From: Escherichia phage vB_EcoM_ECO78
Sequence record: PP526941.1
Direction: 5' to 3' (one strand)
Length of the DNA: 64,000 bases
The notes below the pieces were generated by a model. The model was not told the origin of the DNA, made no database searches, and was given only the letters and a program-made list of their open reading frames with translations. Numbering within the stretch: the stretch's first letter is position 1; every line of letters begins with the position of its first letter. The translations under genes were made by a program, and so were the position numbers. Below are positions 1-64,000 of this stretch, one piece after another.

Positions 1-122
1 AGGAGTCATATACTGTTCAATTTCGCATACTGATCCATTTTGATGTTTCCAAAGGCAAATAGTATCAATAGAACCTGCAATACCATTAGAAACATATTTA
101 CGTTCAAAGTTAATGTAGTTCA
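1..122 (-). CDS. hypothetical protein, 5' portion only (ATG at 120-122, gene runs off window start)
   Basis: Open minus frame MNYINFERKYVSNGIAG... with GGAGAATAAAA RBS upstream. Confidence 0.4.
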
Positions 123-160
123 TTTTTATTCTCCGAGATGTTTAATTGCGGTACAGGTAT

Positions 161-189
161 ATAATATCATATCCTGTACCAAAGTAAAC
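161..189 (-). promoter_or_regulatory. early sigma70-type promoter (GTTTACT -35, TATTAT -10)
   Basis: Match to repeated T-even early promoter pattern just upstream of ORF starting at 122. Confidence 0.4.
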
Positions 190-191
190 AA

Positions 192-524
192 TTATTTTAC
201 TACTTTCCAGTGCTGCATGTCAAGTTTACCAACTTTTTTCATCTTCTCAATTAAGCGTTCTGCGCGTTGGCGAGCTGTAACATAATGCCATTCACCTAAT
301 TCATTTTGTTCAATTTTTCCAACGATTACTGTATTCAATTCATAAATCCAACCAGTAAAGAAATTATGAACTTGAATTGTAAAGGTGAAATCTGTTCCCA
401 TACCTTCTGTTGTTTCTACTTCAATAATATCACCTTCAACTGCCATTAAGAACCACATAGTTTCATCATATTTACCGTTGAAGCATTTAGTTTTAACTGC
501 AGCGTTCAGATTAATTGTTTTCAT
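192..524 (-). CDS. hypothetical protein (110 aa)
   Basis: ORF with ATG at 522-524 and GGAGAATAAA RBS; position of T4 30.x genes. Confidence 0.5.
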   Translation of the reverse strand: MKTINLNAAVKTKCFNGKYDETMWFLMAVEGDIIEVETTEGMGTDFTFTIQVHNFFTGWIYELNTVIVGKIEQNELGEWHYVTARQRAERLIEKMKKVGKLDMQHWKVVK

Positions 525-551
525 TTTATTCTCCTTTGTTTGTGTAAGATA

Positions 552-581
552 ATACTATCACAAAGGAACCGTACTGTAAAC
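552..581 (-). promoter_or_regulatory. early promoter (GTTTACA -35, 17-nt spacer, TAGTAT -10)
   Basis: Sequence pattern directly upstream of 192..524 ORF. Confidence 0.45.
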
Positions 582-600
582 AACTTTATGCAATCTTTGG

Positions 601-630
601 AAAATAAAAAAGGACTCCCGAAGGAGTCCT
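601..630 (-). terminator. rho-independent terminator (AGGACUCC-UUCG-GGAGUCCU stem-loop plus U-run)
   Basis: Perfect 8-bp GC stem with tetraloop at 611-630, A-run 601-610 on plus (U-run on minus transcript). Confidence 0.6.
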
Positions 631-634
631 CAAC

Positions 635-811
635 TTATGCTTTCTGCTTACCAAAACGAGAAGCATCATCTCGAAGAACCGCACGTGCTCGACGCATGAT
701 CTTCTCAACAGTTTGATTGATACGAGAGTTCGACCCACGCTTGTAGCCAGCGCGTTTAGAATCACCAACTTTCTTTTCAACTGCTTTCTTTGCTTTAGCT
801 TGTTTTGCCAT
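635..811 (-). CDS. small basic protein (58 aa, MAKQAKAKKAVEKK...)
   Basis: ATG at 809-811; chosen over overlapping alternative frame 586..780. Confidence 0.45.
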   Translation of the reverse strand: MAKQAKAKKAVEKKVGDSKRAGYKRGSNSRINQTVEKIMRRARAVLRDDASRFGKQKA

Positions 812-930
812 TATAAATTCTCTTTTAAATGAAAATGCAGGACTTATTGGCATTGCCTGCGCAAGCCCTCAAGGGGTACTTAGGTTTTGAATATTTACCG
901 ACAGGATAACCATAAACCTCGTCAACATAA

Positions 931-1179
931 TTACTTCAGTGTTACCACAAAGTGACGAACTGCTTTTCGCGCAGCAGAAGCCAGAGGCTTAGCATATTTA
1001 AGTTCATCTTTTTCCTGAAGCTCAGCAGCTAATGCAGTTTGAGCAGGATTCAGATGTTTGAAATAACGCAGGATTTCAAGAGCTTCGGCTTCAACATCAA
1101 TAGATGCGCCATAGTTTTCGTGACCATTATTCCATGCGTTTCGTTGCAGTTCAAGAGCGTGTTGTAATTGTTTAATCAT
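931..1179 (-). CDS. rIII: rIII lysis inhibition accessory protein (82 aa)
   Basis: Size, sequence and position upstream of gene 31 match T4 rIII. Confidence 0.8.
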   Translation of the reverse strand: MIKQLQHALELQRNAWNNGHENYGASIDVEAEALEILRYFKHLNPAQTALAAELQEKDELKYAKPLASAARKAVRHFVVTLK

Positions 1180-1318
1180 TTAAAAATTCTCGTTAGAGAT
1201 TAAAACTCGGTAGTCACGTTCTTCTGAATTTCATCTTCTTTCGACAGATCTCTCAGTTGTAGACTACCACATAGAATTGTTCGGTTAACTTATTATTCCG
1301 ACACCCAATTCATATTAT

Positions 1319-1326
1319 TATTTATA
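1319..1326 (-). promoter_or_regulatory. late promoter motif TATAAATA
   Basis: Exact TATAAATA on minus strand just downstream of gene 31 stop, pointing toward rIII. Confidence 0.3.
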
Positions 1327-1662
1327 TCACTTATAAAGACACGGAATAGCTTTATAGTGACAAGTAACGAATTTTTGTTTAATTTCTTTTGGCTGCTTAA
1401 GACCCAGAGCTACAAAAGGATGCGGAACATTTCGAATTTGACCAACTGGAAGAGAAGTCAAATCACCAACTTCGCAGAAACCTTCAGGAACATCAGGACC
1501 GACAGAGTGAACTACACACAGTTCAGGAACTTCACCTTGAACACGTTTACCAATAATAAGTCCTGATTCTGTAACTTCTTCATCACCGGCTTGTGCAGGT
1601 TCAGAAACTAAAATAACATATTCACCGACAGCACGAATTGGTAGCTGTTGTACTTCAGACAT
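1327..1662 (-). CDS. 31: gp31 co-chaperonin (GroES analogue, 111 aa)
   Basis: 111 aa, sequence and position match T4 gp31. Confidence 0.9.
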
Positions 1663-1718
1663 CGTTTTTCCTTTTTGTTAACAGATGAATTAATAATAAC
1701 AAATAATTCTTAAAGCAT

Positions 1719-2027
1719 TTATTTACCGATAAATTGAAGCAAATGCTCAACTTTCATACCATTAACAGAAATCAATTTGTCAATAGAAAAACCTCGCCAT
1801 GCACCAAGTTCAACATCAAATACTGGAATCATGTCAGTAGATTCTTTCCGAGTAGATTCAGTCAATTTACCAGTTTGCATGGTTGGCATAAAGTCTGCAT
1901 CACGAGTACCTTTCATAGTACGAATAGTACCATCAGACTTTTCAAAAACTACGTTTGAAACACCCATGGACAATTTAGTTTTCAAAATTTCACGAATTGC
2001 TACTTTCTGTTCAGTTGTCAGTTTCAT
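1719..2027 (-). CDS. hypothetical protein (102 aa)
   Basis: ORF between 31 and cd (T4 31.1-like position). Confidence 0.5.
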   Translation of the reverse strand: MKLTTEQKVAIREILKTKLSMGVSNVVFEKSDGTIRTMKGTRDADFMPTMQTGKLTESTRKESTDMIPVFDVELGAWRGFSIDKLISVNGMKVEHLLQFIGK

Positions 2028-2264
2028 TTATTTACCTATTACAGTTTTAATATGGGTTGTTCCACGTTCTTTAAGGGTGGAAAGCAATTTTTGGCATTTT
2101 TCTAAATCAGATTTCCAACTATACGGCCTATCAATACTAGTCCAATCAGTTTTATAATACTGTTTCCATTTAGAGAAAAAATATTTCTTATACTCTACAG
2201 CAAATGAAATGTTCTCGTTAGAATAAGAACTAATTGCTGTGAGCTGTACCAAACGAAATTTCAT
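2028..2264 (-). CDS. hypothetical protein (78 aa)
   Basis: ORF abutting cd stop (T4 31.2-like position). Confidence 0.45.
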   Translation of the reverse strand: MKFRLVQLTAISSYSNENISFAVEYKKYFFSKWKQYYKTDWTSIDRPYSWKSDLEKCQKLLSTLKERGTTHIKTVIGK

Positions 2265-2845
2265 TATTCACCACAGAATTCGTTGATATTTTCCCAGTTT
2301 AACTTATTCAAGTTTTTCTTAGGAACATTAAACACTTCAATACCTGCATTTCGCAGAATATCATCCCAACCAGGTTTATTTTTATCGTATGTTTCGCAAT
2401 AAACCAGCTTTTTAATTCCAGATTGAGCTATCGCTTTTGCGCAATCTGGACAAGGAGAAAGTGTTACATACATAGTAGCACCTTCAATAGAAGAACCATT
2501 TCGTGCAGCAAACAAAATTGCGTTTAGTTCAGCATGAATTTCATTTTTAGATGACCATTCCGAGTGAGCACTACGATGTTCTTTCGCCAAGACAAAACGA
2601 TCAGTTGAACCAAATGATACGCATTCAGGCTTATGACCTTGAATGATAGTATGTTTAGGCTTATTTAACAACCAACCTTGCTCAGCAGCATAATCACAAC
2701 AGTTCACACCCCCTGCGGGGGAACCATTATACCCAGTAGAAATAATACGTCCATTCTTTTCAATTACTGCTCCTACCTTCCAGGAGCAGCATTTTGATTC
2801 TTGTGATACTAAATATGCAATTTGAAGTACTGTACTCGCTTTCAT
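2264..2845 (-). CDS. cd: dCMP deaminase (193 aa)
   Basis: HAE...PCPDC zinc-dependent cytidine/dCMP deaminase motifs; T4 cd size and position. Confidence 0.9.
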   Translation of the reverse strand: MKASTVLQIAYLVSQESKCCSWKVGAVIEKNGRIISTGYNGSPAGGVNCCDYAAEQGWLLNKPKHTIIQGHKPECVSFGSTDRFVLAKEHRSAHSEWSSKNEIHAELNAILFAARNGSSIEGATMYVTLSPCPDCAKAIAQSGIKKLVYCETYDKNKPGWDDILRNAGIEVFNVPKKNLNKLNWENINEFCGE

Positions 2846-3180
2846 TTCATAATCACCAGATAAGCAGATTTAGCAGTTTCAACACGATAAATTTCGTGAC
2901 GAAGTTTAGTTATACTTTTAATAACAGAACTAATTATATTCTGCCCATCTTTAAAGCGGTTTTTCTTATCAATAAAAACTGCGCCAGTCATCTTTTTGTG
3001 AAGCTCAACTGGATACTTCGTCACAATAATAGCATCATACACAGAAGGATGAATACTATTCACCAGAGTATCATTCATTAAAGTTATTCTAATGAACTGT
3101 GCTGTTTCAGAATCAAGCGCTCTATGATCGCCAGTATCATTTTCAAGACAATTATCAATTATATCAGTTAAATTCATCAT
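2842..3180 (-). CDS. hypothetical protein (112 aa)
   Basis: ORF overlapping cd start by 4 nt. Confidence 0.5.
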   Translation of the reverse strand: MMNLTDIIDNCLENDTGDHRALDSETAQFIRITLMNDTLVNSIHPSVYDAIIVTKYPVELHKKMTGAVFIDKKNRFKDGQNIISSVIKSITKLRHEIYRVETAKSAYLVIMK

Positions 3181-3416
3181 AGTACGCCATACACCCTTTG
3201 TGCTTCAACTAATCCATCAAAATCCAGTTTAAGATGTGATATTTGATCGCCATCGCCTGGATTCACAATTACTAATACTGAACGAGGAGTTTCGTTAATA
3301 ACACGAACCGATGTTTCAGGAAATCGTTCAGAAACCTTATTTACCAATTCCTGTGCAAATAGCTTGACTTTTTCTTGGAATTCTTTAACAGTAATCGGTT
3401 TTTCACTTAGCAGCAT
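3177..3416 (-). CDS. hypothetical protein (79 aa)
   Basis: ORF preceded by early promoter at 3447-3476. Confidence 0.5.
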   Translation of the reverse strand: MLLSEKPITVKEFQEKVKLFAQELVNKVSERFPETSVRVINETPRSVLVIVNPGDGDQISHLKLDFDGLVEAQRVYGVL

Positions 3417-3446
3417 TCTGTTTTCCTCATTTGTTTTGGTAGAGCT

Positions 3447-3476
3447 ATAATATCACAACTCTACCGTAAAGTAAAC
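3447..3476 (-). promoter_or_regulatory. early promoter (GTTTACT -35, TATTAT -10)
   Basis: Repeated early promoter pattern in intergenic gap. Confidence 0.45.
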
Positions 3477-3478
3477 TA

Positions 3479-3754
3479 TTAAATTGCTTTGAATTCTGCT
3501 GTCTGCGATTCAAAACGAATATCGCCTTTGATAACTAGCTCAGCATCAAGACCAAATACGACAATGATATGCGCGGAACCTGGATACAGTGTAATGGCAA
3601 TAGAATCCACCTGGTCTGGAAGCAAAGCGTTCAATACATGAGTCACTTGAGCATGGATTCGAAGCTCGGCTGCGTTATCAAGTTTTTCAAACATATTATT
3701 AGCGATAATTTGGCTAAACACTACTTCTACGATTTTAGAGTAAGTCGGAAACAT
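3479..3754 (-). CDS. hypothetical protein (91 aa)
   Basis: ORF downstream of pseT. Confidence 0.5.
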   Translation of the reverse strand: MFPTYSKIVEVVFSQIIANNMFEKLDNAAELRIHAQVTHVLNALLPDQVDSIAITLYPGSAHIIVVFGLDAELVIKGDIRFESQTAEFKAI

Positions 3755-3818
3755 ATTTACCTCACATAATTTTCTTCAAGACAATTAATAATATCTCAAG
3801 TTTCATGGTGCCAAGCCA

Positions 3819-5022
<1,204 letters not shown>

Positions 5023-5026
<4 letters not shown>

Positions 5027-5259
5027 TTATTTTTCTCAACCAATGATTGAATATAATCATGCAGGTCTTTAGATGCTTTGCCCCACTTATTTTGATATTC
5101 ATTTTTGAGATTAGCACGTGATTGAGCTAATAAAACATCATTAGTTGGAGGTAAAGATTCTAACCGCTGAATCTGGCGTCCATAAATCATTGCAGCCATC
5201 TCGGATTCATAAATCAATCCTTTGAGATGTTCAAATTGGTGCCATGAAATCATTTGCAT
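5023..5259 (-). CDS. hypothetical protein (78 aa)
   Basis: ORF in pseT-alc interval. Confidence 0.5.
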
Positions 5260-5549
5260 TTATCCTCTTTTAACTCTTGACGATAATAACATATCATAGT
5301 TTTCTGGTCATGTACATATCGTTTTACATCATTAAGCCAAATACGAAATTCCTGAGAATCTTCAAATGGCATACCGACCCAAGCTTTACCATCGATAACT
5401 TTAACTTGCCATGATAGTTTAGCTTCGTCATATGACTTTATTTGTACAGGCCAATTGGGATGAACTGTTTCTTTCTTTACTTCTAGAGGCTTTGTCGAAC
5501 AACCAACTAGAAGACCAATAGATAATATTACTGCTGATAGTTTAATCAT
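5250..5549 (-). CDS. predicted lipoprotein (99 aa, lipobox LLVGC)
   Basis: N-terminal signal peptide with lipobox cysteine. Confidence 0.5.
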   Translation of the reverse strand: MIKLSAVILSIGLLVGCSTKPLEVKKETVHPNWPVQIKSYDEAKLSWQVKVIDGKAWVGMPFEDSQEFRIWLNDVKRYVHDQKTMICYYRQELKEDKCK

Positions 5550-5899
5550 TTAGAAAGGTCCTGGATGTCTTCTGCGAACTTGTTGAAGGAGTTGTTGATT
5601 TGTTTTTCAACCAATCCTGGCTTATGAGCCACCACATCCGCCTTCTTTGCGTCTTTGCGCAGTTTTTCATTTTCACGCTCAATAGCAGCAATTGCCTCAC
5701 GATTTTTATTATTCATCGCATCAATATAATTATACTGAATTCGCAAATTATTTAATGCTAAGGCGTTTTCATTGGCTGTTTTTGTAATTTCAGTAACTGA
5801 TGTTTCTAATCTTTCTACCTTATTTTTTAAAATAATAGATGTTCCGCCAAATGCTATTACAAGTAATAGCAATCCAGCTGTAAAATTACTTACATGCAT
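5546..5899 (-). CDS. hypothetical membrane-anchored coiled-coil protein (117 aa)
   Basis: N-terminal hydrophobic helix followed by heptad-rich segment. Confidence 0.5.
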   Translation of the reverse strand: MHVSNFTAGLLLLVIAFGGTSIILKNKVERLETSVTEITKTANENALALNNLRIQYNYIDAMNNKNREAIAAIERENEKLRKDAKKADVVAHKPGLVEKQINNSFNKFAEDIQDLSK

Positions 5900-6393
5900 A
5901 AAGTTTTAATAACCTCTATAATATCGTCTTGAGAAAGACCATTAATTAAAATATGATGTTCAGCAGGAGATTTAGAAATTTTAAAGCATGCCTCAACATC
6001 TTCTGCCATATCCGATGCACTACGATTTGGATTACTAATTCCAAGACGATGTTTTCCTGTCAAAGGATTAACGATGATATAGCATTTGCAGCTATTGATA
6101 TGAACATTGGGTTGAGTCTGATTAATGAATACTTCGCACTCATACTTAGCGAGTTGATTTTCTAAAAAGACTTTCATCTCCTCAACCGCATCAGGAAGCA
6201 TATCACGGGCTTGCTCAAGACGACGATTTCGATATTCTTTAATGGTCGTTTTCCGCTTAACTTGCTTAGCTAAATCTTTCTTAAGATCGGTGATATATCC
6301 AACTCGACGATTTCCTTTGAATACAGAAATCCCATCTGTAGTATCACCGTATGCTTCAACGACCATTTCAGTAGTAATAAGCTGCAAATCCAT
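5890..6393 (-). CDS. alc: Alc (shuts off transcription of cytosine-containing host DNA)
   Basis: 167 aa from second ATG; sequence and position match T4 alc. Confidence 0.75.
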   Translation of the reverse strand: MDLQLITTEMVVEAYGDTTDGISVFKGNRRVGYITDLKKDLAKQVKRKTTIKEYRNRRLEQARDMLPDAVEEMKVFLENQLAKYECEVFINQTQPNVHINSCKCYIIVNPLTGKHRLGISNPNRSASDMAEDVEACFKISKSPAEHHILINGLSQDDIIEVIKTLCM

Positions 6394-6424
6394 CATAAAG
6401 TCCTCATGTTATGTCAGTAAGACT

Positions 6425-6454
6425 ACTATAACACAACACGATGGACTTGTAAAC
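6425..6454 (-). promoter_or_regulatory. early promoter (GTTTACA -35, TATAGT -10)
   Basis: Pattern upstream of alc. Confidence 0.45.
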
Positions 6455-6457
6455 AGC

Positions 6458-8045
<1,588 letters not shown>

Positions 8046-8072
8046 AATAAAATGGGCCTTGCGGCCCACTCC

Positions 8073-9251
8073 TTAAAAGTATTTTTTAAAACTCATCATA
8101 ACTTTATCATCAACATCATTATCAATCTGTGCAACAAGGTAAGATGACAGTTCTACTTCTTGTGGCGCGGATTGAACATTATCAGAATTAAGATATTCAC
8201 GAATCCAAGGATATGGATGTTTAACCGGAGCATCGGTAATTGGGCATGGAAGACCACACTGTTTCATACGAGATACAGTTAAGTAATCAATAAAGCTCCA
8301 CATGCTATTTGTATTTAATCCAGGAACATCGCCATCTTTAAATAAATGAACTGCCCAATCTTTTTCTTGACGGTTAACTTCCATGAAAATATCAACTGCT
8401 TCTTGTTCACACTCTTGGGCAATTTTAACCCATTCATCGCCATCAGTGCCAAGTTGAAGTTGACGAATAATATATTGGGTGCCCTTAAGGTGTAGTTGTT
8501 CATCGCGAGCAATGAACTTCATAATCTTGGCATTACCTTCCATGATTTCCATATTCTTGTGGAAGTTAAAGGTGCATGCGAAAGATACATAAAAACGAAT
8601 AGCTTCTAAGGCATTAATAACGTGCAAACAGAGGTAAAGAGATTTCATTAGCTCACGCTTCCAATATGTCTCATGCTCAATAGCATCTTCAATAATGTCT
8701 TCGTCTGCATTAATTTCTTTTTGGTATTCGATATCAGCTTTAGCGTTTTCCCAATAACGAGTTTTAATCAGAACATCATCATAATAACGTCCAATGGATT
8801 CAGCACGTTTCATAATAGCTTCATCTAATACAATTTCATCAAATACCTTCGATGGATCAGTATAAAGATTTCGCATGATATGAGTATATGAACGACTGTG
8901 AATAGTTTCACTAAAAGTCCATGTAGCAACCCATGTATCAAGACTTGGGTCTGAAATTAATGACATAAGTACGGCAGACGGCGCACGACCCTGAATGCTA
9001 TCCAAAAGTGATTGATACTTCAGGTTGTTAGTAAAAATATTTTGCTGGTACTGAGGAAGCTTATTAAACTGTGCAGCATCCATCATCAAGTTTACTTCTT
9101 CAGGACGCCAGAAAAATGACAATTGCTTTTCGGTTAAATCTTCAAAAACTTTATGGCGTTGAATATCATAACGCGCAATACCAAGACCTGAACCGAAGAA
9201 CATAGGTTCTTTTAAAACATCAACTGGATTTGTATTAAAAACTGTGCTCAT
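8073..9251 (-). CDS. nrdB: ribonucleotide reductase beta subunit, contiguous (no intron)
   Basis: 392 aa di-iron R2 protein in one uninterrupted frame. Confidence 0.92.
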   Translation of the reverse strand: MSTVFNTNPVDVLKEPMFFGSGLGIARYDIQRHKVFEDLTEKQLSFFWRPEEVNLMMDAAQFNKLPQYQQNIFTNNLKYQSLLDSIQGRAPSAVLMSLISDPSLDTWVATWTFSETIHSRSYTHIMRNLYTDPSKVFDEIVLDEAIMKRAESIGRYYDDVLIKTRYWENAKADIEYQKEINADEDIIEDAIEHETYWKRELMKSLYLCLHVINALEAIRFYVSFACTFNFHKNMEIMEGNAKIMKFIARDEQLHLKGTQYIIRQLQLGTDGDEWVKIAQECEQEAVDIFMEVNRQEKDWAVHLFKDGDVPGLNTNSMWSFIDYLTVSRMKQCGLPCPITDAPVKHPYPWIREYLNSDNVQSAPQEVELSSYLVAQIDNDVDDKVMMSFKKYF

Positions 9252-9302
9252 AAATTTTCCGCTTAGTTAATAGATAGTGACTCGTCCATGAGTCAAATTA
9301 TA

Positions 9303-11567
9303 TCATAATTTACAGGATGAACAATCTTCAGCTTTTGGAGTTTCTATTTCATAATCATCAGTACCAGAACCGTCACGGGTATTATGATAATAGAAATTTT
9401 TTCCGCCAAAATACCAAAAATACAAAAGGTCATCAATCATTATTGACATTGGAACCTTTCCTTTTGGAAAAATCTGCGGGTCATAATATGTATTTGCTGA
9501 AGCTGATTGACATACCCATTTCAGCATAATAGCTACCTGTGTAAGATAAGGTTTATTGCCTTTCTTAGCTAATTTCCACGTATAATCATAGAGGTCTATG
9601 TTATGTTCAATATTGGGCACGACTTGATTAAAGGAGCCCTCTTTTGATTCTTTAACAGAGACTGGTCCACGTGGAGGCTCGATACCGTTTGTACTGTTAG
9701 AAACTTGGGAAGATGACTCACATGGCATAAGTGCTGATAATGTGCTATTACGGATGCCAAAGAGCTTAAGGTCTTCCCGCAGCGACGACCAGTCACAAAC
9801 GTATTTTGGAGCTGCGATTTGGTCAATCTTTTTATTGTACCAGTCGATAGGTAATTCGCCTCGAGACCAACGAGTGTCTGAATAATATTCGCAAGGTCCT
9901 TTTTCTTTGGCGAGCTTAATGGATGCTTTAATGAGTCCATACTGTAATCTCTCAAATAGTTCATGTGTTAAATCGTTAGCATCTTCATAAGAAGCAAAGT
10001 TACTTGCCAGCCAAGCTGCATAGTTAGTAACACCTACACCGAGGTTACGACGCTTTTTAGCTTTTTCTGCTTCAGGAACTGGATATCCTTGGTAATCCAA
10101 AAGATTATCAAGAGCACGAACTTGAACTTCTGCCAATTCATTAATTTTATCTTGGTCTTGCCAATCGAAGTTATCCAACACAAACGCAGATAACGTACAC
10201 AATCCAATTTCGGCATCAGGGCTATTCACATCATTTGTTGGAATAGCAATTTCACAGCACAAGTTACTCTGACGAATAGGTGCCTTTTCACGAATAAACG
10301 GAGTGTAGTTATTCGTATTATCAATGAACTGTACATAAATCCTTGCTGTTCCTGAACGTTCAGTCATGAGCAATTCAAACAGTTCACGGGCTTTAATACG
10401 CTTTTTACGAATATTAGGGTCTTTTTCTGCTGCTTCGTATAATTCGCGGAAACGGTCTTGGTCTTTAAAATAAGAATAATAAAGCTCGCCACCCATTTCA
10501 TGCGGACTGAACAAAGTAATGTAATCGTTCTTTCCAAAACGTTCCATCATCAAATCATTCAGCTGAACACCATAATCCATATGACGAATGCGGTTTTCTT
10601 CTACGCCTTTGTTATTTTTCAAAACGAGAAGATTTTCAACTTCCAAATGCCAAATAGGATAATAAGCAGTAGCAGCGCCGCCACGAATTCCACCCTGTGA
10701 ACATGATTTAACTGCGGTCTGAAAATGTTTCCAAAAAGGAATAACACCAGTATGGCGTACTTCACCCATGCCAATCTTAGAACCTTCGGCACGAATCATA
10801 CCAACGTTAATACCAATTCCAGCACGTTTGGAGATATATTCAACAATCGAAGCGGAAGCCTTATTGATAGACTTCAATGAATCACCTGCCTCAATAACAA
10901 CGCATGAACTAAACTGCCGAGTTGGAGTACGACAACCAGCCATAATAGGAGTTGGCAATGAAATCTGTCGAGTAGATACCGCTTCATAAAAACGGATAAC
11001 ATGTTTTAATCTATCAACAGGTTCATCTTGATGCAATGCCATTCCAATAGCCATAAATGCAAACTGCGGAGTTTCATAAATTTGACCAGTGGTTTTATCT
11101 TTAACTAAATATTTTTCTTTTAATTGCATCGCCCCGGAATAAGTAAATTCCATATCCCGCTCGTGCTTAATTTTTGATTCTAAAAATGTAATTTCTTCTG
11201 CTGAATATTTTGACAATAATTCAGGGTCATATTTACCTTCATTTACACAATAAGAAATATGGTCAATAAATGAACGTGGTTCATACTGCCCGTAAACATG
11301 TTTACGAAGAGCAAACATTAAACAGCGTGCAGCTACATATTGATAATCAGGTTCTTCAACCGAAATAGAATTCGCAGCGGCCTTAATGACAATAGTCTGA
11401 ATATCATCAGTTGTCATTCCATCACGGAGATAAGATTTAATGTTTTCATATAATTCATAAGGATCTACTGATGTTCCCTCAGCTGCCCAAGATAAAACTT
11501 TAATAATTTTTTGTGGGTCAAAGCTCTGAGAAACACCACTACTTTTGATAACATTAATTAATTGCAT
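9303..11567 (-). CDS. nrdA: ribonucleotide reductase alpha subunit (754 aa)
   Basis: Class I RNR large subunit; T4 NrdA size. Confidence 0.95.
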   Translation of the reverse strand: MQLINVIKSSGVSQSFDPQKIIKVLSWAAEGTSVDPYELYENIKSYLRDGMTTDDIQTIVIKAAANSISVEEPDYQYVAARCLMFALRKHVYGQYEPRSFIDHISYCVNEGKYDPELLSKYSAEEITFLESKIKHERDMEFTYSGAMQLKEKYLVKDKTTGQIYETPQFAFMAIGMALHQDEPVDRLKHVIRFYEAVSTRQISLPTPIMAGCRTPTRQFSSCVVIEAGDSLKSINKASASIVEYISKRAGIGINVGMIRAEGSKIGMGEVRHTGVIPFWKHFQTAVKSCSQGGIRGGAATAYYPIWHLEVENLLVLKNNKGVEENRIRHMDYGVQLNDLMMERFGKNDYITLFSPHEMGGELYYSYFKDQDRFRELYEAAEKDPNIRKKRIKARELFELLMTERSGTARIYVQFIDNTNNYTPFIREKAPIRQSNLCCEIAIPTNDVNSPDAEIGLCTLSAFVLDNFDWQDQDKINELAEVQVRALDNLLDYQGYPVPEAEKAKKRRNLGVGVTNYAAWLASNFASYEDANDLTHELFERLQYGLIKASIKLAKEKGPCEYYSDTRWSRGELPIDWYNKKIDQIAAPKYVCDWSSLREDLKLFGIRNSTLSALMPCESSSQVSNSTNGIEPPRGPVSVKESKEGSFNQVVPNIEHNIDLYDYTWKLAKKGNKPYLTQVAIMLKWVCQSASANTYYDPQIFPKGKVPMSIMIDDLLYFWYFGGKNFYYHNTRDGSGTDDYEIETPKAEDCSSCKL

Positions 11568-11884
11568 AAGTCCTCAACTTGAAAATCGTCTTTAAACAAT
11601 CGGTTAACTATATGAGCTATTATATCACCATGACACGGCTTTGGTTTACATGTGCATCCTAGCCTCATTCCACGTAAAGGCTCTAAATGTGCTTTAGTTA
11701 TTTCTCCGGATTTAATTCGACGTATAAAATCTTTTTTGAATAATTCAATGGCAGCCTCCCGGCTGCCAGCATCTTTACCGACGTAATTTCCCCAAAATGT
11801 ACCACGGTGAATATTAACATCAAAGTCGGATTTGTATTTATTCACTACCCGGCATAGACGGCCCGGTTGGTAATAATTCTTCAT
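11558..11884 (-). CDS. hypothetical Cys/His-containing protein (108 aa, T4 nrdA.1 position)
   Basis: ORF overlapping nrdA start; CTC...PCHGD motif. Confidence 0.5.
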
Positions 11885-12101
11885 ATTGTTTTTCCGTTAA
11901 AACAGTAATATCGTAGTAACAGTCAGAAGAAGTTTTAACTGTAGAAATTTTATTATCAAAATACTCACGAGTCATTTTATGAGTATAATACTTTTTACCA
12001 TAAATGATAATAGGTTGTTCTGGTCCTGGAACTTCTAACTCACTTGGGTTAGGAAGTGTAAAAAGAACAACGCCAGAAATATCTTTAAATCGTAAAATCA
12101 T
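11838..12101 (-). CDS. hypothetical protein (87 aa, T4 nrdA.2 position)
   Basis: ORF overlapping td stop. Confidence 0.45.
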
Positions 12102-12958
12102 ATTGCCATTTTCCCTTTAATTGCTGGATGCGATTCATAATTTTCAAGGATAAAATCTTTCGGTTTCATGTATTCAGTTAACCAGTAAAGCTGTGTTTCG
12201 GTGTCACAATTTCCAAACTCTATAGGCCAATCAATTTTAAGTTCACATAGTTCTTTAGGCTCACGACGTAAAATTTCTTTACATTGCTCAGTATGATTCA
12301 TATAGATGTGAGTATTACCACCAGAAAATATCAAATCTCCTGGGATAAGATTACACATCTTAGCCACAATATGCGTCAAGGCAGCGTACGAGGCAATATT
12401 GAATGGCAAGCCCAAGAAAACATCTACACTTCTTTGGTACCATTGTAAATCAAGATAACCATTACGCACATTAAACTGATAGAACATATGACAGGGCGGT
12501 AATGCCATTTGATTGATTTCAGCTGGATTCCATGCTGAAACGATTTGACGTCGATCAGTTGGTAATTTTTTAATACGATCAATAGTTTCAACTAATTGAT
12601 CCACACCACCGAAATCACGCCATTGTTTACCGTATATAGGACCAAGTTCACCACTATGATATCCTAGGTCTTTAGCCTGGTTTTCATAGTTATCGTCCCA
12701 AATAGTTTTACCTTGAATAAGACTACCATGAGTGCGAAGACGTAAATCATTAACATTGGTAGAACCGGAAATAAACCATAGAAGCTCAGCAATGCATGCA
12801 TTCCAGGCGAGCTTCTTAGTCGTTACTGCAGGAAAACCTTTAGTTAAATCCCAGCGTAATTTAGTACCGAACAAAGCAATTGTTCCTGTGCCCGTTCGGT
12901 CATCGGTTTCATAGCCGTTTTCAAGAATGTCTTTAATTAAATCTTGGTATTGTTTCAT
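12098..12958 (-). CDS. td: thymidylate synthase, contiguous (no intron)
   Basis: 286 aa ThyA with catalytic PPCH motif in one frame. Confidence 0.95.
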
Positions 12959-13002
12959 TTAGCACCTTATATAAATTATAATACATTTTATGAAGCTAAT
13001 AA

Positions 13003-13350
13003 TCAATACGGTTTAGCATCAAATTTTCTTTCAATTTCAGGCGTAAAATACAATTCTTTACCACGCTTGGAAAAGCGACCAATAATATGATAATTATTCT
13101 CATCAAACGTGATATTGCCGATATCCATAGCTTTCAACCAAATATCGATATTTCTGTCAAGCTTTATATCAAAATTCCAATATGGAGAACTATTACCAAA
13201 AATACTACAAGCGGATTCAGTGAAACAACTGCTATAAATCTTGTCTTTAGGAACTACTAATTGATAGACACCTTTAATAAACTGAGGACCCTGCCATTTT
13301 GGTTGTTTCGCGTCTTTTTCTAATAGAATAGGGTAATAATTAAAATTCAT
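13003..13350 (-). CDS. hypothetical protein (115 aa from first ATG; 119 aa if GTG at 13362)
   Basis: ORF between frd and td; no recognisable motif. Confidence 0.45.
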   Translation of the reverse strand: MNFNYYPILLEKDAKQPKWQGPQFIKGVYQLVVPKDKIYSSCFTESACSIFGNSSPYWNFDIKLDRNIDIWLKAMDIGNITFDENNYHIIGRFSKRGKELYFTPEIERKFDAKPY

Positions 13351-13370
13351 ATTTTCCGCCACGTGTTATT

Positions 13371-14197
<827 letters not shown>

Positions 14198-14207
14198 ATT
14201 ATTTTCC

Positions 14208-14450
14208 TTAAACAGACTTTTTCACAATTTTCCAATCAACTTTAAACTGCTCGACGTCAGAATGGTAAATCCAGAATCCTGCGCTTTCTCCGTCTTCATA
14301 AAGAGGACATCCATCGCATTCATCTTCCCACCCCATATCGCGTAAAAGATGTTCAGCTTTTTCAACAAGTTCAGAATCTTTACCAATGATATTAAAATAC
14401 CATTTACCTCTAACTTCTGAATCTTTGATGCTCTGACGCTGTAATCTCAT
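14208..14450 (-). CDS. hypothetical protein (80 aa)
   Basis: ORF preceded by early promoter. Confidence 0.5.
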   Translation of the reverse strand: MRLQRQSIKDSEVRGKWYFNIIGKDSELVEKAEHLLRDMGWEDECDGCPLYEDGESAGFWIYHSDVEQFKVDWKIVKKSV

Positions 14451-14475
14451 TTTATTCTCCTTAGTTGATAGGGTA

Positions 14476-14505
14476 ATAGTATCACACTACTACCCTTCTG
14501 TAAAC
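14476..14505 (-). promoter_or_regulatory. early promoter (GTTTACA -35, TACTAT -10)
   Basis: Repeated promoter pattern. Confidence 0.45.
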
Positions 14506-14885
14506 TACTTTTTGAAAGTTTTTCGCAAAAGTTCAATGATTTCGTCGACGTTATTTTCGTCTACAATGCAGTGAATTTTTGTTACGCCAGAAACCTTGTC
14601 TTCGATTTCATCTTCTTCAGAAGTCGGTTCTTTATATTCACGAAAACAATGAAATTCATCTTCACAAATTTCTAAAAGTCTATCTTTGAGGTAAAAATGC
14701 TTTCCATTTGCGCATTCAATGTGTTTTACTGCTTTATATCCATTAGCGACGGAAACTTCTTTAACTTCAAACCATCCGCCATTATCTCGAATGGCTTTAA
14801 CTATTGATGAATTAGAACGTGGGCTATAATTAATAAATGTATCAATAAGTCTTGGAACAAGTTCATACTTTTTACCGGTATACAT
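14505..14885 (-). CDS. hypothetical protein (126 aa)
   Basis: ORF in frd-32 interval. Confidence 0.5.
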   Translation of the reverse strand: MYTGKKYELVPRLIDTFINYSPRSNSSIVKAIRDNGGWFEVKEVSVANGYKAVKHIECANGKHFYLKDRLLEICEDEFHCFREYKEPTSEEDEIEDKVSGVTKIHCIVDENNVDEIIELLRKTFKK

Positions 14886-14929
14886 TACGTTTTCCTCATT
14901 TTAATAGGGGCTTGATAGCCCCTTGATAA

Positions 14930-15157
14930 TTACTGTTCAATAAATCCTGTGTAAAATTCTACATCTTCAGCATCCATACCGTCGCAGTATTCATTAACCA
15001 TAAACTGTTTAAGACGATCTAAAGGACCTTCAATAACAACTGAAACATTACAATTAGGATCATTTAGTGCGCTTATGATACTAAGTTCAGGATAACGATT
15101 ACGAATAATTTCTTCAATATATTCAAAATCAACAACATCAATATCAATTTTAGCCAT
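14930..15157 (-). CDS. hypothetical acidic protein (75 aa)
   Basis: ORF downstream of conserved promoter at 15201-15230. Confidence 0.5.
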
Positions 15158-15200
15158 ATTATTTTCCTCTTTAATTATCAGCAGTATTGCCGATAGTTGT

Positions 15201-15230
15201 ATAGTACCACAGTATGCTTTGGTTGTAAAC
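15201..15230 (-). promoter_or_regulatory. early promoter, member of near-identical extended repeat family
   Basis: About 70-nt block nearly identical to 32491-32560. Confidence 0.5.
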
Positions 15231-15249
15231 CGTTTTGTGAAAAATTTTT

Positions 15250-15280
15250 AAAATAAAAAAAGGGGACCTCTAGGGTCCCC
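15250..15280 (-). terminator. rho-independent terminator after gene 32
   Basis: GGGGACC...GGTCCCC stem (15262-15280) followed on minus strand by U-run. Confidence 0.6.
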
Positions 15281-15302
15281 AATTAATTAGTAATATAATC
15301 TA

Positions 15303-16211
15303 TTAAAGGTCATTCAAAAGGTCATCCAGGTCCGTGTCATCAGCACTAGATGAACTGCCAGAGCTTGAGCTCATAAAATCATCTTCAGTTTTTGTATTGA
15401 AGTCATCAACATTGAATGCATCCAAATCATCAGCAACTTTATCAGCTTTCTTAGCAGCAGTTGCTGCGGCCCCGCCCATCACAGCAGTTCCCATGACTTG
15501 ACCGAATTTAGTGCTCAGTTCTTCAAACGATTTGAATTTATCTTTAGAAGTCATTTCAGAAAGGTCAACCATTTGTTCGAACAGTTCTTTCTGGAAAGAT
15601 TCATCGTCAATGTTTGGAATCGCAGATTGATTCAGAAATTTAGATTCATCGTAGTTACTAAATCCAGAAACTTGTTTAACTTTCAGTACAAAGTTAGCAC
15701 CTTCCCACGGACAAGTTACATCAACCGGAGTTTCACCCATTTCAACATCAACTGCAATCATTGCATTGATTTTATCCCAAATTTTCTTACCGAAACGGTA
15801 TTTAAATACTTTACCTTCATTTTCTGGAGCAGCTGGGTCTTTTACAACAAGAATGTTAGCCCAGTAAGAAGTTTTACGTTTAACAAGACTGTACTCTTTA
15901 TTGTCAGTGTTGTACAGATCATTTTTACTGATGTATTGACATACTGGGCAAGAATCGTAATCACCGTGGGTAGATGAACAGTTTTCAATATACCATTTAC
16001 CATTTTTCTTGAAACCGTGATTTACAAGAATTGCGAATGGTGCTTGTTCATCATTTTTAGACGGAAGAAAACGAATTACTGCTTGACCGTTACCCGCATT
16101 GTCGAGTTTCAGTTTCCACTCGCCTTTATCTTCAGAAGAAAAACCACCTTTATTTCCAGCCAGTTTAGCCATTTGTGCAGCGAGTTCAGCAGTAGATTTA
16201 CGTTTAAACAT
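15303..16211 (-). CDS. 32: gp32 single-stranded DNA-binding protein
   Basis: 302 aa, sequence matches T4 gp32 including acidic Ser-rich C-terminus. Confidence 0.95.
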
Positions 16212-16310
16212 TTTTATTTCCTTTTTAATTTAATTAACAGTTGGTGCTATGACGATGTATGACCTCATAGCTGGTCAGTGAGATAATTATAATCTATTTA
16301 TAATAAGCAA

Positions 16311-16964
16311 TTAATACTTACAAGATTTCACAGTTTCAATGAAAACATTTTTAGCTTTCTGTGAATCAATATTTAAAATTTTTCTATAAGCCTTTAACTT
16401 TATAGAATAATTATTCCAGACTAAATTATCAGTCTGTTCATCATGTTTATCAATTATATTTAAAAATGAATCAAGCAAGATAAACGTCTCAAACGAAATT
16501 ATGTTCGATTGCAGAAGTTTAAAAATATAACTTGACTGAACTTTTGGATTATATTCAAAGATTTCTTTAAAAGCAGAAACTTCAACTTTTTTACTAAAAT
16601 AATAAATGTTGCGAATATCTTCTTCAAACTTAAATTTAATTTGCTTTAAGCGTCCGATATATTCACGATAAAACACAAGTGCATCAGCGTCAGAGATGTC
16701 ACCAATCCAAGCATCTTGGTTAGCAACCAAATTGCTTATAAAGATTAAAGCAAGTTCCTTTAATTTATATTTTTCTGATAACTTCTGGAAAAAATACTTA
16801 TCCCTTCGCTTTTGATAAGCGGCATCAGACACCCGCATGCACCAATTATACTTAATAACATCATACTTTCCATTCATATGTTGTTTTATCATTAAGTATA
16901 ATTTATAAACTGATTTACCATCAATGTATCTTTCACCACCAGCAGGCATGCGGAGTTTAATCAT
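16311..16964 (-). CDS. 59: gp59 helicase loader (217 aa)
   Basis: Size, sequence and position between 32 and 33. Confidence 0.9.
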   Translation of the reverse strand: MIKLRMPAGGERYIDGKSVYKLYLMIKQHMNGKYDVIKYNWCMRVSDAAYQKRRDKYFFQKLSEKYKLKELALIFISNLVANQDAWIGDISDADALVFYREYIGRLKQIKFKFEEDIRNIYYFSKKVEVSAFKEIFEYNPKVQSSYIFKLLQSNIISFETFILLDSFLNIIDKHDEQTDNLVWNNYSIKLKAYRKILNIDSQKAKNVFIETVKSCKY

Positions 16965-17299
16965 AGTAGAAAATCTAATGTATTAGTTTTTTCACAACGA
17001 ACAACAGAAGGACGTAAAAGATTTTCGTCAATAGCTTCTGACTGAATTTTTTCAATTATACCCGAAGGAATAAATTTAGCAAATTGAGTTTCAGGAATAG
17101 AGTTTTCTTCCAAGAATGCTGTCGTAGCTTCAAGATAACTCATTCCAAACTCTTCTACCATTTTTTCAATAATAAATCCATTTTCTTGACGATCAAGAAG
17201 CTTTGCTATTTCATCCTTTTCTTTCTTGATTGAAAGTTCTTTTTCTGAAAGACCGGTCTCATCGACCGGACGAATATCATTTAGAGAAAACTGTGTCAT
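16961..17299 (-). CDS. 33: gp33 late transcription co-activator (112 aa)
   Basis: ATG at 17297-17299 (track used upstream TTG); MTQFSLNDIRP matches T4 gp33. Confidence 0.85.
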   Translation of the reverse strand: MTQFSLNDIRPVDETGLSEKELSIKKEKDEIAKLLDRQENGFIIEKMVEEFGMSYLEATTAFLEENSIPETQFAKFIPSGIIEKIQSEAIDENLLRPSVVRCEKTNTLDFLL

Positions 17300-17546
17300 A
17301 AAGTTCAACTACCTCTTCAGTTTCAGCTTCAAACACATCACGGTTATCTTTATGATACAAAGCTAACAGACGATTAAACATCTTACCATCAACGCCAAGT
17401 TCATCTTTGGCACGAATTCGAATATCTTTAATCAATTCATTATAACCAGAAATTTTCAGTTTATGATCAGATGCTTCTTTAATAAATTTAGCCAAGTCTT
17501 CGCCATGGATAGCTTCATCAAATTCAACCATTTCTTTTTTAGCCAT
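17277..17546 (-). CDS. dsbA: DsbA double-stranded DNA-binding protein (89 aa)
   Basis: Size, sequence and position between rnh and 33. Confidence 0.85.
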   Translation of the reverse strand: MAKKEMVEFDEAIHGEDLAKFIKEASDHKLKISGYNELIKDIRIRAKDELGVDGKMFNRLLALYHKDNRDVFEAETEEVVELYDTVFSK

Positions 17547-17554
17547 TATTCACC

Positions 17555-18472
17555 TCAAAATTCATTAATGCTATTAGTTAATTTAGAAAGACCCGCTTTT
17601 ACAAAATATGAATAAATTTTGCCACGCGGTGGTAATTTATATGAATTATAGTAATTCACAATGTTTGAAGCAATATTATCAGGAATATAATCAAAATCAA
17701 TTAGAACTAAATTTTCTTTATAACGATTATATTCAGATTCTGTGAGAAGCACCTTAGCTTGCTCACGGTCATTAGCAATAGCTTCAACGATTGAAGTTTT
17801 CATTGAAGGAGTTCGTTCACCTTCAACTCTGGTAAACCAAAAGTCAGATCGTACTTTAACTGAAGCAACGTTATCCTTTTTGTCGCCTTTAAGGATTTTA
17901 GTCATACAGTCAATTTCAGCAGAACCGCTTTTAATTTTAACCCATTTCTTATGCATCGGTGACCATTGCTTAACATTTGGATATTTGTGAAGCTGTGTAA
18001 AGTCACCATCCGACGAAATGATTAAAATCTTATGTCCTTCTAAAGAGAACTTTTTAACAAGAACAGCAATGTGGTCATCTGCTTCATACTTATCAATATC
18101 CATAACAATGTATGGCATATAAGCTTTCAATTCATCTATAACTTTATGGCTGGATTCAAAATAACCTTCCCAGTCCCAAGTAGATTCTTCTCGTGCTTTT
18201 CCACGGTTTTTCTTATAATAATACGCAAAATCACGACGCCAATATCCAGATTTCGCGTTATCAATACACAACACGATTTTAGTGTATCCAAGCGTTTTTG
18301 CTTTTTTGACATTAAACTTAATTGAGTTCAATATCAAATGACGAACCATTGATAAATTAATTTTTTCTTTATCTGGGAAGTTTACTAAAGCAGTTGAAAG
18401 CGCAATTTGACTAAAGTCAATAAAGCAAATTCCCTCTTTGTAATCTTCATCCAGCATCATTTCTAAATCCAT
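17555..18472 (-). CDS. rnh: RNase H / 5'-3' exonuclease (FEN family, 305 aa)
   Basis: ATG at 18470-18472 (track start is TTG); MDLEMMLDEDYKEGI matches T4 RNase H. Confidence 0.9.
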   Translation of the reverse strand: MDLEMMLDEDYKEGICFIDFSQIALSTALVNFPDKEKINLSMVRHLILNSIKFNVKKAKTLGYTKIVLCIDNAKSGYWRRDFAYYYKKNRGKAREESTWDWEGYFESSHKVIDELKAYMPYIVMDIDKYEADDHIAVLVKKFSLEGHKILIISSDGDFTQLHKYPNVKQWSPMHKKWVKIKSGSAEIDCMTKILKGDKKDNVASVKVRSDFWFTRVEGERTPSMKTSIVEAIANDREQAKVLLTESEYNRYKENLVLIDFDYIPDNIASNIVNYYNSYKLPPRGKIYSYFVKAGLSKLTNSINEF

Positions 18473-18534
18473 ATGAACCTCGTTCAATTAGTGAGATTTC
18501 TATTATATACCATCCGAATCTTAAAGTAAACAAG

Positions 18535-18542
18535 TATAAATA
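18535..18542 (+). promoter_or_regulatory. late promoter TATAAATA for gene 34
   Basis: Exact motif 35 nt upstream of gene 34 ATG. Confidence 0.7.
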
Positions 18543-18576
18543 CTTATTATTGAAAACACAATAGGAGCCCGGGAGA

Positions 18577-21500
18577 ATGGCCGAGATTAAAAGAAAGTTC
18601 AGAGCAGAAGATGGTCTGGACGCAGGTGGTGATAAAATAATCAACGTAGCTTTAGCTGATCGTACCGTAGGAACTGACGGTGTTAACGTTGATTACTTAA
18701 TTCAAGAAAACACAGTTCAACAATATGATCCAACTCGTGGATATTTAAAAGATTTTGTAATCATTTATGATAACCGCTTTTGGGCTGCTATAAATGATAT
18801 TCCAAAACCAGCAGGAGCTTTTAATAGCGGACGCTGGAGAGCATTACGTACGGACGCAAACTGGATTACAGTCTCATCTGGTTCATATCAATTAAAATCC
18901 GGTGAAGCTATTTCGGTTAACACTGCAGCTGGTAATGACATCACGTTTACTTTACCATCTTCTCCAATTGATGGTGATACTATCGTTCTCCAAGATATTG
19001 GAGGAAAACCTGGAGTTAACCAAGTTTTAATTGTAGCTCCAGTGCAAAGTATTGTAAACTTCAGAGGTGAACAAGTACGTTCAGTACTAATGACTCATCC
19101 AAAGTCACAGCTAGTTTTAATTTTTAGTAATCGTCTGTGGCAAATGTATGTTGCTGATTATAGTAGAGAAGCTATAGTTGTAACACCAGCGAATACTTAT
19201 CAAGCGCAATCAAATGATTTTATCGTACGTAGATTTACTTCTGCTGCACCGATAAATATTAAACTTCCACGATTTGCTAATCATGGCGATATTATTAATT
19301 TCGTTGATTTAGATAAACTAAATCCACTTTATCATACAATTGTTACTACATACGATGAAACGACTTCAGTACAAGAAGTTGGAACTCATTCCATTGAAGG
19401 CCGTACAACGATTGACGGTTTCTTGATGTTTGATGATAATGAGAAATTGTGGAGATTGTTTGACGGGGATAGTAAAGCGCGTTTACGTATCATAACGACT
19501 AATTCTAATATTCGTCCAAATGAAGAAGTTATGGTATTTGGTGCGAATAACGGAACAGCTCAGACAATTGAGCTTAAGCTTCCAACTAATATTTCTGTTG
19601 GTGATACTGTTAAAATTTCCATGAATTACATGAGAAAAGGACAAACAGTTAAAATCAAAGCTGCTGATGAAGATAAAATTGCTTCTTCAGTTCAATTGCT
19701 GCAATTCCCAAAACGCTCAGAATATCCACCTGAAGCTGAATGGGTTACAGTCCAAGAATTAGTTTTTAATGGTGAAACTAATTATGTTCCAGTTTTAGAG
19801 CTTGCTTATATAGAAGATTCTGATGGAAAATACTGGGTTGTACAGCAAAATGTTCCAACCGTAGAAAGAGTTGATTCTTTGAATGATTCTACTAGAGCAA
19901 GATTAGGCGTAATTGCTTTAGCTACACAAGCCCAAGCTAATGTCGATTTAGAAAATTCTCCGCAAAAAGAATTAGCAATTACTCCAGAAACATTAGCTAA
20001 CCGTACTGCTACTGAAACTCGCAGAGGTATTGCAAGAATAGCAACTACTGCTCAAGTGAATCAGAACACCACATTCTCTTTTGCTGACGATATTATCATC
20101 ACTCCTAAAAAGCTGAATGAAAGAACTGCTACAGAAACTCGCAGAGGTGTTGCTGAAATTGCTACGCAACAGGAAACTAATGCAGGAACCGATGATACTA
20201 CAATCATCACTCCTAAAAAGCTTCAAGCTCGTCAAGGTTCTGAATCATTATCTGGTATCGTAACTTTTGTATCTACTGCAGGTGCTACTCCAGCTTCTAG
20301 CCGTGAATTAAATGGTACGAATGTTTATAATAAAAACACTAATAATTTAGTTGTTTCACCTAAAGCTTTGGATCAGTATAAAGCTACTCCAACACAGCAA
20401 GGTGCAGTAATTTTAGCAGTTGAAAGTGAAGTAATTGCTGGACAAAGTCAGGAAGGATGGGCAAATGCAGTTGTAACGCCAGAAACGTTACATAAAAAGA
20501 CATCAACTGATGGAAGAATTGGTTTAATTGAAATTGCTACGCAAAGTGAAGTTAATACAGGAACTGATTATACTCGTGCAGTCACTCCTAAAACTTTAAA
20601 TGACCGTAGAGCAACTGAAAGTTTAAGTGGTATAGCTGAAATTGCTACACAAGTTGAATTCGACGCAGGCGTCGACGATACTCGTATCTCTACACCATTA
20701 AAAATTAAAACCAGATTTAATAGTACTGATCGTACTTCTGTTGTTGCTCTATCTGGATTAGTTGAATCAGGAACTCTCTGGGACCATTATACCCTTAATA
20801 TTCTTGAAGCAAATGAGACACAACGTGGTACACTTCGTGTAGCTACACAAGTTGAAGCTGCTGCAGGAACATTAGATAATGTTTTAATAACTCCTAAAAA
20901 GCTTTTAGGTACTAAATCTACCGAATCGCAAGAAGGTGTTATTAAAGTTGCAACACAGTCTGAAACTGTGACTGGAACGTCAGCAAATACTGCTGTATCT
21001 CCAAAAAATTTAAAGTGGATTGTGCAGAGTGAACCAACATGGGCTGCTACTACGGCGATAAGAGGGTTTGTTAAAACTTCATCTGGTTCAATTACATTCG
21101 TTGGTAATGATACAGTCGGTTCTACACAGGACTTAGAGTTATACGAGAAAAATAATTATGCAGTATCACCATATGAATTAAACCGCGTACTTGCTAACTA
21201 TTTGCCATTGAAAGCAAAAGCTGCAGATAGTAATTTATTGGATGGTCTAGATTCATCTCAGTTCATTCGTAGGGATATTGCCCAGACAGTTAATGGTTCA
21301 CTAACCTTAACCCAACAAACGAATCTGAGTGCCCCTCTTGTATCATCTAGTACTGCTACGTTTGGTGGTTCAGTTTCGGCAAATAGTACATTAACTATTT
21401 CTAACTCTGGAACAGCAACTCGTCTGATTTTTGAGAAAGGACCTCAAACTGGAACTAATCCAGCGCAGACGATGACTATCAGAGTTTGGGGAAATCAGTT

Positions 21501-22446
21501 TGGCGGCGGATCAGATACAACACGTTCTACTGTATTTGAAGTTGGTGATGAAACGTCTAATCATTTTTATTCTCAACGTAATAAAGCTGGTAATATAACG
21601 TTTAGCATTAATGGTACTGTGATGCCAATAAATGTTAACGCTTCAGGCACGTTGAATGCGAATGGCGTTGCAACATTCGGTCGTTCAGTTACAGCCAATG
21701 GTGAATTCATTAGCAAGTCTGCAAATGCTTTTAGAGCAATTAGTGGTGATTACGGATTCTTTATTCGTAATGATGCTGCTAATACCTATTTTATGCTCAC
21801 TGCATCCGGTGATCAGACTGGCGGATTTAATGGATTACGTCCTTTGGCTATTAATAATGCATCTGGCCAAGTAACGATTGGTGAAAGCTTAATCATTGCC
21901 AAAGGTGCTACTATAAATTCAGGTGGTTTGACTGTTAACTCGAGAATTCGTTCTCAGGGTAATAAAACATCTGATTTATATACCCGTGCACCAACATCTG
22001 ATACAGTAGGATTCTGGTCAATTGATATTAATGATTCAGCTACTTATAACCAGTTCCCAGGTTATTTTAAAATGGTTGAAAAAACTAATGAAGTGACTGG
22101 ACTTCCATACTTAGAACGTGGCGAAGAAGTTAAATCTCCTGGTACACTGACTCAGTTTGGTAATACACTTGATTCGCTTTACCAAGATTGGATTACTTAT
22201 CCAACGACGCCAGAAGCACGTACCACTCGCTGGACACGTACATGGCAGAAAACCAAAAACTCTTGGTCAAGTTTTGTTCAGGTATTTGACGGAGGTAACC
22301 CTCCTCAACCATCTGATATCGGTGCTTTACCATCTGATAATGCTACAATGGGAAATCTTACTATTCGTGATTTCTTACGAATTGGTAATGTTCGCATTGT
22401 TCCTGACCCAGTGAATAAAACGGTTAAATTTGAATGGGTTGAATAA
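18577..22446 (+). CDS. 34: gp34 long tail fibre proximal subunit (1289 aa)
   Basis: Length identical to T4 gp34; GGAG RBS; internal degenerate repeats. Confidence 0.95.
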   Translation: MAEIKRKFRAEDGLDAGGDKIINVALADRTVGTDGVNVDYLIQENTVQQYDPTRGYLKDFVIIYDNRFWAAINDIPKPAGAFNSGRWRALRTDANWITVSSGSYQLKSGEAISVNTAAGNDITFTLPSSPIDGDTIVLQDIGGKPGVNQVLIVAPVQSIVNFRGEQVRSVLMTHPKSQLVLIFSNRLWQMYVADYSREAIVVTPANTYQAQSNDFIVRRFTSAAPINIKLPRFANHGDIINFVDLDKLNPLYHTIVTTYDETTSVQEVGTHSIEGRTTIDGFLMFDDNEKLWRLFDGDSKARLRIITTNSNIRPNEEVMVFGANNGTAQTIELKLPTNISVGDTVKISMNYMRKGQTVKIKAADEDKIASSVQLLQFPKRSEYPPEAEWVTVQELVFNGETNYVPVLELAYIEDSDGKYWVVQQNVPTVERVDSLNDSTRARLGVIALATQAQANVDLENSPQKELAITPETLANRTATETRRGIARIATTAQVNQNTTFSFADDIIITPKKLNERTATETRRGVAEIATQQETNAGTDDTTIITPKKLQARQGSESLSGIVTFVSTAGATPASSRELNGTNVYNKNTNNLVVSPKALDQYKATPTQQGAVILAVESEVIAGQSQEGWANAVVTPETLHKKTSTDGRIGLIEIATQSEVNTGTDYTRAVTPKTLNDRRATESLSGIAEIATQVEFDAGVDDTRISTPLKIKTRFNSTDRTSVVALSGLVESGTLWDHYTLNILEANETQRGTLRVATQVEAAAGTLDNVLITPKKLLGTKSTESQEGVIKVATQSETVTGTSANTAVSPKNLKWIVQSEPTWAATTAIRGFVKTSSGSITFVGNDTVGSTQDLELYEKNNYAVSPYELNRVLANYLPLKAKAADSNLLDGLDSSQFIRRDIAQTVNGSLTLTQQTNLSAPLVSSSTATFGGSVSANSTLTISNSGTATRLIFEKGPQTGTNPAQTMTIRVWGNQFGGGSDTTRSTVFEVGDETSNHFYSQRNKAGNITFSINGTVMPINVNASGTLNANGVATFGRSVTANGEFISKSANAFRAISGDYGFFIRNDAANTYFMLTASGDQTGGFNGLRPLAINNASGQVTIGESLIIAKGATINSGGLTVNSRIRSQGNKTSDLYTRAPTSDTVGFWSIDINDSATYNQFPGYFKMVEKTNEVTGLPYLERGEEVKSPGTLTQFGNTLDSLYQDWITYPTTPEARTTRWTRTWQKTKNSWSSFVQVFDGGNPPQPSDIGALPSDNATMGNLTIRDFLRIGNVRIVPDPVNKTVKFEWVE

Positions 22447-22454
22447 GAGGTATT

Positions 22455-23570
22455 ATGGAAAAATTTATGGCAGAGTTTGGACAAGGATATGTCCAAACGC
22501 CGTTTTTATCGGAAAGCAATTCAGTAAGATATAAAATAAGCATAGCGGGTTCTTGCCCGCTTTCTACTGCAGGGCCATACGTTAAATTTCAAGATAATCC
22601 TGTAGGAAGTCAAACATTTAGCGCAGGTCTTCATTTAAGAGTTTTTGATCCTTCCACAGGAGCATTAGTTGATAGTAAGTCATATGCTTTTTCTACTTCA
22701 AATGATACTACATCAGCTGCTTTTGTTAGTTTCATGAATTCTTTGACGAATAATCGAATTGTTGCTATATTAACTAACGGAAAGGTTAATTTTCCTCCTG
22801 AAGTAGTATCTTGGTTAAGAACCGCCGGAACGTCTGCTTTTCCATCTGATTCTATATTGTCAAGATTCGACGTATCATATGCTGCTTTTTATACTTCTTC
22901 TAAAAGAGCTATCGCATTAGAGCATGTTAAACTGAGTAATAGAAAAAGCACAGATGATTATCAAACTATTTTAGATGTAGTATTTGACAGTTTAGAAGAT
23001 GTCGGAGCTACAGGATTTCCAAGAAGAACGTATGAAAGCGTTGAGCAATTTATGTCAGCTGTTGGTGGAACTAATAACGAAATTGCGCGTCTACCAACTT
23101 CAGCTGCTATAAGTAAATTATCTGATTATAATTTAATTCCTGGTGATGTTCTTTATCTTAAAGCTCAGTTATATGCTGATGCTGATTTACTTGCACTTGG
23201 AACTACGAATATATCCATTCGATTTTATAATGCATCAAATGGATATATTTCCTCGACACATGCTGAATTTACTGGGCAAGCTGGGTCATGGGAATTAAAG
23301 GAAGATTATGTAGTTGTTCCAGAAAACGCAGTAGGATTTACGATATACGCACAGAGAACTGCACAAGCTGGCCAAGGTGGCATGAGAAATTTAAGCTTTT
23401 CTGAAGTATCAAGAAATGGCGGCATTTCAAAACCCGCTGAATTTGGCGTCAACGGTATTCGAGTTAATTATATCTGTGAATCTGCTTCACCTCCGGATAT
23501 AATGGTACTTCCTACACAAGCATCGTCTAAAACTGGTAAAGTGTTTGGGCAAGAATTTAGAGAAGTATAA
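22455..23570 (+). CDS. 35: gp35 long tail fibre hinge connector (371 aa)
   Basis: Size and position in 34-38 operon. Confidence 0.9.
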   Translation: MEKFMAEFGQGYVQTPFLSESNSVRYKISIAGSCPLSTAGPYVKFQDNPVGSQTFSAGLHLRVFDPSTGALVDSKSYAFSTSNDTTSAAFVSFMNSLTNNRIVAILTNGKVNFPPEVVSWLRTAGTSAFPSDSILSRFDVSYAAFYTSSKRAIALEHVKLSNRKSTDDYQTILDVVFDSLEDVGATGFPRRTYESVEQFMSAVGGTNNEIARLPTSAAISKLSDYNLIPGDVLYLKAQLYADADLLALGTTNISIRFYNASNGYISSTHAEFTGQAGSWELKEDYVVVPENAVGFTIYAQRTAQAGQGGMRNLSFSEVSRNGGISKPAEFGVNGIRVNYICESASPPDIMVLPTQASSKTGKVFGQEFREV

Positions 23571-23574
23571 ATTG

Positions 23575-23599
23575 AGGGAGCCTTCGGGTTCCCTTTTTC
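23575..23599 (+). terminator. rho-independent terminator after gene 35 (UUCG tetraloop hairpin plus U5)
   Basis: AGGGAGCC-UUCG-GGUUCCCU followed by TTTTT. Confidence 0.6.
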
Positions 23600-23601
23600 T
23601 T

Positions 23602-23609
23602 TATAAATA
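23602..23609 (+). promoter_or_regulatory. late promoter TATAAATA for gene 36
   Basis: Exact motif 24 nt upstream of gene 36 ATG. Confidence 0.7.
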
Positions 23610-23632
23610 CTATTAAAATAAAGGGGCATACA

Positions 23633-24295
23633 ATGGCTGATTTAAAAGTAGGTTCAACAACCGGGGGCTCTGTCATTTGGCATCAAGGAAATTTTCCATT
23701 GAATCCAGCCGGTGACGATGTACTCTATAAATCATTTAAAATATATTCAGAATATAATAAACCACAAGCTGCTGATAACGATTTCGTTTCTAAAGCTAAT
23801 GGTGGTACTTACGCCGCGACTGTTCGATTTAATGGAGGCGTACATGTTCCTACTATAGGTAGTAGTCAACAGTGTGGTGTTTATCCAGGTAACGGTGATG
23901 CAGCTACTTTTGCTATGGCAAATATTGACATCGTTTCGTGGAATGGTATTGGTTTTAAATCATCACAAGGTTCAGCAGACCGAACTGTTGTAATTAACGC
24001 TCGTACCGGTGATATCAGCAGTAAGGGCGGTTTTTATGCAACTGGTCCTGTCCGTTCTAACGCTACTGCTCCGGTTGCAGCAAATGACCTTACTAGAAAG
24101 GACTATGTTGATGGAGCAATAAATACTGTTACGGAAAATGCGAACTCTAGAGTGTTACGATCTGGCGACACTATGACGGGTAACTTAACCGCACCAAATT
24201 TTTTCTCGCAGAATCCTGCGTCTCAACCTTCACACGTTCCACGATTTGACCAAATCGTAATTAAGGATTCTGTTCAAGATTTCGGCTATTATTAA
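23633..24295 (+). CDS. 36: gp36 long tail fibre distal connector (220 aa)
   Basis: Size and position. Confidence 0.9.
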
Positions 24296-24303
24296 GAGGA
24301 CTT

Positions 24304-27300
24304 ATGGCTACTTTAAAACAAATACAATTTAAAAGAAGCAAAACCGCAGGTGCACGTCCTGCTGCTTCAGTATTAGCCGAAGGTGAATTGGCTATAAACT
24401 TAAAAGATAGAACACTTTTTACTAAAGATGATTCGGGAAATATCATTGATCTAGGTATTGCTAAAGGCGGTCAAATTGATGGAAATGTGACTATCAATGG
24501 TCTTTTAAGATTAAATGGGGATTATACACAAACTGGTGGAATGACCGTAAATGGACCTATTGGTTCTACTGAAGGCGTATCCGCCTTAGTTTTTAGATCT
24601 ATGCGAGGGTCATTTTACGCAAGAGCAACAAATGATACTTCCAATGCCCATCTTTGGTTTGAAAATACAAATGGATCAGAGAGAGGGGTTTTATATTCAA
24701 AACCACAGTCTGAAAATGAAGGCGTAATTACAATGCGTGTTCGTCAAGGAACCGCTGCGGGAGCTCAAAATTCAGAATTTCATTTCATTTCTACTGATGG
24801 CGGTATCTTCCAGGCACGCAAATTAACTGCTTTAACTTCTATTAGTACACCAACTATTAGTGTTAATTTAATTAATCATGATTCTAAAGCCTTTGGACAA
24901 TACGATTCGCAATCATTAGTTCAGTATGTTTATCCTGGAACTGGTGAAACTAACGGAGTAAACTATCTTCGTAAAGTTCGAGCTAAATCAGGTGGCACTA
25001 TGTGGCATGAGCTTTGTACTGCTCAGACTGGCCAGGCTGATGAAATGTCTTGGTGGACAGGTAATACTCCATCATCTAAACAATATGGCATTCGTAATGA
25101 CGGACGAATGGCAGGCCGTAATAGCCTTGCATTAGGTACATTCACTACGGGTTTCCCGTCTAGTGATTATGGTAACGTCGGTGTAATGGGCGATAAGTAT
25201 CTTGTTCTCGGTGACACTGTAACCGGTCTGAAATATATTAAGCAAGGTGTTTATGATTTAGTTGGTGGAGGTTATTCCGTTGCATCTGTTACTCCAGATA
25301 GTTTCCGTAGTACTCGTAAAGGTATATTTGGTCGCTCAGAAGACCAAGGTGCTACATGGAACATGCCTGGAAACAACGCCGCGTTTTTATCGGTTCAAAC
25401 ACAAGCTGATGAAAACACTGCTGGAGACGGCCAGACACATATTGGCTATAACTCAGGCGGTAAAATGAACCACTATTTCCGTGGTAAAGGCAAAACTAAT
25501 ATTAATACTCAAGAAGGCATGGAAGTTAACCCGGGTATTCTTAAACTAGTAACCGGTGCTAACAGTATTAGCTTTAACGCTGCAACAGGTAATATTGATT
25601 CTACATTAGCTTTTCGTCTTAATAAAGGTATAATTATTGATGGACCTGATAATCAGGGATTCCAATTTAATGCTCCGACGGCTGTAGATGGTACTAGAAG
25701 CATATACTGGAATAGTGGCACTCGCGCAGGTCAAAACAAAAACCCTGTTACAGTTAAAGTGTGGGGTAATTCATTTAACGCATCTGGTGATCGTAGTCGT
25801 GAAACCGTTTTTGAAGTAGCTGATGGGCAAGGTTACCATTTTTATTCTCAACGCGTAGCTCCTGCACCTGGTTCGACTGTCGGGCCTATTCAACTCCGAG
25901 TTAATGGTGGTTTATTAACTTCTGGTGGTATTACTGCTTCCGGTTCTATTGTTACTGAATCAAGTTTAGTTGCAAATAATGGATTATCTGTAAATGGTCA
26001 GGCTAAATTTGGCGGAACAGCAAACGCACTAAGAATTTGGAACGCTGAATATGGTGCTATTTTCCGTCGTTCGGAAAGTAACTTTTATATTATTCCAACC
26101 AATCAAAACGAAGGCGAAAGCGGAGACATTCACAGCTCTTTGAGACCTGTGAGAATAGGATTAAACGATGGCATGGTTGGGTTAGGAAGAGATTCTTTTA
26201 TAGTAGATCAAAATAATGCTTTAACTACTATAAACAGTAACTCTCGCATTAATGCCAACTTTAGAATGCAATTAGGACAAAATGCTTATATAGATATTGA
26301 GGCTTCTGATGGAATTCGCCCAACAGGTTGTGGTTCCTTTGCATCTCAGAATGACGTAAACGTCAGAGCTCCAATTTATATGAATATAGAGCGTACTGCT
26401 ACTTCTGAATATATTCCTATTGTTAAACAGCGTTATGTGCAAGGTGATAGCACTTATTCTATTGGGACATTAATTAATCAAGGAGATTTCCGTGTTCATT
26501 ACCGCCAAGGCACCGGTACGGGTGGCACTGATTTGAGTTGGGAATTCCGTCGCACAGGCGATTTCCGCGCGGCAGGTAAAATTATTGCTGGTGCTGCTAC
26601 TCTTGGCACTGATGGTAATATCACCGGTGGTTCTGGTAACTTTGCTAACCTGAATACCACATTAAATCGTAAGGTAAATTCCGGATTTGTAACATACGGT
26701 GCAACGGCCGGATGGTACAAATTCGCTACAGTAACGATGCCACAATCTACTTCTACTGTTTCATTTACTATAACTGGTGGTAAAGGATTTAATACCGGAC
26801 TGTTTACACAATGTGCTATAACAGAAATTGTTCTTCGTACTGGTAATGACCGCCCAGCAGGTTTAAACGCCGTGATGTATACCAGAACAGCGGCAGGTCT
26901 TACTGATATTGCTGTAGTTAATACCTCAGGAAATACATATGATGTCTATGTTGAAGCTGGCACTTATGCCAACCAATTAGCTTATACCTGGCATACAGTT
27001 GATAATGCTACCGTAGAAGTTATTGGCGCTTTTGGTCCTACTCAAGACCCGGTAGATTCTTTGCCGGCTAATTATGTTAAAGGCCAAGTAGCTAACATGC
27101 TTAACAACCTGGTAGACACAGGTAAAGTAAAACGTTATGTAGCAGATTCTGAAATTGCTATTAATAACCAAACGGGTCTTCGTATTACGAGTAATTATGA
27201 TAGATCAGGTTCTAATTCCGTTTTGTTTCGAAATGACGGTGGAAGCTTCTATATTTTACTGACTGACAAAAACTCTTCAGACGGCGATAATAAAGCAACT

Positions 27301-28227
27301 GAAGGTGATTGGAATGGAAAACGACCATTTTCAATTGATATGACTGCTGGTACTGTTCGTCTTGGCGAAAATACTTCTTTTAGTAAAGATGTTACTATTG
27401 ATGGAAACATTAATTCACGAGTTAAAGTTGTCGGACAGTGGAATGTTAGCTTTTCTGATATTTCAGATGTGACTCGTGACCGTTCTGCATTTTTAGTGAA
27501 TACGGGTGGCATTTCCAATACAAGTCAATCTTATTACCCGCTATTTTCTGGATACAGTTTTTTAACTGACGCGGGTTATCGCCAATCGTTTGAATTTGGA
27601 TGGTTAGGTGTTTCTGGTACTTGGCGTCAAGGTATTATTCGCATGCGTGGTGACAACGCATCGGGGCAACAGGCTCGTTGGACTTTTGATATGGATGGAA
27701 CATTTTATGCTCCTAAATTGGCTTGCGGTTCTACCGGTGCCCTCGGTATTAACACATCCAACGGATGGGGTGGTAACTCAATTGCAATTGGTGATAGCGA
27801 TACTGGTTTTAGACAAGTAGGCGATGGGCTTTTAGAAGCGTGGGCGAACAACGTTAAAGTTGTTAGATTCACTTCGAGCGAAGTTTATTCCGAGAAAAAC
27901 GTCAATGCTCCTAACGTTTATATTCGTTCTGATGTTCGCTTGAAATCTAATTTTAAACCTATTAAAAATGCGCTCGAAAGGGTTGAGCAACTTGATGGTT
28001 TAATCTATGACAAAGCTGAATATATAGGCGGTGAACCTGTTCAAACTGAAGCGGGTATTATAGCTCAAACGTTACAAGACGTTTTACCAGAAGCTGTCCG
28101 TGAATCAGAAGATAGCAAGGGTAATAAAATACTCACTGTTTCTTCTCAAGCCCAGATTGCTCTTCTGGTTGAAGCTGTGAAAACACTTTCTGCTCGTGTA
28201 AAAGAACTTGAATCTAAACTTATGTAA
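24304..28227 (+). CDS. 37: gp37 long tail fibre distal subunit (1307 aa) with C-terminal intramolecular chaperone domain
   Basis: Conserved fibre N-terminus [12 protein letters not shown]; C-terminal SDVRLK...coiled-coil tail typical of S74-type self-cleaving chaperone. Confidence 0.9.
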
Positions 28228-28228
28228 A

Positions 28229-28256
28229 AGAGGGCTTCGGCCCTCTAAGGATTTTT
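28229..28256 (+). terminator. UUCG-tetraloop hairpin after gene 37 (attenuator or RNA 3' end)
   Basis: AGAGGGC-UUCG-GCCCUCU at 28229-28246, T-run 28252-28256. Confidence 0.4.
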
Positions 28257-28257
28257 A

Positions 28258-29043
28258 ATGGCAATTGTAGGTGTTCCTGGCTGGATTGGTGAATCTGCTG
28301 TGAATGAAACTGGACAACGTTGGATGGATGCTGCGATGAAAGCTGTTCGTGTTTCAGTTCCCGGCTGGATGAGCTCAATGGCTGGACAATCTAAAGAAAT
28401 TCATTATAGCATTGGTGCTAGCAATTCTTACAATAAAGACACTCTTATTAACTGGATGAAAGCACAGGGGTCTACTCCGGTAGTAATTACTATTACAGGA
28501 AATATTGTTTCTTCATCGACAGGTCAACCATGCTTAGATTTTCCTAGCTCATTAACTAATGCATACGTGACACTTAATATCAATTCAGGCGTGCATGTTT
28601 GGGGTCGCGGCGGGAATGGTGGAAATAACTCTGCTGGCGGAGCAGGAGGAACTGCAATAAATAACGGAATTGGAACTAGATTACGTATTAATAACAATGG
28701 TGTTATCGCAGGCGGCGGTGGCGGCGGTGGCGGCGGATACTACTCTCCTTTTTCACAAATGAGATTGACTTTTGGTGGAGGAGGCGGTCGTCCATTTGGT
28801 GCGGCTGGCGGGTCTGCTAATATGGAACAGGGTGCTACTGCTGGTACTATTTCTGCGCCCGGTAAAGGGTCTGTCAACGGTATCTATAATGGCGGGAATG
28901 GTGGTGATGCCGGTGCCGCAGGAGGTAAATGTAATATTCGCGGTCAAGGATCAGAATATAATGGCGGCGCTGCTGGTAAAGCTGTTACTGGTAATGCTCC
29001 AACTTGGACTAAAGTTGGTACAATATATGGTGCAAGAGTATAA
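28258..29043 (+). CDS. 38: gp38 receptor-recognising adhesin, T2-type (261 aa, glycine-rich motifs)
   Basis: Conserved N-terminus plus five poly-Gly blocks characteristic of T2-type gp38. Confidence 0.85.
   Translation: MAIVGVPGWIGESAVNETGQRWMDAAMKAVRVSVPGWMSSMAGQSKEIHYSIGASNSYNKDTLINWMKAQGSTPVVITITGNIVSSSTGQPCLDFPSSLTNAYVTLNINSGVHVWGRGGNGGNNSAGGAGGTAINNGIGTRLRINNNGVIAGGGGGGGGGYYSPFSQMRLTFGGGGGRPFGAAGGSANMEQGATAGTISAPGKGSVNGIYNGGNGGDAGAAGGKCNIRGQGSEYNGGAAGKAVTGNAPTWTKVGTIYGARV
28711..28737 (+). repeat. (GGCGGCGGT)x3 simple repeat encoding poly-glycine inside gp38
   Basis: Direct reading of sequence. Confidence 0.9.
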
Positions 29044-29074
29044 TTTTGAATAAATATCCTTAAAAGGAGGGTCT

Positions 29075-29731
29075 ATGGCAGCACCTAGAATATCATTTTC
29101 GCCCTCTGATATTCTGTTGGGTGTTCTAGATCGCTTGTTCAAAGATAACGCTACCGGGAAGGTTCTTGCTTCCCGGGTAGCTGTCGTAATTCTTTTGTTT
29201 ATGATGGCGATTGTTTGGTATAGGGGAGATAGTTTCTTTGAGTACTATAAGCAATCAAAGTATGAAACATACAGTGAAATTATTGAAAAGGAAAGAAATG
29301 CACGCTTTGAATCTGTCGCCCTGGAACAACTCCAGATAGTTCATATATCATCTGAGGCAGACTTTAGTGCGGTGTATTCTTTCCGCCCTAAAAACTTAAA
29401 CTATTTTGTTGATATTATAGCATATGAAGGAAAATTACCTTCAACAATAAGTGAAAAATCACTTGGAGGATATCCTGTTGATAAAACTATGGATGAATAT
29501 ACAGTTCATTTAAATGGACGTCATTATTATTCCAACTCAAAATTTGCTTTTTTACCAACTAAAAAGCCTACTCCTGAAATAAATTACATGTACAGTTGTC
29601 CATATTTTAATTTGGATAATATCTATGCTGGAACGATAACCATGTACTGGTATAGAAATGATCATATAAGTAATGACCGCCTTGAATCAATATGTTCTCA
29701 GGCGGCCAGAATATTAGGAAGGGCTAAATAA
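29075..29731 (+). CDS. t: holin t (218 aa)
   Basis: Length and sequence match T4 holin; single N-terminal TM segment. Confidence 0.92.
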   Translation: MAAPRISFSPSDILLGVLDRLFKDNATGKVLASRVAVVILLFMMAIVWYRGDSFFEYYKQSKYETYSEIIEKERNARFESVALEQLQIVHISSEADFSAVYSFRPKNLNYFVDIIAYEGKLPSTISEKSLGGYPVDKTMDEYTVHLNGRHYYSNSKFAFLPTKKPTPEINYMYSCPYFNLDNIYAGTITMYWYRNDHISNDRLESICSQAARILGRAK

Positions 29732-30004
29732 TTATTTGTTTGTATACATCTCTAGATATCGATATACACCCTCAAAACCCTCGTTGAATTCGTCGATGAG
29801 GGTTTTCTTATCTTCTTGAGTTAATTCAGAAACAATTTTACGGAATGAATTTTGATTTAACTTTCTACCTTCATGTGTTACTCCAATCTCATTCAGAAAT
29901 GCAATAAAATTAGCGCGATTCTCAACAATATCTTCTCGGGAAAATTTAATCAAAATAGACGCAACAGTAATAATTTCACGAACTGTATCAATGTTTTTAT
30001 TCAT
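29732..30004 (-). CDS. asiA: AsiA anti-sigma70 factor (90 aa)
   Basis: Sequence MNKNIDTVREIITVASILIKF matches T4 AsiA. Confidence 0.92.
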   Translation of the reverse strand: MNKNIDTVREIITVASILIKFSREDIVENRANFIAFLNEIGVTHEGRKLNQNSFRKIVSELTQEDKKTLIDEFNEGFEGVYRYLEMYTNK

Positions 30005-30016
30005 TAACTATACCAC

Positions 30017-30169
30017 TCAATTAGTTGACTTTGTTATAATATCATCAGACGCTTGATTTGTAAACTGGTCTGTGTTATTTTCTTCAAAAATTTTTTCTAC
30101 GAATTCCTTGAACGACTTACGTTCCTGAGCTACATTGTGCTCGATTACCTTTTCAAGATTATGACTCAT
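30017..30169 (-). CDS. small hypothetical protein (50 aa, below ORF-track cutoff)
   Basis: Hand-translated MSHNLEKVIEHNVAQERKSF...; start overlaps arn stop by 4 nt. Confidence 0.35.
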   Translation of the reverse strand: MSHNLEKVIEHNVAQERKSFKEFVEKIFEENNTDQFTNQASDDIITKSTN

Positions 30170-30444
30170 TCGAAATAATCTTCAATTTCATAATCATGGA
30201 CATAAATCATTATAGTTTTTAATACATCATCGATACTTTTTCCTGGAGCTGGAATTACGTAGAAATATCCTGCTTTTGAGAGGTCTTTATAAGTTCCAAT
30301 CAAGAAATCATTATTCTCGAGATGTAGTTCTTCAACTAATTCATTAACAATTGAGTGGTATAAATTTGGTAGAAACTTATATAGCTTTTCTAGAATATCA
30401 ATTTTGATTGTGTATTGAACCACAGACTGAGAATCAATAATCAT
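30166..30444 (-). CDS. arn: Arn anti-restriction protein (McrBC inhibitor, 92 aa)
   Basis: Size, acidic composition and position next to asiA. Confidence 0.8.
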   Translation of the reverse strand: MIIDSQSVVQYTIKIDILEKLYKFLPNLYHSIVNELVEELHLENNDFLIGTYKDLSKAGYFYVIPAPGKSIDDVLKTIMIYVHDYEIEDYFE

Positions 30445-30527
30445 AGACCTTCCCCTTGTGTTTCTGTTTGCGATTAGATTCTTTAAACGCTTTCTTCTTA
30501 TCCTTATGAACAGAAGCTTTATTAAAA

Positions 30528-30746
30528 TTATGTTTTGCGACTAAATTGTTCATAGTGCTGAATTACCTCTCTTAAACATTTGCATGTGAATGAAAACTTT
30601 TTAGCTACACCACATTCAAATATATGTTCTCTTAAATCACGTGTATCGGTATATCCCATCTCAACAATAAAATGCCGTATTAGATTTTTATCTTTATCGT
30701 TAAGAGAATTAAAATAATCGGATTTTGAATTAATTTCCCTGGCCAA
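30528..30746 (-). CDS. hypothetical protein (72 aa)
   Basis: ORF in arn-motA interval. Confidence 0.45.
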   Translation of the reverse strand: MAREINSKSDYFNSLNDKDKNLIRHFIVEMGYTDTRDLREHIFECGVAKKFSFTCKCLREVIQHYEQFSRKT

Positions 30747-31026
30747 ATTGAATCACCTTCAGTTGACGTTTTAGTTCTTTTATCATTTCTTCGTTCATCG
30801 CAATATAAAGATCGCGTAAAGCAGGTTTTAGCATTCCATTTATTGGGGAACTAAATGGACATACATAATCTTTTCCTACGAGCTTTTTGGTGAATTCCAT
30901 ATTACAGAATTGAAATGCCGGTTCATTGGTATAAATTCCCCAATTAGTTGACATCATTTTATTAGCATATTCCAGTGCCTGGATTTGATTCGTAATTCCA
31001 TCAATTTGAAACTTTTTAATATTCAT
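30730..31026 (-). CDS. hypothetical protein (98 aa)
   Basis: ORF in arn-motA interval. Confidence 0.45.
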   Translation of the reverse strand: MNIKKFQIDGITNQIQALEYANKMMSTNWGIYTNEPAFQFCNMEFTKKLVGKDYVCPFSSPINGMLKPALRDLYIAMNEEMIKELKRQLKVIQFGQGN

Positions 31027-31487
31027 TAGTAAAGGTCCTCAGAGTAAAGTTCTTTTTCACTACCACCACGTTCAATACGTACTTGTCCAGCGTAAGTTGC
31101 AATAATCATTGCTTCTTCACGTGTCCAATAATTACTATATTGGTCAATAAATCCTTGGTCATCATCACAAACTTGCTGAGTAACTAATTGAGGTTTAACT
31201 ACATCTAAAACTTCTGCCATATCTTTAGAATAATGACGAGCACCTGGAATAATAAGAGTTCGTCCATCTTTTAATTTAAAACGGTTGGCTGCGCAAACAA
31301 TTCGTCGTTGATACTTTTGGTTTTCATCCCAGTACGCAGTCTGCCAACAAATTTCAGGAACTTCTTTCAGAATATCTTCTTCTGTGCATTTATAACCATG
31401 TGCTTTAAATTTTTGAACAAGACTTTCTGGAGTCTCACGAGATAAAGGAACATTCAACATTTTTAAACGATTAATAAATGGGTTCAT
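31026..31487 (-). CDS. hypothetical protein (153 aa)
   Basis: ORF with ATGA overlap to neighbour. Confidence 0.5.
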
Positions 31488-31813
31488 TTAAACCATCCTT
31501 TAATACGCTGCCACAAAGTTTTCTGCTGAGTTTTGTTAACACCAATTGAACGAATAACTGGTTGAGATTCCTGGAATTCTTTATAATCGGCAAGGTAAAT
31601 TTCGTAAGCTGCATCCGTAAATGAACTTATCGCTGCCATAAAATTATTGCGAATACCTACTGGAGCATCTTTACTTTCACGAATAATCATGTATTTACCA
31701 GTCTTAATCTTTACGATAGTTCCAAGATAAGCTCCATGGTACCAAATATCCCAACCCTCTTGAGTAGGTTCTGCGCAACGACGAAGTTCATTAACAATTT
31801 CTAACTTGTTCAT
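31484..31813 (-). CDS. hypothetical protein (109 aa)
   Basis: ORF immediately downstream of motA. Confidence 0.5.
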
Positions 31814-31823
31814 TATTTATTCC

Positions 31824-32459
31824 TCACAGTTCAGATGCTACGGTGATTACTGCTTCAATGTTTTCTGCCGAGCGTTTAATGTCAAGATACACATTACCGT
31901 TTTTAGCGATTTTACATGACATTCCGATGTCAGTAAATTTCTGAATATGATGTTCCATCATTTTATATCCAAAAATTCGCATATTTCCATTGTTGTTAAT
32001 TTCAAAATTACGAATTCCGTGAGTGCGTTTTTCTAAAATAGCGAGATAATTACTACGATAAGTTTCAACCTTTTTAAGAACAAATCCATTTTCATCTAAA
32101 AGTTTTAACATGAAGTCTTTATCTTCTTCCATATCAGAAGTAATCTCACGAGCTTTACGAGTTGCCCGTTTTTTCAGTAATTCTGGAGCATTTTCCTGCG
32201 CGTATAAAGTTGCTGCATTTGAAATAATATCCTGAGCTTCACCAGTAATGATTAATCCATCACCGGATTTCTCCACCAGGCCTTTTTTAATCAATACCCC
32301 AATATTACTATTAACTACTGCGTTACCTAAATCTGGATGCACCTCACGAACTTCTGCAGCTGTAATGAAATCTTTCTTAGCAATAGTAATTAAAATCGCA
32401 GCAGTTTTTTCATTCAGAACATCGTTAGAAGCTTTGATGATGTAAGTTACTTTAGACAT
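31824..32459 (-). CDS. motA: MotA middle-transcription activator (211 aa)
   Basis: Sequence MSKVTYIIKASNDVLNEKTAAIL matches T4 MotA. Confidence 0.92.
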   Translation of the reverse strand: MSKVTYIIKASNDVLNEKTAAILITIAKKDFITAAEVREVHPDLGNAVVNSNIGVLIKKGLVEKSGDGLIITGEAQDIISNAATLYAQENAPELLKKRATRKAREITSDMEEDKDFMLKLLDENGFVLKKVETYRSNYLAILEKRTHGIRNFEINNNGNMRIFGYKMMEHHIQKFTDIGMSCKIAKNGNVYLDIKRSAENIEAVITVASEL

Positions 32460-32500
32460 TTTCTAATCTCCGTAATTCTGTATCAGTAGTTGATAGTTGT

Positions 32501-32530
32501 ATAGTACCACAGTATGCTTTGGTTGTAAAC
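32501..32530 (-). promoter_or_regulatory. early promoter for motA (extended repeat family)
   Basis: GTTTACA / TACTAT with 17-nt spacer; block shared with 15201-15260. Confidence 0.55.
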
Positions 32531-32550
32531 CATTTTGTGAAAAATTTTTA

Positions 32551-32580
32551 AAATAAAAAAGGGAGAGCCTCGGCTCTCCC
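32551..32580 (-). terminator. rho-independent terminator after gene 52 / small ORF
   Basis: GGGAGAGCC...GGCTCTCCC stem followed by U-run on minus transcript. Confidence 0.6.
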
Positions 32581-32585
32581 TAAAA

Positions 32586-32735
32586 TTACTGCATGACTGT
32601 GATAACTGTCATGATAACACGTTGAATTCCGAACGCAAGAAGACCTCCTGCTACTGCTGGAACAACGCCTAAACCCGCCAGTAAAATGCTACCAGATACT
32701 AAGGCCGCACTCGTGATACCGATGAATGGACTCAT
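32586..32735 (-). CDS. small hydrophobic peptide (49 aa, MSPFIGITSAALVSG...)
   Basis: Hand-translated; ATG overlaps gene 52 stop (ATGA). Confidence 0.4.
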   Translation of the reverse strand: MSPFIGITSAALVSGSILLAGLGVVPAVAGGLLAFGIQRVIMTVITVMQ

Positions 32736-34060
32736 TTGATTTCCTCTAAATCTTTGGTGTATTCGGTAACTACATCAGTAGTTTTCCAATATTCGTTTTC
32801 TTCTTTTTTAGCTTTAGCTTCTTCAGCAAGTTTCTTTGCTTCGTCGGAAGTCATATGAAAAATATTCATTCCAACTAGTTTATCAACATAAGAAGAATAC
32901 ATATCGATTTTCGAAAGTTCTTCGGTCAGTTCTTTACGAGTTTTACCTTGTACAACAATTTCACCTGAAATTACTTTCTTAATGAAATGTGCCTTGGCAA
33001 AAGCTAAACGAAATGCTGATTCAGTTTCTTTGATTTTGTTATCAATTCGTTTTTGGACATAAGTTTTACGAACTTCAACGAAGTCTTTGATTAAATCAAC
33101 TACGTTATCGTAAACTTGCAGCTTTCCTTTCTCATTAATGACGGTAATATTCTGAGAACGCCGCTCAATCAACCCGAAGTCTTTCATAATTTTTGCATGA
33201 CGTTCTTCTTCATTATCGCTCAAAGAATATTCTTTGCGGAATTTAACTTTGAAGCCAAAACCATGCTCACCGCAAGCATCATCCCATGTAATGAAGCCTT
33301 TATCTTCAAGCGGGTCTAAGATTTTACTCACATAAGTTTCACGATCATACTTATACGGAATCTCAGTGATATGCATTTGAGTTCGTGAAGTAAACTTATA
33401 TGTTCCACGAATTTCATATTGACCATCAATCTCAACGACTTCACCACGAAATTCTGGGAATTCTACCTTTGGTTTAGTTACTTTCTTTCCTTGAAGAGCT
33501 TGCAGTACAGCTTTCTTGACAGAAGAAACACTATGAGGAAGAATGTAAGTTGCATAACCAGTTGCAATACCGGAAACACCATTAAGAAGAACAGTAGGAA
33601 TAATAGGCAAATAGAAAGCAGGCGGAATGTGTTCTTTATCTTGATGTACCGGAGCATATTCAGTATCTTTATATACGTTATAGAAATTTTTACTTACACG
33701 AGCAAAAATATAACGACTTGCCGCTGCTTTTTGAACGGTACGAGAACCAAAGTTTCCTTGACCGTCTAACAAAGGAAAGTTATTATTCCAAGTGTTAGCC
33801 ATCAAAGCACCTGCGTCTTGCGCAGAGTTTTCACCATGATGATATCCAAGGTCTGCTACACCACCTGCAATAGAAGCAAGTTTGTGAAACTTATCTTTAT
33901 TTCCTCGCGCCAAATCAAGAGCTCGAGCAATAACAAATCGTTGAACTGGCTTAAATCCATCAATCATATTTGGAATAGCACGATTTTCAACCGTGTACAT
34001 AGCATAAGCCAATGCTTCATTATCAATGATACTTTTTAAATCGCGATTATTCAGTTGCAT
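32732..34060 (-). CDS. 52: gp52 topoisomerase II medium subunit (442 aa)
   Basis: GyrA-like N-terminal domain; T4 gp52 size. Confidence 0.92.
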   Translation of the reverse strand: MQLNNRDLKSIIDNEALAYAMYTVENRAIPNMIDGFKPVQRFVIARALDLARGNKDKFHKLASIAGGVADLGYHHGENSAQDAGALMANTWNNNFPLLDGQGNFGSRTVQKAAASRYIFARVSKNFYNVYKDTEYAPVHQDKEHIPPAFYLPIIPTVLLNGVSGIATGYATYILPHSVSSVKKAVLQALQGKKVTKPKVEFPEFRGEVVEIDGQYEIRGTYKFTSRTQMHITEIPYKYDRETYVSKILDPLEDKGFITWDDACGEHGFGFKVKFRKEYSLSDNEEERHAKIMKDFGLIERRSQNITVINEKGKLQVYDNVVDLIKDFVEVRKTYVQKRIDNKIKETESAFRLAFAKAHFIKKVISGEIVVQGKTRKELTEELSKIDMYSSYVDKLVGMNIFHMTSDEAKKLAEEAKAKKEENEYWKTTDVVTEYTKDLEEIK

Positions 34061-34064
34061 AAAT

Positions 34065-34205
34065 TTACCATACTAGTGAATGTAGTGCCATAATAACATC
34101 AGAAATGAAAAGCACGACTTGAATTAATCCGAACATTACTCCATAATATAGTGCTACCAATAAAGTAGCAAGGGCTAATGAATAGCCCAAGATTTTCTTA
34201 ATCAT
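34065..34205 (-). CDS. small hydrophobic peptide (46 aa)
   Basis: Hand-translated MIKKILGYSLALATLLVALYYG... Confidence 0.35.
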   Translation of the reverse strand: MIKKILGYSLALATLLVALYYGVMFGLIQVVLFISDVIMALHSLVW

Positions 34206-34353
34206 TTTTTGAACCGATACAAGCGAATAGTGATAAAACCGCTAATAGGCCTTGGGCTGATGCTTGTAAAAATACTGAAGTTTCTCCAGTTACCAATGTT
34301 CCAACAAATAAAAAGGACCAACAGAAAAAGGCTATACCATGAACAAATTTCAT
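34198..34353 (-). CDS. ac: small membrane protein (51 aa), position and size of T4 ac
   Basis: Hand-translated MKFVHGIAFFCWSFLFVGTLV...; 51 aa as T4 ac. Confidence 0.5.
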   Translation of the reverse strand: MKFVHGIAFFCWSFLFVGTLVTGETSVFLQASAQGLLAVLSLFACIGSKND

Positions 34354-34360
34354 ATTTTCC

Positions 34361-34441
34361 TCACTGGCGTCCGAAGACGCCTTTAGTTTTAAGATTGTTA
34401 CGATAGAACTGCATCACGTGTTCGTTATGGAAATTACTCAT
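34361..34441 (-). CDS. stp: Stp peptide (26 aa)
   Basis: Hand-translated [26 protein letters not shown], matches T4 Stp. Confidence 0.8.
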
Positions 34442-34884
34442 TAATATGCCTGCAAAACAAATTTAAAGTTATCAGCCAACATACGGTTCATTTCTTCAAG
34501 TGTTTGATACTCAGAATGATGATTGCGAGTAAACGCCAAAGCTAACTGACCTTTACCAAATCCTGTCGTCAGAGGTTTCATCTTAGAAGCAGGCAGATAA
34601 AACACTGTGTATACCATATTGTTATTTGCAATAGTACGCGCAAGTTGAGACCGGCGTTGACGAATATGACTTAGAACCGCACTGAATCCTTGCTTAGAAC
34701 GCTGATTACCTACATAAAATCGTGCAGACACGCATGAACCATCGAATTCACTTACTAAAAAGTAAAATCCAGGTTTAGATAAAATATCTTTATGTGGAGT
34801 TCCTAAAAACCATTCACCACCCTTGATTGTACCAATAACAGTAGCGCCTGCATTGTTCAGATCAGTAACAGTCATATATTTCAT
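34441..34884 (-). CDS. ndd: Ndd nucleoid disruption protein (147 aa from MKYM)
   Basis: GAGGAAAT RBS before ATG 34882-34884; stop overlaps stp start (TAATG). Confidence 0.8.
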
Positions 34885-34944
34885 ATTAATTTCCTCTAAA
34901 TTATTTTCTACTCCAAGGCCGCATGAATACACACGGCCATTAAA

Positions 34945-35160
34945 TTACTCGTCGCAGTCGACGCTCAATTCCCAAAACTCTTCTACAGTATAAGTTTCAG
35001 TATCATTTTCAATACAGAAACGTTCATTACTGTTATTTGCTAAAGTAGCGTTAACTGTCATTTTCTCGCTGGTGCTCTTAAGAGGTGAAATACGAATTAA
35101 CTGATCACCGTTATCTAAACAAAAAATTTCACCAACTTTTACATCTTTAAAGATTTTCAT
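34945..35160 (-). CDS. hypothetical protein (71 aa)
   Basis: ORF in ndd-denB interval. Confidence 0.45.
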   Translation of the reverse strand: MKIFKDVKVGEIFCLDNGDQLIRISPLKSTSEKMTVNATLANNSNERFCIENDTETYTVEEFWELSVDCDE

Positions 35161-35275
35161 AATTCACCTCAAGGAGTATAAAATCCAAATGCAGTTGTTG
35201 ACCATCCCATCCAATATGGAAAATTTGCGCCAATGTAAAACATGAGAATATAAAACCAACCGCTCAGCAAATTCA

Positions 35276-35494
35276 TCATTTTACACCATTCCAAATTGTT
35301 TCAACCACGGATTTTAAACCATTTTGATGAATATCCATTCCGACTACCGCCATCAAATAGATTCCAACTACAACTGAACCTAAGGCAAAAATCAGCATGA
35401 AAATGAATAAAGCTGGAAAAATATTATCGAAAAACCATTCAATAAATGTAAAAGCACTGCGTTTACGCTTCATATTTTCCTCACATAAATCCAA
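35276..35494 (-). CDS. hypothetical small membrane protein (72 aa)
   Basis: Two hydrophobic segments. Confidence 0.45.
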   Translation of the reverse strand: MDLCEENMKRKRSAFTFIEWFFDNIFPALFIFMLIFALGSVVVGIYLMAVVGMDIHQNGLKSVVETIWNGVK

Positions 35495-35594
35495 AGTAAA
35501 CGTTTAATACATCAATCATTAAAACGATTGGGAATATACTCAAAACTACTAGTATTATAACTACATTCCATATAGCTTTAATAATCTTTTTCAT
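35481..35594 (-). CDS. small membrane peptide (37 aa, MKKIIKAIWNVVIILVV...)
   Basis: Track ORF N-terminus crosses the promoter; real start set at ATG 35592-35594 after GGAGGAACAGAAA RBS. Confidence 0.4.
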   Translation of the reverse strand: MKKIIKAIWNVVIILVVLSIFPIVLMIDVLNVYFGFM

Positions 35595-35622
35595 TTTCTG
35601 TTCCTCCGTAGTTGATAGGGTA

Positions 35623-35652
35623 ATAGTACCACGGAGGAACAGTCTTGTAAAC
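35623..35652 (-). promoter_or_regulatory. early promoter (GTTTACA -35, TACTAT -10)
   Basis: Repeated promoter pattern. Confidence 0.5.
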
Positions 35653-35868
35653 AACTTTTTAAAAATATTCGTAATAAATGTGAATACCAACTACTACCGC
35701 TGAAACCTGCGCAACCCACCACGCACAAGCAATAAGTACAGAATTCAAAATTTTCATAATAACCTCATTACAAAAGTAAATGTTAAACAAATTACTGGAA
35801 TACTAATTAACCAAACAAAACACCACCATAGTGAACTCATAGCTCAATCTCAACGATTTTCATTTTAC

Positions 35869-36087
35869 TCAATAATCCGCTAAAAGATCGACGATTGCAT
35901 CACGAAGACACTTATTCGCAATACGTTTAAGAGCAATTTCAGTTTCTGGAGCATTTTGAATAATCATTGAATTCAATTCAGCCTCAGCAAACTGAAGTTC
36001 TTTAACTAATTCAGCTTTATATTTCCCTTGCCCTTTCTTAGCTTTTGCTCGTTTTAATTCAGCTGTAGTAAACATTTTATTCTCCAA
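35869..36087 (-). CDS. hypothetical protein (72 aa)
   Basis: ORF downstream of promoter at 36110-36139. Confidence 0.5.
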   Translation of the reverse strand: MENKMFTTAELKRAKAKKGQGKYKAELVKELQFAEAELNSMIIQNAPETEIALKRIANKCLRDAIVDLLADY

Positions 36088-36109
36088 ATCCGTATCAGTT
36101 GATAGTTGT

Positions 36110-36139
36110 ATAGTACCACGGTCCTTGTGGTATGTAAAC
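36110..36139 (-). promoter_or_regulatory. early promoter (GTTTACA -35, TACTAT -10)
   Basis: Repeated promoter pattern. Confidence 0.5.
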
Positions 36140-36156
36140 CGTTTTGTGAAAATTTT

Positions 36157-36714
36157 TTAAATGGAAAGATACCATCCGTTGTAGTTGCTTTTTCTTACAA
36201 CCTTACGAAGGTCTTCTCTATCACCGATGAATTTCGGAGTGTACTGGATGACACCTGGGTGAATTTCTTTAGTGTTGAATATAATTATACAGTCAGCGAC
36301 CTGATGATTCAGAATAGGCCCTAGATTTATTCCAGAACCATATGGATACTCTCCGCTGCATCCTGTTGTTACAGAAATCCAACGTGAGTCAGTTTGATGT
36401 GTCTTAACTTCTACACGAAGCCCGCAGTATCTTGGATGCGCCAATACATCCCATGCGTATGTATACGGGTCATTAACATCCTCTTGGCCTTTGTTAACAT
36501 ACCCGCTTAGCCAATCTGCTACAAAAAACTCTGCGTACACCGCGATACGACATCTTTCGATAACTTCTGCTTTATCCTGGTTCGGGTTTTGTTTTAAAGA
36601 GTATCTTGCTGTATCAGCAATTTTGACCTTCATTTCACTAGTCAAGTCACTGTTCGATAGGGTAAATGTCGGAATCTGAAATAGTCTCTGTAAACCCGGA
36701 TTCGTTTTCTGCAT
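36157..36714 (-). CDS. denB: endonuclease IV (185 aa)
   Basis: Size and position between ndd and rIIB as in T4. Confidence 0.75.
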   Translation of the reverse strand: MQKTNPGLQRLFQIPTFTLSNSDLTSEMKVKIADTARYSLKQNPNQDKAEVIERCRIAVYAEFFVADWLSGYVNKGQEDVNDPYTYAWDVLAHPRYCGLRVEVKTHQTDSRWISVTTGCSGEYPYGSGINLGPILNHQVADCIIIFNTKEIHPGVIQYTPKFIGDREDLRKVVRKSNYNGWYLSI

Positions 36715-36976
36715 TTAGACTTTCCTTTTTACCGCTGAGATAAGCGTTATATACTTTAAGAGTGCCGTAATAAATTCGGTCATTTTCATCTAAAGACTCA
36801 CGGTCAAGTTCATCGAGTTCCTTTTTATCCATGACTATAATATCATTGCAGTAAAGAAACCCAAGTTTTTCGTGACCAAACTCAAATTTATTGCAGTACA
36901 CAATATTAGCGTGATGATTTCCGTGCAGTTTAATCTCTTTTATGTCGGAATCACCGATATTCATACAATAAATCAT
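36647..36976 (-). CDS. hypothetical protein (109 aa)
   Basis: ORF overlapping denB start region in another frame. Confidence 0.45.
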   Translation of the reverse strand: MIYCMNIGDSDIKEIKLHGNHHANIVYCNKFEFGHEKLGFLYCNDIIVMDKKELDELDRESLDENDRIYYGTLKVYNAYLSGKKESLNAENESGFTETISDSDIYPIEQ

Positions 36977-37013
36977 AATTTTTCCTTAAAACAAAAGGGC
37001 CGAAGCCCCTTAT

Positions 37014-37208
37014 TTATTTGAATTGTGCAATTCTTTTTTCTAAACAATCTGCGTAAGATTTCATTGAGATGAACTGTGAAAGCAGTAATTCTTGCTCAAC
37101 TTCATTAATCGTTAGAAACTTTGCGCTTTCTAAAAATTTACTCAGTGCATTAATTTTGAGCATTAATTGATCGTATTCTTCTTTTACTCGTGCTTGATAA
37201 CCTAACAT
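37014..37208 (-). CDS. hypothetical protein (64 aa)
   Basis: ORF between rIIB and denB, flanked by UUCG hairpins. Confidence 0.45.
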   Translation of the reverse strand: MLGYQARVKEEYDQLMLKINALSKFLESAKFLTINEVEQELLLSQFISMKSYADCLEKRIAQFK

Positions 37209-37236
37209 AATTTTCCTTAGTTAAGGGCCGAAGCCC

Positions 37237-38175
37237 TTATTTAAATTGTTCAGTAACGTCTTCAACTACTTCGTATTGGCAGGTACGCATTTTAGCGTCG
37301 TTGTAATCAATCGGAATTGATACTACATCGCGAGGATGTACTTTAACTTTTACAACTCGGCTGGTTGAACTACCAAAGTGACGAATATAAGATTTAGAAC
37401 ACACATGCAGACCACGAGAACAAGTTTGTGTATCATCGTCATTCACACGAGTACGTGGCATTTTAACTACTTTACCAGGACTGTTATCAAAGGTATTTGA
37501 GTGACAGTCAAAGTAATTGCTACGAACTACTTTCCAAGCATAGAAGTAACCATCTTCTGTAATTTCAATATCGTTTGCTACCAAGAAATCAAAGAGTCGA
37601 GATACCGCTTTTTGGCTCGGGTTTTCCAGCAGATTTTCCAAGAACGGAAAATAAAATTCAAAGTTTTCGCCTTTTTCCATCGAATCAAGAATACGATCAA
37701 CTAAACCAGATCGCAATTCAATATTTTGATAGAACAAGCTTCCACCTTCAATTCGAACATCACCGGAAATATATTTTTCAACAGCGCGGCGAACATTAAT
37801 TTTTTGTGCCGCTTCTTCCAATTTATCTGCAACAAGCAGATTAAGAATTTCCTGGAAGTTTGAATGAGTATTAGGAGTTGCGTTATAAGTTACACCGTCA
37901 ACAGTAATTGAAATGAATTTTTTAGATGCATTCCAAATAATGTCAGATTTAGCAACTGGAGCAATAACTACATCGCTATTAACTTTAACCGTAATGTCAC
38001 CGCTAATAGTAACTTTAGGACGTTTAGCTTCTTCAGCATTTTTCAAAACACGGCGGATTGTGTCAACCGATACATCCTTCCAGTAAGCTAATTCCTGCTG
38101 GGTGTAATTACCACTTGAATACAGTTTGACAATTTCAGCTTGTTCGTTTTTGGTCAGGCATTTAATATTGTACAT
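37237..38175 (-). CDS. rIIB: rIIB (312 aa)
   Basis: Size and position adjacent to rIIA. Confidence 0.9.
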   Translation of the reverse strand: MYNIKCLTKNEQAEIVKLYSSGNYTQQELAYWKDVSVDTIRRVLKNAEEAKRPKVTISGDITVKVNSDVVIAPVAKSDIIWNASKKFISITVDGVTYNATPNTHSNFQEILNLLVADKLEEAAQKINVRRAVEKYISGDVRIEGGSLFYQNIELRSGLVDRILDSMEKGENFEFYFPFLENLLENPSQKAVSRLFDFLVANDIEITEDGYFYAWKVVRSNYFDCHSNTFDNSPGKVVKMPRTRVNDDDTQTCSRGLHVCSKSYIRHFGSSTSRVVKVKVHPRDVVSIPIDYNDAKMRTCQYEVVEDVTEQFK

Positions 38176-38186
38176 AATTTTCCTTA

Positions 38187-40364
38187 TTAGGCCGCAAGGG
38201 CCTTCATAGTTTTAGCGATTTGGGAAACTTCATCATCACTTAAAGAGTTGCGATAACCGATGAAGTCGGAAACAATACGGAATTTCTTGGTAAACTCAGC
38301 AACCATTTTATCACTATTTTTTGAAGCATTATTTGATAATACATCAAAAAGATTAGTTACTGTCCAGATGTCATGACCGATGGTACCTTTTCCACCGTTG
38401 AAATATATACCCTGTAATGAACTAACCATATTACCAAGGCGAGTATATTCTTCAGAAACTTCATCTACACTGAAGTACTTCATCATAAAATCGAGTTCAG
38501 GATACTTAATAATTTTATCAATATATCGTTTAGCTGAACTTGAATAACCTACATACTTATCATAATCTACAGCATCAAAAGCATCTACATATAAATCACG
38601 CAGAGTTTCAAAAATACATTGGCACTGACCAAGTTCTTTTACCTTTTTCTGCAAAAGCGGACGAATAACATAAAACTCATTAATGCCAATAAGATTAGCC
38701 ATACGAGTCAAAATACTCGTAGATGGATGACAAAGCGATGTAGTACCATCCATAGAGAAAATATCAGAACGATGCATATACGCTACATAACCAGTAATTT
38801 CATCTGCTTCTGACGTAAGTGTAAACAGTTCCTCTTTTTCCCAGCGCCCATCTTTAATTTCAAACTTAAACGCAGTAGCAGTTTTAGGACGAGGAGCTTT
38901 ACTTTTAACTGCCTTCGGAATATAACTTTTAACTAAAGCTTCAATTTCTGACAAATAATGAATGTTAACTTCATCACTTTCAAACATTGCCATAATATCA
39001 GGGAGTAAATCAATCTGCGATTCTACTTCCGGATTAATAAACAGAAGACGCTCATTATGATGAATATTCAAAGTGTTGTTAAATTCTTTATCATCTAACG
39101 CATGCGCTAATCCACGGACAATATTAACACGATTTTTAATATTATCAATAACGATATTAATTTTTGTTGTATTAATACCGAACAGACGATAACTTGATGC
39201 AATGGCTGAAGTTTCATGACTTTGCTTAATGCGTTTCAGTCGAGGGTCAAGATTTACTTCATACACAACTCCTGCATTGCATAACTTACTGTCAGGTTCA
39301 AACATGCTTTGCATCTTCTTATATGACAGATTTTTAGTCGTAAATTTGACTGAATTACTAATCATATAATCTCGAGCAGAATATCCCATCTTCATCAATT
39401 CACGGTATGTATGACGAGGAGATGTAGATTCTTTAAATCGTTTTACATCTTCATTGAATGCTTTCTCACTAAGCTCTTTAACACGCTCAATAATATTTTT
39501 ACGAGTACGATCATCTAATGAAAGAGCTTCGCGCGATGGAGCAATATCCAGTGAACCCATTGGAAACTTAATGTAATTCACTTCATTGCGGATGCTTAAC
39601 CAGTTGCGGTCTCTAATAACACCATCGATAGGATAAACAATACCACCATAGATAGCATACAATCCACCACGATCTGGCCAGTATCTTTCTGGATTTACGC
39701 CGTAATAGTCATCAAAATCCGGAAAATAATCAATTTCGCGGTCAAGACCATTAATGATAGCTAAATCTTTGAATGGTCGCATGATATAAGAAACTTCATA
39801 AGCAAAGTTTCTAAAGTCTTTTTCTTCAACTGGAACTACGATTTCAATACCAGTTTTATCATCTGGACCCATTTCTTTTACAAATGTAGGTTTAATTTGT
39901 GGACCATCGCCATCCATGTAAGCTACATAACCACGAATTTCGCCTTTATGATATGAAGTAATACTAAATGTATCAGTATAACTAAACGGAGATTTAGAAC
40001 CTAAACCAAATCCGCCAATGAAATCGTTAGATTCAGCCTTAGATGAACTAAAGTATGAATTATACAACCCAGGAGAATTATCATCACCCTGAATATCAAA
40101 ATCGCTCATACCCGGACCAAAATCTCGGCAAACAAATCGTGGATCTAATCGTCCTGGAACTTGAATGATAAATTTTTCAGGATTTCCATTGAGAGCATGG
40201 GCATCAATCATGTTGGTAATCAATTCACGGACTACTGCGCGAATCTTGTTTGTATACAAATCAGATGACAGAATTTTGAATACTTTAGGAGATGCTGTGA
40301 TGCTAAATGCCTTTGATTTAGAACCATTACCAAGAATTGTTTCTTTTTCAGTGGTGATAATCAT
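38187..40364 (-). CDS. rIIA: rIIA (725 aa)
   Basis: Length identical to T4 rIIA; ATPase-like N-terminus. Confidence 0.92.
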
Positions 40365-40374
40365 AATTTCCTCA

Positions 40375-40578
40375 TTAATTCATATTGCGTTTAATAACTT
40401 CAGCAACTTCTAGTAGTTCATCTTTAGTTGCGGTGTCGGATTGAATTTTATCTCTAATATCCTTAAAGCGGTTTTTAAACTCTTCAGCTTCTCCCATATC
40501 GAAAAAGCGTTGAATGATTCTATATTCTCGATGAACTGCTTTATCAAAAAGTTCTAAATTTACTTTATATGATTTCAT
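40375..40578 (-). CDS. hypothetical protein (67 aa, T4 rIIA.1 position)
   Basis: ORF downstream of promoter at 40604-40633. Confidence 0.5.
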
Positions 40579-40603
40579 TTCAATATCCTCATTTGCCCAA
40601 TTA

Positions 40604-40633
40604 ATTATACCACATCCTTGTGGTAAAGTAAAC
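40604..40633 (-). promoter_or_regulatory. early promoter (GTTTACT -35, TATAAT -10)
   Basis: Repeated promoter pattern overlapping gene 39 stop. Confidence 0.5.
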
Positions 40634-42450
40634 TATTGGCTCATCCATTCTTTACGAAGGTCAGCATTATCTCCCATGAGCATTTCAAAAAGCTCTTTCC
40701 AATTCTCAGGAAGTTTAACAACATCATATACTGGGTTTTGAATCATCTCACGATATTCAGATTTTTCCAAAGAGCCAAGTCCCTTAATATAACGGATGCT
40801 ATGTTTAGGTAGAGCATCTTTGGCACTCTCATATTCAGCGACTGTATAAAACCATTCTTGTTTTTTACCGACCTGAGCGATGATTACAGGAGTTTTGACG
40901 AAGCGAATTCTTCCTTGTTCAAACAGTTCTGGCCAATTACTAAAAAATCCGAGCAGAGAAGGATAAATGCTTCCTAGACCATCATGGTCGGCATCGGTCA
41001 TAATTGCAATATTATGATAATTCAAGTTTTCAGCCTTTTCACCAAGAACTAATCCGGTGATTGCGCAAATATCAAACAGTTCTTTATTTTTAAGCATATC
41101 AGCATATGACATACCCCAACTGTTGAGAACTTTACCACGCAATGGATAACCACCATGAAGTTCTTTATCACGAACATCAATAAGATATCCGATAGCAGAA
41201 TCACCCTCAGTCAAGAAAAGAGTAGTGTCAGCATCTTTACCACAAAGATTCGCTTTAATATGTTTATGAACCTTAGCTTTAGAAGCCTTTTTAGCTGCTT
41301 TAGTTTCTGCTGCCTTTTCTGCAGCCAATTTACGAGCCAAAGCAGCTTCAATAATTGGCATTAAAATTGCTTCATTATTTAAAATAGCACGTGAAATCTT
41401 TTTAGCATCAAGCTGAATATGACTACGAATTTCACCAAATGGAGAAGTCAAACGCTCTTTAGTCTGAGAATCAAATCGCATGTTTTTCATATCACGAACA
41501 AACATAACGATAGTCAAACATTCTTTAACACGTGCTTTAGTTACATCAATTTTGAACTTGCGTTTGATTTGTGGAATAAGGTCTTCACAAATATCATCCA
41601 TAACGCAGTCAATATGATGGCCACCATTCTTAGTATGAATGTTATTGACGTATGTTAATTGACGAAAACCATCCGGTGAACGACCAACCGCAATAGAACA
41701 ATTTTCTTGTTCTTGAACGATAGCATGCTCATCATATTGGCGTGCGTATTTCTTAAAATTACCCTGAACCTTTTTACCATTAAAGGTAAATTGAATATCA
41801 GGATAAACTACTGCAAGTGTCTGGAGACGATCTAGCGTAATGTCAAGATAAACTTGAGATAGCTCATTAGTTTCAAATGACATAAAATCAGGAATGAAAG
41901 TAACACGTGTTCCTTTCCATTTTCCAGGAATAGTTTCCCATGATTTATTTTCCATGCCATTTGAACAACGAACTACAATATTATTTTGACCATCGCCAGT
42001 TTCACCGACAAACATCACAGAAAAAATGTTAGTTAAACTAGAACCAACACCGTTCATACCGCCAGTGACGCGTTCTTTATCATCACCGAAGTTACCACCT
42101 GCTTTTGGAATAGTCCAGGCAGCAACAGGACCAGGAATTTCTTCACCGGTAGGTGTTTTAACCATCGCTTGTGGAATACCACGACCGTTATCTTCAACTG
42201 TTACTTGATTGTTTTTAATAGTAACATTAATTTTATTCGCGAATTTAAACTTAGTACGAATACCTTCATCTACTGAGTTATCGATAATTTCATCAATAAG
42301 CTTAACAAGACCAGGTACATACTGAACACTTTCCCATTTACCAAACAGAAAACGCTCATGCATTTCATTAGCGGAAGAGCCAATATACATGCCGCTACGC
42401 TTTTTGATATGTTCAATATCGCTCAGAATTTTAATTTCATTCTTAATCAT
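40633..42450 (-). CDS. 39: topoisomerase II large (ATPase, GyrB-like) subunit, contiguous 605 aa (T4 genes 39+60 equivalent)
   Basis: ATG at 42448-42450 (track start is GTG); C-terminus ...NADLRKEWMSQ continuous with no bypass gap. Confidence 0.92.
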   Translation of the reverse strand: MIKNEIKILSDIEHIKKRSGMYIGSSANEMHERFLFGKWESVQYVPGLVKLIDEIIDNSVDEGIRTKFKFANKINVTIKNNQVTVEDNGRGIPQAMVKTPTGEEIPGPVAAWTIPKAGGNFGDDKERVTGGMNGVGSSLTNIFSVMFVGETGDGQNNIVVRCSNGMENKSWETIPGKWKGTRVTFIPDFMSFETNELSQVYLDITLDRLQTLAVVYPDIQFTFNGKKVQGNFKKYARQYDEHAIVQEQENCSIAVGRSPDGFRQLTYVNNIHTKNGGHHIDCVMDDICEDLIPQIKRKFKIDVTKARVKECLTIVMFVRDMKNMRFDSQTKERLTSPFGEIRSHIQLDAKKISRAILNNEAILMPIIEAALARKLAAEKAAETKAAKKASKAKVHKHIKANLCGKDADTTLFLTEGDSAIGYLIDVRDKELHGGYPLRGKVLNSWGMSYADMLKNKELFDICAITGLVLGEKAENLNYHNIAIMTDADHDGLGSIYPSLLGFFSNWPELFEQGRIRFVKTPVIIAQVGKKQEWFYTVAEYESAKDALPKHSIRYIKGLGSLEKSEYREMIQNPVYDVVKLPENWKELFEMLMGDNADLRKEWMSQ

Positions 42451-42519
42451 CACTTATCCTCGTTTGGTTTCGGGAATATTATACTCCGGTAATCATAAAG
42501 CTAAAGGCCCGAAGGCCTT

Positions 42520-42780
42520 TTATTTAAAACGGATAGTCGAATCCTTGAAGAATAGACCAGAACATACGGTTCCTTCTACTTTCTGCCCGGTAGGTCCAAT
42601 AGCACGAAATCCAGTGTGTTGGAAATCATTTTCAGAGCAACCGAACCAGTTATATCCAGTGATTTCAATATTAGTAAAACCGCTTGAAGACAAAATTTTG
42701 GTTGCATTATCAGCATCAGTACATCCTGCTAAAGACACTGCTAATACTAATGCTGCGATAGAACGATTAACATATTTCAT
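42520..42780 (-). CDS. predicted lipoprotein (86 aa, lipobox LAGC)
   Basis: Signal peptide MKYVNRSIAALVLAVSLAGC. Confidence 0.5.
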   Translation of the reverse strand: MKYVNRSIAALVLAVSLAGCTDADNATKILSSSGFTNIEITGYNWFGCSENDFQHTGFRAIGPTGQKVEGTVCSGLFFKDSTIRFK

Positions 42781-42784
42781 AATT

Positions 42785-43156
42785 TCACTCAAATTTAATG
42801 GCTTGAAGGAGACTAATAATTCTCAAGCGACTTCTTTCATCTTTAACTGTAAAAGAAAGAGGGTCGCCAGATTTCATAGTAATAGTACATTCAAAATCAA
42901 AATCTTCGGAAACTTCTTTGAAGAAGTCAAATTCTTCATCATAAATTAAAACATTACTCTGACAACTATGAAGAATTTTTCCATCATTTCCAGATGCTGT
43001 ACTAATCATTGTAACATTATGACCTTTCATATCTTCAACGATAAATTCACTAGTCAATATTACAGCATTAATAGAACTATTCCTATTACTAGCAGAAAGT
43101 AGATATTTCTGTTCTTCACCTTCACGAATGCGATATTTCTTACCGATTTTAAACAT
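42785..43156 (-). CDS. hypothetical protein (123 aa)
   Basis: ORF upstream of lipoprotein gene. Confidence 0.5.
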   Translation of the reverse strand: MFKIGKKYRIREGEEQKYLLSASNRNSSINAVILTSEFIVEDMKGHNVTMISTASGNDGKILHSCQSNVLIYDEEFDFFKEVSEDFDFECTITMKSGDPLSFTVKDERSRLRIISLLQAIKFE

Positions 43157-43158
43157 AA

Positions 43159-43335
43159 TTACCCTTTAAGTAAGTCGTAAAATCCACCATTCACATGCTT
43201 AGGAGCGGAAACTAACCGAATGGCAATCCGATGACAATCAGGACATACATCAGTATCCCTTTCAGAAATTTTCTTGATTTTTTCGTATTCATTCCCGCAA
43301 TCTTCGGATTGGCATTTATAATCATACATTGGCAT
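43159..43335 (-). CDS. FmdB-like zinc-ribbon protein (58 aa), below ORF-track cutoff
   Basis: Hand-translated MPMYDYKCQSEDCGNEYEKIKKISERDTDVCPDCH...; two Cys pairs. Confidence 0.45.
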   Translation of the reverse strand: MPMYDYKCQSEDCGNEYEKIKKISERDTDVCPDCHRIAIRLVSAPKHVNGGFYDLLKG

Positions 43336-43337
43336 AA

Positions 43338-43757
43338 TTATTCCTTAAAGTGTGCTTTCAACATCTGATACAAGGACCATGCCTGTTCATTATTTTCAAT
43401 AGTAACTTTCATGATAGGAAATTCTGTGAAATCTTCTATTTGTTCTTGCTCTTCCTGCTCTTGTTCTTCAGCAGCCTGATATGGATTTTCCACTTCATTA
43501 AAGAACCCAGCTTCGTTAGTAGAGAGCCAGATAAAGTTTTCGTCAAGGATATCACCATGTGTTGCATATCCAACTGTGCCAGTAGATGTCACAATTTTAG
43601 TAGGACGACCAAGATGGTCAACATCTAAAATTTTAAAAGGATGCATACCTAAACGTCGCGCATAGATTCCATTATCAGTATGGTCTTTAATAAAATTTTC
43701 TTGAGCTTGTTTATTTTTAAATTGATACCATTTATTAACTTCAAATCTAATAGCCAT
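43338..43757 (-). CDS. hypothetical protein with acidic [10 protein letters not shown] tract (139 aa, T4 goF position)
   Basis: ORF; low-complexity acidic segment. Confidence 0.5.
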
Positions 43758-43972
43758 TAATAAATTTCCTTCCAGTAAGTTGTGCCATCTTCAGTAATTT
43801 CACGGAATACACCGTAAATAGGTTGTTTATCACCAACCTTTTCATACACATAAACCGAAGTCAAGTGAGTAAACTTAACGGTGTGTTCCTTTTGAACTAC
43901 TACCAAATCTGGATCGAATAATACATCTTCAAATTCGTCATTAGTGCAATTCTGAACATTTTTACGTTTCAT
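43757..43972 (-). CDS. hypothetical protein (71 aa, size and position of T4 cef)
   Basis: ORF with ATGA overlap to downstream gene. Confidence 0.5.
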
Positions 43973-44149
43973 TACAATTTCCTCATTAATTGAACATTGG
44001 AGCGATGCGTTTCAGAAGAGTGACAGCACCTTTGGCAAATTTTCCATTTTATTCTCCAAGTTGTTTTCTGTATCAGTAGTTGATATTGATATAGTACCAT
44101 AATCAACTACTGATGTATATAGTTTTATGAAAAAAAAAAAAATTAAACT

Positions 44150-44647
44150 TTATGCACAGCGGGCTTTGCTATAGTGTTTAATCCAACTTTCAGGAATGAC
44201 TTTGTATGTTCCTAAAAATACCGCGTTGTATAACTTAACACCATCTTCTACCCATTGATCGGTAATGTATGCACACATAGCACGAGTACGATGTTTTTGA
44301 ACAACCCCTTCCTCATCTTCGGTAAATTCGAATTCATAAGGAGCAATAAACTTAATAGCCTGACCGAGTTTCCACTTAAAGTCTACACCTACATGCGAAG
44401 TATCAATCGTTTCAATTCCTTTAGCAGGAACAGCTTTCAAAAACGCAGACTCAAGAAATTTCGCACGAACATAGCCAAACTGGGGTTTAGACTTTCCATC
44501 TTTAGGAATGATACGCACTTTTACTTCAGAATCTTCATATTTAACACCATGTTTAAGCTGAATGCTTACAATTTCAACCAATTTTCCTGCTGCTTTAGAA
44601 CGGGATTTATCAGATACACGAGCTAATTCACCAATATTAATAATCAT
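44150..44647 (-). CDS. hypothetical protein (165 aa, T4 motB position)
   Basis: ORF; C-terminal block shared with the upstream paralog. Confidence 0.5.
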   Translation of the reverse strand: MIINIGELARVSDKSRSKAAGKLVEIVSIQLKHGVKYEDSEVKVRIIPKDGKSKPQFGYVRAKFLESAFLKAVPAKGIETIDTSHVGVDFKWKLGQAIKFIAPYEFEFTEDEEGVVQKHRTRAMCAYITDQWVEDGVKLYNAVFLGTYKVIPESWIKHYSKARCA

Positions 44648-44691
44648 AGTTATCTCTCACTTGTTAAAAAGATTTTATACTCCACAGGACC

Positions 44692-44721
44692 ATTATACTC
44701 TGGTCCCAAGAGTTTGTAAAC
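44692..44721 (-). promoter_or_regulatory. early promoter (GTTTACA -35, TATAAT -10)
   Basis: Repeated promoter pattern. Confidence 0.5.
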
Positions 44722-44723
44722 TA

Positions 44724-45266
44724 TTAATTCAAAATAGCTACAACCGCACTACGGGGTACTACGCTAAAATCACCTGCATGAACAACGTTCAGAAGTTCAA
44801 CGCCATCTTCAATCCACTGGTCTGTTACCCATCCACAGACCGAAATAAATGGGGTCTTAATAGCTACAGCACGAGTTAGAAGGTCAGTAGGATCGCATTC
44901 TTGGAAGAGGATAAGCTCTGCTTCAAAGACTATAGTTTTAATTACTTCATCATTATCTAAGCGTTGTGCTCGAATCACATAAGCTTTATTCTTATCGTGC
45001 CAGTTACTTTTTGAAAAACTTTTAACCACAAACTCGCCTTCACCAAAAACACTAGTCAATGCTTTATAACCCAAACTTAGTTCAGTAGTTTTAATTTCAG
45101 TTTCAACCAGTTTGTAGATTTTGCCAATTTCAATGGTCCGAGCAGTCATAAAGGTTTCCTTAATTTCTAATGGTTTAACAAGAGTGCCGTGCATGCTTGC
45201 TATATCCATATCAAATATTTTATCTATAGGATTTGGGGTGTATTCAGGATTATAATTAAATTTCAT
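44724..45266 (-). CDS. hypothetical protein (180 aa), paralog of 44150..44647
   Basis: Shared motif TDQW(V/I)EDGV(K/E)L.N.V. Confidence 0.5.
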   Translation of the reverse strand: MKFNYNPEYTPNPIDKIFDMDIASMHGTLVKPLEIKETFMTARTIEIGKIYKLVETEIKTTELSLGYKALTSVFGEGEFVVKSFSKSNWHDKNKAYVIRAQRLDNDEVIKTIVFEAELILFQECDPTDLLTRAVAIKTPFISVCGWVTDQWIEDGVELLNVVHAGDFSVVPRSAVVAILN

Positions 45267-45268
45267 AA

Positions 45269-45781
45269 TTATCTCATTTCAATAAAATCTACAAGTTCAG
45301 CATGGGATTTGCGGAACATTACTTGGTGTCCGCCAATGATAACTTCATCTTCAGGAACTTCATAAATCGCAATGTACATTCCACGATCTTTTAAGTCTTC
45401 ACGCTCTTCTCGGGTGAACCATCTCATCATATCATATTCACTAGCGAAAGCAAAATGGTATAATGCAATAAACCGCGATGGAATATACCTTTCAGACGGT
45501 GAATAATTTTTATCCCATTTAGTTTTAATAACATCATTAGCATTTTCAACTAATAACTTATCATCGTGTGGAATAGGAATACTTTCATGGCTTTCATAAT
45601 TATCGCTATGATGATGAAATGACGATGAATTAATACCGCAAAATTTTAGCCAAGTTCGAGTTTTCATAGAATCAAATCCACGATAAGGAGTTGATTGAAC
45701 GCATAACTCTTGCCTAATTTTCACTATACCACTATCATCATTTAATGCGCTAAACGATGATTCAACACGATAAATTTTCAT
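45269..45781 (-). CDS. hypothetical protein (170 aa from MKIYRVESSF)
   Basis: Track N-terminus crosses the promoter; ATG at 45779-45781 with GAGGA RBS. Confidence 0.45.
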   Translation of the reverse strand: MKIYRVESSFSALNDDSGIVKIRQELCVQSTPYRGFDSMKTRTWLKFCGINSSSFHHHSDNYESHESIPIPHDDKLLVENANDVIKTKWDKNYSPSERYIPSRFIALYHFAFASEYDMMRWFTREEREDLKDRGMYIAIYEVPEDEVIIGGHQVMFRKSHAELVDFIEMR

Positions 45782-45808
45782 TTTATTATCCTCAGTAGCT
45801 ATGGTGTT

Positions 45809-45838
45809 ATAGTACCACAACTAACCGAGGAAGTAAAC
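45809..45838 (-). promoter_or_regulatory. early promoter (GTTTACT -35, TACTAT -10)
   Basis: Repeated promoter pattern. Confidence 0.5.
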
Positions 45839-45844
45839 AACTTT

Positions 45845-46528
45845 TTATCGTTTTGTTGGAAGAGATAGAGGATCGCACTCTTCCTCTGACGGAGCATCTT
45901 CAAGACCCATAGCATACCGCAAAGCATACTTCATCATCAGGATGTCTTTCGCGCAGTCATGAATAGAATCATGTGCAACGAATCCATCTAAAGTTCCCTT
46001 TGGAAGAGGACATGTAGTCATATCACGAACAAGCAGAAGTGCTTCAATTCTAGTACGAATATCACGTTGATTCCAGAATTTACATGGTTCTAACTTAAAT
46101 GTGTCAAGTTCATTCTCAGAAACGCCGTTAAGACGCTGAATATCGCGAATAAGATCGACTAAAATTGGAAAATCAAATGACATTCCACGGCACCAGCCTT
46201 GAGATTTCCAAGGATCGATGTTATGTGCATTAATGTAATCATTAAATTTTGCAATACCATCGATAGTGCTTACATCTTCATTTGATGGCGCAATATTTTT
46301 TCGAGCTTCAGGAGACTGATTTTTCCACCATTCAATAGTGCTTTTAGTAAAAAGACGATGTCCTTTTTGGCTTTTTAAATCAAACTTGATTTTAATGCCA
46401 CGTGAAACTAATTCATCAAAGGATTCAACTACTTCTGGATTAGGGTCAAAGGCAATAACAGCTAAGTCAATAACAGCTGCTTTTTCACCGCTTCCCATTG
46501 TTTCAAAATCTATAATAAAATCAAACAT
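45845..46528 (-). CDS. dexA: exonuclease A (DnaQ-like 3'-5' exonuclease, 227 aa)
   Basis: DFETMG exo I motif; T4 dexA size and position next to dda. Confidence 0.8.
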   Translation of the reverse strand: MFDFIIDFETMGSGEKAAVIDLAVIAFDPNPEVVESFDELVSRGIKIKFDLKSQKGHRLFTKSTIEWWKNQSPEARKNIAPSNEDVSTIDGIAKFNDYINAHNIDPWKSQGWCRGMSFDFPILVDLIRDIQRLNGVSENELDTFKLEPCKFWNQRDIRTRIEALLLVRDMTTCPLPKGTLDGFVAHDSIHDCAKDILMMKYALRYAMGLEDAPSEEECDPLSLPTKR

Positions 46529-46803
46529 TAAATTTTCCTCGCTAAATCGCGAATTTGACCTACAGTATAATCTTGGATATAAACTTTATTAATGGGCTCA
46601 TCAATAAATTTTGCCATAGATTCAATATCTTTTTGTATCTCTTCAAGACTGTATACTATCTTTAAAGCTTTTTCGCGAATAGTAACATTATCAGGTCCTG
46701 GATTTTCTTGAATGACAGCTTTAACATTTGCCATAAGAGATTTAAACTGATGCAAACTCAATTCAATCATTAATAACCGCCTTATAAAGATGGCTAATTT
46801 CAC
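46528..46803 (-). CDS. hypothetical protein (91 aa)
   Basis: ORF; similar to adjacent 86-aa ORF. Confidence 0.45.
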   Translation of the reverse strand: MKLAIFIRRLLMIELSLHQFKSLMANVKAVIQENPGPDNVTIREKALKIVYSLEEIQKDIESMAKFIDEPINKVYIQDYTVGQIRDLARKI

Positions 46804-47023
46804 CTAAAATATAATCACTAATTGTAACAGTTTTCACTTCACCGCAAAAGAATTCTAACGCAATCAAATCTCGTTCAATTTCTTCCAATTGAAGCATTAA
46901 CTTGCCTGATTCAATTTTCACGTTTTTGCGATTTTTACTATAAGCTATTTCATAAATTTCGCTCACTTTATCTTGAAGCAGATAAAACTGATCTTTAGTT
47001 ATTTCCACGAATAGCTTCCTCAA
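46763..47023 (-). CDS. hypothetical protein (86 aa)
   Basis: ORF; shares LEEI(Q/E)(K/R)D motif with neighbour. Confidence 0.45.
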   Translation of the reverse strand: MRKLFVEITKDQFYLLQDKVSEIYEIAYSKNRKNVKIESGKLMLQLEEIERDLIALEFFCGEVKTVTISDYILGEISHLYKAVIND

Positions 47024-47255
47024 ATTTAATCAGCAGCTTACAGACACTTTCATCTAGCGTAATTACCGTGTCTGTGTTACTGTGATATGATTGTTTTTCA
47101 ATTCGTTTAATTGCTAGTATAGTATCACTTATAAGATTAAGCTTATAAAGGAGCTCAGCTCCTGTTATCATAACACTGAGGTTATCTTGCTTATCAGTAT
47201 GCTTCTTTATACCATCTATTAGACGATTTAAATATTTTGAATTGATGTTAATCAT
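46995..47255 (-). CDS. hypothetical protein (86 aa)
   Basis: ORF directly downstream of dda. Confidence 0.45.
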   Translation of the reverse strand: MININSKYLNRLIDGIKKHTDKQDNLSVMITGAELLYKLNLISDTILAIKRIEKQSYHSNTDTVITLDESVCKLLIKFEEAIRGNN

Positions 47256-47261
47256 ATATCC

Positions 47262-48581
47262 TCACACATAAAACACATCATAACGACCACGAGTGACACC
47301 AACATAAAGAAGCTGCTGAGCCAATTCAGCATCTGCATAATGAATACAAGGTGTATAGATGAAAGCACGGTCTACAGACATGCCCTGAGCTTTATGGAAT
47401 GTTGATGCAGGAAGTGCTTTCACTTTACTAAACTGTGATTTAGCATCCCAAAAATCACTCCACGGAGCTTTTCCACCTTTATTCCAATTTTTATACGTTT
47501 CTGCCGTTTTACCTAAAAATAAGTTAAACTTATACAGCTCTTCATCAGATGAAATTATTTTAATCTTTTCACGATAATATTCATCATCGCCGTAAGTTTC
47601 TACTGTTAAATCCCAATGACGAATTAGATATTCTCCAGAAACACCATGAGCTTTAACAAATGTTGATGTATACTCTGCTTCTATAATACGAACTAATTGT
47701 CCGTTATTAAAAATAATTTCTGACACAGGCTTTCCATCAATCTTATATGTTTTAATTAATGGTTCCTGCATTACGATAATTTCACCAACGATAAAATCTT
47801 TATCAGTTTCAAAAATCTTTTTGCGAATAATGCTATTTAACTTGTCGACAGATTTATTCGTAAATGCCATTACGCGATTTTCAAACAAATCATCTAGCGA
47901 TTTTACGATTGAAAAATAATTTACCATAAAATCGCGTAAAGCGGTATCACCAGTAAATCCACGTACTCCATGCCCGTCAACAACTTTATCATAAATCCAC
48001 TTACCGTTGCGAACATCAGTAGCTACATCAATAATAGGAGCATTACTGCGTTTAACTTCAGTGAGTTCACACTGATAAAAATCTTTATGCGTAAAGAATG
48101 GACTGATATAAGCAGTGTTTTCTCCTGGGTCAACAGGTCTAATTTGCTTATTATCGCCTATTCCAATTATAGTACACCACGGCGGGATAGTTGAAAGCAG
48201 AATTTTAAATAGCTTTCTATCATACATTGACACTTCGTCGCAGATTAATACTCTACATTTAGCTAAATCCGGTACTTCTTTTTGTTCAAAAAGAACGTTT
48301 TCTTCATATGTTACCGGGTTAATTTTGAGAATACTGTGAATAGTACTCGCTTCTTTCCCTGATAGTTTTGAAAGAATCTTTTTAGCTGCATGAGTAGGAG
48401 CTGCTAAAATAATGCCAGTTTCGCCTGTAGATATTAAAGCTTCAATGATGAACTTAGTAAGAGTAGTCTTACCAGTACCAGCAGGTCCATTAATAGTTAC
48501 ATGATGTTTCTTTTCTTTAATAGCCCTCATAACGATGTTAAAGGCATTTTTCTGGCCTTCTGTCAAATCATCAAATGTCAT
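47262..48581 (-). CDS. dda: Dda DNA helicase (SF1B, 439 aa)
   Basis: Walker A GPAGTGKTT; T4 Dda size. Confidence 0.9.
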   Translation of the reverse strand: MTFDDLTEGQKNAFNIVMRAIKEKKHHVTINGPAGTGKTTLTKFIIEALISTGETGIILAAPTHAAKKILSKLSGKEASTIHSILKINPVTYEENVLFEQKEVPDLAKCRVLICDEVSMYDRKLFKILLSTIPPWCTIIGIGDNKQIRPVDPGENTAYISPFFTHKDFYQCELTEVKRSNAPIIDVATDVRNGKWIYDKVVDGHGVRGFTGDTALRDFMVNYFSIVKSLDDLFENRVMAFTNKSVDKLNSIIRKKIFETDKDFIVGEIIVMQEPLIKTYKIDGKPVSEIIFNNGQLVRIIEAEYTSTFVKAHGVSGEYLIRHWDLTVETYGDDEYYREKIKIISSDEELYKFNLFLGKTAETYKNWNKGGKAPWSDFWDAKSQFSKVKALPASTFHKAQGMSVDRAFIYTPCIHYADAELAQQLLYVGVTRGRYDVFYV

Positions 48582-48889
48582 CGTAAATTCCCTGCAATTG
48601 GTATACTAACAATACGCCCAGTATCTAAAATTCGCCGATATAATCTTTGTGTGTCTACATCAGGCTTAACATGTTTAACTTCTATTTTATTAAACCAAAA
48701 CTTGCGTGGAGTCTCGACTAATCTCGGAATTCCCATACCTAAAGCTAGTCGATACTGCTCTTTAAGAGTGGTAAATACTTTATCAGCAATCTCCCTTTCA
48801 AAAAATACAGCAGGACGATGTTCATCAAGCGGAACTGGCACCGCAAATCCATCTTTATCTCTATACACTATCGCATATACATAAAACAT
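48578..48889 (-). CDS. hypothetical protein (103 aa)
   Basis: ORF overlapping dda start. Confidence 0.5.
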   Translation of the reverse strand: MFYVYAIVYRDKDGFAVPVPLDEHRPAVFFEREIADKVFTTLKEQYRLALGMGIPRLVETPRKFWFNKIEVKHVKPDVDTQRLYRRILDTGRIVSIPIAGNLR

Positions 48890-48890
48890 A

Positions 48891-49637
48891 TTATCCTCGG
48901 ATAAGTTTAAAAATTGAACAATTTAGCGGGTATCCTCTTTTCAGTTTAAGTTTATCAATAAAAGACAAGTTTTGATACCGCTCTACACCTTGAATAATTT
49001 TATCACACATATCATATTGCATTTCTGCTTCTGACAACTTTTTCACAGTTTTCCAGTCAGAGCCTTTAAGAAGAACGTTCAATTTAACAACTTCAGCGCC
49101 TTCTGCTATACGAGAACCATCAATACGAGCTTTAAGCGCTATAATCGTTAGCTTAATGTCAGAGGTTTGTTTTGATTTAGAAAGCTGAGAAATGTGTTCA
49201 ATTCGGTTTTCACGTTTTTTCTGTATAGCTTTAATTTGATTATAAGTCTTTTTGATTTTAGCCCATTTCTTTTCATCTAAATTTAGTTTATGAACTTTTT
49301 TCGCAGATGAACGACCAATTCGCAAAGCAAATAAATCACGCTTTTCAATCAACTCTTCTAAAGTATAATCAGAACGAAATGTATTATACTTTTTCTTTAC
49401 TGCAATAACATTCCCTTTAATGTATCCAACGTTATTATCAAAACGTTCTAATGATAATTTCTCTCCTTCAATACGATTATCAAAAGGTTCTCCCGAGTAA
49501 GCGCAAACTTTCTGATCTAAAATGTTCTTAATGTAATTGAAGTCTAAGTTAAAATCTTTAGAACGTCTTTTAGCAGATGCCTGAGTATGCTCTAGACGAC
49601 GTGTAATTTTACGAATTTGATTTTTAGACAGTTTCAT
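48891..49637 (-). CDS. hypothetical basic protein (248 aa, T4 srd position)
   Basis: ORF downstream of promoter at 49668-49697. Confidence 0.5.
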   Translation of the reverse strand: MKLSKNQIRKITRRLEHTQASAKRRSKDFNLDFNYIKNILDQKVCAYSGEPFDNRIEGEKLSLERFDNNVGYIKGNVIAVKKKYNTFRSDYTLEELIEKRDLFALRIGRSSAKKVHKLNLDEKKWAKIKKTYNQIKAIQKKRENRIEHISQLSKSKQTSDIKLTIIALKARIDGSRIAEGAEVVKLNVLLKGSDWKTVKKLSEAEMQYDMCDKIIQGVERYQNLSFIDKLKLKRGYPLNCSIFKLIRG

Positions 49638-49667
49638 ATTTTTCTCACGGACGGGTTAACTACTTAT

Positions 49668-49697
49668 ACTATAACATTTTTACTTCAGCTTGTAAAC
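49668..49697 (-). promoter_or_regulatory. early promoter (GTTTACA -35, TATAGT -10)
   Basis: Repeated promoter pattern. Confidence 0.5.
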
Positions 49698-49753
49698 AAC
49701 TTTATGAAAAATGCTTTAAAACTTTCATGGTATAATGAATCTAAGTCCTTCCA

Positions 49754-50356
49754 TTATAGATTAAATCCTTCGAAATCAAGAGTATAAATAGTGTATGTTG
49801 AATACTTTTTATACTCGTATCTATCCGCAATTCTAAATACACTTCCAGCTGGTATCATTACTTCTTGTTCATCTGAAACTAATTCCATATTACGATAGCG
49901 ATGGCTATCCGGAAATTTAAAACTCGGGCTATATTCTTTACAACGTAAAGCCTTTATAGCATACTCCTGGAAATTAAACACCATAGGAGCTTTGAATTCA
50001 AAAATAACTTGTGTATTGTATTCTAATCCAGAAGCAAAATGTAGAGCTATATTTTTATCATATGAAGCTGATACTACTTTATCAAATATAATAATATCAA
50101 TTCCTTGATTTAACACCTGTTTAGTCTCAACTGGAACACCTCTCCAAAGAGGTTTATCGTTTGGTTCCAAACGAGATTTGATTATTTCATTTAACCAAGA
50201 ATGATCGTCTGGCTTATTAGTAATACAATGAATTAAAAGTTCAATTTCGGATAAATTAAATCCTTCAGAAAGTAATTCTTCACGAATAGAAGCACGCACC
50301 GATGCATCCATTGATTTTATTTTAAAATCTTTTAATTGCATTGCTGAATATTTCAT
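49754..50356 (-). CDS. modA: ADP-ribosyltransferase ModA (200 aa)
   Basis: Size and position; paralogous to adjacent ModB. Confidence 0.75.
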   Translation of the reverse strand: MKYSAMQLKDFKIKSMDASVRASIREELLSEGFNLSEIELLIHCITNKPDDHSWLNEIIKSRLEPNDKPLWRGVPVETKQVLNQGIDIIIFDKVVSASYDKNIALHFASGLEYNTQVIFEFKAPMVFNFQEYAIKALRCKEYSPSFKFPDSHRYRNMELVSDEQEVMIPAGSVFRIADRYEYKKYSTYTIYTLDFEGFNL

Positions 50357-50976
50357 TCAACTACCTCAATATCATATACTTTAAATGTTCCAAATGAATC
50401 GTGTAATTTTTCTTTTGAAATAGAAGTTATTTTATATTTTCCAATTGGAATCATCCATTCTTGTTCACGTACAATCATCATTAAGTTATCAGTACGTTCT
50501 GAATCTAATCCATCAGTATCTTCATATGTATACTTAAACTCAGTATTAGGAGAAGAAAGTATAATATCGCTGATATGGTCAGAATAATTAAAAGCTTTAT
50601 CAGTTTTTAAGCGAAATATTATTTCAGTGGAATATTCAACATAAGAAAAACCACATGCTGTGTGCAAACTAGTAGTAAATGAATCTACCCTATTCGTTGA
50701 AAACACTTCTCCGACTTGTAAATCTTTAATGAGTTCTTTTGTCGATTTTGATATACCACGATATAGCTGATAAGGTGATTTAGTTAAATGCTTTTTAACG
50801 ATTTTATTCAACTGCTGATGAAGAGCTTCATTCTTTTTGGCTTCCATACATTGCCAAAGAATTGACTGTTCAAAGTCAGTAAATTTTTCACAAACCTTTT
50901 TATACATATCATATTGAAAATCAACGCTTTCAGCTTTTATAGATAACTGTTCAACATCTGCAAGATTAATAATCAT
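50353..50976 (-). CDS. modB: ADP-ribosyltransferase ModB (207 aa)
   Basis: Size and position; ATGA overlap with modA. Confidence 0.75.
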   Translation of the reverse strand: MIINLADVEQLSIKAESVDFQYDMYKKVCEKFTDFEQSILWQCMEAKKNEALHQQLNKIVKKHLTKSPYQLYRGISKSTKELIKDLQVGEVFSTNRVDSFTTSLHTACGFSYVEYSTEIIFRLKTDKAFNYSDHISDIILSSPNTEFKYTYEDTDGLDSERTDNLMMIVREQEWMIPIGKYKITSISKEKLHDSFGTFKVYDIEVVE

Positions 50977-51002
50977 GATAGCCTCCGTATACTTCAGAAG
51001 CT

Positions 51003-51032
51003 ATCATATCATTGTTAGGAAGGAAAGTAAAC
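51003..51032 (-). promoter_or_regulatory. early promoter (GTTTACT -35, TATGAT -10)
   Basis: Repeated promoter pattern upstream of modB. Confidence 0.45.
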
Positions 51033-51043
51033 AACTTTTTGAA

Positions 51044-51226
51044 TTATTTTGCCCAGGGAGCCCAAGGCGGAGGGTCAAGATGGTATGAAGCTAGTTCTTC
51101 TAGAAGAGCATCTGGGGCTTCAATTCCATAATTCTGTAATACTATACGGTACTCTTTCTTATAATCACTAGAATCATTCTGGATATTCGTAGAATGATTA
51201 TCTTCTAACATCTCAAATAAATCCAT
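51044..51226 (-). CDS. hypothetical protein (60 aa)
   Basis: ORF. Confidence 0.4.
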   Translation of the reverse strand: MDLFEMLEDNHSTNIQNDSSDYKKEYRIVLQNYGIEAPDALLEELASYHLDPPPWAPWAK

Positions 51227-51234
51227 ATTAATTC

Positions 51235-51705
51235 CTAGCGATAAAAACCAAAATGACGATTAGCTTCAATAATCTTTCTTTCTTCTTCGGACATTCTCCA
51301 GCGTAGTCCAACATCAAAATGAGCCCAGACCATCTTAACAAATGCATTTATATCTTTAATATCTTCAATAATGAATGTTTTACTTTTAGAAGGTTGACTA
51401 GCTAATTTAACTTTATCGTCTTCAAACAGGTCAAAAAGACCATATTCATGAGCTCTTTTATAGCCTTTAATAGTTAAAGCTTCAGAAGAAGAAAACGGTG
51501 AATCAGTATTCTGTAAAATATCTTCAGTATGCTTTATAATTAGAATAACATTTTCTGGATATTTTCTTTCTTTTATATCTTTAATTAAAATATCCGGATT
51601 TTCTGCTAAAGGAATAATTAATGAGCACTTTTTATCAAGTGTATTTACTGATTTACCTTCTTTAGACATAAATTCTATTGAATAATGTTTTGCTACTTCA
51701 ATCAT
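51235..51705 (-). CDS. hypothetical protein (156 aa)
   Basis: ORF. Confidence 0.5.
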
Positions 51706-51858
51706 GTGATTTCCTCTTGCCTACTAATGGGCCGTCAGGAATTTTGTTTTCCTGGATATATTTCTCATTTTCTTCCATCATTTTACTACCGATTTTAAGA
51801 AGCAAATCCATTGCTTCATTTGCTTTAGCTTTAGCCTCTTCTAATGTCATATCTCTGT

Positions 51859-52062
51859 TCACGATTTATCCCCATAGATGTCTCTCATCAATTTAAGCGC
51901 TGAGCGTTCTAATTTCTTTTCTTTCTCAGCACTAATCATTGATTTCATCCATTCTTCCGATTCGTTCTGCATTTCTTTATTTGCTTGTTCAACCCAACCA
52001 TCATCAATATACATTGAGTTTGGTCTATTGAACCATTCAAGCATTTTCTTCAGAACTTTCAT
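51859..52062 (-). CDS. hypothetical protein (67 aa)
   Basis: ORF. Confidence 0.4.
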
Positions 52063-52534
52063 TTGTTTTACCTAAAACAATAGTAGGAGCATCGTCAAAT
52101 TCATGAATTTTTAGCAATTTTGGATTTAAATTATTCCATACATAATAAATAAAGTATGATAAAGCATCTTCACTCGCAATTATAAATTTATTTCCTTTAT
52201 CTATTTTCCAGTCATATACTGAATCGTACGAATAAAAAGATAAAGGGTTATCATTATATTGTTCTGCGCTAACATTGATGTATTCGGATTTAGTAAATGC
52301 TTCAATTGCTCTAAACGGACTATTTGGCACAGTTTCAATAATTCCGATCTTTTTAAGTTTTATTTCAGCATCTTCTGGAACTGGCATTGAAACGAAATTT
52401 TCTACGAGATACATAGGGTTACGATAACCCTTATCAATCATTACGGCTACAGTAATTGGAACATCTTTAGCAAATGACATGCTATTACTGCTAATATACA
52501 TTTCAAACAAAATCGCTTCCATAATTTTCCTCAA
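52037..52534 (-). CDS. hypothetical protein (165 aa)
   Basis: ORF. Confidence 0.5.
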
Positions 52535-52869
52535 TCACAAGATGTAGATGAACAACTAGAATCACAAGAACTTCCACATGAATCTCCCGTCCATACATGA
52601 ACAGGAACATTAGTATCATATGAATCAGAACTAGACTGTGTATTCTGTGTATTAGATGATGTAGGTGTTGACCAGCGCCAAGGATTTTTATAATATTCTT
52701 GGGCTTCTTCATAAGTCATAGTAACTGCTTCTACTGTTCCATCTCCCATATAAACATACTCAACTACAGTTAAAGGAAGGTAGTCATTTGAAATAGGAAC
52801 TACACCTTCCCCAGGAGTTGTAGAGAAAAAATCCGTAAAGAAACTTTTAAACCAATTAAAGATAAACAT
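52531..52869 (-). CDS. hypothetical protein with Ser/Cys-rich C-terminal tail (112 aa)
   Basis: ORF ending ...[18 protein letters not shown]. Confidence 0.5.
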
Positions 52870-53075
52870 TACAAAAAGCCTCTTTTGAATTCAACTTGCT
52901 TTTCACCATAATCGTATCGAATCTCTGCATTAAATTCGACAGAACCATCTGCATACATCATAAATGAATGCACAACAACTTCTGTAGACCATGGCTGTAG
53001 TTCATATTTTTTCATTACATGCCGTGAAATGATAATATCTAAATCTTCATTTGGTTTAATCCAGCGATTTAACAT
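52869..53075 (-). CDS. hypothetical protein (68 aa)
   Basis: ORF downstream of promoter at 53102-53131. Confidence 0.45.
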   Translation of the reverse strand: MLNRWIKPNEDLDIIISRHVMKKYELQPWSTEVVVHSFMMYADGSVEFNAEIRYDYGEKQVEFKRGFL

Positions 53076-53101
53076 AGTGCTCTCCTCTATAAGATAATTC
53101 T

Positions 53102-53131
53102 ATTATACCATACTCATTGTGGAAAGTAAAC
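53102..53131 (-). promoter_or_regulatory. early promoter (GTTTACT -35, TATAAT -10)
   Basis: Repeated promoter pattern. Confidence 0.5.
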
Positions 53132-53141
53132 CGGTAAAATG

Positions 53142-53166
53142 AAAAAAGGACTCCCGAAGGAGTCCT
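53142..53166 (-). terminator. rho-independent terminator after soc (identical hairpin to 611-630)
   Basis: AGGACUCC-UUCG-GGAGUCCU plus U-run on minus transcript. Confidence 0.6.
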
Positions 53167-53171
53167 TGAAT

Positions 53172-53417
53172 TTATTCACCAGTTACTTTCCACAAATCTT
53201 CGTTTGCAGTAATCCATTCAGTACGTTGATTTTCTTCATATACTGTAGAATATGCTGCTTTTTCTGAAGGGAATATCTGATAATGAGCGCCAGAAATTTT
53301 GTGAACGTCAGAATAAAGAGGGAAAGCTACAGAAATTTCCTTTCCTTCAATTTTCTTATTTCCATCTAATTTTTGCTCAAATGTTTTAATATTAACATAA
53401 CCGCGAGTACTAGCCAT
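53172..53417 (-). CDS. soc: Soc small outer capsid protein (81 aa)
   Basis: Sequence MASTRGYVNIKTFEQKLDGNKK matches T4 Soc. Confidence 0.9.
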   Translation of the reverse strand: MASTRGYVNIKTFEQKLDGNKKIEGKEISVAFPLYSDVHKISGAHYQIFPSEKAAYSTVYEENQRTEWITANEDLWKVTGE

Positions 53418-53433
53418 GTAATTCTCCTTTTAT

Positions 53434-53643
53434 TTAAATTACATGATTATTTATAATAAATTCTTGCGGAACGTTAAAATAACCAATTTTAGTTAATATA
53501 ACAACATCACCATTAATAATTACCGGAGAATAATCTTCTGGAGCATTAAATTTCCAATGGGCTCTAATATTATATCCGTCAGAACCAAATGCTCGACTAG
53601 CCGGTCTCCCAGCTTTTTGCCATGCATAAAAATCAAATTTCAT
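53434..53643 (-). CDS. hypothetical protein (69 aa)
   Basis: ORF between 56 and soc. Confidence 0.45.
   Translation of the reverse strand: MKFDFYAWQKAGRPASRAFGSDGYNIRAHWKFNAPEDYSPVIINGDVVILTKIGYFNVPQEFIINNHVI
53448..53455 (-). promoter_or_regulatory. late promoter TATAAATA for soc
   Basis: Exact motif about 30 nt upstream of soc ATG on minus strand. Confidence 0.6.
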
Positions 53644-53834
53644 TTTGAATGCTCTATAATTAATTTTAAAGCTTCTTCACTGACAAAAATTTCGTCAGGA
53701 CCTTCTATAATTTCAACCATACGAAGTTGATTAGTTAAGAGCTCACACACGAGCTCTTTGTTATAATCTTTAAATAGCTGGTCAATACGTTTCTTATGGG
53801 CTTTCTTAAGCTGACGTTTATTTAAACGAGCCAT
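53640..53834 (-). CDS. hypothetical basic protein (64 aa)
   Basis: ORF with ATGA overlaps on both sides. Confidence 0.45.
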   Translation of the reverse strand: MARLNKRQLKKAHKKRIDQLFKDYNKELVCELLTNQLRMVEIIEGPDEIFVSEEALKLIIEHSK

Positions 53835-54352
53835 TAATAGCCTCGGTCTTGACGAGCGAAGTTTTCAGCATTTTTCAGATAATAAAGTTTAAAGATTTCT
53901 TCAGCTGACATTCCAAGAGCAATGAATTTATTCATGAAAAAGTGAAACTGGTCAATCAGTTCAAATTTAATTTCAAGCTGATCTTCAGGAGATAAATCTT
54001 GAATTTTCTTGGATTGCATTTCAGAATAACGTTTCTTCCAAGGTTTCCATACAGCAGAAGCTTCTTTTTCGCCATTACTCATACCACCAAGAGAAGTATA
54101 TAGCTCGCGAGTTTCGTCTGCGATATAATCGTCTTGGTTTCGCAGCCAAGCAAGAACTTCTCCTGCAGTTTCAAGTGAATCGGGATGACGATTTGTTTCT
54201 GGTTTATCATTAGCCAAACGAATCTGTAAATGCCGCTGCATATCAAGCATAACCTGCAGTGGGTCAATATTGTGCATAATATTCTCAGCATATGCACGAT
54301 TTGCTTTATCAACACCTTCGATCAAATGAGCACATTCATTAAAGTAAGCCAT
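53834..54352 (-). CDS. 56: dCTP pyrophosphatase gp56 (172 aa from MAYFNECAH)
   Basis: ATG at 54350-54352 with AAAGGAAA RBS; MazG-like; T4 gp56 size. Confidence 0.8.
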   Translation of the reverse strand: MAYFNECAHLIEGVDKANRAYAENIMHNIDPLQVMLDMQRHLQIRLANDKPETNRHPDSLETAGEVLAWLRNQDDYIADETRELYTSLGGMSNGEKEASAVWKPWKKRYSEMQSKKIQDLSPEDQLEIKFELIDQFHFFMNKFIALGMSAEEIFKLYYLKNAENFARQDRGY

Positions 54353-54423
54353 TATTTTTCCTTTCAATTCATGGGTTAGTAGATTAATTATACAATAAAT
54401 ATATAAAGCAATAAGGAGGATAT

Positions 54424-54624
54424 ATGGTACAAAAATTAATGGCACTTGTTAATGCCATAAAAGGTAATAAAAAACGTATAGCTTTTACTATTTCTGCTAT
54501 GATAGGAATTTTACTCTGGAATTTTGTTTTATCACCAATTGCTATTGCTCATGGTGTTAATATTCCAGTAATTACTCTTGATACATTCGTAGATTTAGCA
54601 TTTGCTTTGGTTGGGTTAATTTAA
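54424..54624 (+). CDS. small membrane protein (66 aa), plus strand
   Basis: AAGGAGGA Shine-Dalgarno 4 nt before ATG; two hydrophobic helices. Confidence 0.45.
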   Translation: MVQKLMALVNAIKGNKKRIAFTISAMIGILLWNFVLSPIAIAHGVNIPVITLDTFVDLAFALVGLI

Positions 54625-55649
54625 ATCTTAGCATATTTAGATAGCCGCATTTTAGCCATCAACCCCTGGGCAATATTATTTTTCATATATTCCATAATTT
54701 GTTCAGGGGCTGCACCTTCCTTTCTAATCATATCATTAACATCTTTTGATTTCCAGGGAGATTTATCCCAAAACATAACCCTTTCTCCTGCATCAACTAA
54801 TTTAGTCATTCGTTTAATAGTGTCAGGGTGACGAGGTTCATTATCTAAGACCCACACGCGTCTATCTTTAAATGGAACAACTTCTAGGTCTAATTGACCA
54901 CCAGTAATAGCTATACCATTTTCAATAAAAAGTGAATCTATAGGTCCTTCTAGAACATATACATCACCATCTTTGACTCGTTCAACTCCATAGATTTTTG
55001 TTGCCTCAGGATAAGCTTTGATGGTGATATATTTTTGAGGAGCATCTTTCTTTAATGCACGTCCTTGAAAAGACTCAGCTTTTCCATTAGCATTATAAAT
55101 TGGAATAACAAGACGAGGCTCAGGTATTTCCTTTTTATATGTTCCCGGTGCTATGCTATTAACTAATTTAGGCCATTCAGTTGTAAACCAAAGATATTTC
55201 CATTTATCCTTTGGAATACAACGAGCTTTTACATATTTTATAATTGGATGGTCTTCCGCCAGTTTATCTAATCTAATACATGACGGAAGAGATTTAATTA
55301 TTTTCTTCTCAGGTTGTTTAGGAAGTTCTTTAGGTTTTTCTACTGGCCGACTTTTACCTTTTTCTTTTCTTATTTCAAAGATATACTCACGATATAAATC
55401 AGGTTCAAACTCCTTTAAATATATTCCGATTGGTGCATGATAGTTACAGTTATAACAATGAATATTTCCTTCATTATTATCACCATAATACCATCCACGA
55501 GCTTTATTCTGGTCGGTTTTTGAATCTCCACAAACAGGGCATCTAAACCGTAATTTAAAAGTTGAACTATTATTTACTTGTGTGAATTTAGGTAAATGAG
55601 CTAATGCACGATATGCAAACTCATTATCAATCCAAGGTATTGATGACAT
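54621..55649 (-). CDS. 61: gp61 DNA primase (342 aa)
   Basis: N-terminal CPVCG...CYNC zinc ribbon and TOPRIM region; T4 gp61 size. Confidence 0.9.
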   Translation of the reverse strand: MSSIPWIDNEFAYRALAHLPKFTQVNNSSTFKLRFRCPVCGDSKTDQNKARGWYYGDNNEGNIHCYNCNYHAPIGIYLKEFEPDLYREYIFEIRKEKGKSRPVEKPKELPKQPEKKIIKSLPSCIRLDKLAEDHPIIKYVKARCIPKDKWKYLWFTTEWPKLVNSIAPGTYKKEIPEPRLVIPIYNANGKAESFQGRALKKDAPQKYITIKAYPEATKIYGVERVKDGDVYVLEGPIDSLFIENGIAITGGQLDLEVVPFKDRRVWVLDNEPRHPDTIKRMTKLVDAGERVMFWDKSPWKSKDVNDMIRKEGAAPEQIMEYMKNNIAQGLMAKMRLSKYAKI

Positions 55650-55651
55650 TT

Positions 55652-55816
55652 TTACTCTTCTTTTTCTTTAGATTCCTCTTTTTTCTTTTTAGGAATCTGC
55701 TCAGGACCTTTATTTACTACAGCACCTGACGTTGTTCCAGTAGAGATATTTTCAGGATTACCACCTGAATCTCCAGCTACCATATCTTCTTTGATAAATT
55801 CTTTATATGTTTTCAT
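55652..55816 (-). CDS. small hypothetical protein (54 aa, T4 61.1 position)
   Basis: Hand-translated MKTYKEFIKEDMVAGDSGG...KKKKEESKEKEE. Confidence 0.35.
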   Translation of the reverse strand: MKTYKEFIKEDMVAGDSGGNPENISTGTTSGAVVNKGPEQIPKKKKEESKEKEE

Positions 55817-55817
55817 A

Positions 55818-56174
55818 TTAACCTCTATTCATAAAAGCATTAAAAATTTGGTCATCAATCGACGGAATAGCAATCTTTTCTGCATCATTTAGCAAATCAT
55901 TAATTTCATCAGATAGCATAACGCATGTACCTTTATTTCCTGTAATTGTTACTGCACAATTACGAACGTTTTCTTTATCAAATTTTAGGTTAATATTTTC
56001 GTAGTGAAAATCCTTTAATGCCGAATATATTTTTAAAATGAAATTGTCTTTTACTACAATAAACCCAACCTCACTATTAAAACGTGGTTCATGGAAACTG
56101 TAATAAACCTTTTCATCTATAAAATCGTATGAAATTTTTTCCATTTTTAAATATGAAAATTCAGAACTATACAT
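55818..56174 (-). CDS. hypothetical protein (118 aa)
   Basis: ORF in 41-61 interval. Confidence 0.5.
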   Translation of the reverse strand: MYSSEFSYLKMEKISYDFIDEKVYYSFHEPRFNSEVGFIVVKDNFILKIYSALKDFHYENINLKFDKENVRNCAVTITGNKGTCVMLSDEINDLLNDAEKIAIPSIDDQIFNAFMNRG

Positions 56175-56186
56175 ACTAACCTCTAA

Positions 56187-56480
56187 TTACTCACCTACCA
56201 CTTCAGCGATGATATTTTTATTATTAAAGTTTTTATCGCAATACAGAACATAATTATACTGCATTACACCACCAGACTTAAGTTGTTTTTGTACTTCAGC
56301 TTTCATTTCAGGACGATCACGCTCAACGATATTCATAATATCTGCTTCAATTTGGGTTTCAACCTCAGTCTGATCCGCAGTCATAGACCATTCGCACAAA
56401 TCTTTATCATAACCTGCCATAGCAGGATGAGCAGCGCAAGAAGCTAAAGCAAAAATTGTAGCAAAGATAAATTTTTTCAT
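56187..56480 (-). CDS. predicted secreted protein or lipoprotein (97 aa, ALASC)
   Basis: N-terminal signal peptide. Confidence 0.5.
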   Translation of the reverse strand: MKKFIFATIFALASCAAHPAMAGYDKDLCEWSMTADQTEVETQIEADIMNIVERDRPEMKAEVQKQLKSGGVMQYNYVLYCDKNFNNKNIIAEVVGE

Positions 56481-56537
56481 GATAATCTCCTCAGTAGTTT
56501 ATGTTTATATAGTATCTCAATTTCCAACAAAAGTAAA

Positions 56538-56792
56538 CTATTTTATTTCCTCAAGTTCGTTAATCAATAAAAGTTCTCTGACGCTAAAAACAAAGAAAAA
56601 TGTGTTCCCATCAACCAGAGCATGACCGCTAATAGAACACCCTCTGTGGAATTTAGAAACTTTACAATCTAGAACTGTAAAGGGTTTTAATCCTATGACT
56701 TTAGCTGTGCGTCTATTCAGTTCACAACCACTTGCGAATTTTTCCAAATCTTCTTCTGATTTAAACTGATATTCTCTATTAACTAGCATCAT
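56538..56792 (-). CDS. hypothetical protein (84 aa)
   Basis: ORF downstream of promoter at 56824-56853. Confidence 0.5.
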   Translation of the reverse strand: MMLVNREYQFKSEEDLEKFASGCELNRRTAKVIGLKPFTVLDCKVSKFHRGCSISGHALVDGNTFFFVFSVRELLLINELEEIK

Positions 56793-56823
56793 TTTCTTTT
56801 CTCCGCGATTAGCTGATAGAATT

Positions 56824-56853
56824 ACTATAACACAACTCTATCAGCTTGTAAAC
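56824..56853 (-). promoter_or_regulatory. early promoter (GTTTACA -35, TATAGT -10)
   Basis: Repeated promoter pattern. Confidence 0.5.
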
Positions 56854-56855
56854 TA

Positions 56856-57098
56856 CTATTTTACTAGCATCAATAACTGTTTCTCTAGCTTAACGATCTT
56901 ACGAAAATACCTTTTACACTGACGAATCTGTCGCTTCGTAGGACGTACAGCAAACTTAATAAATTCCACTCGACCAGATGGAGGACTTTCTTCTGGTGGA
57001 ATATCTAACACCAATTCCCACGTATCTGCAATAAGTGCTTTGAATTGTGTATTTTTCCTGACGTTATACGGAGTAGGTTTAAATAAAACAATATGCAT
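56856..57098 (-). CDS. hypothetical protein (80 aa)
   Basis: ORF immediately downstream of dmd. Confidence 0.5.
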   Translation of the reverse strand: MHIVLFKPTPYNVRKNTQFKALIADTWELVLDIPPEESPPSGRVEFIKFAVRPTKRQIRQCKRYFRKIVKLEKQLLMLVK

Positions 57099-57099
57099 A

Positions 57100-57282
57100 T
57101 TATCCTCGGCAATCTACTTCACATACTTTCTTGTCATCAATGAAAGCTTTAACTAATGCTTTATTAACTTCAGCATATTGAGTAGTAGCCCATTGAACGT
57201 CATCTTTCATCATTGTGATTTCTTTAGTAAACATGCTTTCGTTCTTAAACCACCCCATAAAAACTACCTTTACCAATTCCAT
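57100..57282 (-). CDS. dmd: Dmd antitoxin against host RnlA/LsoA (60 aa)
   Basis: 60 aa, sequence MELVKVVFMGWFKNESMF..., position next to gene 41 as T4 61.5. Confidence 0.75.
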   Translation of the reverse strand: MELVKVVFMGWFKNESMFTKEITMMKDDVQWATTQYAEVNKALVKAFIDDKKVCEVDCRG

Positions 57283-57311
57283 AACAATCTCCTCATTTAA
57301 CCAACAAGACT

Positions 57312-57341
57312 ACTATACCATAGTCTTGTCAACTTGTAAAC
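57312..57341 (-). promoter_or_regulatory. early promoter for dmd (GTTTACA -35, TATAGT -10)
   Basis: Repeated promoter pattern overlapping gene 41 stop. Confidence 0.5.
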
Positions 57342-58768
57342 TAAAATTTTAATTCATTTGCCAAAGCATCTAACTGAGCTCGAGTGGATTCATTTCTTTG
57401 ATAGCGATTCTGCTCAGCCTGAATCTGTTGTGAACCTGCTACTTCACTCACTTCAGTTGGAGTAGAATCTTGTTCAATTTCTACCCATTTCTGATTTCCT
57501 TTTTGAACACCCATCAAAAACTTATTCCATTTGTTCTTATCGCCATATCGTGATTTGATTTGCTTAATGAGTTGTTGTTCAGCAGCTGCTAACTCCTCGG
57601 TTTCAATGACCGCAAGCATAAAATCAGCTGTTGCTGGAAGACCAGCAGATTCTGCAATATCGCTCATGTTAACATCAGAAGAGTCCCAAGCTTGTTTACC
57701 AACCTGTGCTGCAGTCCAAAGAACAGTTTCGGTTTCAACAGCCAAAGCACGCAATTCCTCTGCAATAGCTTTAACAGTTGTGTAACTATTTTCTGAATAA
57801 ACTCTGATGCGGCAAGATTTACAAATACCTAGATAGTCGACAATAATGATTGTTGGAACAAAATTCTTTTTGAGCTTCAATTCGTTTAAAAGTGATCGAA
57901 ATGTATTAGCATCTGCTCCGCCAGTAGGATACTGTTTAACGATTAAACGACCGAGAGTAGATTTCTCACGCCATTTTTCCATTTTTCCTTTATACTCAGC
58001 GTAAGAAATATGCCCATCATCAATGTCATCAAGAGAAACATCAAGCATATTAGCGTCAATACGTTTAGCACAGACTTCTTCTGCCATTTCCATGGAAATG
58101 TAAAGAACATTATGTCCGAGCTGCAAATAATCTGCTGCCAATGAACACAATCCTAATGACTTACCAACGTTAACACCAGCCATTAAAACGTTCAGTGTTC
58201 CAGTCTCAGCTCCACCTTTAGTAATTTTATTTAGAATTTTGAGTTTAAATGGAACCTTACGAGCTTTATTCATATAAGATAGCCAACGTGCTTCGTAGTC
58301 ATCCATCCAATCATGACCAACGTAACTATCAAATGAAATTGATAATGCTTGTCGCATGATGTCAGGAATAGCACCAACATCCGGCATTTTCTTATTTCGT
58401 TTTTCCGGAGGAAGCTCAGCATTAGTTTGAATTTCAATTATTTTAGACGTAGCATTAAACATCGCCCTTTGCTGAACATATTTTTCTGTTTCTTTTATTA
58501 ACCAACTGTGGTCTTCCGGAGAATCAGCTAGTTTTGAAATAAGTGTTTTTACACCAGAATATTCTGTTTCAGTAAATGAACTATTTTCTAATGCAACATT
58601 TAACGCATTAATAGATGGAACGCTATGGTACTCATTAACATGAGATTTAATTAATTTGAATGTATTTTTAGCTGGACCACTTTCAAAATATTCTGAATCC
58701 ATATATGGCCAAACTTTTGAAAAATAAGCTTGATCAAATATGAGATGAGAAAGAATAATTTCTACCAC
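57341..58768 (-). CDS. 41: gp41 replicative DNA helicase (475 aa), apparent GTG start
   Basis: DnaB-family Walker A GVNVGKS; first codon is GTG preceded by GGAGTAA RBS. Confidence 0.9.
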   Translation of the reverse strand: MVEIILSHLIFDQAYFSKVWPYMDSEYFESGPAKNTFKLIKSHVNEYHSVPSINALNVALENSSFTETEYSGVKTLISKLADSPEDHSWLIKETEKYVQQRAMFNATSKIIEIQTNAELPPEKRNKKMPDVGAIPDIMRQALSISFDSYVGHDWMDDYEARWLSYMNKARKVPFKLKILNKITKGGAETGTLNVLMAGVNVGKSLGLCSLAADYLQLGHNVLYISMEMAEEVCAKRIDANMLDVSLDDIDDGHISYAEYKGKMEKWREKSTLGRLIVKQYPTGGADANTFRSLLNELKLKKNFVPTIIIVDYLGICKSCRIRVYSENSYTTVKAIAEELRALAVETETVLWTAAQVGKQAWDSSDVNMSDIAESAGLPATADFMLAVIETEELAAAEQQLIKQIKSRYGDKNKWNKFLMGVQKGNQKWVEIEQDSTPTEVSEVAGSQQIQAEQNRYQRNESTRAQLDALANELKF

Positions 58769-58777
58769 ACTTACTCC

Positions 58778-59122
58778 TTAAAAGAATTTAAATTTTTTCT
58801 TTGACCTTTTATTAAATGCATCTTGTAGTTGCATTGTAATACATTTTTCTACATGAGGAGCTAACTCAGCTTTTCTTTCTTGGTCAAGAACAGCAAAGTC
58901 CATTACGACTTTTCCATCAACCCAATCTAATTTTGTCACATACACAATGTGTGTAGAACCATCTTCTAGTTTAATGACAATCTCCTGGATAACATTTTCC
59001 ATAGCGGATTTAATTATCTTAAGAGACTCATTAAAAAGACGTTCTTTTCTTTCTTCTTCCCCCTCCGAAGAGGGGGATTCATCGATAATTTCTAGATCTA
59101 AATCTAAATCATCTTTATTCAT
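58778..59122 (-). CDS. 40: gp40 (114 aa from first ATG; 120 aa if GTG at 59140)
   Basis: Position between 41 and uvsX; start uncertain. Confidence 0.55.
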   Translation of the reverse strand: MNKDDLDLDLEIIDESPSSEGEEERKERLFNESLKIIKSAMENVIQEIVIKLEDGSTHIVYVTKLDWVDGKVVMDFAVLDQERKAELAPHVEKCITMQLQDAFNKRSKKKFKFF

Positions 59123-60296
59123 TAAATTCTTCCATATCACTTAACTGTTCGAGGTCAGTTTCTAAATCAGCTGCTGATTTACTTTTACTTTCTGGAGATT
59201 TAAATTTTTCAACCTTTGAGTTAATCAATTCATCAACTTCAGCTTCAACAATTTCATTACTATCAATAGCACCTAACTGATAAGCACGTTTAATAGCATC
59301 TCGGAATGGTTGATGCTTAAATAAAGGACCCCAGAATGTAGTGCAGTTGGTATCTTTTGCACGCCAAGATTTTTCTTCGCGAATCATCTCGCCGGTTTCT
59401 TCGTCAAGAAATTCACGAGCATACCAGCCATTTTTAGGTTTTACCACGAATCCTAATTCTAGAGCCATATCTAACAATCCAGAATAAGGATCGATACCAC
59501 CGTCAAATTTAACATCAATAAAGAATTTACTTTTTTCTTTAACGGTACGAGATTTTTCTACATTTAGAACAAATTGATACCCCTGAAGATCAGAACCATC
59601 TTTAATCTGGCGCTTACCGATAATGAATACAGTATCAGCCGAATACATTACGCCTGTACCACCTGTCATCACGGTTTTACTAAACATTTCAATTGTTTCA
59701 ATTGTATGGTTAACCGCAACGCACGGAATGTTTTTAATACTAAAATAAGGAGTAACAATACGAAATAATGACTTCAGCGATTTAGCACGAGTCATATCTG
59801 CCACAGATTTTTCATTCAAGGCATCTTCAGTTTCTTTCTTAGAAGCCATATTACCGATTGAGTCGATGAATACAATAACCTTTTCACCACGCTCAATAGC
59901 TTCAAGCTGATTCACCATATCAATTTTCAGCTGTTCAACTGACTGAATTGGTGTATGAATTACTCGTTCCGGGTCAACTCCCATGGATCGCAAATAAGCT
60001 GGAGTAATACCAAATTCGCTATCATAGAATAGACATACCGCGTCAGGATATTTGTTCAAATATGCTGCAACCATAGTCAAAGACATATTTGATTTAAAGT
60101 GTTTAGAAGGCCCTGCGAAAATAGTTAAACCAGACTGCATACCGCCATCAATCGCACCAGAAATAGCAATATTAAGCATTGGGATTTTTGTGCGAATTAC
60201 ATCCTTTTCATTAAAGAATTTAGATGTAGTCAGTTCAGCAGTCATTTTAGAAGTGGAAGCTTTAATCAAACGGGATTTTAAATCTGCAATAGACAT
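59115..60296 (-). CDS. uvsX: UvsX recombinase (RecA-like, 393 aa)
   Basis: RecA fold Walker A GPSKHFKS; T4 UvsX size. Confidence 0.92.
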   Translation of the reverse strand: MSIADLKSRLIKASTSKMTAELTTSKFFNEKDVIRTKIPMLNIAISGAIDGGMQSGLTIFAGPSKHFKSNMSLTMVAAYLNKYPDAVCLFYDSEFGITPAYLRSMGVDPERVIHTPIQSVEQLKIDMVNQLEAIERGEKVIVFIDSIGNMASKKETEDALNEKSVADMTRAKSLKSLFRIVTPYFSIKNIPCVAVNHTIETIEMFSKTVMTGGTGVMYSADTVFIIGKRQIKDGSDLQGYQFVLNVEKSRTVKEKSKFFIDVKFDGGIDPYSGLLDMALELGFVVKPKNGWYAREFLDEETGEMIREEKSWRAKDTNCTTFWGPLFKHQPFRDAIKRAYQLGAIDSNEIVEAEVDELINSKVEKFKSPESKSKSAADLETDLEQLSDMEEFNE

Positions 60297-60373
60297 TCAT
60301 TTTTTCCATAGGCATCATTATATTTTCCTCACTGGTTAAAGATAGAGTAATTATAACACAATAAATTTAGGCA

Positions 60374-61216
60374 TTAATCAACTGCTATTGGATGAATAGC
60401 ATTAAACTTATGAAATGCTTCTGATTTTTCTTTACGCGAAACACACATGCGAAGAACCTTTAGTGGTTCATCTTCTTCACCCAACGATTTTCTCTTTTCA
60501 ATATTCGATGTTTTCCAACGAGCTTGCTCTGGAAACTCTCTATTGATTTGCTCAAGCGCTCTATTATGTTTAGAATTACTACGAATTGAGCTACATCCGC
60601 CTGGAGCTTGCGCTTTTCCAGATACAACCAGATATTTGAACAAGGCCAAATGCGGATAACCTTGATTAATTAAATTGAGAAATGCATACATATCTTCACA
60701 TAAATCAATTTTTCCATACCCAATTTGTTCTGTCGTAAGTTTTCCAAGGTCATACCAGGTATTCGTGAATCCATATGAATTTTCACGGTAATTACCCCAA
60801 GATGAAGTAATTTTAAAAATAGGTAGACGAGCATGACCGTGATAATACCCGCAATCCATAGCATCTTCAACGTATTGAATCAATTCATAGAACTGTTCAC
60901 GAGTCAATTGATTGACTTTATCTACGCAACGCCGATCATCTCTTTTTCGCATTGAACTCATACGAATAGTAGTATCATCGTCAATCATCCAGATTCGTTG
61001 GCCTGCATACATATCAGTAATTACTTTACGAGTTCCAGCAATTCCGTTTACGTCATCAGGAATAGTTACAATTTTAGCTCTAGACCCATAGGCATCATAA
61101 TAAGCTTTTTCTTCATGTTCACGTACTACAATATGCGGTTCATAATCAGTCGGAAACATATCAAGGGCAGAAACTGCCCCTACACGTTGATAGCTCGGAA
61201 TTACGAATTGAATCAT
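60374..61216 (-). CDS. GT-A type glycosyltransferase (280 aa), candidate beta-glucosyl-HMC alpha-glucosyltransferase of T2/T6 type
   Basis: DxD-like MIDDDTT motif; occupies the T4 beta-gt locus but is not T4 beta-gt; ATG at 61214-61216. Confidence 0.55.
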   Translation of the reverse strand: MIQFVIPSYQRVGAVSALDMFPTDYEPHIVVREHEEKAYYDAYGSRAKIVTIPDDVNGIAGTRKVITDMYAGQRIWMIDDDTTIRMSSMRKRDDRRCVDKVNQLTREQFYELIQYVEDAMDCGYYHGHARLPIFKITSSWGNYRENSYGFTNTWYDLGKLTTEQIGYGKIDLCEDMYAFLNLINQGYPHLALFKYLVVSGKAQAPGGCSSIRSNSKHNRALEQINREFPEQARWKTSNIEKRKSLGEEDEPLKVLRMCVSRKEKSEAFHKFNAIHPIAVD

Positions 61217-61953
61217 TTCCACTCACCTTTATAGTCTTTTTTCACAATATGAGTTTCGCCAGTATTCCACCAATGATCAACCAAGTAAAAATGACGAGAA
61301 TATACATGAAGACTTCCAACATTCCATATAATAGAACCTGCTTTATACTGACGAGTTGAATCGCCTGCATTCAAATCAGATACTAATTTATCTAATACGT
61401 ATTTTTGCCATGCATAATCATTACGGAATCCGAAGACCACGTCATTTGAGCGCATGCTTACTACTGCATTGACTTTCTTATCACGAATCAAGTACTGTAC
61501 TGTATTAGTACACATGAAATCTGACATACCATCTTTATTGTAGTCAAACTGCATAGATGGACGAGTATAAATCATGATACCGCGCCGAGAATCAGGATTT
61601 TGACCAAGTTCAGCTAAACACATATCATACTGGGCATAGTTATCTTCTGACCAGATAGCCCAACCATAATTCGAGTTAATTTCGCCTTTAGAAGATGCTA
61701 CTTGTTGCCAAATCTTCGGTGTTTCACCCGGAATATCTTTAACGAACAAGCTCTTAGATTTATACCATTCAAGTTCGCGCTGAATGTATTCATCATTAAG
61801 AGCGCCAAAAATAAACGGTTCATCTGCTACAAATGATGCGCCAATAATTTCAATAGTTTTAACGCCAGTTTTATCAACTACGAAATCTTTTTCCTTTAAT
61901 GCAAGCCCCAAATGAAGACGGATTTCTTCAACTGTCATAGAGTCACTAATCAT
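61213..61953 (-). CDS. 42: dCMP hydroxymethylase (246 aa)
   Basis: Sequence MISDSMTVEEIRLHLGLALKEKDF matches T4 gp42. Confidence 0.92.
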   Translation of the reverse strand: MISDSMTVEEIRLHLGLALKEKDFVVDKTGVKTIEIIGASFVADEPFIFGALNDEYIQRELEWYKSKSLFVKDIPGETPKIWQQVASSKGEINSNYGWAIWSEDNYAQYDMCLAELGQNPDSRRGIMIYTRPSMQFDYNKDGMSDFMCTNTVQYLIRDKKVNAVVSMRSNDVVFGFRNDYAWQKYVLDKLVSDLNAGDSTRQYKAGSIIWNVGSLHVYSRHFYLVDHWWNTGETHIVKKDYKGEWK

Positions 61954-61960
61954 TTAAACC

Positions 61961-62110
61961 TCAATTGATACATTCATATTTAACTTGTAACAGTAATAAG
62001 CTCCAACCTAAAATAATAGTTGGAATCATAAGAGGAACCGTTACACTATAGTATATACTTATTATAATCATCAAGATTAAAAGCAATGCTGCTATAATTT
62101 TGCTTTTCAT
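61961..62110 (-). CDS. small hydrophobic peptide (49 aa)
   Basis: Hand-translated MKSKIIAALLLILMIIISIYY...; ATGA overlap with imm stop. Confidence 0.35.
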   Translation of the reverse strand: MKSKIIAALLLILMIIISIYYSVTVPLMIPTIILGWSLLLLQVKYECIN

Positions 62111-62358
62111 TCCTTCTCTCTGATGATAATTACCTGATTTGGCTGCGCAGACTTTTTAGTTTCACCCGCAATTGACCAAATAAATGTAATAAACCAACCA
62201 ATAATTGACCAGTTAAACAGTAAAGACGTGAAAAAGATTCCTACTGTCGATTTTGACCCACGCATCAAGGCAATAAACCATGGAAGCATGTATATAATAA
62301 TAGCCAACACGCCTGAAACTAAAACCATAAAAATTGAACCTGCTACTAAAGTTTCCAT
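62107..62358 (-). CDS. imm: Imm superinfection immunity membrane protein (83 aa)
   Basis: Two TM helices; size and position next to gene 42. Confidence 0.75.
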   Translation of the reverse strand: METLVAGSIFMVLVSGVLAIIIYMLPWFIALMRGSKSTVGIFFTSLLFNWSIIGWFITFIWSIAGETKKSAQPNQVIIIREKE

Positions 62359-62365
62359 CTTTTCC

Positions 62366-62746
62366 TCACTTAGTCAAATTTTTTACGCATGAATTATAAG
62401 AATTCACTACATACTCCATCGGAGCATTTTTACCTGTACGCCACTGGTAATTATTAGCCCAATTTGCCCAAAGCACGGCACAGTAGTTTTCAATTTTTTC
62501 TTCGCGTGTAATTACATCTGAATTACGATATGCTTGAGCAGATTCATCTGGACGAATAGCTTCGTCAAAATTCGCCTGCATTTGTTCTATTGTTTGCTTT
62601 GGAGCTTCTTTATAACACTTGACATTAGGATTATAAAATTTGCTTGAACAATTTACAATTTTTCCTACATCAGACTGATTTACTACCGGTCCTTGAGCTA
62701 CACAACCAGTAAGACCCAATGCAATAACCAAAATAGCGATTTTCAT
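62366..62746 (-). CDS. predicted lipoprotein (126 aa, lipobox LTGC)
   Basis: Signal peptide MKIAILVIALGLTGC. Confidence 0.5.
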   Translation of the reverse strand: MKIAILVIALGLTGCVAQGPVVNQSDVGKIVNCSSKFYNPNVKCYKEAPKQTIEQMQANFDEAIRPDESAQAYRNSDVITREEKIENYCAVLWANWANNYQWRTGKNAPMEYVVNSYNSCVKNLTK

Positions 62747-62758
62747 AACAATTTCCTC

Positions 62759-63010
62759 TTAAAACTTAACAAATAATTTTAAAGCATCTTCAGTTTTAAT
62801 TCCTTTTCTTACACCCATAACAGAAATTGGCTGTGACTGAAATTTTCCTTTGCCATTATAAATTTCTAATCCAGTCACCATTCCATTTTGTTCTATAATA
62901 CCATAAGTATTACCTTCATTTTCGAATTCTTTAACTTTAAAGAGTTTATTAGCTTTTTCTGCATTAACAACTTTTAAATTTTGAATAAAATTAGTTTGAA
63001 TGTTTTTCAT
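62759..63010 (-). CDS. hypothetical protein (83 aa from MKNIQTNFIQ)
   Basis: Track N-terminus crosses the promoter; ATG 63008-63010 follows GGAGGA RBS. Confidence 0.45.
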   Translation of the reverse strand: MKNIQTNFIQNLKVVNAEKANKLFKVKEFENEGNTYGIIEQNGMVTGLEIYNGKGKFQSQPISVMGVRKGIKTEDALKLFVKF

Positions 63011-63038
63011 TTTGTGTTCCTCCGTAGTTGATAGTTGT

Positions 63039-63068
63039 ATAGTACCATGGAAGAACAGTCTTGTAAAC
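63039..63068 (-). promoter_or_regulatory. early promoter (extended repeat family)
   Basis: GTTTACA / TACTAT; flanks shared with 15201, 32501, 36110 copies. Confidence 0.5.
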
Positions 63069-63151
63069 AGTTTTGTGAAAAAAATTTTAATGAATTTACA
63101 GGACCTAGAATCATCTATTTTTCCTAAGTATAGATTTATATTACTTGTATG

Positions 63152-63172
63152 AAAAAGGGACCCGGAGGTCCC
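63152..63172 (-). terminator. rho-independent terminator after gene 43
   Basis: GGGACC-CGGA-GGTCCC hairpin with A-run upstream on plus (U-run on minus transcript). Confidence 0.55.
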
Positions 63173-63185
63173 TAGATTTATTCTA

Positions 63186-64000
63186 TCAGCCAAACAGGAA
63201 GTCTAACGAAGCTTTTTCTTCATAGTCCATACCAGCCGATTCACACATACCCGCAAGCGGTTTAACAAACGATTTTTGGAACAAGGTTGAGTAGTCAATC
63301 CAAGACAGTACGTCAGAACGAATTTCTTTTGGAAGTTCTGTACCTGATGGCCAAGCAATGCACTTATCACCAAATGGATTTCCTTCACGTAATGGAAGAA
63401 CCATTACTTTATTTCCATCCAAAATTGGAGCTACACCCAGACCGCTAACAGCTCGACGATAAGTTAGCACACCACGAATATGGAACGGGCATTTAAATCC
63501 TGGCCAACCTTTATCATCATATTTCGCTATATCGTTCGCAGTTTTTACTTCAGCAATAACTTTATAGTCAAGTTGACGATATTCTTTCTCGAAGTTCTTG
63601 TAGTATTCTTGGACAGACTCTTCACCTTCCTGAAGAATACGACGAATACTTTCTTCGAGAGCTTCTTGTACTGCTTTTGGTGTTGAACTCTGTTGAGTTT
63701 CCATGCCCATGATTTTTAGATGCGGTTCAGCAAATCGTTTATCTTCCATATCATAAACGTTCAGAGCATAACGCTTTTTCGCTTTCCAAAATCCACCAAC
63801 ACCCTTTGAACCAAGCGGAGGGCAAGAAATAGCTTCACGGTCCATATGCATCAGATGCTCGCGGTTATTCATATAATCACATAACTCACGATATGCAACA
63901 TCAATCATAGGTTCCATCTTTTTCTTACCAAACTGATTCATGAATTCAACTAAATCGTTCTGCTCTTTGAATCGGTCAAGACCTACTTTTTCAATAACTT
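63186..64000 (-). CDS. 43: DNA polymerase gp43, C-terminal portion (gene continues past window end)
   Basis: Family B polymerase C-terminus ending SLDFLFG (clamp-binding tail). Confidence 0.9.
   Translation of the reverse strand, partial: VIEKVGLDRFKEQNDLVEFMNQFGKKKMEPMIDVAYRELCDYMNNREHLMHMDREAISCPPLGSKGVGGFWKAKKRYALNVYDMEDKRFAEPHLKIMGMETQQSSTPKAVQEALEESIRRILQEGEESVQEYYKNFEKEYRQLDYKVIAEVKTANDIAKYDDKGWPGFKCPFHIRGVLTYRRAVSGLGVAPILDGNKVMVLPLREGNPFGDKCIAWPSGTELPKEIRSDVLSWIDYSTLFQKSFVKPLAGMCESAGMDYEEKASLDFLFG

Follow-up and report, generated by a model that had tools for sequence, protein, structure and literature searches.

Salmonella phage S16 uses OmpC of Salmonella as its receptor. The gp37–gp38 tip of this phage (PDB 6F45) serves as the structural prototype of a fibre end in which autocleavage exposes a trimeric gp37 tip and one gp38 molecule caps it. 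S16 gp37 removes its own final 113 residues, thereby exposing the gp38 dock (PMC7917993). S16 gp38 comprises an attachment domain with three tryptophans, a beta-helix and a polyglycine-II sandwich; in the crystal structure, its glycine-rich region forms 10 polyglycine-II helices (PMC6851490). The gp37 of T2 and T6 likewise undergoes C-terminal cleavage before gp38 caps it, whereas T4 gp38 is an assembly chaperone absent from the virion (PMC3157838).

The window analysed here is a stretch of 64,000 nucleotides from Escherichia phage vB_EcoM_ECO78 (PP526941.1). Its positions 24304–29043 most probably encode (with a probability of roughly 85%) the distal end of a Tequatrovirus long tail fibre of the T2 type, with a self-cleaving gp37, a gp38 cap and Tsx as the likeliest receptor. 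Such a module determines the range of bacteria open to adsorption by the phage. The results below concern gene structure, domains, the conservation of residues for catalysis and docking, fold predictions, allele relations and the mosaic pattern; cleavage, capping by a gp38 monomer and Tsx binding are proposed from the behaviour of homologues.

Gene order and surroundings of the module

The original prediction placed a 1307-aa gp37 and a gp38 at 24304–29043, and both open reading frames match these coordinates exactly. The gene order is g34-g35-g36-g37-g38-t, with the following features:

18577–22446: g34, upstream of the module
22455–23570: g35, upstream of the module
23602–23609, + strand: T4 late-promoter consensus TATAAATA, 24 nt upstream of g36
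23633–24295: g36, directly preceding g37
24304–28227, + strand: g37, a single ATG open reading frame of 1307 aa
28229–28246, + strand: hairpin AGAGGGC-UUCG-GCCCUCU, within the 30-nt g37–g38 spacer
28247–28251: ribosome-binding site AAGGA, just after the hairpin and before g38
28258–29043, + strand: g38, an ATG open reading frame for a putative tip adhesin (261 aa, 25.8 kDa)
29075–29731, + strand: holin gene t (Pfam Phage_holin_T, E 2.4e-117)

The holin is 96–100% identical in all relatives compared, and gene t is the conserved downstream edge of the variable module. On the upstream side, a late transcript of g36-g37-g38 probably starts at the TATAAATA copy in front of g36; a further copy is found at 18535, upstream of g34. 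This sequence was rejected as a statistical signal, with 7 sites in the window against 9.35 expected, and because it is not enriched, both promoter assignments are made from position alone. The hairpin in the g37–g38 spacer is a putative terminator by analogy with phage vB_Eco_NR1, where the corresponding position is annotated as such. An Rfam scan of the whole window gave no match. Minus-strand open reading frames of 61–89 aa within g37 and g38 were dismissed as chance ones in a long, well-supported coding region. A direct-repeat search across g34–g38 returned only the repeats expected for gp34 and, in g38, short ones coding for GGNGG, with no large g34/g37 DNA duplication.

gp37: shaft, tip and intramolecular chaperone

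The gp37 precursor (1307 aa, 140.3 kDa) is the distal subunit of the long tail fibre, matching phrog_1699 ("long tail fiber protein distal subunit") over residues 1–1307 with E = 0. Its parts are as follows:

24304–26688, + strand: aa 1–795, proximal shaft common with T4 gp37 (BLASTP)
25780–26154, + strand: aa 493–617, Gp34_trimer-like shaft domain (Pfam PF21446, E 2.1e-10)
26689–27108, + strand: aa 796–935, beta-sandwich domain that begins the non-T4 distal part
27736–27927, + strand: aa 1145–1208, T2-type fibre tip ending in NVYIR
27928–28224, + strand: aa 1209–1307, intramolecular chaperone of the Peptidase_S74 type (99 aa, 10.9 kDa)
27928–27945, + strand: SDVRLK with the Ser1209/Lys1214 catalytic dyad, Ser and Lys standing five residues apart (S-D-x-R-x-K)

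The first 50 residues, which are 88–100% identical in every T-even phage compared, presumably join gp36. In BLASTP, identity to T4 gp37 is 68% across 858 columns, with the similarity stopping near aa 795; within this shaft, aa 465–656 match T4 gp34 (PDB 4uxe, E 3.9e-16). The AlphaFold2 (AF2) model of gp37, a monomer of a trimeric fibre, has a mean pLDDT of 69 and is poor outside two domains. In the beta-sandwich, most 10-residue blocks score 75–92 and one scores 65. This domain matches phrog_21552, phrog_3299 and phrog_6722 and is 47% identical to the E. coli prophage fibre P0133; both the sandwich and tip residues 1145–1201 are common to tail fibres of P2-like E. coli prophages (47% and 60% identity, respectively). 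The sandwich might conceivably serve as an additional binding site on the side of the shaft, e.g., for LPS or O-antigen sugars, although this seems improbable. If it did, host range would be set by gp37 together with the gp38 cap, and the combination of a shaft and tip of the vB_Eco_T-01 type with a Tsx adhesin of the Bas39 type would make host range unpredictable from gp38 alone.

An NCBIfam scan of gp37 and gp38 yielded no matches. A large protein search with gp37 aa 796–1307 recovered only proteins of 291–885 aa, the best match being 55%; it missed full-length gp37s in GenBank that are about 91% identical, and was therefore set aside as a measure of novelty and served only as an alignment source.

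A chaperone domain had been predicted at residues 1180–1307 of gp37. The domain is indeed present, with its start at 1209 rather than 1180: residues 1209–1266 match Pfam Peptidase_S74 (PF13884) with E 1.7e-13 and a score of 51 bits (cut-off 22), and the Ser/Lys motif is intact. The same match is obtained with gp37 of T2 and T6, and none with that of T4. The AF2 model of the C-terminus agrees with solved intramolecular-chaperone folds, including a long helix at the end of the domain. In S74-type chaperones, this terminal long helix forms a trimeric coiled coil.

The dyad is at least 90% conserved at both positions, S1209 and K1214, in an alignment of 38 fibre sequences, and SDxRxK aligns at the same place in T2, T6 and five further relatives. 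It corresponds to S911/K916 of endoNF, in which the dyad was defined (PMC8326128), and the SDVRLK site corresponds to the cleavage site DLNVS^SDRRIKK of S16 gp37 (PMC7917993). The predicted scissile bond is thus Arg1208|Ser1209 (NVYIR|SDVRLK), and cleavage would leave a 1208-aa fibre of about 129 kDa and the 99-aa chaperone.

According to the proposed mechanism, three 1307-aa precursor chains would trimerise, with the C-terminal chaperone nucleating the folding of the trimer. After folding, Ser1209/Lys1214 would cut the chain, and the chaperone would depart. The exposed tip ending in NVYIR (aa 1145–1208) is predicted to become the docking surface for gp38. Since the support for processing in this phage comes from homologues, one may imagine that the S74 domain is vestigial, being either uncleaved or cleaved to no necessary end, and that gp38 is chiefly an assembly factor as in T4. 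This alternative is extremely unlikely. VYIRSDxRLK, with the Ser/Lys dyad, is kept across the relatives, and the chaperone domain is 94–100% conserved among T2-type gp37 proteins despite a freely varying shaft.

gp38: a chimeric adhesin and its likely receptor

The gp38 side of the same alternative draws on the many database records that name gp38 a "distal long tail fiber assembly catalyst". Against it, BLASTP of the present gp38 with the T4 chaperone gives no alignment (E = 22), and the protein matches the solved virion adhesin of S16 practically over its whole length (aa 8–259 versus 6F45_D, E 1.9e-48). Full-length alignment to the T2 and T6 proteins as well bears out the expectation of an adhesin-type gp38. 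The protein also matches Pfam GP38 (PF05268; E 6.9e-72; score 242 bits, cut-off 25) and Gp38_N (PF21721; E 7.2e-18), and its gene directly follows a g37 whose product has a C-terminal S74 domain. The AF2 model (pLDDT 92) predicts a three-domain fold with a polyglycine-II sandwich, for which Foldseek finds 6F45_D (E 4e-21, TM 0.80/0.83) and PP01 gp38 (9v85; E 2e-19). A tip adhesin that docks on the fibre tip exposed by gp37 cleavage is the preferred reading, and gp38 can be divided into three regions:

28258–28395, + strand: aa 1–46, T2-type attachment domain, a three-helix bundle with Trp9, Trp22 and Trp37
28396–28602, + strand: aa 47–115, linker and central beta-helix
28603–28992, + strand: aa 116–245, specificity region of the T6/Tsx type, with five glycine-rich motifs and four hypervariable segments (HVS)

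The attachment domain is identical to that of T2 at 44 of 46 positions and to that of T6 at 30 of 46. Its modelled helices span residues 10–18, 23–29 and 38–41, and the three tryptophans, whose role is taken from the S16 structure (PMC6851490), are invariant in an alignment of gp38 from eight phages. In the proposed mechanism, one gp38 molecule (a monomer in the solved homologue) would cap the gp37 tip by inserting Trp9, Trp22 and Trp37 into three symmetry-related pockets. The linker and beta-helix are nearly identical to those of NR1 at the protein level (66/69), with nucleotide identity to known phages of 86–94% at most.

The five poly-Gly blocks announced for this protein hold as five glycine-rich motifs in the sense of Trojet et al. 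(2011), at about aa 116–131, 151–160, 173–185, 211–223 and 235–245; just two pure glycine runs are present, G9 at 152–160 and G5 at 173–177. In sets of 8 and 58 sequences, the motifs are conserved and the hypervariable segments variable. The distal sandwich would present these hypervariable loops to a receptor in the host outer membrane. Here the loops resemble those of T6, with 11/12 residues identical in HVS2, 19/25 in HVS3 and 10/11 in HVS4. The label "T2-type" therefore suits the architecture and the pair formed by the gp37 tip and the gp38 attachment domain, and does not extend to the specificity loops. Judged from sequence, gp38 is a chimera of a T2-type attachment domain and T6-type specificity loops.

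All hypervariable segments are identical to those of NR1, and they differ from those of the BASEL phage FriedrichMiescher (Bas39) by a single conservative change, R169K. Close relatives among the gp38 adhesins have their receptors in common (PMC12032242), and Tsx has been experimentally shown to be the primary receptor of Bas39 (PMC8594841 supplement). Taken with the T6-like loops, the overall identity of gp38 to its counterparts in NR1 (98.1%) and Bas39 (96.9%) therefore makes the nucleoside channel Tsx the likely primary receptor, rather than FadL/OmpF, which are used by T2. The correspondence between loops and receptors is not one-to-one, since Bas43, whose HVS2–4 are quite different, is also Tsx-dependent (PMC8594841 supplement).

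With the architecture as described, it is rather unlikely that the phage uses a receptor other than Tsx or needs more than Tsx, the candidates being OmpA, the Tsx/OmpA/LPS set of PST, or the FadL/OmpF of T2. Receptor prediction from similarity is imperfect, and a few HVS substitutions can shift or broaden the receptor: PST, with few changes in HVS2 and HVS3 relative to T6, also needs OmpA, and SV76, two residues apart from T2, has different receptors (PMC3157838). Moreover, type-1 OmpA adhesins lie next to the Tsx group in the phylogeny (PMC12032242), and the N-terminal half of the present gp38 is T2-like. Yet the resemblance to T2 concerns the attachment domain, which makes no contact with the receptor in the S16 structure (PMC6851490), while HVS2, HVS3 and HVS4 match T2 at 0/12, 6/25 and 3/14 residues, respectively. 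The identity of the loops to those of NR1, and their near identity to those of Bas39, likewise speaks for Tsx. For a T2-type fibre with an adhesin of the T6/Bas39 type, the predicted receptor is Tsx, and this can be tested.

Allelic mosaic and comparison with known systems

The view of this locus as a recombination hot spot is confirmed by the identity profile: the flanking genes are 96–100% identical to those of relatives, whereas g37 and g38 form a patchwork with 15–100% identity per 100-nt bin. Beyond the first 795 or so residues, gp37 combines alleles of T-01, 310Ecol104PP and ime09, the best full-length matches being T-01 (90.9%) and 310Ecol104PP (90.5%). One patch stands out near the start of g37:

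24420–24660, + strand: recombinant patch of 241 nt, 100% identical to g37 of ime09 and UFV13

The two best overall relatives are just 58–82% identical here, and gp37 aa 51–100 had been considered as a novel segment, an idea rejected in view of the complete DNA identity to ime09 and UFV13. Within g38, the closest relative switches in the GRM2–HVS2 region. The T2 subtype is found both at the C-terminus of gp37 and at the N-terminus of gp38, in agreement with the rule of lock-and-key pairing given by Trojet et al. (PMC3157838). The gp37 tip segment aa 1151–1200 is of the T-01 subtype, which is never paired with the present gp38 allele in the phages compared; the compatibility of the two is assumed because the attachment domain is identical. 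The exact sequences of gp37 and gp38 were not found among 15 billion sequences, so both alleles are new, which has no bearing on function. The locus cleanly illustrates how tail-fibre genes recombine in patchwork fashion in nature. For phage therapy and engineering, it suggests two exchangeable units, one made up of the gp37 tip and the attachment domain of gp38, the other of the specificity loops.

T2 (LC348380) has the same gene order and architecture, with gp37 of 1341 aa and gp38 of 262 aa. As here, its gp37 ends in an S74 domain with the identical cleavage-site sequence and a released piece of 99 aa; the overall identity of gp37 is just 63%, and the specificity loops of gp38 are unrelated. 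The Tsx adhesin of T6 (MH550421) is closely alike in its specificity loops and has the same length of 261 aa. Its different attachment domain goes with a matching, different gp37 (994 aa, 20% identity) that bears a 113-aa chaperone and the site DVYIR|SDSRLK. NR1 and Bas39, so close in gp38, have gp37 proteins that are 48–54% identical and 41–47 aa shorter. Conversely, T-01 and 310Ecol104PP share gp37 end to end (about 91%, with 1307 aa also in 310Ecol104PP), diverging at aa 651–800 in T-01, at aa 1151–1200 in 310Ecol104PP and at aa 51–100 in both, and their gp38 specificity loops differ (6/12 in HVS2 and 3/13 in HVS4 for T-01).

Among more distant adhesins, that of M1 (P0105, Ox2-related) is 52% identical to the present gp38 and that of S16 43%, S16 gp37 being much shorter, with a 113-residue chaperone. 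The contrast with T4 also stands as predicted: with the same gene order, T4 has a 1026-aa gp37 whose first 795 or so residues are 68% identical and whose end is a Collar/needle adhesin without S74 (Collar and Phage_fiber domains, both absent from the present gp37), together with an unrelated 183-aa chaperone gp38. Descriptions of the fibre architecture, of how the chaperone works and of the fold of the adhesin already exist, and current understanding is unchanged; the module is a new combination of alleles of a well-described system, not a new kind of system.

The fibre locus and its expression signals

The genes g37, for the distal long-tail-fibre precursor, and g38, for the tip adhesin, are ATG-started open reading frames lying exactly where the original prediction had placed them. 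Together with their neighbours they constitute the canonical T-even long-tail-fibre operon, g34-g35-g36-g37-g38-t.

Features of the long-tail-fibre operon
18577-22446: g34 (Pfam Gp34_2nd and Gp34_trimer)
22455-23570: g35, between g34 and g36
23633-24295: g36 (Pfam Phage_T4_gp36)
24304-28227, + strand: g37, 1307 aa
28258-29043, + strand: g38, 261 aa
29075-29731: t holin (Pfam Phage_holin_T, E 2.4e-117)

Many Tequatrovirus genomes share 96-97% identity with the opening 24 kb of the window, vB_Eco_NR1 coming first at 96.7%, which identifies the source as a T4-like coliphage. Further downstream, the layout of minus-strand reading frames parallels, by ORF pattern alone, the NR1-annotated genes asiA, arn, arn.2-arn.4, motA, and gp52. 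On the minus strand, a 72-residue ORF with a TTG start (30528-30746) separates arn from arn.2, a place taken in T4 by the 43-residue arn.1; this ORF agrees in position and length with the hypothetical protein NR1_117.

Two of the neighbouring fibre genes have peculiarities of their own. In g34, families of direct repeats of 25-68 nt (19978-20903) encode the repeated ITPxxL...ATE..RG.A.IAT motif of gp34, and six stretches of this region match phrog_910, "tail collar fiber protein". Residues 58-127 of the gp35 hinge protein match Pfam ILEI (E 6.3e-9; 36.7 bits, cut-off 27), the interleukin-like EMT inducer or FAM3 fold, a family whose name one would not expect to meet in the hinge of a phage fibre.

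The motif TATAAATA stands directly 5' of g34 (18535) and of g36 (23602), and these copies fit T4 late promoters; the assignment is positional, since a motif count gave no enrichment of TATAAATA across the window. The sequence AATAAATA at 29049-29056, 19 nt 5' of the t start and with one mismatch to the T4 late-promoter consensus, may provide t with a late promoter of its own; an AAGGAG ribosome-binding site lies between the two. The 30-nt spacer between g37 and g38 contains a hairpin with a UUCG loop (28229-28246); AAGGA comes next, and then the g38 ATG. This is one of two GC-rich UUCG-loop hairpins: it comes right after g37 and just 5' of the g38 ribosome-binding site, while the other (23574-23595) comes right after g35 and abuts TATAAATA upstream of g36. 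The NR1 annotation places terminators at sites equivalent to both, and the hairpins may serve in mRNA stabilisation or partial termination.

A gp37 predicted to cleave itself and an adhesin-type gp38

The C-terminal self-cleaving chaperone domain predicted for gp37 is supported by a Pfam Peptidase_S74 match at residues 1209-1266 (E 1.7e-13; 51 bits, gathering score 22) and by the spacing of a putative catalytic dyad. The same scan finds Peptidase_S74 in gp37 of T2 and T6, whereas T4 gp37 has no such match. The domain opens with SDVRLK, in which Ser1209 and Lys1214 are spaced like the catalytic dyad S911/K916 of endosialidase NF (PMC8326128). All seven aligned relatives carry NVYIR and SDxRLK unchanged or almost unchanged, and in a 38-sequence alignment of more distant fibres, V1205, Y1206, I1207, R1208, S1209, D1210, K1214, and N1216 are conserved in at least 90%. 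Autocleavage at DLNVS^SDRRIKK removes the C-terminal 113 residues of gp37 in Salmonella phage S16, which exposes the gp38 docking surface, and an equivalent site, DVYIR^SDGRLK, has been proposed for Yersinia T4-like phages (PMC7917993). By alignment, the cut in the present gp37 should fall at Arg1208|Ser1209, with predicted products of 1208 residues (129.4 kDa, the mature subunit) and 99 residues (10.9 kDa, the released piece).

An AF2 model of residues 796-1307 has good confidence over the last ~90 residues (pLDDT 84-89) and a terminal helix at 1281-1306. Its fold matches are listed below; Foldseek agrees with them, and a sequence search aligns residues 1154-1305 with 6F45_A (E 1.2e-9).

Fold matches of the gp37 AF2 model (protein, structure, score)
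WceF, 6tgf, 12.1
MyRF ICA, 7dc3, 8.9 (25% identity)
T5 L-shaped fibre, 4uw8, 7.3
endoNF chaperone, 3gw6, 6.2
GA-1 neck appendage, 3gud, 5.8
S16 gp37 tip, 6f45_A, 5.0

The sequence evidence also places gp38 in the adhesin type. Pfam GP38 (E 6.9e-72) and Gp38_N (E 7.2e-18) together span the entire protein, and phmmer aligns its residues 8-259 with the S16 adhesin, 6F45_D (E 1.9e-48); direct BLASTP against the 183-residue T4 gp38 chaperone gave no match (E = 22). Thus, of the two outcomes that would have spoken against the original prediction, a gp37 C-terminus with no S74-type hit and a gp38 aligning with the T4-type chaperone, neither occurred. The AF2 model of gp38 (pLDDT 92, from an alignment of 58 homologues) superposes on 6F45_D (TM 0.80/0.83) and also on the receptor-binding domain of PP01 gp38 (9v85). 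The three tryptophans by which S16 gp38 docks into the gp37 trimer (PMC6851490) are found here as W9, W22, and W37. Residues 116-245 carry all five glycine-rich motifs (GRMs) and four hypervariable segments (HVSs) defined by Trojet et al. (PMC3157838); the five poly-Gly blocks originally described hold in this sense, but pure glycine runs occur in only two of the five.

A chimeric adhesin and its predicted receptor

Judged by its sequence, gp38 is a chimera of a T2-type attachment half and T6-type specificity loops.

Residues of gp38 identical to T2 and T6
Attachment domain, aa 1-46: T2 44/46, T6 30/46
Linker and beta-helix, aa 47-115: T2 44/69, T6 24/69
HVS2: T2 0/12, T6 11/12
HVS3: T2 6/25, T6 19/25
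HVS4: T2 3/14, T6 10/11

The gp37 C-terminus is likewise of the T2 and not the T6 subtype, in keeping with the rule that every C-terminal subtype of gp37 is accompanied by the matching N-terminal subtype of gp38 (Trojet et al., PMC3157838). The gp38 of NR1 is 98.1% identical, with all four hypervariable segments the same, and that of FriedrichMiescher (Bas39) is 96.9% identical, R169K being the only difference within these segments. The primary receptor of Bas39 is Tsx, according to the BASEL supplement (PMC8594841), T6 also uses Tsx, and in a phylogeny of 223 gp38 sequences close relatives have receptors in common (PMC12032242). For these reasons, Tsx is the best estimate of the primary receptor, with a probability of about 0.75-0.8; a small number of changes in the loops can, however, bring in a further or a different receptor, PST and SV76 being examples (Trojet et al., PMC3157838). 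The original interpretation of the module is supported, with the chimeric adhesin and the Tsx prediction as refinements.

The following course of events may be proposed from the position of the promoter and from homologues. A late transcript would cover g36-g37-g38, and gp37 would trimerise with its C-terminal chaperone nucleating the fold; work on S16 and T4 indicates that the general chaperone gp57A is likely needed as well. The Ser1209/Lys1214 dyad would then cleave Arg1208|Ser1209, the 99-residue piece would depart, and a single gp38 would cap the trimer via the three tryptophans. Distal loops of the gp38 polyglycine-II sandwich would bind Tsx reversibly, and baseplate triggering would start from there, as in other T-even phages.

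Mosaic structure and relation to known fibres

The T4 gp37 is 68% identical to the present one over residues 1 to ~795, including an identical run of ~100 residues, and homology then ends: gp37 here continues with ~410 residues absent from T4 and then the chaperone. The C-terminal part of T4 gp37, whose Collar domain begins at residue 816 (Pfam scan), has been described as a lambda-derived replacement (Trojet et al., PMC3157838). Two modules of the present gp37 recur in tail fibres of P2-like E. coli prophages, for example in P0133, an 800-residue protein that has no S74 domain and whose N-terminal domains are of P2 type (Pfam Phage_tail_fib and Phage_fiber_2). The beta-sandwich domain (residues 796-906; 26689-27021) is 47% identical to P0133 and the tip segment (residues 1145-1201; 27736-27906) 60%, which suggests that T-even and P2-like fibres have exchanged modules. 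In the large protein search, the query of residues 796-1307 gave nothing above 885 aa among the proteins listed and missed the ~91% identical full-length gp37s of GenBank; the candidates that it scored may include too few fibre proteins of great length.

These closest gp37s are those of vB_Eco_T-01 (90.9%) and 310Ecol104PP (90.5%). Over residues 651-800, T-01 is only 68-80% identical against 90-98% for 310Ecol104PP; over 1151-1200, 310Ecol104PP drops to 60% against 98% for T-01. Both match poorly over 51-100, the zone (DNA 24420-24660) in which ime09 and UFV13 are 100% identical. In gp38, identity to T-01 falls from 97% (residues 117-145) to 66% (146-174), the latter bin spanning the G9 motif GRM2 and HVS2, while NR1 keeps 97-100% there. 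Glycine motifs may serve as sites of crossover, and the T-01 drop at GRM2-HVS2 is consistent with this. Across all relatives compared, identity is 96-100% in the g36 start, the first 130 nt of g37, the chaperone, and t. The centre of g36 (23933-24232) is also divergent: per 100 nt, the closest of seven relatives reaches only 81-90%, against 98-100% at both ends; therefore, the variable zone begins inside g36 and not at the g37 start. In g38, 28333-28532 (residues ~26-92) encodes protein 97-100% identical to NR1, while its DNA shares no more than 86-94% identity with the phages of the collection (highest Pu-Krd-SF3/SF4, 93.8%), a pattern suggestive of purifying selection with mainly synonymous changes.

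Neither exact sequence, gp37 or gp38, occurs among 15 billion public proteins. Only the allele combination is new: a T-01/310Ecol104PP-like shaft with an ime09 patch, a T-01-type tip, and a predicted Tsx adhesin of NR1/Bas39 type on a T2-type attachment domain. It would not surprise a specialist and raises no open question. The module is not of the T4 type; in every respect tested, it belongs to the T2-type gp38 adhesins and the S74 chaperone-bearing fibres, both of them well-described families.

Follow-up and report, generated by a model that had tools for sequence, protein, structure and literature searches.

A self-cleaving chaperone domain of the Peptidase S74 family predicted at the C-terminus of the long tail fibre protein gp37 of Escherichia phage vB_EcoM_ECO78

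The tail fibre locus of Escherichia phage vB_EcoM_ECO78 (PP526941.1) raises the question of whether the precursor of the distal fibre subunit, gp37, ends in an intramolecular chaperone that cuts itself off at Ser1209, and whether this cut exposes the site at which gp38 binds. We analysed a stretch of 64,000 nucleotides from this phage (the window), in which gp37 is encoded by the fourth gene of an operon ordered gp34-gp35-gp36-gp37-gp38-holin t:

18577-22446: gp34, 1289 aa, named from its size and position
22455-23570, + strand: gp35, hinge protein, named from its position
23633-24295: gp36, Pfam Phage_T4_gp36
24304-28227, + strand: gene 37, precursor of the long tail fibre distal subunit, an open reading frame of 1307 aa (140.3 kDa)
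28258-29043, + strand: gene 38, receptor adhesin of predicted T2/S16 type, 261 aa, Pfam GP38 (E=6.9e-72) and Gp38_N (E=7.2e-18)
29075-29731: holin t, Pfam Phage_holin_T

Residues 58-127 of gp35 match the Pfam domain ILEI (interleukin-like EMT inducer, FAM3 fold; E=6.3e-09, above the curated cutoff), an unexpected family name in a phage fibre hinge protein. Within gp37, the Pfam family Gp34_trimer, the domain through which the proximal fibre subunit trimerises at its C-terminal end, is matched in two stretches of residues 493-617 (25780-26154, + strand; E=2.1e-10), indicating that this module is common to the proximal and distal half-fibres. Elsewhere in the window, an open reading frame of 186 aa (42389-42949, + strand) stands within a block of minus-strand genes and overlaps the 5' end of a gene resembling the large subunit of topoisomerase II (40633-42453, - strand; GyrB, HATPase and Toprim domains); it has no Pfam match and may not be a real gene.

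The sequence-only reading had placed a catalytic serine at codon 27928-27930 within the motif SDVRLK, and the open reading frame bears this out: the codon is TCT, encoding Ser1209, and is followed by GAT GTT CGC TTG AAA (Asp-Val-Arg-Leu-Lys), with Lys1214 at 27943-27945. Counting from Ser1209, 99 residues remain to the C-terminus, in agreement with the fragment of about 100 residues that had been proposed. The start originally given to the region (27870) has no special meaning, falling some 20 codons 5' of the Ser1209 codon, and its end (28227) is the final base of the gene 37 stop codon, 28225-28227. The features of the cleavage region and of the adjoining adhesin gene, all on the + strand, are as follows:

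27736-27927, +: beta-helical segment that closes mature gp37 (approximately residues 1145-1208, with NAPNVYIR at its end); predicted from homology to be the gp38 docking tip
27925-27930, +: predicted scissile bond Arg1208/Ser1209 (codons CGT TCT), cut on the same side as in family members
27928-27945, +: SDVRLK motif, residues 1209-1214 (Ser1209, Asp1210, Lys1214), with a presumed Ser/Lys catalytic dyad, from conservation and the start of the S74 profile
27928-28101, +: match to Pfam Peptidase_S74 (PF13884), residues 1209-1266, E=1.7e-13, 51 bits
27928-28224, +: C-terminal intramolecular chaperone domain, residues 1209-1307, predicted to be released, 99 aa, 10.9 kDa, pI 5.0
28144-28221, +: C-terminal helix, residues 1281-1306, with a heptad repeat; presumed trimeric coiled coil nucleating trimerisation, from the model and the heptad
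28258-28383, +: N-terminal docking domain of gp38, residues 1-42, with Trp9, Trp22 and Trp37

In all six frames of the window, the pattern SD.R.K turns up only at the site in gp37. Composition alone predicts about one occurrence over the six frames (0.012 within gp37), which makes the motif weak evidence by itself. The case against chance is made by the match to Peptidase_S74, a family described in Pfam as 'chaperone of endosialidase'. This match spans the whole profile (1-58 of 58), lies well above the curated cutoff of 22 bits and starts on Ser1209, which is thereby aligned with position 1, so that the alignment to the S74 catalytic residues on which the proposal depended is found. The domain occupies the extreme C-terminus of gp37 and ends at the stop codon.

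Conservation was assessed among 63 homologous proteins retrieved with gp37 residues 1100-1307 as the query, mostly fragments and short proteins rather than full-length gp37 clusters. Every S74-bearing homologue in this set carries S-D-x-x-x-K, the Ser of which lies 83-119 residues from the end of the protein, and about half have the YIR/SD junction, in which an Arg precedes the Ser. When gp37 was aligned with 22 diverse homologues (31-91% identical), Ser1209, Asp1210 and Lys1214 were invariant in 23/23 sequences, and Arg1212 and Leu1213 were conserved in at least 90%. The consensus S-D-x-R-x-K originally put forward consequently stands in its Ser, Asp and Lys, whereas its Arg is common but not universal, since SDENLK and SDVNSK also occur. 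An alignment-profile search of solved structures found gp37 of phage S16 (6F45_A, E=1.4e-17), with SDRRIK on SDVRLK, and the same profile found the tail fibre 8JOV (SDERLK aligned to SDVRLK), the MyRF ICA domain 7DC3, whose crystallised chain aligns an Ala to Ser1209, and 3GUD_A, the chaperone released from the neck appendage protein of GA-1 (SDERHK); SDIRMK of a T5-like fibre was likewise aligned to SDVRLK. The crystallised 3GUD_A chain begins at the very Ser that is aligned to Ser1209, which directly supports a cut on the N-terminal side of this residue.

A single-chain AlphaFold2 model of gp37 residues 1201-1307, built on the homologue alignment, reached a mean pLDDT of 93.8 and a pTM of 0.80. 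The model consists of a short helix (1223-1228), two strands (1233-1238 and 1245-1251), a further helix (1254-1260), a short hairpin (1265-1269 and 1275-1279) and one continuous helix (1281-1306), that is, an alpha/beta subdomain, a beta-hairpin and a long C-terminal helix, as in solved chaperone domains. Comparison of this fold with known structures gave the following scores:

7DC3, MyRF ICA domain: 9.2
4UW8, T5 pb1 with chaperone: 7.6
3GW6, K1F endosialidase chaperone: 6.3
3GUD, GA-1 chaperone: 6.0
next match, unrelated: 3.0

The predicted fold matches only known chaperone domains, a result with which Foldseek agrees except for 4UW8. MyRF, a membrane-bound transcription factor of eukaryotes, is unrelated to tail fibres, while the K1F chaperone is the founding member of Peptidase S74. 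Neither K1F (3GW6) nor T5 pb1 (4UW8) was reached by the sequence profile of gp37 and its relatives; the link to both therefore rests on the fold and the Pfam family, and the resemblance to endosialidase and T5 pb1 chaperones that had been suggested from the letters is confirmed by the predicted fold, though not by sequence profile. A coiled-coil tail had also been anticipated. The final 27 residues (1281-1307) place Ile, Leu or Val at 7/8 a/d positions of one heptad register, and the modelled helix is presumed able to form a trimeric coiled coil; helix and heptad are real, but they lie in the last quarter of the domain and not directly after SDVRLK. The corresponding helix of T5 pb1 is a triple coiled coil and the K1F chaperone likewise ends in a trimeric coiled coil (PMC4690869). 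On this evidence, gp37 ends in an intramolecular chaperone of the Peptidase S74 family, formed by residues 1209-1307.

The reaction of this family has been described for T5 pb1, in which the Thr1263-Ser1264 bond is cut, recombinant fragments cleave themselves in E. coli and the S1264A substitution blocks autoproteolysis (PMC4690869). Lys1269 adjoins Ser1264 in T5 (PMC4690869), and this dyad is matched here by Ser1209 and Lys1214, the Lys again standing five residues after the Ser. An Arg from the neighbouring chain has been proposed to tie cleavage of pb1 to correct folding of the trimer (PMC4690869). In T5 and K1F this sensor Arg and an Asp are supplied by the beta-helix ahead of the chaperone in an adjacent chain, and the residue before the Ser is a further accessory of the mechanism. 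Arg1170, Arg1188 and Arg1208 stand N-terminal of Ser1209 in the gp37 translation. The domain here is compact, having 99 residues compared to 133 in T5 and 113 in S16. Its hairpin (1265-1279) falls far short of the T5 'tentacle' hairpin, which spans residues 1332-1371 (PMC4690869), so that the grip of the chaperone on the fibre may differ in detail. The K1F domain, which is carried on a tailspike enzyme rather than a fibre, is larger and has longer tentacles (PMC4690869). The MyRF ICA domain, the closest fold, is equally compact, and the short hairpin and compact build of the domain here accord with that match. These differences leave its membership intact: it is an ordinary member of the family.

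A close characterised relative is gp37 of phage T2 (AP018813; L002:10028-14053), a protein of 1341 aa that is 62% identical to gp37 over the full length and is encoded in the same operon order, gp34-35-36-37-38-t. Large indels distinguish the two in the shaft, but the site context NAPNVYIR/SD(V/I) is identical (SDIRLK in T2, SDVRLK here) and 87/99 of the last residues agree, leaving 12 conservative-looking substitutions in the chaperone domain. For T2 gp37, proteolytic processing followed by capping with gp38 has been reported (Drexler, Riede and Henning 1986, cited in PMC3157838), and the gp38 adhesin that caps the cleaved T2 fibre is of the same kind as that encoded here. No paper stating how many residues T2 gp37 loses was found in the literature searched. 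The gp37 of S16 also ends in an S74 domain, preceded by a homologous beta-helix and by an insertion just before the site relative to gp37 here, and the junction reads DLNVS^S rather than NVYIR^S; it is described as autocleaved, with reference to the 2018 structure paper, in PMC7917993 and PMC7289586, and the former places the cut at S^S and has the gp38 site exposed only after cleavage. For Yersinia T4-like phages, PMC7917993 predicts DVYIR^SDGRLKI, to be compared with NVYIR^SDVRLKS here.

That cleavage would expose the binding site of gp38, as the sequence-only reading had held, is supported by analogy with S16 and by the gene that follows. Gp38 is, judging by its sequence, of the T2/S16 adhesin type and not the T4 chaperone type: it matches S16 gp38 (6F45_D) with E=1.9e-48, its Trp9, Trp22 and Trp37 all align to Trp in S16, and glycine runs are visible in its translation. 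On the gp37 side, the segment before Ser1209 is matched by the stretch of S16 gp37 ahead of the chaperone domain (6F45_A, E=9.1e-11; the chaperone domain is also covered), and the same segment is present in T2 gp37. The S16 gp37-gp38 tip complex is PDB 6F45 (Dunne et al. 2018, as summarised in PMC7917993 and PMC6851490). In that complex, according to PMC6851490, the pre-chaperone segment is a trimeric beta-helix; its base, in the account of the authors of the structure, offers three hydrophobic pockets, equivalent by symmetry, that receive the gp38 tryptophans. PMC7917993 also describes the role of the three N-terminal tryptophans and identifies the equivalent of the DVYIR strand as the gp38 docking tip. 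By analogy, residues 1145-1208 would serve as the docking tip here.

The gap from the gene 37 stop to the start of gene 38 holds a fully paired hairpin of 7 bp, rich in G+C and closed by a UUCG tetraloop, that abuts the gene 38 Shine-Dalgarno sequence (28229-28246, + strand; AGAGGGC-UUCG-GCCCUCU, followed by AAGGAUUUUUAAUG). A consensus scan flagged it as terminator-like, and it looks like a terminator or an RNA-stabilising hairpin. A 61-nt stretch containing it folds as expected, with a stability not significantly above that of shuffled sequences (z=-1.36), and Rfam at gathering thresholds gave no matches across the whole 64-kb window.

Could the S74-like domain be present without being cleaved, staying on the mature fibre as a cap or trimerisation module while gp38 binds elsewhere? 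The residue before the Ser lends this some colour, being Arg1208 here, compared to Thr in T5 and Ser in S16 (PMC4690869, PMC7917993). Yet about half of the S74-bearing homologues share that same YIR/SD junction, the alignment shows no variation at the Ser, the Asp or the Lys, the T2 protein with its R/SD(I)RLK site and a tail identical at 87/99 residues is reported as processed and then capped by gp38 (PMC3157838), and the S16 gp38 site is said in PMC7917993 to become accessible only on cleavage; we consider a non-cleaving domain very improbable. A different possibility is that gp37 is processed nearby by a separate protease, either of the host or the phage prohead protease, for which the motif would be a recognition site only. 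The sequence and fold results do not distinguish cleavage in cis from cleavage in trans, and the 1986 work on T2 reportedly established processing without identifying or naming the protease. Against this, the family reaction is autocatalytic, as the self-cleaving pb1 fragments and the S1264A mutant demonstrate (PMC4690869), S16 gp37 is described as autocleaved in PMC7917993 and PMC7289586, and gp37 here conserves both the fold and the dyad, so that we give a separate protease as little credence as a domain that stays uncut.

The reading of SDVRLK as a chance motif without function draws on the brevity of the pattern, six residues including two wildcards, and on the single occurrence expected in six frames of 64 kb. 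It is rejected, retaining next to no probability: the motif opens an S74 match that is significant and covers the entire profile, it is invariant among homologues and keeps its distance from the C-terminus in them, and the fold predicted for the domain that carries it has known chaperone domains as its only matches. The three alternatives together account for only a small remainder of the probability.

We prefer the account in which gp37 bears a self-cleaving S74 chaperone tail, cut at Ser1209, and gp38 caps the fibre thus produced, and assign to it a probability of about 0.9. The analysis shows the domain with its predicted fold and conserved residues, the gene of the partner, and a site nearly identical to that of T2; from these we infer, by analogy with the systems described above, cleavage, autocatalysis, dependence on folding and gp38 docking in vB_EcoM_ECO78. 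The C-terminal domains would bring three gp37 chains into register, helices 1281-1306 forming a trimeric coiled coil, and the C-terminal trimer would then template folding of the distal triple beta-helix from its C-terminal end. In a correctly folded trimer, Ser1209, activated by Lys1214, would cut the Arg1208-Ser1209 bond in each chain; three 10.9-kDa fragments would leave, converting the 140.3-kDa precursor to a mature gp37 of 129.4 kDa. The new C-terminal face, comprising three copies of NAPNVYIR, would accept one gp38 monomer, the N-terminal three-helix domain of which would insert Trp9, Trp22 and Trp37 into three symmetry-related pockets, and the docked gp38 would be the receptor-binding tip.

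The feature is already known, being a described property of T2-type gp37 proteins, and the mechanism is documented for T2 and S16; as a discovery it carries small weight, since a known mechanism has been re-derived from raw sequence. It is quite improbable that the T2-type domain constitutes a distinct minimal S74 subclass, with different accessory residues (such as the Arg of YIR/SD) and a released, acidic 10.9-kDa trimer that has a second role, for example in timing the loading of gp38; the sole pointers to such a subclass are the size difference (99 aa, with a hairpin of about 15 residues) and the conserved Arg. The practical use lies in annotation and engineering, because the mature C-terminus of this gp37 allele can be set, as a prediction, at Arg1208. 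Where fibre tips are expressed or gp38 is swapped, the 99-residue chaperone should stay in the construct, and a 129.4-kDa chain and a 10.9-kDa fragment are to be expected.

The first 24 kb of the window are approximately 96-97% identical to many Tequatrovirus genomes, for example RB18 and vB_Eco_NR1, whereas the best full-length DNA match to gp37-gp38 (24304-29043) in the phage collection is only 88.6%, so that the allele is a mosaic distinct from that of T2. For the chaperone region the closest sequences (95-97%) come from another set of phages, KFS-EC3, vB_Eco_T-01 and Phaginator. The fibre locus is therefore pieced together from segments that were inherited separately. Around residues 1145-1202 (27736-27909), gp37 is 47-50% identical to many E. 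coli chromosomal 'phage tail proteins' that are without an S74 domain (P0017 and P0022-P0050, about 345 aa), the common segment including (K/R)Q.GDGLL. This homology ends a few residues before NVYIR/SD; past that point the prophage proteins continue into some 90 residues of unrelated C-terminal sequence. In the mosaicism of tail fibres, the cleavage junction therefore has the look of a boundary between modules, and YIR/SD would mark not only the predicted end of the mature fibre protein but also a recombination boundary between fibre modules.

Follow-up and report, generated by a model that had tools for sequence, protein, structure and literature searches.

A 58-codon zinc-ribbon gene of Escherichia phage vB_EcoM_ECO78 identified by sequence and gene order as the ortholog of T4 early gene 39.2

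The window analysed here is a stretch of 64,000 nucleotides from Escherichia phage vB_EcoM_ECO78 (PP526941.1). Judged by sequence and gene order, the open reading frame at 43159..43335 is a Tequatrovirus ortholog of 39.2 (NwgI), an early gene of T4, because the gene at the matching position of the RefSeq RB18 genome, whose local order is identical to that of the window, is noted as 'gp39.2; 39.2', and because 39.2 of T4 (NC_000866) lies between goF and 39.1. The gene is genuine, but already known and already annotated as T4-type 39.2; its product is best explained, with good probability, as a GroEL modulator of T4-like phages resembling gp39.2. An earlier note on this DNA had presented the frame as an unannotated ORF for an FmdB-like zinc ribbon. 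The word 'unannotated' holds for an ORF track limited to 60 aa, but public Tequatrovirus records do annotate the gene, under such names as 'FmdB-like transcriptional regulator', 'zinc ribbon domain-containing protein', 'hypothetical protein' or gp39.2, and its identity as an already studied T4 gene went unrecognised.

The genomic neighbourhood is that of a T4-like early region (Table 1). A stretch of 1.8 kb around 39.2 is 95-96% identical to many Tequatrovirus genomes, and the minus-strand order reads goF, 39.2, a goF-like ORF, 39.1 and 39; goF also directly precedes 39.2 in the RB18 and T4 annotations. In the more distant phages phiR1-RT and Phi1, the 39.2 homolog likewise adjoins gene 39. 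At the protein level, identity amounts to 84.5% with T2 gp39.2, 89.7% with a T4 clone, and 93% with many Tequatroviruses, while 48 of the 58 residues (i.e., all but ten substitutions) are shared with the repaired frame of the T4 reference described below. Likeness to T4 gp39.2 therefore extends from position (between goF, which directly precedes it, and 39.1/39, in an early leftward unit) to length (58 aa, as stated in PMC5153855), sequence (83-90% identity), the CX4C…CXXC ligands and the GFYDLLKG tail. Two differences are apparent: T4 RefSeq annotates a product of 45 aa, compared with 58 aa here, and the goF-like ORF found here between 39.2 and 39.1 has no counterpart at that place in the T4 reference, whereas it is annotated in RB18 (RB18ORF005). 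As a result, 39.2 of this phage is flanked by goF-family genes (PHROG 622) on both sides.

Table 1. Coordinates of the 39.2 ortholog, its elements and its neighbours in the window
Feature	Position	Strand	Basis or remark
Gene 39.2 ortholog (by sequence), CDS of 58 aa plus TAA stop, FmdB-family zinc ribbon	43159..43335	minus	ORF/translation, PF09723, TIGR02605, RB18 'gp39.2' note, pN/pS
Shine-Dalgarno AAGGA	43342..43346	minus	read from sequence; 6-nt spacer to 39.2 ATG
Predicted first zinc knuckle, codons 8-13, C-QSED-C (CX4C)	43297..43314	minus	C8 invariant, C13 in at least 90% of diverse homologs
Predicted second zinc knuckle, codons 31-34, C-PD-C	43234..43245	minus	C31 and C34 invariant in alignments of 16 and 92
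C-terminal tail, codons 44-58, APKHVNGGFYDLLKG	43162..43206	minus	conserved in T4-like orthologs
rIIA	38187..40364	minus	T4-like early region
rIIA.1	between rIIA and fused 60+39 in listed order	minus	T4-like early region
Fused 60+39 topoisomerase subunit	40633..42453	minus	single ORF of ~605 aa
39.1	42520-42792	minus	T4-like early region
goF-like paralogue (RB18ORF005 type), 123 aa, downstream of 39.2	42785..43156	minus	PHROG 622 at 6.8e-30
goF, 139 aa, upstream of 39.2	43338..43757	minus	ORF; PHROG 622 and goF families
cef, further small ORFs and motB-type ORFs beyond goF	motB-type ORF 44150-44647	minus	T4-like early region
dexA	45845..46528	minus	T4-like early region

Some features of the neighbours deserve mention in their own right. 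The ORF listed for the topoisomerase II large subunit starts with a GTG codon that directly precedes the likely ATG; the T4 arrangement, in contrast, is a split 39/60 that includes mobA and the gene 60 bypass region. The 39.1 product starts with MKYVNRSIAALVLAVSLAGC…; this is a signal peptide of the lipoprotein type, and it contains the lipobox LAGC.

The frame itself runs from ATG to TAA and fills 43159..43335, the end coordinate including the stop. Its computed minus-strand product, MPMYDYKCQSEDCGNEYEKIKKISERDTDVCPDCHRIAIRLVSAPKHVNGGFYDLLKG, is identical to the translation that the earlier note had made by hand; the coordinates were also right, but the strand had been left unstated. A plus-strand reading of the same interval is riddled with stops and was rejected, which places the gene on the minus strand. 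The tight packing between two genes was likewise borne out: two nucleotides separate the goF stop (TAA, 43338-43340) from the 39.2 ATG, and another two lie between the 39.2 stop (TAA, 43159-43161) and the ATG (43154-43156) of the next ORF. Because the goF stop is only 2 nt away from the start codon, translational coupling of 39.2 to goF is likely. A translation signal is present as well: the Shine-Dalgarno sequence is embedded in the final codons of goF (…AAG GAA TAA), and the TTTAAGGAATAAT context 5' of the ATG is kept in the Tequatrovirus orthologs (L001-L003, L006-L023).

Scanning of positions 40000-47000 against Rfam (E <= 1) matched no RNA family, and a promoter and terminator scan of the region gave sites no more numerous than in shuffled sequences, none of them specific to 39.2. 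The best sigma-70-like site of the region, and the only strong one, is found 5' of motB at 44692-44720 on the minus strand (TTTACA-17-TATAAT, 11/12). Located just upstream of the motB-type ORF, it may serve the motB-cef-goF-39.2 block as an early promoter.

The length of the frame was dropped as a proof of the gene: in mononucleotide shuffles of the window (35.7% GC), 27.6 +/- 5.2 ATG-initiated ORFs of at least 58 aa arise by chance, and several spurious ORFs of about this size overlap true genes near 39.2. As length does not rise above chance, the reality of 39.2 rests on profile matches, conservation and purifying selection. The earlier suggestions of an FmdB-like zinc ribbon and of a real gene are upheld by these data, the former by the profile search that had been proposed as its check. 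With PF09723 (Zn_ribbon_8, Pfam) the product scores 44.2 bits, where the gathering score is 34.4 (E 1.9e-11); with TIGR02605 (NCBIfam, 'FmdB family zinc ribbon protein') it reaches 46.1 bits, above a cut-off of 31.3 (E 3.7e-12), and PHROG 1076 matches it over residues 1-56. A tblastn search matched the protein in 964 phage records, covering at least 80% of its length in 867 of them, with identities ranging from 98% to about 40%; Tequatrovirus, Tegunavirus, Krischvirus, and Citrobacter phage Moon and its relatives are represented, as are phages of Klebsiella and Serratia. Across genera, most of these records keep the frame intact. Among 20 distinct Tequatrovirus DNAs, pooled pN/pS is 0.11 and the variable columns are distributed over the three codon positions as 10/7/38, while all five other frames are interrupted by stops in nearly every ortholog. 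This support lies far beyond chance. The reading of 43159..43335 as a chance ORF or an untranslated spacer between goF and the downstream gene could appeal to the ~28 ORFs of this size expected in the window and to the T4 counterpart having been missed by mass spectrometry in one study (PMC9697503), but its probability is negligible and the comparative data exclude it: both profile scores exceed their curated cut-offs, third-position bias is strong, the frame persists down to about 40% identity, the Shine-Dalgarno sequence is conserved, and the other frames and Rfam offer nothing in its place. Table S2 of that study, a time course of T4, lists 39.2 among the early transcripts and its protein as undetected.

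The architecture of the product is that of the FmdB family (PF09723; TIGR02605, CxxC_CxxC_SSSS) with some departures. The family start MPxYxYxC begins at the initiator Met (MPMYDYKC), two ligand pairs formed by cysteines 8, 13, 31 and 34 are separated by 17 residues (between C13 and C31), and a G-G-F-Y follows the second pair. In 92 aligned family members, M1, Y4 and C8 are invariant, while P2 and Y6 occur in at least 90%. The four ligands of the family are thus all there, but the first pair lacks the usual CxxC spacing: its CX4C knuckle, common to all T-even orthologs, is found in only 7 of 125 family members, as against 103 with CXXC. The earlier note had made its proposal depend on conservation of the four cysteines in homologous loci, and this proved to be the case for C8, C31 and C34, which are invariant, and nearly so for C13, which is replaced by His (CEEH) in Phi1/Krischvirus. 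Krischvirus-type homologs (Phi1, L005 1501-1674; P0011, P0012 and P0050) carry a C-E-E/D-H first pair and, hence, a predicted Cys3His site, and homologs of the Citrobacter phage Moon type have the arrangement C-P-C … C-TNKD-C. Compared across T4-like genera, the ligand spacing of the 39.2 zinc ribbon appears unusually plastic. The 39.2 product is inferred to bind zinc.

Of the 125 family members, 99 carry a motif of the GSGFY type. The canonical FKGSGFYxTDY is shrunk to VNGGFYDLL in 39.2, and the tail of residues 44-58 is a derived form of this family motif. It is probably flexible, given a predicted structure in which pLDDT falls below 50 over residues 44-51 and block means over residues 41-58 are 51 and 48. 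Many bacterial members of the family bear a long, low-complexity tail rich in Ser, Gly and Pro, whereas 39.2 is phage-encoded and has no such extension. A first structure prediction, which was all-helical with a pLDDT of 53, had been built on an alignment of just five sequences and was discarded as unreliable. Searching PDB sequences with the family profile revealed no true FmdB-family member with a solved structure; the matches to designed and C2H2 zinc fingers, obtained via 'YKCPECGK', reflect a shared motif and not homology, and were set aside.

What is known of the function comes from T4. According to PMC5153855, which cites Ang & Georgopoulos 2012, gp39.2 (NwgI) is a protein of 58 aa that modulates host GroEL; genetics and biochemistry are said there to suggest that it shifts GroEL to an 'open' conformation that binds host or phage co-chaperones, and a 39.2 deletion mutant is described as completely blocked on specific groEL mutant hosts. 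The same summary of its action on GroEL is found in PMC4396842, again citing Ang & Georgopoulos 2012 (Genetics 190:989). Since identity is 83-90% and synteny is identical, the protein of the window most likely does the same as T4 gp39.2. On this reading, the gene would be transcribed from the minus strand with the early block motB-cef-goF-39.2-39.1-39, and its own Shine-Dalgarno sequence would direct translation, probably in coupling with goF. Residues 1-43 would fold into two beta-hairpins as a zinc ribbon with four ligands, its knuckles being C8-x4-C13 and C31-x2-C34, and would be followed by the short conserved tail (…NGGFYDLLKG), probably flexible, over residues 44-58; the notion that this aromatic tail serves as a contact element is speculation. 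The target, by orthology, would be host GroEL and not DNA. GroEL would be pushed to the open conformation that accepts a co-chaperonin (host GroES or phage gp31), and chaperonin-dependent folding of phage proteins would thereby be sustained on hosts with suboptimal GroEL; 39.2 would therefore be needed on particular groEL mutants, whereas on standard hosts the phage could do without it.

Phage co-chaperonins such as T4 gp31 and RB49 CocO offer a comparison, as they, too, are described as using host GroEL as the machine and serving the folding of phage proteins. However, gp31 and CocO replace GroES as a lid, whereas gp39.2 is described as shifting the GroEL equilibrium, not as capping. Being a zinc ribbon of 58 aa, gp39.2 is also unrelated to either in sequence and fold.

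Even a true gp39.2 ortholog might affect GroEL only indirectly or secondarily, its primary host target being another chaperone, a protease or a ribosome-associated factor. The very broad distribution of the FmdB family in bacteria (858 profile matches) suggests a more general ancestral activity, no linkage to groESL is seen in three bacterial FmdB contexts, the zinc-ribbon fold is a generic module for interaction with proteins and nucleic acids, and the summaries in PMC5153855 and PMC4396842 describe the modulation of GroEL only as an equilibrium shift. Nevertheless, genetic and biochemical studies are both said to support action on GroEL, and the deletion is reported to be blocked specifically on groEL mutant hosts (PMC5153855), so a different primary target seems unlikely.

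The widespread RefSeq product name 'FmdB-like transcriptional regulator' implies another role, in which the zinc ribbon would bind DNA or RNA polymerase and modulate early or middle transcription of the phage, or that of the host. This name is an inherited family label. Literature searches on the FmdB family yielded annotation mentions and no experimental demonstration of regulation. Zn_ribbon_8 is the sole Pfam match above threshold, with no DNA-binding domain in the 39.2 product, and matches to the RbpA-type fold are statistically not significant. As the sole experimental work found on a family member, that on T4 gp39.2, points to GroEL in the accounts cited above, a regulatory role has little to recommend it and we regard it as quite improbable.

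The GroEL-modulator reading of gp39.2 could conceivably be extended to the whole bacterial FmdB family, still labelled 'putative regulatory protein'. Its members might then be small chaperonin or chaperone modulators, not transcription regulators, with the G-S-G-F-Y tail as a client-like chaperonin contact, and with the CX4C knuckle and shortened tail of T-even phages as an adaptation to the phage. The idea arises because gp39.2 alone among the members has been assigned an activity by experiment, namely one on GroEL. None of the bacterial FmdB genes in the three genomic contexts has groES or groEL neighbours, so these contexts lend no support to a family-wide link with chaperonins; apart from the one phage case, nothing speaks for the idea, which is very doubtful. 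In two related Ktedonobacterales-type contigs (L041 4001-4865; L043 4001-4817), the FmdB-family gene is directly followed by a gene for D-Tyr-tRNA deacylase (PF02580), and next by genes for a xanthine/uracil permease and RNase H.

The T4 reference sequence shows an anomaly in this gene. T4 RefSeq (NC_000866.4) annotates 39.2 as 138 nt (45 aa), and the corresponding region (L002 2501-2680) contains an extra T (GCTTCCTAAG; both the window and T4 clone OL964735 read GCTCCTAAG) that leads to a premature TAA. Removal of this base restores the frame of 58 aa, ending in …APKHGNNGFYDLLKG (GFYDLLKG), and the restored length agrees with that stated in PMC5153855. The reference differs at about five further bases inside 39.2. 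The extra T probably goes back to an error in sequencing the reference or to a strain polymorphism. In the adjacent 39.1 equivalent (region 2681-2942), the frame opened by the upstream ATG (L002 2681) closes at a TAA some 24 codons on, and the annotated start of 39.1 lies further downstream; this gene of T4 may also be disrupted or mis-sequenced. Furthermore, the database proteins P0005, P0008, P0009 and P0010 are frameshifted versions of 39.2, with the N- or C-terminal half in another frame, a pattern compatible with the gene being dispensable or with homopolymers of this AT-rich stretch being often misread.

The finding has little significance beyond correct annotation, for which it nonetheless carries practical consequences. 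Small-ORF cut-offs, such as 60 aa, hide known T4 genes, of which 39.2 is a real, conserved and functionally studied example. The T4 RefSeq version, apparently truncated by one base, can hamper proteomic detection and the transfer of homology. For the 39.2 group, tied by experiment to GroEL alone, the name 'FmdB-like transcriptional regulator' lacks support and probably misleads. As the ortholog of T4 gp39.2, the gene would encode a non-essential early factor that tunes the host by keeping its GroEL cycle fit for folding phage proteins.

Follow-up and report, generated by a model that had tools for sequence, protein, structure and literature searches.

The 177-bp gap between motB and cef in this T-even phage (genus Tequatrovirus) most likely houses an early promoter cassette of the PeSL (promoter-early stem-loop) type, whose hairpin would act on RNA that reads through from the upstream gene; we put the probability of this reading at roughly 0.75. 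The class itself is already described, in a very well-studied phage group. Unsigned positions below are those of the window, that is, the whole 64-kb stretch of DNA that was analyzed, unless another record is named; signed positions are relative to the predicted transcription start.

The kilobase surrounding the element is 96-98% identical to many T4/T2/T6-like genomes by sequence comparison, and the genes flanking the element all lie on the minus strand. The upstream gene, motB (44150-44647, 165 aa), matches phrog_1671 (MotB-like, E 2e-75) and is annotated as motB in T4 and relatives, while the downstream gene, cef (43757-43972, 71 aa), matches phrog_1354 (E 4e-38) and is likewise annotated in relatives. 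In T4 (NC_000866), the hairpin element corresponds to positions 6582-6624. An early promoter precedes motB at 44692-44721 on the minus strand (GTTTACA, 17 bp, TATAAT; -10 at 44697; 31 bits), and a scan of 43700-44700 found no terminator-like site between it and the element. The motB promoter is a source of transcripts reading through into the element. Gene content near the gap differs between relatives.

Three further observations concern the identity of the window and its neighborhood. Gene 39 (topoisomerase large subunit; 40633-42453, minus strand) is a single 606-aa open reading frame here and is shorter and split in the T4 record; the window is therefore T2/T6-like and not T4 itself. At the element, the window is identical to the metagenome contig MAVG01000001.1 (L024). 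MotB and the product of the next upstream ORF (44724-45266, minus strand, 180 aa) both match phrog_1671 and have a common C-terminal segment, ITDQWVEDGVKLYNAV / VTDQWIEDGVELLNVV, which suggests that a MotB-like domain has been duplicated in tandem.

A preliminary description of this DNA had singled out a perfect 13-bp inverted repeat with a 17-nt loop beside an A13 tract, and direct reading of the sequence together with a repeat finder bore this out. On the plus strand, ATCAGTAGTTGAT at 44072-44084 is followed after 17 nt by its exact reverse complement, ATCAACTACTGAT, at 44102-44114; the repeat lengthens imperfectly to 20-nt arms with 85% complementarity. It is the only perfect inverted repeat of at least 13 bp with a 3-30 nt loop in the window, for which a first-order Markov simulation gave 0.08 such repeats per window and any at all in 13 of 200 simulated windows. 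The A13 tract, also found as reported (44130-44142), is the sole homopolymer of at least 9 nt in the window. The loop carries GGTACTATA on the minus strand; the -10-like element that had been placed in it is present as the minus-strand hexamer TACTAT, and the direct repeat noted near it is TTGAT-A-TTGAT on the plus strand (44080-44090). The loop also contains a tandem ATCAAT/ATCAAC duplication. A search of the window located the complete palindrome at this promoter alone and the 5′ arm ATCAGTAGTTGAT once in sense orientation.

The same description held that this geometry fits no early promoter. Read on the minus strand, however, it does fit one, with TATACA, a 17-bp spacer, TGgTACTAT and an UP-like region. 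The motB stop codon TAA (44150-44152) stands 7 nt ahead of a T-run (T13 at 44130-44142, the A13 of the plus strand), which spans -58 to -46 as a distal A/T-rich UP-like region of hypervariable length. The proximal UP-like segment, CATAAAACTA (44120-44129, -45 to -36), reads TTTTTCACAAAAC in paralogous promoters and is invariant in 23 relatives. Within the -40 to -60 region, where an UP element is A/T-rich by definition (PMC2988021), the T13 run adjoins CATAAAAC at -45 to -38. The -35 hexamer TATACA (44114-44119) matches the T-even consensus TTTACW at five of six positions and is the weakest part of the promoter. The 17-bp spacer, TCAGTAGTTGATTATGG, includes the 5′ hairpin arm, ATCAGTAGTTGAT in sense RNA (44102-44114, -30 to -18), and the extended -10, TGg TACTAT (44091-44099; hexamer at 44091-44096), lies within the hairpin loop. 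ATCAAT separates the hexamer from the predicted +1, for which the position of the -10 suggests A44084. There the 3′ arm, ATCAACTACTGAT, begins (44072-44084, +1 to +13); the same 13-mer opens the motA leader. A GGAG Shine-Dalgarno sequence (44054-44057, +28 to +31) serves a downstream ORF with its ATG at +38, so placed that the promoter points toward this ORF and then toward cef. The palindrome exists because the spacer segment from -30 to -18 and the opening 13 bases of the transcript are reverse complements of each other.

We consider it quite probable that the element is a T4-type early sigma-70 promoter, and we infer its activity and start site from sequence comparisons of several kinds. 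A weight matrix trained on 15 other early-promoter-like sites in the window, with the studied site left out, ranked this site as the best non-training match among ~128,000 positions (26 bits, z 6.0). The -10/TGn contributed 14.1 bits, the UP segment 7.4 bits and the -35 none (0 bits), the last departing at two positions that are invariant in the GTTTAC of all 15 other promoters. A generic sigma-70 scan of 43700-44700 missed the site, which matches at 8 of 12 hexamer positions; against the T-even PeSL consensus TTTACW-N17-TAYWAT, 11 of 12 positions agree. Every base between -15 and +19 is shared with the motA early promoter, located elsewhere in the window, and the site closely resembles T4 promoters annotated with -35 and -10 signals in record X75802. 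In Mosigvirus phages, the homologue ahead of the same ORF reads TTTACA-17-TACTAT with TG and is detected by the generic scan; it has the same -10, leader and Shine-Dalgarno sequence, a consensus GTTTACA and a different spacer, and is without the hairpin.

Other promoter classes fared poorly. No MotA box (TGCTT) occurs on the minus strand in 43700-44700, and a MotA-dependent middle promoter was rejected, there being no such box centered at -30; the middle promoters listed for T4 include none from position 5349 to position 10058 (PMC2988021). The late-promoter motif TATAAATA was not found near the element. In the literature accessible to us, we found neither an experimental 5′ end nor a named promoter at T4 ~6594, the minus-strand counterpart of A44084.

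The local weight matrix also scored minus-strand sites with a -10 at 6430, 51008, 49673, 57317 and 56829 at 14-23 bits; none of the five belonged to the hand-picked set, and they are probably further early promoters. The motA early promoter (the regions concerned being 32460-32570 and 15150-15270, minus strand) has a canonical terminator ahead of it, and the promoter with a -10 at 15206 duplicates it almost exactly between about -60 and +3, its leader being another one. The 3′ arm of the studied site is a module common to the motA leader and, in part, to five other promoters. Taken as sequence identities, those among motA, 15206 and the studied site suggest that promoter cassettes have been copied or converted between loci.

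Comparison with the same gap in related phages, which the preliminary description had proposed as a check, revealed strong conservation. Of ~500 full-length matches, 430 carry the 60-nt core (44066-44125) at 100% identity, against 90-98% for the surrounding kilobase. Base-by-base comparison of 23 sequences found three singleton changes between -45 and +13: an A to G in the 5′ arm that still pairs as G.U in sense RNA, a change in the -10 from TACTAT to TATTAT, toward consensus, and one at -4. The TG and the rest of the -10 are invariant, as is the spacer in 22 of the 23 relatives, its single change retaining pairing; common polymorphisms begin at +15. Within Tequatrovirus, the arms are almost invariant, giving no room for a covariation signal. 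The element pattern was recovered in two viral contigs in a scan of a viral collection and in nine in a metagenome scan.

The T-run behaves differently. Its length, also proposed for checking, does vary (5, 5, 6, 12, 13 and 13 among relatives): T4 and L022 have 5 T, most relatives 6, L021 has 12, and the window, L024 and T4_ev240 have 13. Where the run is long, it also takes over part of the preceding AAAA; such runs are found in independent assemblies and are therefore no sequencing artefact. There is a slim chance that the hypervariable run (5 to 13) is a contingency tract that tunes UP-element strength, or that it makes a weak terminator past motB. At the end of motB (44142-44182, minus strand), an AT-rich stem, AUUAAAC/GUUUAAU, followed by U13 has terminator-like geometry; its fold is no better than that of shuffles (z -0.9), and T4 has only U5.

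Folded as RNA, the 43-nt hairpin reaches -19.4 kcal/mol for the minus strand (z -6.1) and -16.4 kcal/mol for the plus strand (z -5.4); as DNA, it reaches -11.1 and -10.4 kcal/mol on the two strands. The sense fold comprises the 13-bp stem, with four G-C pairs, a 2x2 internal loop, a 5-bp inner helix and a 3-nt loop. In the inner helix, 44095-44099 pairs with 44087-44091 in sense RNA only, with one G.U; the antisense RNA reaches only -16.4 kcal/mol because this helix requires the G.U pair. Since the arms occupy -30 to -18 and +1 to +13, only RNA reading through from motB contains both. The leader initiated at the promoter itself is without the 5′ arm, and folding of its first 65 nt predicts no structure (-6.0 kcal/mol, z +0.5). 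Given a promoter, shuffles put the 13-bp complementarity between spacer and transcript start at p ~3e-4 or less.

Beyond the stem, the sense strand reads ACAGAAAAC and the antisense strand GUAUAUAG. That it is not a canonical terminator, as the preliminary description maintained, agrees with a scan of 43700-44700 that found no terminator-like site on either strand. An intrinsic terminator was rejected: no U-tract directly follows the stem, G+C is low, the loop is 17 nt and the terminator scan was negative. The likeness to one lies in the intergenic setting of a stable RNA hairpin past a stop codon; what differs is the stem, of low G+C, without a U-tract on either strand, and its 17-nt loop (or internal loop plus 5-bp helix). 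The 3′ arm ends at 44072, and the GGAG at 44057-44054 lies outside the 13-bp helix. An outer helix, UUUUUCA:UGGAGAA, is present in every minimum-free-energy fold examined; the centroid keeps it for the window and REP4 and lacks it for T4 and PYps14T. Masking of the Shine-Dalgarno sequence by the T-run was rejected as non-robust, centroid support differing between phages. No Rfam 15 family matched 43700-44700 on either strand at E up to 1.

Promoter-straddling hairpins recur elsewhere. For five of the 17 early promoters in the window, spacer and transcript are complementary beyond what shuffles give (p<0.05; Fisher 3e-4, or 0.008 with the studied site left out). Besides the studied site, the promoter with a -10 at 35628 pairs over 12-13 bp across its Shine-Dalgarno GGAGG, those with a -10 at 557 and 166 over 8-9 bp, that at 3452 over 7-9 bp, and that at 63044 over 9 bp with G.U. 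The first of these (35598-35642, minus strand) is a promoter-straddling palindrome in its own right, CTGTTCCTCCGTG / TACGGAGGAACAG, with 12-13 bp perfect pairing and -24.3 kcal/mol. The 3′ arm doubles as the Shine-Dalgarno sequence (GGAGG) for a small membrane ORF, and from its layout the palindrome looks like a device for early-promoter-specific unmasking of a translation start. The T4 copy of this promoter type, annotated as a promoter in X75802, retains the helix through two G.U pairs.

The architecture also recurs across genera. For the promoter following motB in seven other Tevenvirinae genera, we found a perfect 13-bp repeat in Mosigvirus HX01 (TTCTCCTCTGGTT/AACCAGAGGAGAA, covering the Shine-Dalgarno sequence), 9 bp (11 with G.U) in Dhakavirus VR5, 7 bp (12 with G.U) in the Klebsiella phage kv_tblp2, 8 bp in a Karamvirus, 6 bp in Moonvirus CF1, and 6 bp over the Shine-Dalgarno sequence in Roskildevirus FBB1 (CTCCTG/CAGGAG), which has a true terminator upstream as well. 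Jiaodavirus KP1079 has no pairing across the -10; a CCACA/TGTGG hairpin lies inside the spacer. The arm sequences are mutually unrelated across genera, and the combined Fisher p is 7e-6 with the window left out. For 24 promoter segments, the folds of the sense RNA are better than those of control segments (p 3e-4), and sense outdoes antisense by a wider margin than in controls (p 0.027). On these comparisons, the recurrence argues for selection of the stem as a structure, in sense RNA.

Related arrangements were seen at several sites. A hairpin wholly within the spacer (CCACA-AGGA-TGTGG or CCAC...GTGG), which takes in the TGG of the extended -10, occurs at the window promoters with a -10 at 40609 and 36115 and in Jiaodavirus KP1079. 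Gaprivervirus TH40 (L033, ~335-370) has, before cef or its neighbor, a hairpin ATAGGG/CCCTAT alone without promoter hexamers, and in Mosigvirus ESh27 (L006, 855-879) and Roskildevirus FBB1 (L032, ~285-310) a canonical G+C-rich terminator directly precedes the promoter; such arrangements are different solutions at the same position. Among the 17 window promoters, a trade-off between a straddling hairpin and a canonical upstream terminator was not significant (1/9 vs 3/8, Fisher p 0.29).

Immediately downstream, the ORF served by the Shine-Dalgarno sequence is an 11-codon remnant, MENLPKVLSLF* (44012-44047, minus strand), left by a frameshifting deletion in an 89-aa ORF of phrog_3720. This ORF (L002, 1787-2056) is intact in REP4 and many other relatives, T2-like phages among them. 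The deletion, of 208 nt and the same in T4, begins a few codons past the cassette ATG, and its ends fall in a short AAAAYTT repeat. With the phrog_3720 ORF reduced to a remnant, cef is therefore the first intact gene served here. In the Yersinia phage PYps14T (L008, 700-800), a further deletion, running between two Shine-Dalgarno regions, joins the same promoter and hairpin directly to cef through the hybrid start region GGAGAATGTAATG. The GGAG (44054-44057) with its A-rich stretch matches the motif at which the T4 endoribonuclease RegB cleaves early mRNAs (motif in PMC3014915), and the start region TTGGAGAATAAAATG recurs at the promoter with a -10 at 36115.

PeSLs were defined in RB49/phi1 by Arbiol et al. 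2010 as an AT-rich region holding the upstream stop, a sigma-70-like early promoter and a stable stem-loop, then a Shine-Dalgarno sequence and ATG (PMC2839356). The stem-loop lies mostly between the boxes or overlaps the -10, the cassettes are located at indel junctions, and a lacZ fusion showed one RB49 stem-loop, PeSL211/210, the only one for which attenuator activity is reported, to behave like a strong terminator (PMC2839356). Comeau et al. 2014 extended PeSLs to the PST/T4 pair with the consensus TTTACW-N17-TAYWAT and described degraded PeSLs that retain the stem-loop (PMC4122927). The studied element likewise stands between small early genes in a plastic region, with the upstream stop in an AT-rich stretch. 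Its stem-loop overlaps the -10 box, one of five described placements, a Shine-Dalgarno sequence and ATG follow, and indels between close relatives occur immediately downstream. At the sequence level, it has every feature by which a PeSL is recognized. It differs in its stem, which is AT-rich where those of RB49/phi1 are G/C-rich and is of unusual length and perfection, and in that its 3′ arm starts at the predicted +1; the stem-loops of the PST/T4 pair lie just upstream of the promoter according to the 2014 figure legend (PMC4122927).

Against T4 early promoters (motA and the ndd region of X75802), the likeness extends to the extended -10 TGGTACTAT, the 17-bp spacing, the upstream segment TTTTTCAyAAAAc and the initial transcribed sequence ATCAACTAC(TGATACAGAA). 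The differences lie in the -35 (ATATACA vs the otherwise invariant GTTTACA), in the spacer, whose place the complement of the transcript start has taken, and in the T-run of the UP-like region, expanded to 13. A second T4 group, genes e, soc, 49 and I-TevI, has hairpin-masked translation starts with a late promoter in the region of the 5′ arm (PMC3014915). In both, the nearby promoter's transcript is without the 5′ arm and only the longer read-through RNA folds, but the studied promoter is early and its 13-bp helix ends 14 nt before the Shine-Dalgarno sequence, leaving it unmasked. Membership in this group was rejected, the Shine-Dalgarno sequence being 14 nt beyond the stem. A Shine-Dalgarno sequence in the 3′ arm, as in the e/soc type, is found at the window promoters with a -10 at 35628, 557 and 63044 and in the HX01 and FBB1 orthologues.

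We propose that host sigma-70 RNA polymerase would bind the UP-like region (T13 plus CATAAAAC), the weak -35 TATACA and the strong extended -10 TGgTACTAT and, starting at A44084, transcribe the ORF remnant followed by cef and the genes farther along. RNA from this promoter would lack the 5′ arm and have an open leader, while RNA reading through from motB would carry both arms and fold into the 13+5 bp hairpin. As to the hairpin's effect, we infer that it most likely insulates the cassette from upstream transcription. It could attenuate read-through or make it pause, or else mark or protect motB RNA at its 3′ end. Counting against this explanation are the poor -35 and the failure of the generic scan to detect the site, a stem with only four G-C pairs and no U-tract, a Shine-Dalgarno sequence that the hairpin leaves uncovered, the non-significant trade-off with upstream terminators, and a Mosigvirus homologue that works with another spacer and no hairpin. 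The arms could also be conserved for promoter reasons or through gene conversion with paralogues.

An alternative that we regard as unlikely is that the promoter is real and the palindrome a functionless by-product of recombination between paralogous cassettes or of a template switch (quasi-palindrome correction), retained only since both arms fall in constrained promoter parts. The sharing of the 3′ arm with the motA leader and, partly, five other promoters, the tandem ATCAAT/ATCAAC duplication in the loop and the hairpin-free Mosigvirus homologue would all suit such an origin, and with 0.08 expected, meeting one 13-bp repeat in 64 kb would be only moderately surprising. However, complementarity between spacer and start is improbable once a promoter is given (p ~3e-4 or less), different repeats recur at the same place across seven genera (p 7e-6), and the spacer, whose individual bases sigma-70 does not read, is invariant in 22 of 23 relatives, with the one change keeping the pairing.

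More doubtful still is the view that the promoter is decayed and inactive, and that the RNA hairpin in the motB-cef co-transcript is a processing site (for example, for RNase III, with ~18 paired positions and an internal loop) or a barrier to 3′ exonucleases. A -35 worth 0 bits, with two changes in the otherwise invariant GTTTAC, invites this view, as do the greater stability of the hairpin in sense RNA with its sense-only G.U pairs, the hairpin standing alone before cef in Gaprivervirus TH40, and the stem-loop-retaining degraded PeSLs described by Comeau et al. (PMC4122927). Yet a TGn, a good -10 and an UP-like region can offset a weak -35 (PMC2988021), and the -10 and TG are invariant save for the one change toward consensus (TACTAT to TATTAT). 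The site is also still the top non-training match of the weight matrix, and no Rfam family matched.

There is a slim chance that the palindrome and the ATCAACTAC motif at +1 are read as DNA by a phage or host protein that shuts off early promoters; if so, the studied promoter would carry two inverted half-sites around its -10. The narrower proposal, that the palindrome is an operator on whose two 13-bp half-sites a dimeric DNA-binding protein occludes the promoter, is a shade less credible again. The symmetry about the -10 is perfect, with half-site centers 30 bp apart, or about three helical turns, several early promoters carry the half-site ATCAACTAC at +1, and early-promoter shut-off is described as not completely understood (PMC3014915). 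But the full palindrome is unique to this promoter, the arms of orthologous promoters are unrelated, which fits structure better than a shared protein site, and variants and paralogues keep pairing via G.U, which is relevant only in sense RNA. The reviews consulted report no sequence-specific repressor of T4 early promoters (PMC2988021, PMC3014915).

A 17-nt loop disfavors cruciform extrusion. Least probable of all is an origin-like or cruciform DNA element, the former raised in the preliminary description, or a terminator of plus-strand (antisense or late) transcription: a DNA hairpin of about -11 kcal/mol forms on either strand and the plus-strand hairpin is followed 9 nt later by UUUU, but neither strand has a terminator-like site, neither plus-strand genes nor late promoter motifs lie nearby, and a replication origin was rejected, as none of the mapped T4 origins (oriA, near soc, oriC, oriE, oriF and oriG) coincides with the motB-cef gap (PMC3016281).

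On the PeSL reading, an odd palindrome and homopolymer in a well-studied phage group would be explained as parts of a standard T-even early promoter cassette. The recurrence of straddling hairpins at one position in eight genera, with unrelated arms and a sense-RNA bias, would provide comparative support for PeSL stem-loops acting on read-through RNA and not as sites in DNA. With the predicted start at the first base of the 3′ arm, the motB-cef element may also serve as a convenient test case for telling attenuation, message protection and start masking apart.

What the first reader, a model, noticed from the sequence alone, without database searches (positions are those of the whole stretch)
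54353..54624. Plus-strand small membrane ORF in the 56-61 gap, and no dam-sized gene there
The only well-supported plus-strand ORF inside the minus-strand early block has a near-consensus Shine-Dalgarno (AAGGAGGA) and encodes a 66-aa protein with two hydrophobic helices. Its stop codon overlaps the stop codon of gene 61 on the opposite strand. From memory T4 carries dam between 56 and 61; no methyltransferase-like ORF is present in this window.
Basis: partly seen in the sequence, partly recalled or inferred. Interest (0 to 1): 0.5.

Follow-up and report, generated by a model that had tools for sequence, protein, structure and literature searches.

The report
Conserved small late membrane gene dam.1
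The plus-strand 66-codon ORF between genes 56 and 61 is a real small membrane-protein gene of unknown function, conserved across T4-like phages and called dam.1 in phage T4T but missing from the T4 reference annotation; the missing dam methylase is an ordinary cassette polymorphism.

Summary
There is a 66-aa plus-strand ORF at 54424..54624 with an AAGGAGGA Shine-Dalgarno. Its stop codon shares two bases with the stop of primase gene 61. No Dam homolog occurs anywhere in the 64 kb window.

The ORF is under purifying selection: dN/dS is 0.12-0.30, and codon-position differences against Mosigvirus are 30/12/42. It is found in 692 phage records, apparently always converging on gene 61. It matches PHROG phrog_2024 (function unknown). 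Homologs occur in Tequatrovirus, Mosigvirus, Dhakavirus, Jiaodavirus and a Karamvirus-like phage.

T4 itself carries this ORF next to dam. The T4 reference records do not annotate it. T4T names it dam.1, and most other genomes call it a hypothetical protein.

A late-promoter box (NATAAATA; a perfect TATAAATA in Dhakavirus) lies 14-24 nt upstream of the start codon in 7 of 8 lineages. The gene sits on the strand that only late transcription uses, so it is most likely a late gene.

The product is probably an N-in inner-membrane protein with an invariant W-N…P…G…P core at the periplasmic end of its helix. Its function is unknown.

dam is an optional cassette. About 180 of about 500 Tequatrovirus records have it and 294 have the window's dam-less layout. 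This is an ordinary, already annotated feature.

The parts
54424..54624 (+). dam.1-family CDS (66 aa including the start; TAA stop at 54622-54624); small membrane protein, PHROG phrog_2024
   Evidence: ORF listed. phrog_2024 match at E=8e-31. 692 phage records by tblastn. dN/dS 0.12-0.30. Codon-position differences 30/12/42 against Mosigvirus, with the frame open in all 12 loci. Named dam.1 in T4T.
54413..54420 (+). Shine-Dalgarno AAGGAGGA, 3 nt before the ATG
   Evidence: Read directly. AGGAG or GGAG is kept in all lineages. RNA folding does not sequester it (z = 0.02).
54394..54401 (+). Putative gp55-dependent late promoter box AATAAATA (the A(-13) variant of TATAAATA); predicted transcript start near 54407
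   Evidence: ATAAATA lies 14-24 nt upstream of the ATG in 7 of 8 lineages although the flanks are unrelated, and it is a perfect TATAAATA in Dhakavirus MX01. Nine of the 50 listed T4 late promoters have A(-13) (PMC2988020). The motif count alone is not above chance. Transcription has not been shown.
54387..54412 (-). Putative MotA-dependent middle promoter for gene 56, the positional equivalent of T4 P(M)16.53 (oriA promoter): MotA box ATTGCTTTA at 54412-54404, an 11-nt spacer, and -10 TATAAT at 54392-54387. The late box lies within this spacer on the opposite strand.
   Evidence: Sequence. Consensus (a/t)(a/t)(a/t)TGCTTtA, 12+/-1 bp from the -10, from PMC2988021. The distance from the -10 to the gene 56 ATG is 34 nt, the same as in the X01416 annotation of T4. 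This is a consensus match only.
54439..54458 (-). Hairpin followed by a T-run on the minus strand, inside codons 6-12 of dam.1; a possible terminator for gene 61 transcripts
   Evidence: Terminator-like site. Folding energy -8.9 kcal/mol, z = -2.4. Identical in Tequatrovirus but absent in Mosigvirus, so it is probably secondary.
54621..55649 (-). Gene 61 (DNA primase), convergent with dam.1; its stop codon overlaps the dam.1 stop
   Evidence: phrog_47, E=6e-107. The TTTAAAT junction is conserved in Tequatrovirus and in two of the three Mosigvirus loci.
53834..54352 (-). Gene 56 (dCTPase); left border of the gap where T4 carries dam
   Evidence: (phrog_173, E=2e-44).

Best explanation
The ORF is a genuine protein-coding gene, the ortholog of dam.1 of phage T4T. 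Shown: it is conserved as a protein in at least five genera of T4-like phages, apparently always convergent with primase gene 61. Inferred: it lies on the clockwise strand, which only late transcription uses, and a conserved NATAAATA box plus a strong Shine-Dalgarno sit just upstream; it is therefore transcribed late by gp55-RNA polymerase from its own promoter, giving a leader of about 17 nt. Where the two stop codons overlap, as here, the transcript necessarily runs antisense into gene 61. Inferred: the 66-aa product has a basic cytoplasmic N-terminus (+5), one transmembrane helix (about residues 19-42) and a 24-residue C-terminal segment on the periplasmic side. This segment carries the invariant P38/G44/P48 turn and a conserved acidic residue. 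Speculative: like other very small membrane proteins, it probably acts by binding a larger phage or host inner-membrane protein at the periplasmic leaflet late in infection, with an envelope, lysis-timing or accessory role. The absence of dam is unrelated to the ORF. dam, with or without a neighbouring DpnII-like ORF, is an optional cassette inserted between the gene 56 promoter and the dam.1 promoter in some T-even phages. This phage has the cassette-free layout.
For: Coding status: dN/dS is 0.12-0.30 among nine Tequatrovirus copies and the amino-acid changes are mostly I/V. Against Mosigvirus the DNA is 57% identical, with differences 30/12/42 by codon position, and the frame is open in all 12 loci. 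Distribution: 692 phage records; in all 60 rows sampled across the ranking but one the match lies beside an annotated primase or a gene left as 'hypothetical'. phrog_2024 is matched by the window (8e-31) and by the Dhakavirus, Jiaodavirus and Karamvirus-like homologs (1e-15 to 5e-28). The 56-ORF-61 synteny holds in ST0, L013, L016, MY742, VIPKPNUMC01 and MX01. Invariant residues are W32, N33, P38, G44 and P48. Late expression: the ATAAATA box is conserved in 7 of 8 lineages with otherwise unrelated flanks and is a perfect TATAAATA in MX01. A(-13) is the commonest late-promoter variant, and all early and middle transcripts are counterclockwise (PMC2988020). No sigma-70-like + strand promoter lies upstream, and the Shine-Dalgarno is unstructured. 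Membrane protein: hydropathy and charge distribution; AlphaFold gives pLDDT 73 with helices 2-13, 16-42 and 52-63. dam cassette: T4 has 56-dam-ORF-61, T2 and MX01 have 56-dam-phrog_8706-ORF-61, and the window, Mosigvirus and Jiaodavirus have no dam. 294 records have the contiguous dam-less layout, against 182 with T4-type Dam and 180 with the T4-type junction. PP01 positions 1-135 kb plus the window amount to a whole genome equivalent without a Dam homolog.
Against: No transcript, ribosome-footprint or peptide evidence could be obtained. The T4 dRNA-seq transcription-start table (bioRxiv 10.1101/2024.04.04.588121) is not held as text. AATAAATA occurs in the window no more often than chance (8 observed, 13 expected). 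One lineage (L016) has only TATTAATA, closer to the ATG. There is no homology to any protein of known function: Pfam, NCBIfam, PADLOC and PDB gave nothing, and the family forms only 6 clusters among 1.84 billion representatives. The functional part is therefore conjecture. Topology is also uncertain: one helix or two, and possibly cleavage at an A-x-A-like site after residue 42.
Confidence: 0.8

Rival explanations
1. The ORF is not translated. Its conservation reflects overlapping cis-elements on the other strand: the gene 61 3' UTR and terminator, and the promoters for dam or 56.
For: A minus-strand hairpin with a T-run lies inside the ORF. The spacer holds a MotA-type promoter. The T4 reference and the curated PP01 annotation omit the ORF.
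Against: The third-position excess of substitutions, dN/dS of 0.12-0.30 and 17-54% protein identity across genera with invariant residues, at 57% DNA identity to Mosigvirus, are signatures of a coding sequence. The hairpin is not conserved outside Tequatrovirus. The Shine-Dalgarno and start codon are conserved everywhere.
Confidence: 0.04
2. The main function is RNA-level. A late clockwise transcript starting here runs antisense through gene 61 and shuts off primase expression late in infection, and the peptide is secondary.
For: The stop codons overlap and no + strand terminator was found within 1.4 kb downstream. Both strands of T4 DNA are transcribed at different times at several sites (PMC2988020).
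Against: In Jiaodavirus and lineage L016 the genes do not overlap, and a stable hairpin (-11 to -12 kcal/mol) sits between them, which would stop such read-through. Protein-level constraint remains strong in every lineage.
Confidence: 0.08
3. It is a holin or another lysis or lysis-inhibition component.
For: It is small, membrane-embedded and probably late. One UniProt entry of the family is auto-named 'Holin'.
Against: It matches no holin family in Pfam or PHROGs. It lacks a charged C-terminal tail, ending in LVGLI. It lies about 40-50 kb from rI and e, and separately from t and the spanins, in related genomes. T4 lysis is already accounted for by t, e, rI, rIII and pseT.2/.3 (established knowledge). 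No paralog of it exists in the genome.
Confidence: 0.1
4. It is a secreted pre-peptide. Residues 1-42 act as a long signal peptide cleaved after A-I-A (40-42), releasing a 24-residue hydrophobic periplasmic peptide.
For: The pattern P38-x-A40-x-[A/S/T]42 | [H/N/Q]43-G44 is conserved across the family and fits the -3/-1 rule of signal peptidase I with a helix-breaker at -5 (my own reading of the alignment).
Against: The hydrophobic stretch (about 19-24 residues) and the 18-residue N-region are much longer than in typical cleaved signal peptides. W32-N33 and the N-terminal AIKGNKK are conserved, which is unusual for a discarded leader. No signal-peptide predictor was available.
Confidence: 0.12

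Closest known systems
dam.1 of Enterobacteria phage T4T (T4Tp032, ADJ39749.1); RB32ORF030w (so labelled in the RB51 record); PHROG phrog_2024
   Same: The T4 strains, including T4T, carry this ORF at 92% protein identity to the window copy. Length is 66 aa, with the same position and orientation and the same stop overlap with gene 61. The window protein matches phrog_2024 over its full length.
   Different: In T4T and T4 it follows dam (hence the name). Here it directly follows the gene 56 promoter, because the dam cassette is absent. No function is attached to any of these names.
T4 late genes driven by variant late promoters (A(-13) class, AATAAATA)
   Same: The box sequence, its distance to the Shine-Dalgarno and ATG, the AT-rich downstream segment and the clockwise polarity all fit.
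   Different: No mapped 5' end and no shown gp55/gp33 dependence. It is isolated in a ~75-kb block that is otherwise entirely counterclockwise.
Very small regulatory inner-membrane proteins (for example E. coli MgrB and AcrZ; T4 Imm, RI)
   Same: Size of 50-100 aa, a single helix with a basic cytoplasmic end, and conserved residues near the periplasmic leaflet. The comparison itself is from general knowledge.
   Different: No sequence similarity to any of them: nothing was found in PDB or Pfam, and no paralog exists in the phage genome. This is an analogy of type, not membership.
T4 Dam (GATC N6-adenine methyltransferase) at the 56-61 locus
   Same: Same genomic slot between genes 56 and 61.
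   Different: Absent here. No homolog in the window, nor in the rest of the genome of the close relative PP01.

Membership tests
phrog_2024 / dam.1 family | Full-length sequence match to the family profile | tested here: met
   E=8.2e-31, residues 2-66 against profile positions 1-65 of 65.
phrog_2024 / dam.1 family | Position: plus-strand gene converging on primase gene 61, downstream of gene 56 | tested here: met
   Window. The same layout occurs in T4, T2, ST0, L013, L016, MY742, VIPKPNUMC01 and MX01.
phrog_2024 / dam.1 family | Invariant core W-N-(F/L/Y)-x4-P-x-A-x3-G-x3-P with an acidic residue at position 53 | tested here: met
   W32, N33, P38, A40, G44, P48 and D53 are present in the window protein.
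T4 late gene (gp55-dependent) | TATAAATA-type box about one helical turn upstream of the transcript start | tested here: inconclusive
   AATAAATA at 54394-54401 is the A(-13) variant found at 9 of 50 T4 late promoters. Its position is conserved in 7 of 8 lineages, but the motif alone is at chance frequency.
T4 late gene (gp55-dependent) | Transcript 5' end at the box; dependence on gp55, gp33 and gp45 and on replication | not testable with these tools
   The dRNA-seq table of the T4 study is not held as text.
Holins | Match to a holin family profile | tested here: not met
   No Pfam hit up to E=10. The only PHROG hit is phrog_2024, function unknown.
Holins | Charged hydrophilic C-terminal tail after the last membrane helix | tested here: not met
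   The protein ends ...AFALVGLI, and the net charge of residues 43-66 is -2 with no basic residue.
Holins | Lethal, timed permeabilisation of the inner membrane | not testable with these tools
   Requires an expression experiment.
Dam-family methyltransferase at the 56-61 locus | ORF of about 260 aa with a DPPY catalytic motif, homologous to T4 Dam | tested here: not met
   The gap is 268 nt. The best tblastn E in the whole window is 2.6, and no DPPY-type motif lies in a long ORF.
Cleaved Sec signal peptide | Small residues at -3 and -1, a helix breaker near -5, and an h-region of about 7-15 residues | tested here: inconclusive
   A40 and A42 with P38 fit, and the pattern is conserved. The hydrophobic stretch is about 19-24 residues and the n-region is 18 residues. 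No predictor was available.

The most novel reading that the evidence does not exclude
dam.1 is a functionally important late inner-membrane factor, conserved across the enterobacterial T-even-type genera examined and overlooked because the T4 reference annotation omits it. It could, for example, modulate envelope integrity, lysis timing or a host membrane-bound defence through its invariant periplasmic-leaflet motif. Its late transcript could also double as an antisense brake on primase mRNA.
Probability: 0.15. Interest if true: 0.5.

Novelty: already known. Interest (0 to 1): 0.3.

Why it matters
The main practical point concerns annotation. A gene conserved in hundreds of T4-like phages is missing from the T4 reference records (AF158101, NC_000866), and the curated PP01 annotation, which uses T4 gene names, also lacks it. 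Studies that use such gene lists, including transcriptomics, proteomics and knockdown screens, would not see it. It is the only clockwise gene in the ~75-kb counterclockwise early/middle block, so it offers a clean test of late-promoter use inside early DNA. Its function is open. The absence of dam shows only that dam is an accessory cassette in T-even phages, which agrees with its known dispensability.

Tried and rejected
- Pfam, NCBIfam and PADLOC scans of the protein gave no hits.
- A profile search of PDB sequences gave only noise at E>0.3.
- An HMM search of 1.84 billion representative proteins found only 6 clusters, all from the family itself.
- A Foldseek search of BFVD returned the family itself and two 63-aa proteins (one from Enterobacter phage CIP9) at 27% identity, with no functional label beyond an automatic 'Holin'.
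- A profile search of all ORFs of PP01 plus the window found no paralog; RI was not matched. A shared FVLSP pentapeptide with RI, recalled from memory, is therefore taken as coincidence.
- Literature searches for the sequence, phrog_2024, dam.1, RB32ORF030w, T4 Ribo-seq and unannotated T4 genes found nothing relevant.
- The T4 dRNA-seq supplement does not contain the transcription-start table as text.
- The Miller 2003 T4 genome review is not held.
- The labels 'putative head morphogenesis protein' (T2 and T6 records) and 'virion structural protein [STEP3]' were rejected as transferred or machine-predicted labels with no supporting homology.
- Read-through of gene 61 past its stop was rejected. 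The gene 61 frame stays open across the ORF in most genomes, but this follows from the ORF having no Tyr and few His/Gln codons, and the window has a stop in that frame.
- The minus-strand hairpin as the reason for conservation was rejected, because it is absent in Mosigvirus.

Full report
**1. The observation**

The window is a mosaic T-even-type (Tequatrovirus) genome. The best matches over 24 kb are 95-96% identical, and the locus itself is 99% identical to phage Ec_MI-02 and 98.8% to PP01.

Gene 56 (dCTPase) is 53834..54352 on the minus strand. Gene 61 (primase) is 54621..55649 on the minus strand.

In the 268-nt gap there is one plus-strand ORF, 54424..54624, of 66 codons. AAGGAGGA lies at 54413-54420. 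The plus strand reads TTAA at 54621-54624, so the TAA of the ORF and the TAA of gene 61 share two bases.

tblastn with T4 Dam finds nothing in the 64 kb (best E 2.6), and no DPPY-type motif sits in a long ORF. T4 does carry dam between 56 and 61.

**2. Is it a gene?**

ORF length alone proves nothing here, because antisense ORFs of 65-95 aa are common nearby. The evidence comes from comparison.

- tblastn finds the protein in 692 phage records. In the sampled rows it lies beside the primase gene, apart from rows where the neighbours are unannotated or left as 'hypothetical'.
- Among nine Tequatrovirus copies, pairwise dN/dS is 0.12-0.30. Variable sites by codon position are 8/2/12, and the amino-acid replacements are mostly I/V.
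- Against Mosigvirus the DNA is only 57% identical, with differences of 30/12/42 by codon position. The frame is open in all 12 loci, while four of the other five frames are full of stops.
- Metagenomic relatives at 48-68% identity keep the 56-ORF-61 order.
- Homologs at 17-26% identity in Dhakavirus MX01, a Jiaodavirus and a Karamvirus-like Enterobacter phage sit in the same slot. They match the same PHROG, phrog_2024, at E 1e-15 to 5e-28.
- W32, N33, P38, G44 and P48 are invariant, and A40 and G64 nearly so.

This is a protein under purifying selection.

**3. What it is called**

T4 itself has the ORF (NC_000866 17738..17938, 92% identical) between dam and 61. Neither AF158101.6, NC_000866.4 nor the 1984 record X01416 annotates it.

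The T4T record names it dam.1 (T4Tp032). The RB51 record labels it RB32ORF030w, and most later genomes say 'hypothetical protein'. The curated, T4-based annotation of PP01 omits it.

No paper in the library mentions the sequence, dam.1 or phrog_2024.

**4. Expression (inferred)**

The ORF lies on the clockwise strand. All T4 early and middle transcripts are counterclockwise, and only late transcripts have either polarity (PMC2988020).

At 54394-54401 the plus strand reads AATAAATA. This is the consensus late box TATAAATA with A at -13, the commonest variant (9 of 50 listed T4 late promoters).

The motif count in the window is not above chance, but its position is conserved. ATAAATA lies 14-24 nt upstream of the ATG in these lineages:

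- the window type
- the T4/T2 type
- Mosigvirus
- lineages L013 and L018
- the Karamvirus-like phage
- Jiaodavirus
- Dhakavirus, where it is a perfect TATAAATA

Everything upstream of the box is unrelated between these layouts. Only lineage L016 lacks it.

No sigma-70-like plus-strand promoter lies upstream, and the ribosome-binding site is unstructured.

The same 71-nt spacer also carries a minus-strand match to a MotA-dependent middle promoter. It consists of ATTGCTTTA, an 11-nt spacer and TATAAT. Its -10 is 34 nt from the gene 56 ATG, exactly as for the annotated P(M)16.53 of T4. The two divergent promoters are therefore interleaved.

**5. The transcript's 3' end**

In the window there is no room for a terminator, and none was found on the plus strand within 1.4 kb. 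A late transcript would therefore be antisense to gene 61.

In Jiaodavirus and L016 the genes do not overlap, and a stable hairpin (-11 to -12 kcal/mol) separates them. Antisense control of primase therefore cannot be the conserved function.

**6. The protein (inferred)**

- The N-terminal 18 residues carry +5 net charge. Residues 19-42 are strongly hydrophobic, and residues 43-66 have charge -2.
- AlphaFold (pLDDT 73) gives helices 2-13, 16-42 and 52-63.
- In the Karamvirus-like and Jiaodavirus homologs the C-terminal segment contains E, H, R or K and is too polar to cross the membrane.
- The family is therefore best read as N-in, single-pass, with a short periplasmic-side amphipathic helix.
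- The conserved P38-x-A40-x-[A/S/T]42 | [H/N/Q]43-G44 also resembles a signal-peptidase site. Cleavage cannot be excluded.
- No homology to any characterised protein was found, and there is no paralog in the genome.

My best guess is a small late membrane protein that acts by binding a larger membrane protein. This is conjecture.

**7. dam**

Layouts seen:

| Layout | Phages |
|---|---|
| 56-dam.1-61 | window, PP01, Mosigvirus, Jiaodavirus |
| 56-dam-dam.1-61 | T4 |
| 56-dam-phrog_8706-dam.1-61 | T2, Dhakavirus MX01 |

In the phage collection, 294 records have the contiguous dam-less layout. 182 records have T4-type Dam at 90% identity or more, and 180 have the T4-type junction.

PP01 positions 1-135 kb plus the window together cover a whole genome equivalent and contain no Dam homolog (best E 0.07). 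dam is thus an optional cassette, and its absence here is ordinary.

**8. Verdict**

The finding is accurate, but it describes an already annotated, uncharacterised gene family and a common polymorphism.

The residual interest has three parts. The gene is missing from the T4 reference annotation. It is the only clockwise gene in a ~75-kb counterclockwise block. Its function is unknown although it is conserved across five genera.

Noticed in passing
L003 (T2) 1865-2410 (-); L024 (MX01) 1113-1673 (-); remnant in L001 (T4) about 4127-4205: The 181-186-aa ORF (phrog_8706) between dam and dam.1 in T2 and Dhakavirus MX01 gives sub-threshold hits to DpnII (a GATC restriction endonuclease) and to the PADLOC REase_II model, over the same profile region in both orthologs. 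The dam cassette may therefore descend from a DpnII-like restriction-modification module. T4 appears to keep only the 3' ~75 nt of this ORF.
   Followed up: partly
window 53434-53834 (-): Between soc and gene 56 the window has two small ORFs (69 aa, DUF7422/phrog_5773; 64 aa, phrog_5782) where T4 has the homing endonuclease segF. This is the T2-type arrangement.
   Followed up: partly
window 54387-54412: A MotA-box middle promoter for gene 56 on the minus strand and the putative late box for dam.1 on the plus strand are interleaved within 26 bp. In Mosigvirus the same two elements are back-to-back rather than interleaved.
   Followed up: partly
L018 267-464 and 473-670 (+); phages TH15 and TH44 (two places each): Some phages carry two tandem dam.1 paralogs, one of the T4 type and one of the Dhakavirus type. 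The second copy has its own ribosome-binding site.
   Followed up: partly
window 54424-54620, minus-strand frame of gene 61: The reading frame of gene 61 stays open past its stop codon across the whole dam.1 ORF in T4, T2 and Mosigvirus (0 stops) and has 1 stop in the window. This is probably compositional, because dam.1 has no Tyr and only one His and one Gln.
   Followed up: partly
window 55818-56174 (-): The gene 61.2 homolog is 118 aa here, as in T2 and PP01, against 208 aa in T4 (627-nt CDS). This is another indel polymorphism in the 61-41 interval.
   Followed up: no
L019 (PP01) 16566-16833; NC_000866 17626-17934: The curated PP01 annotation and both T4 reference records leave dam.1 unannotated, so gene lists derived from them miss it.
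   Followed up: yes
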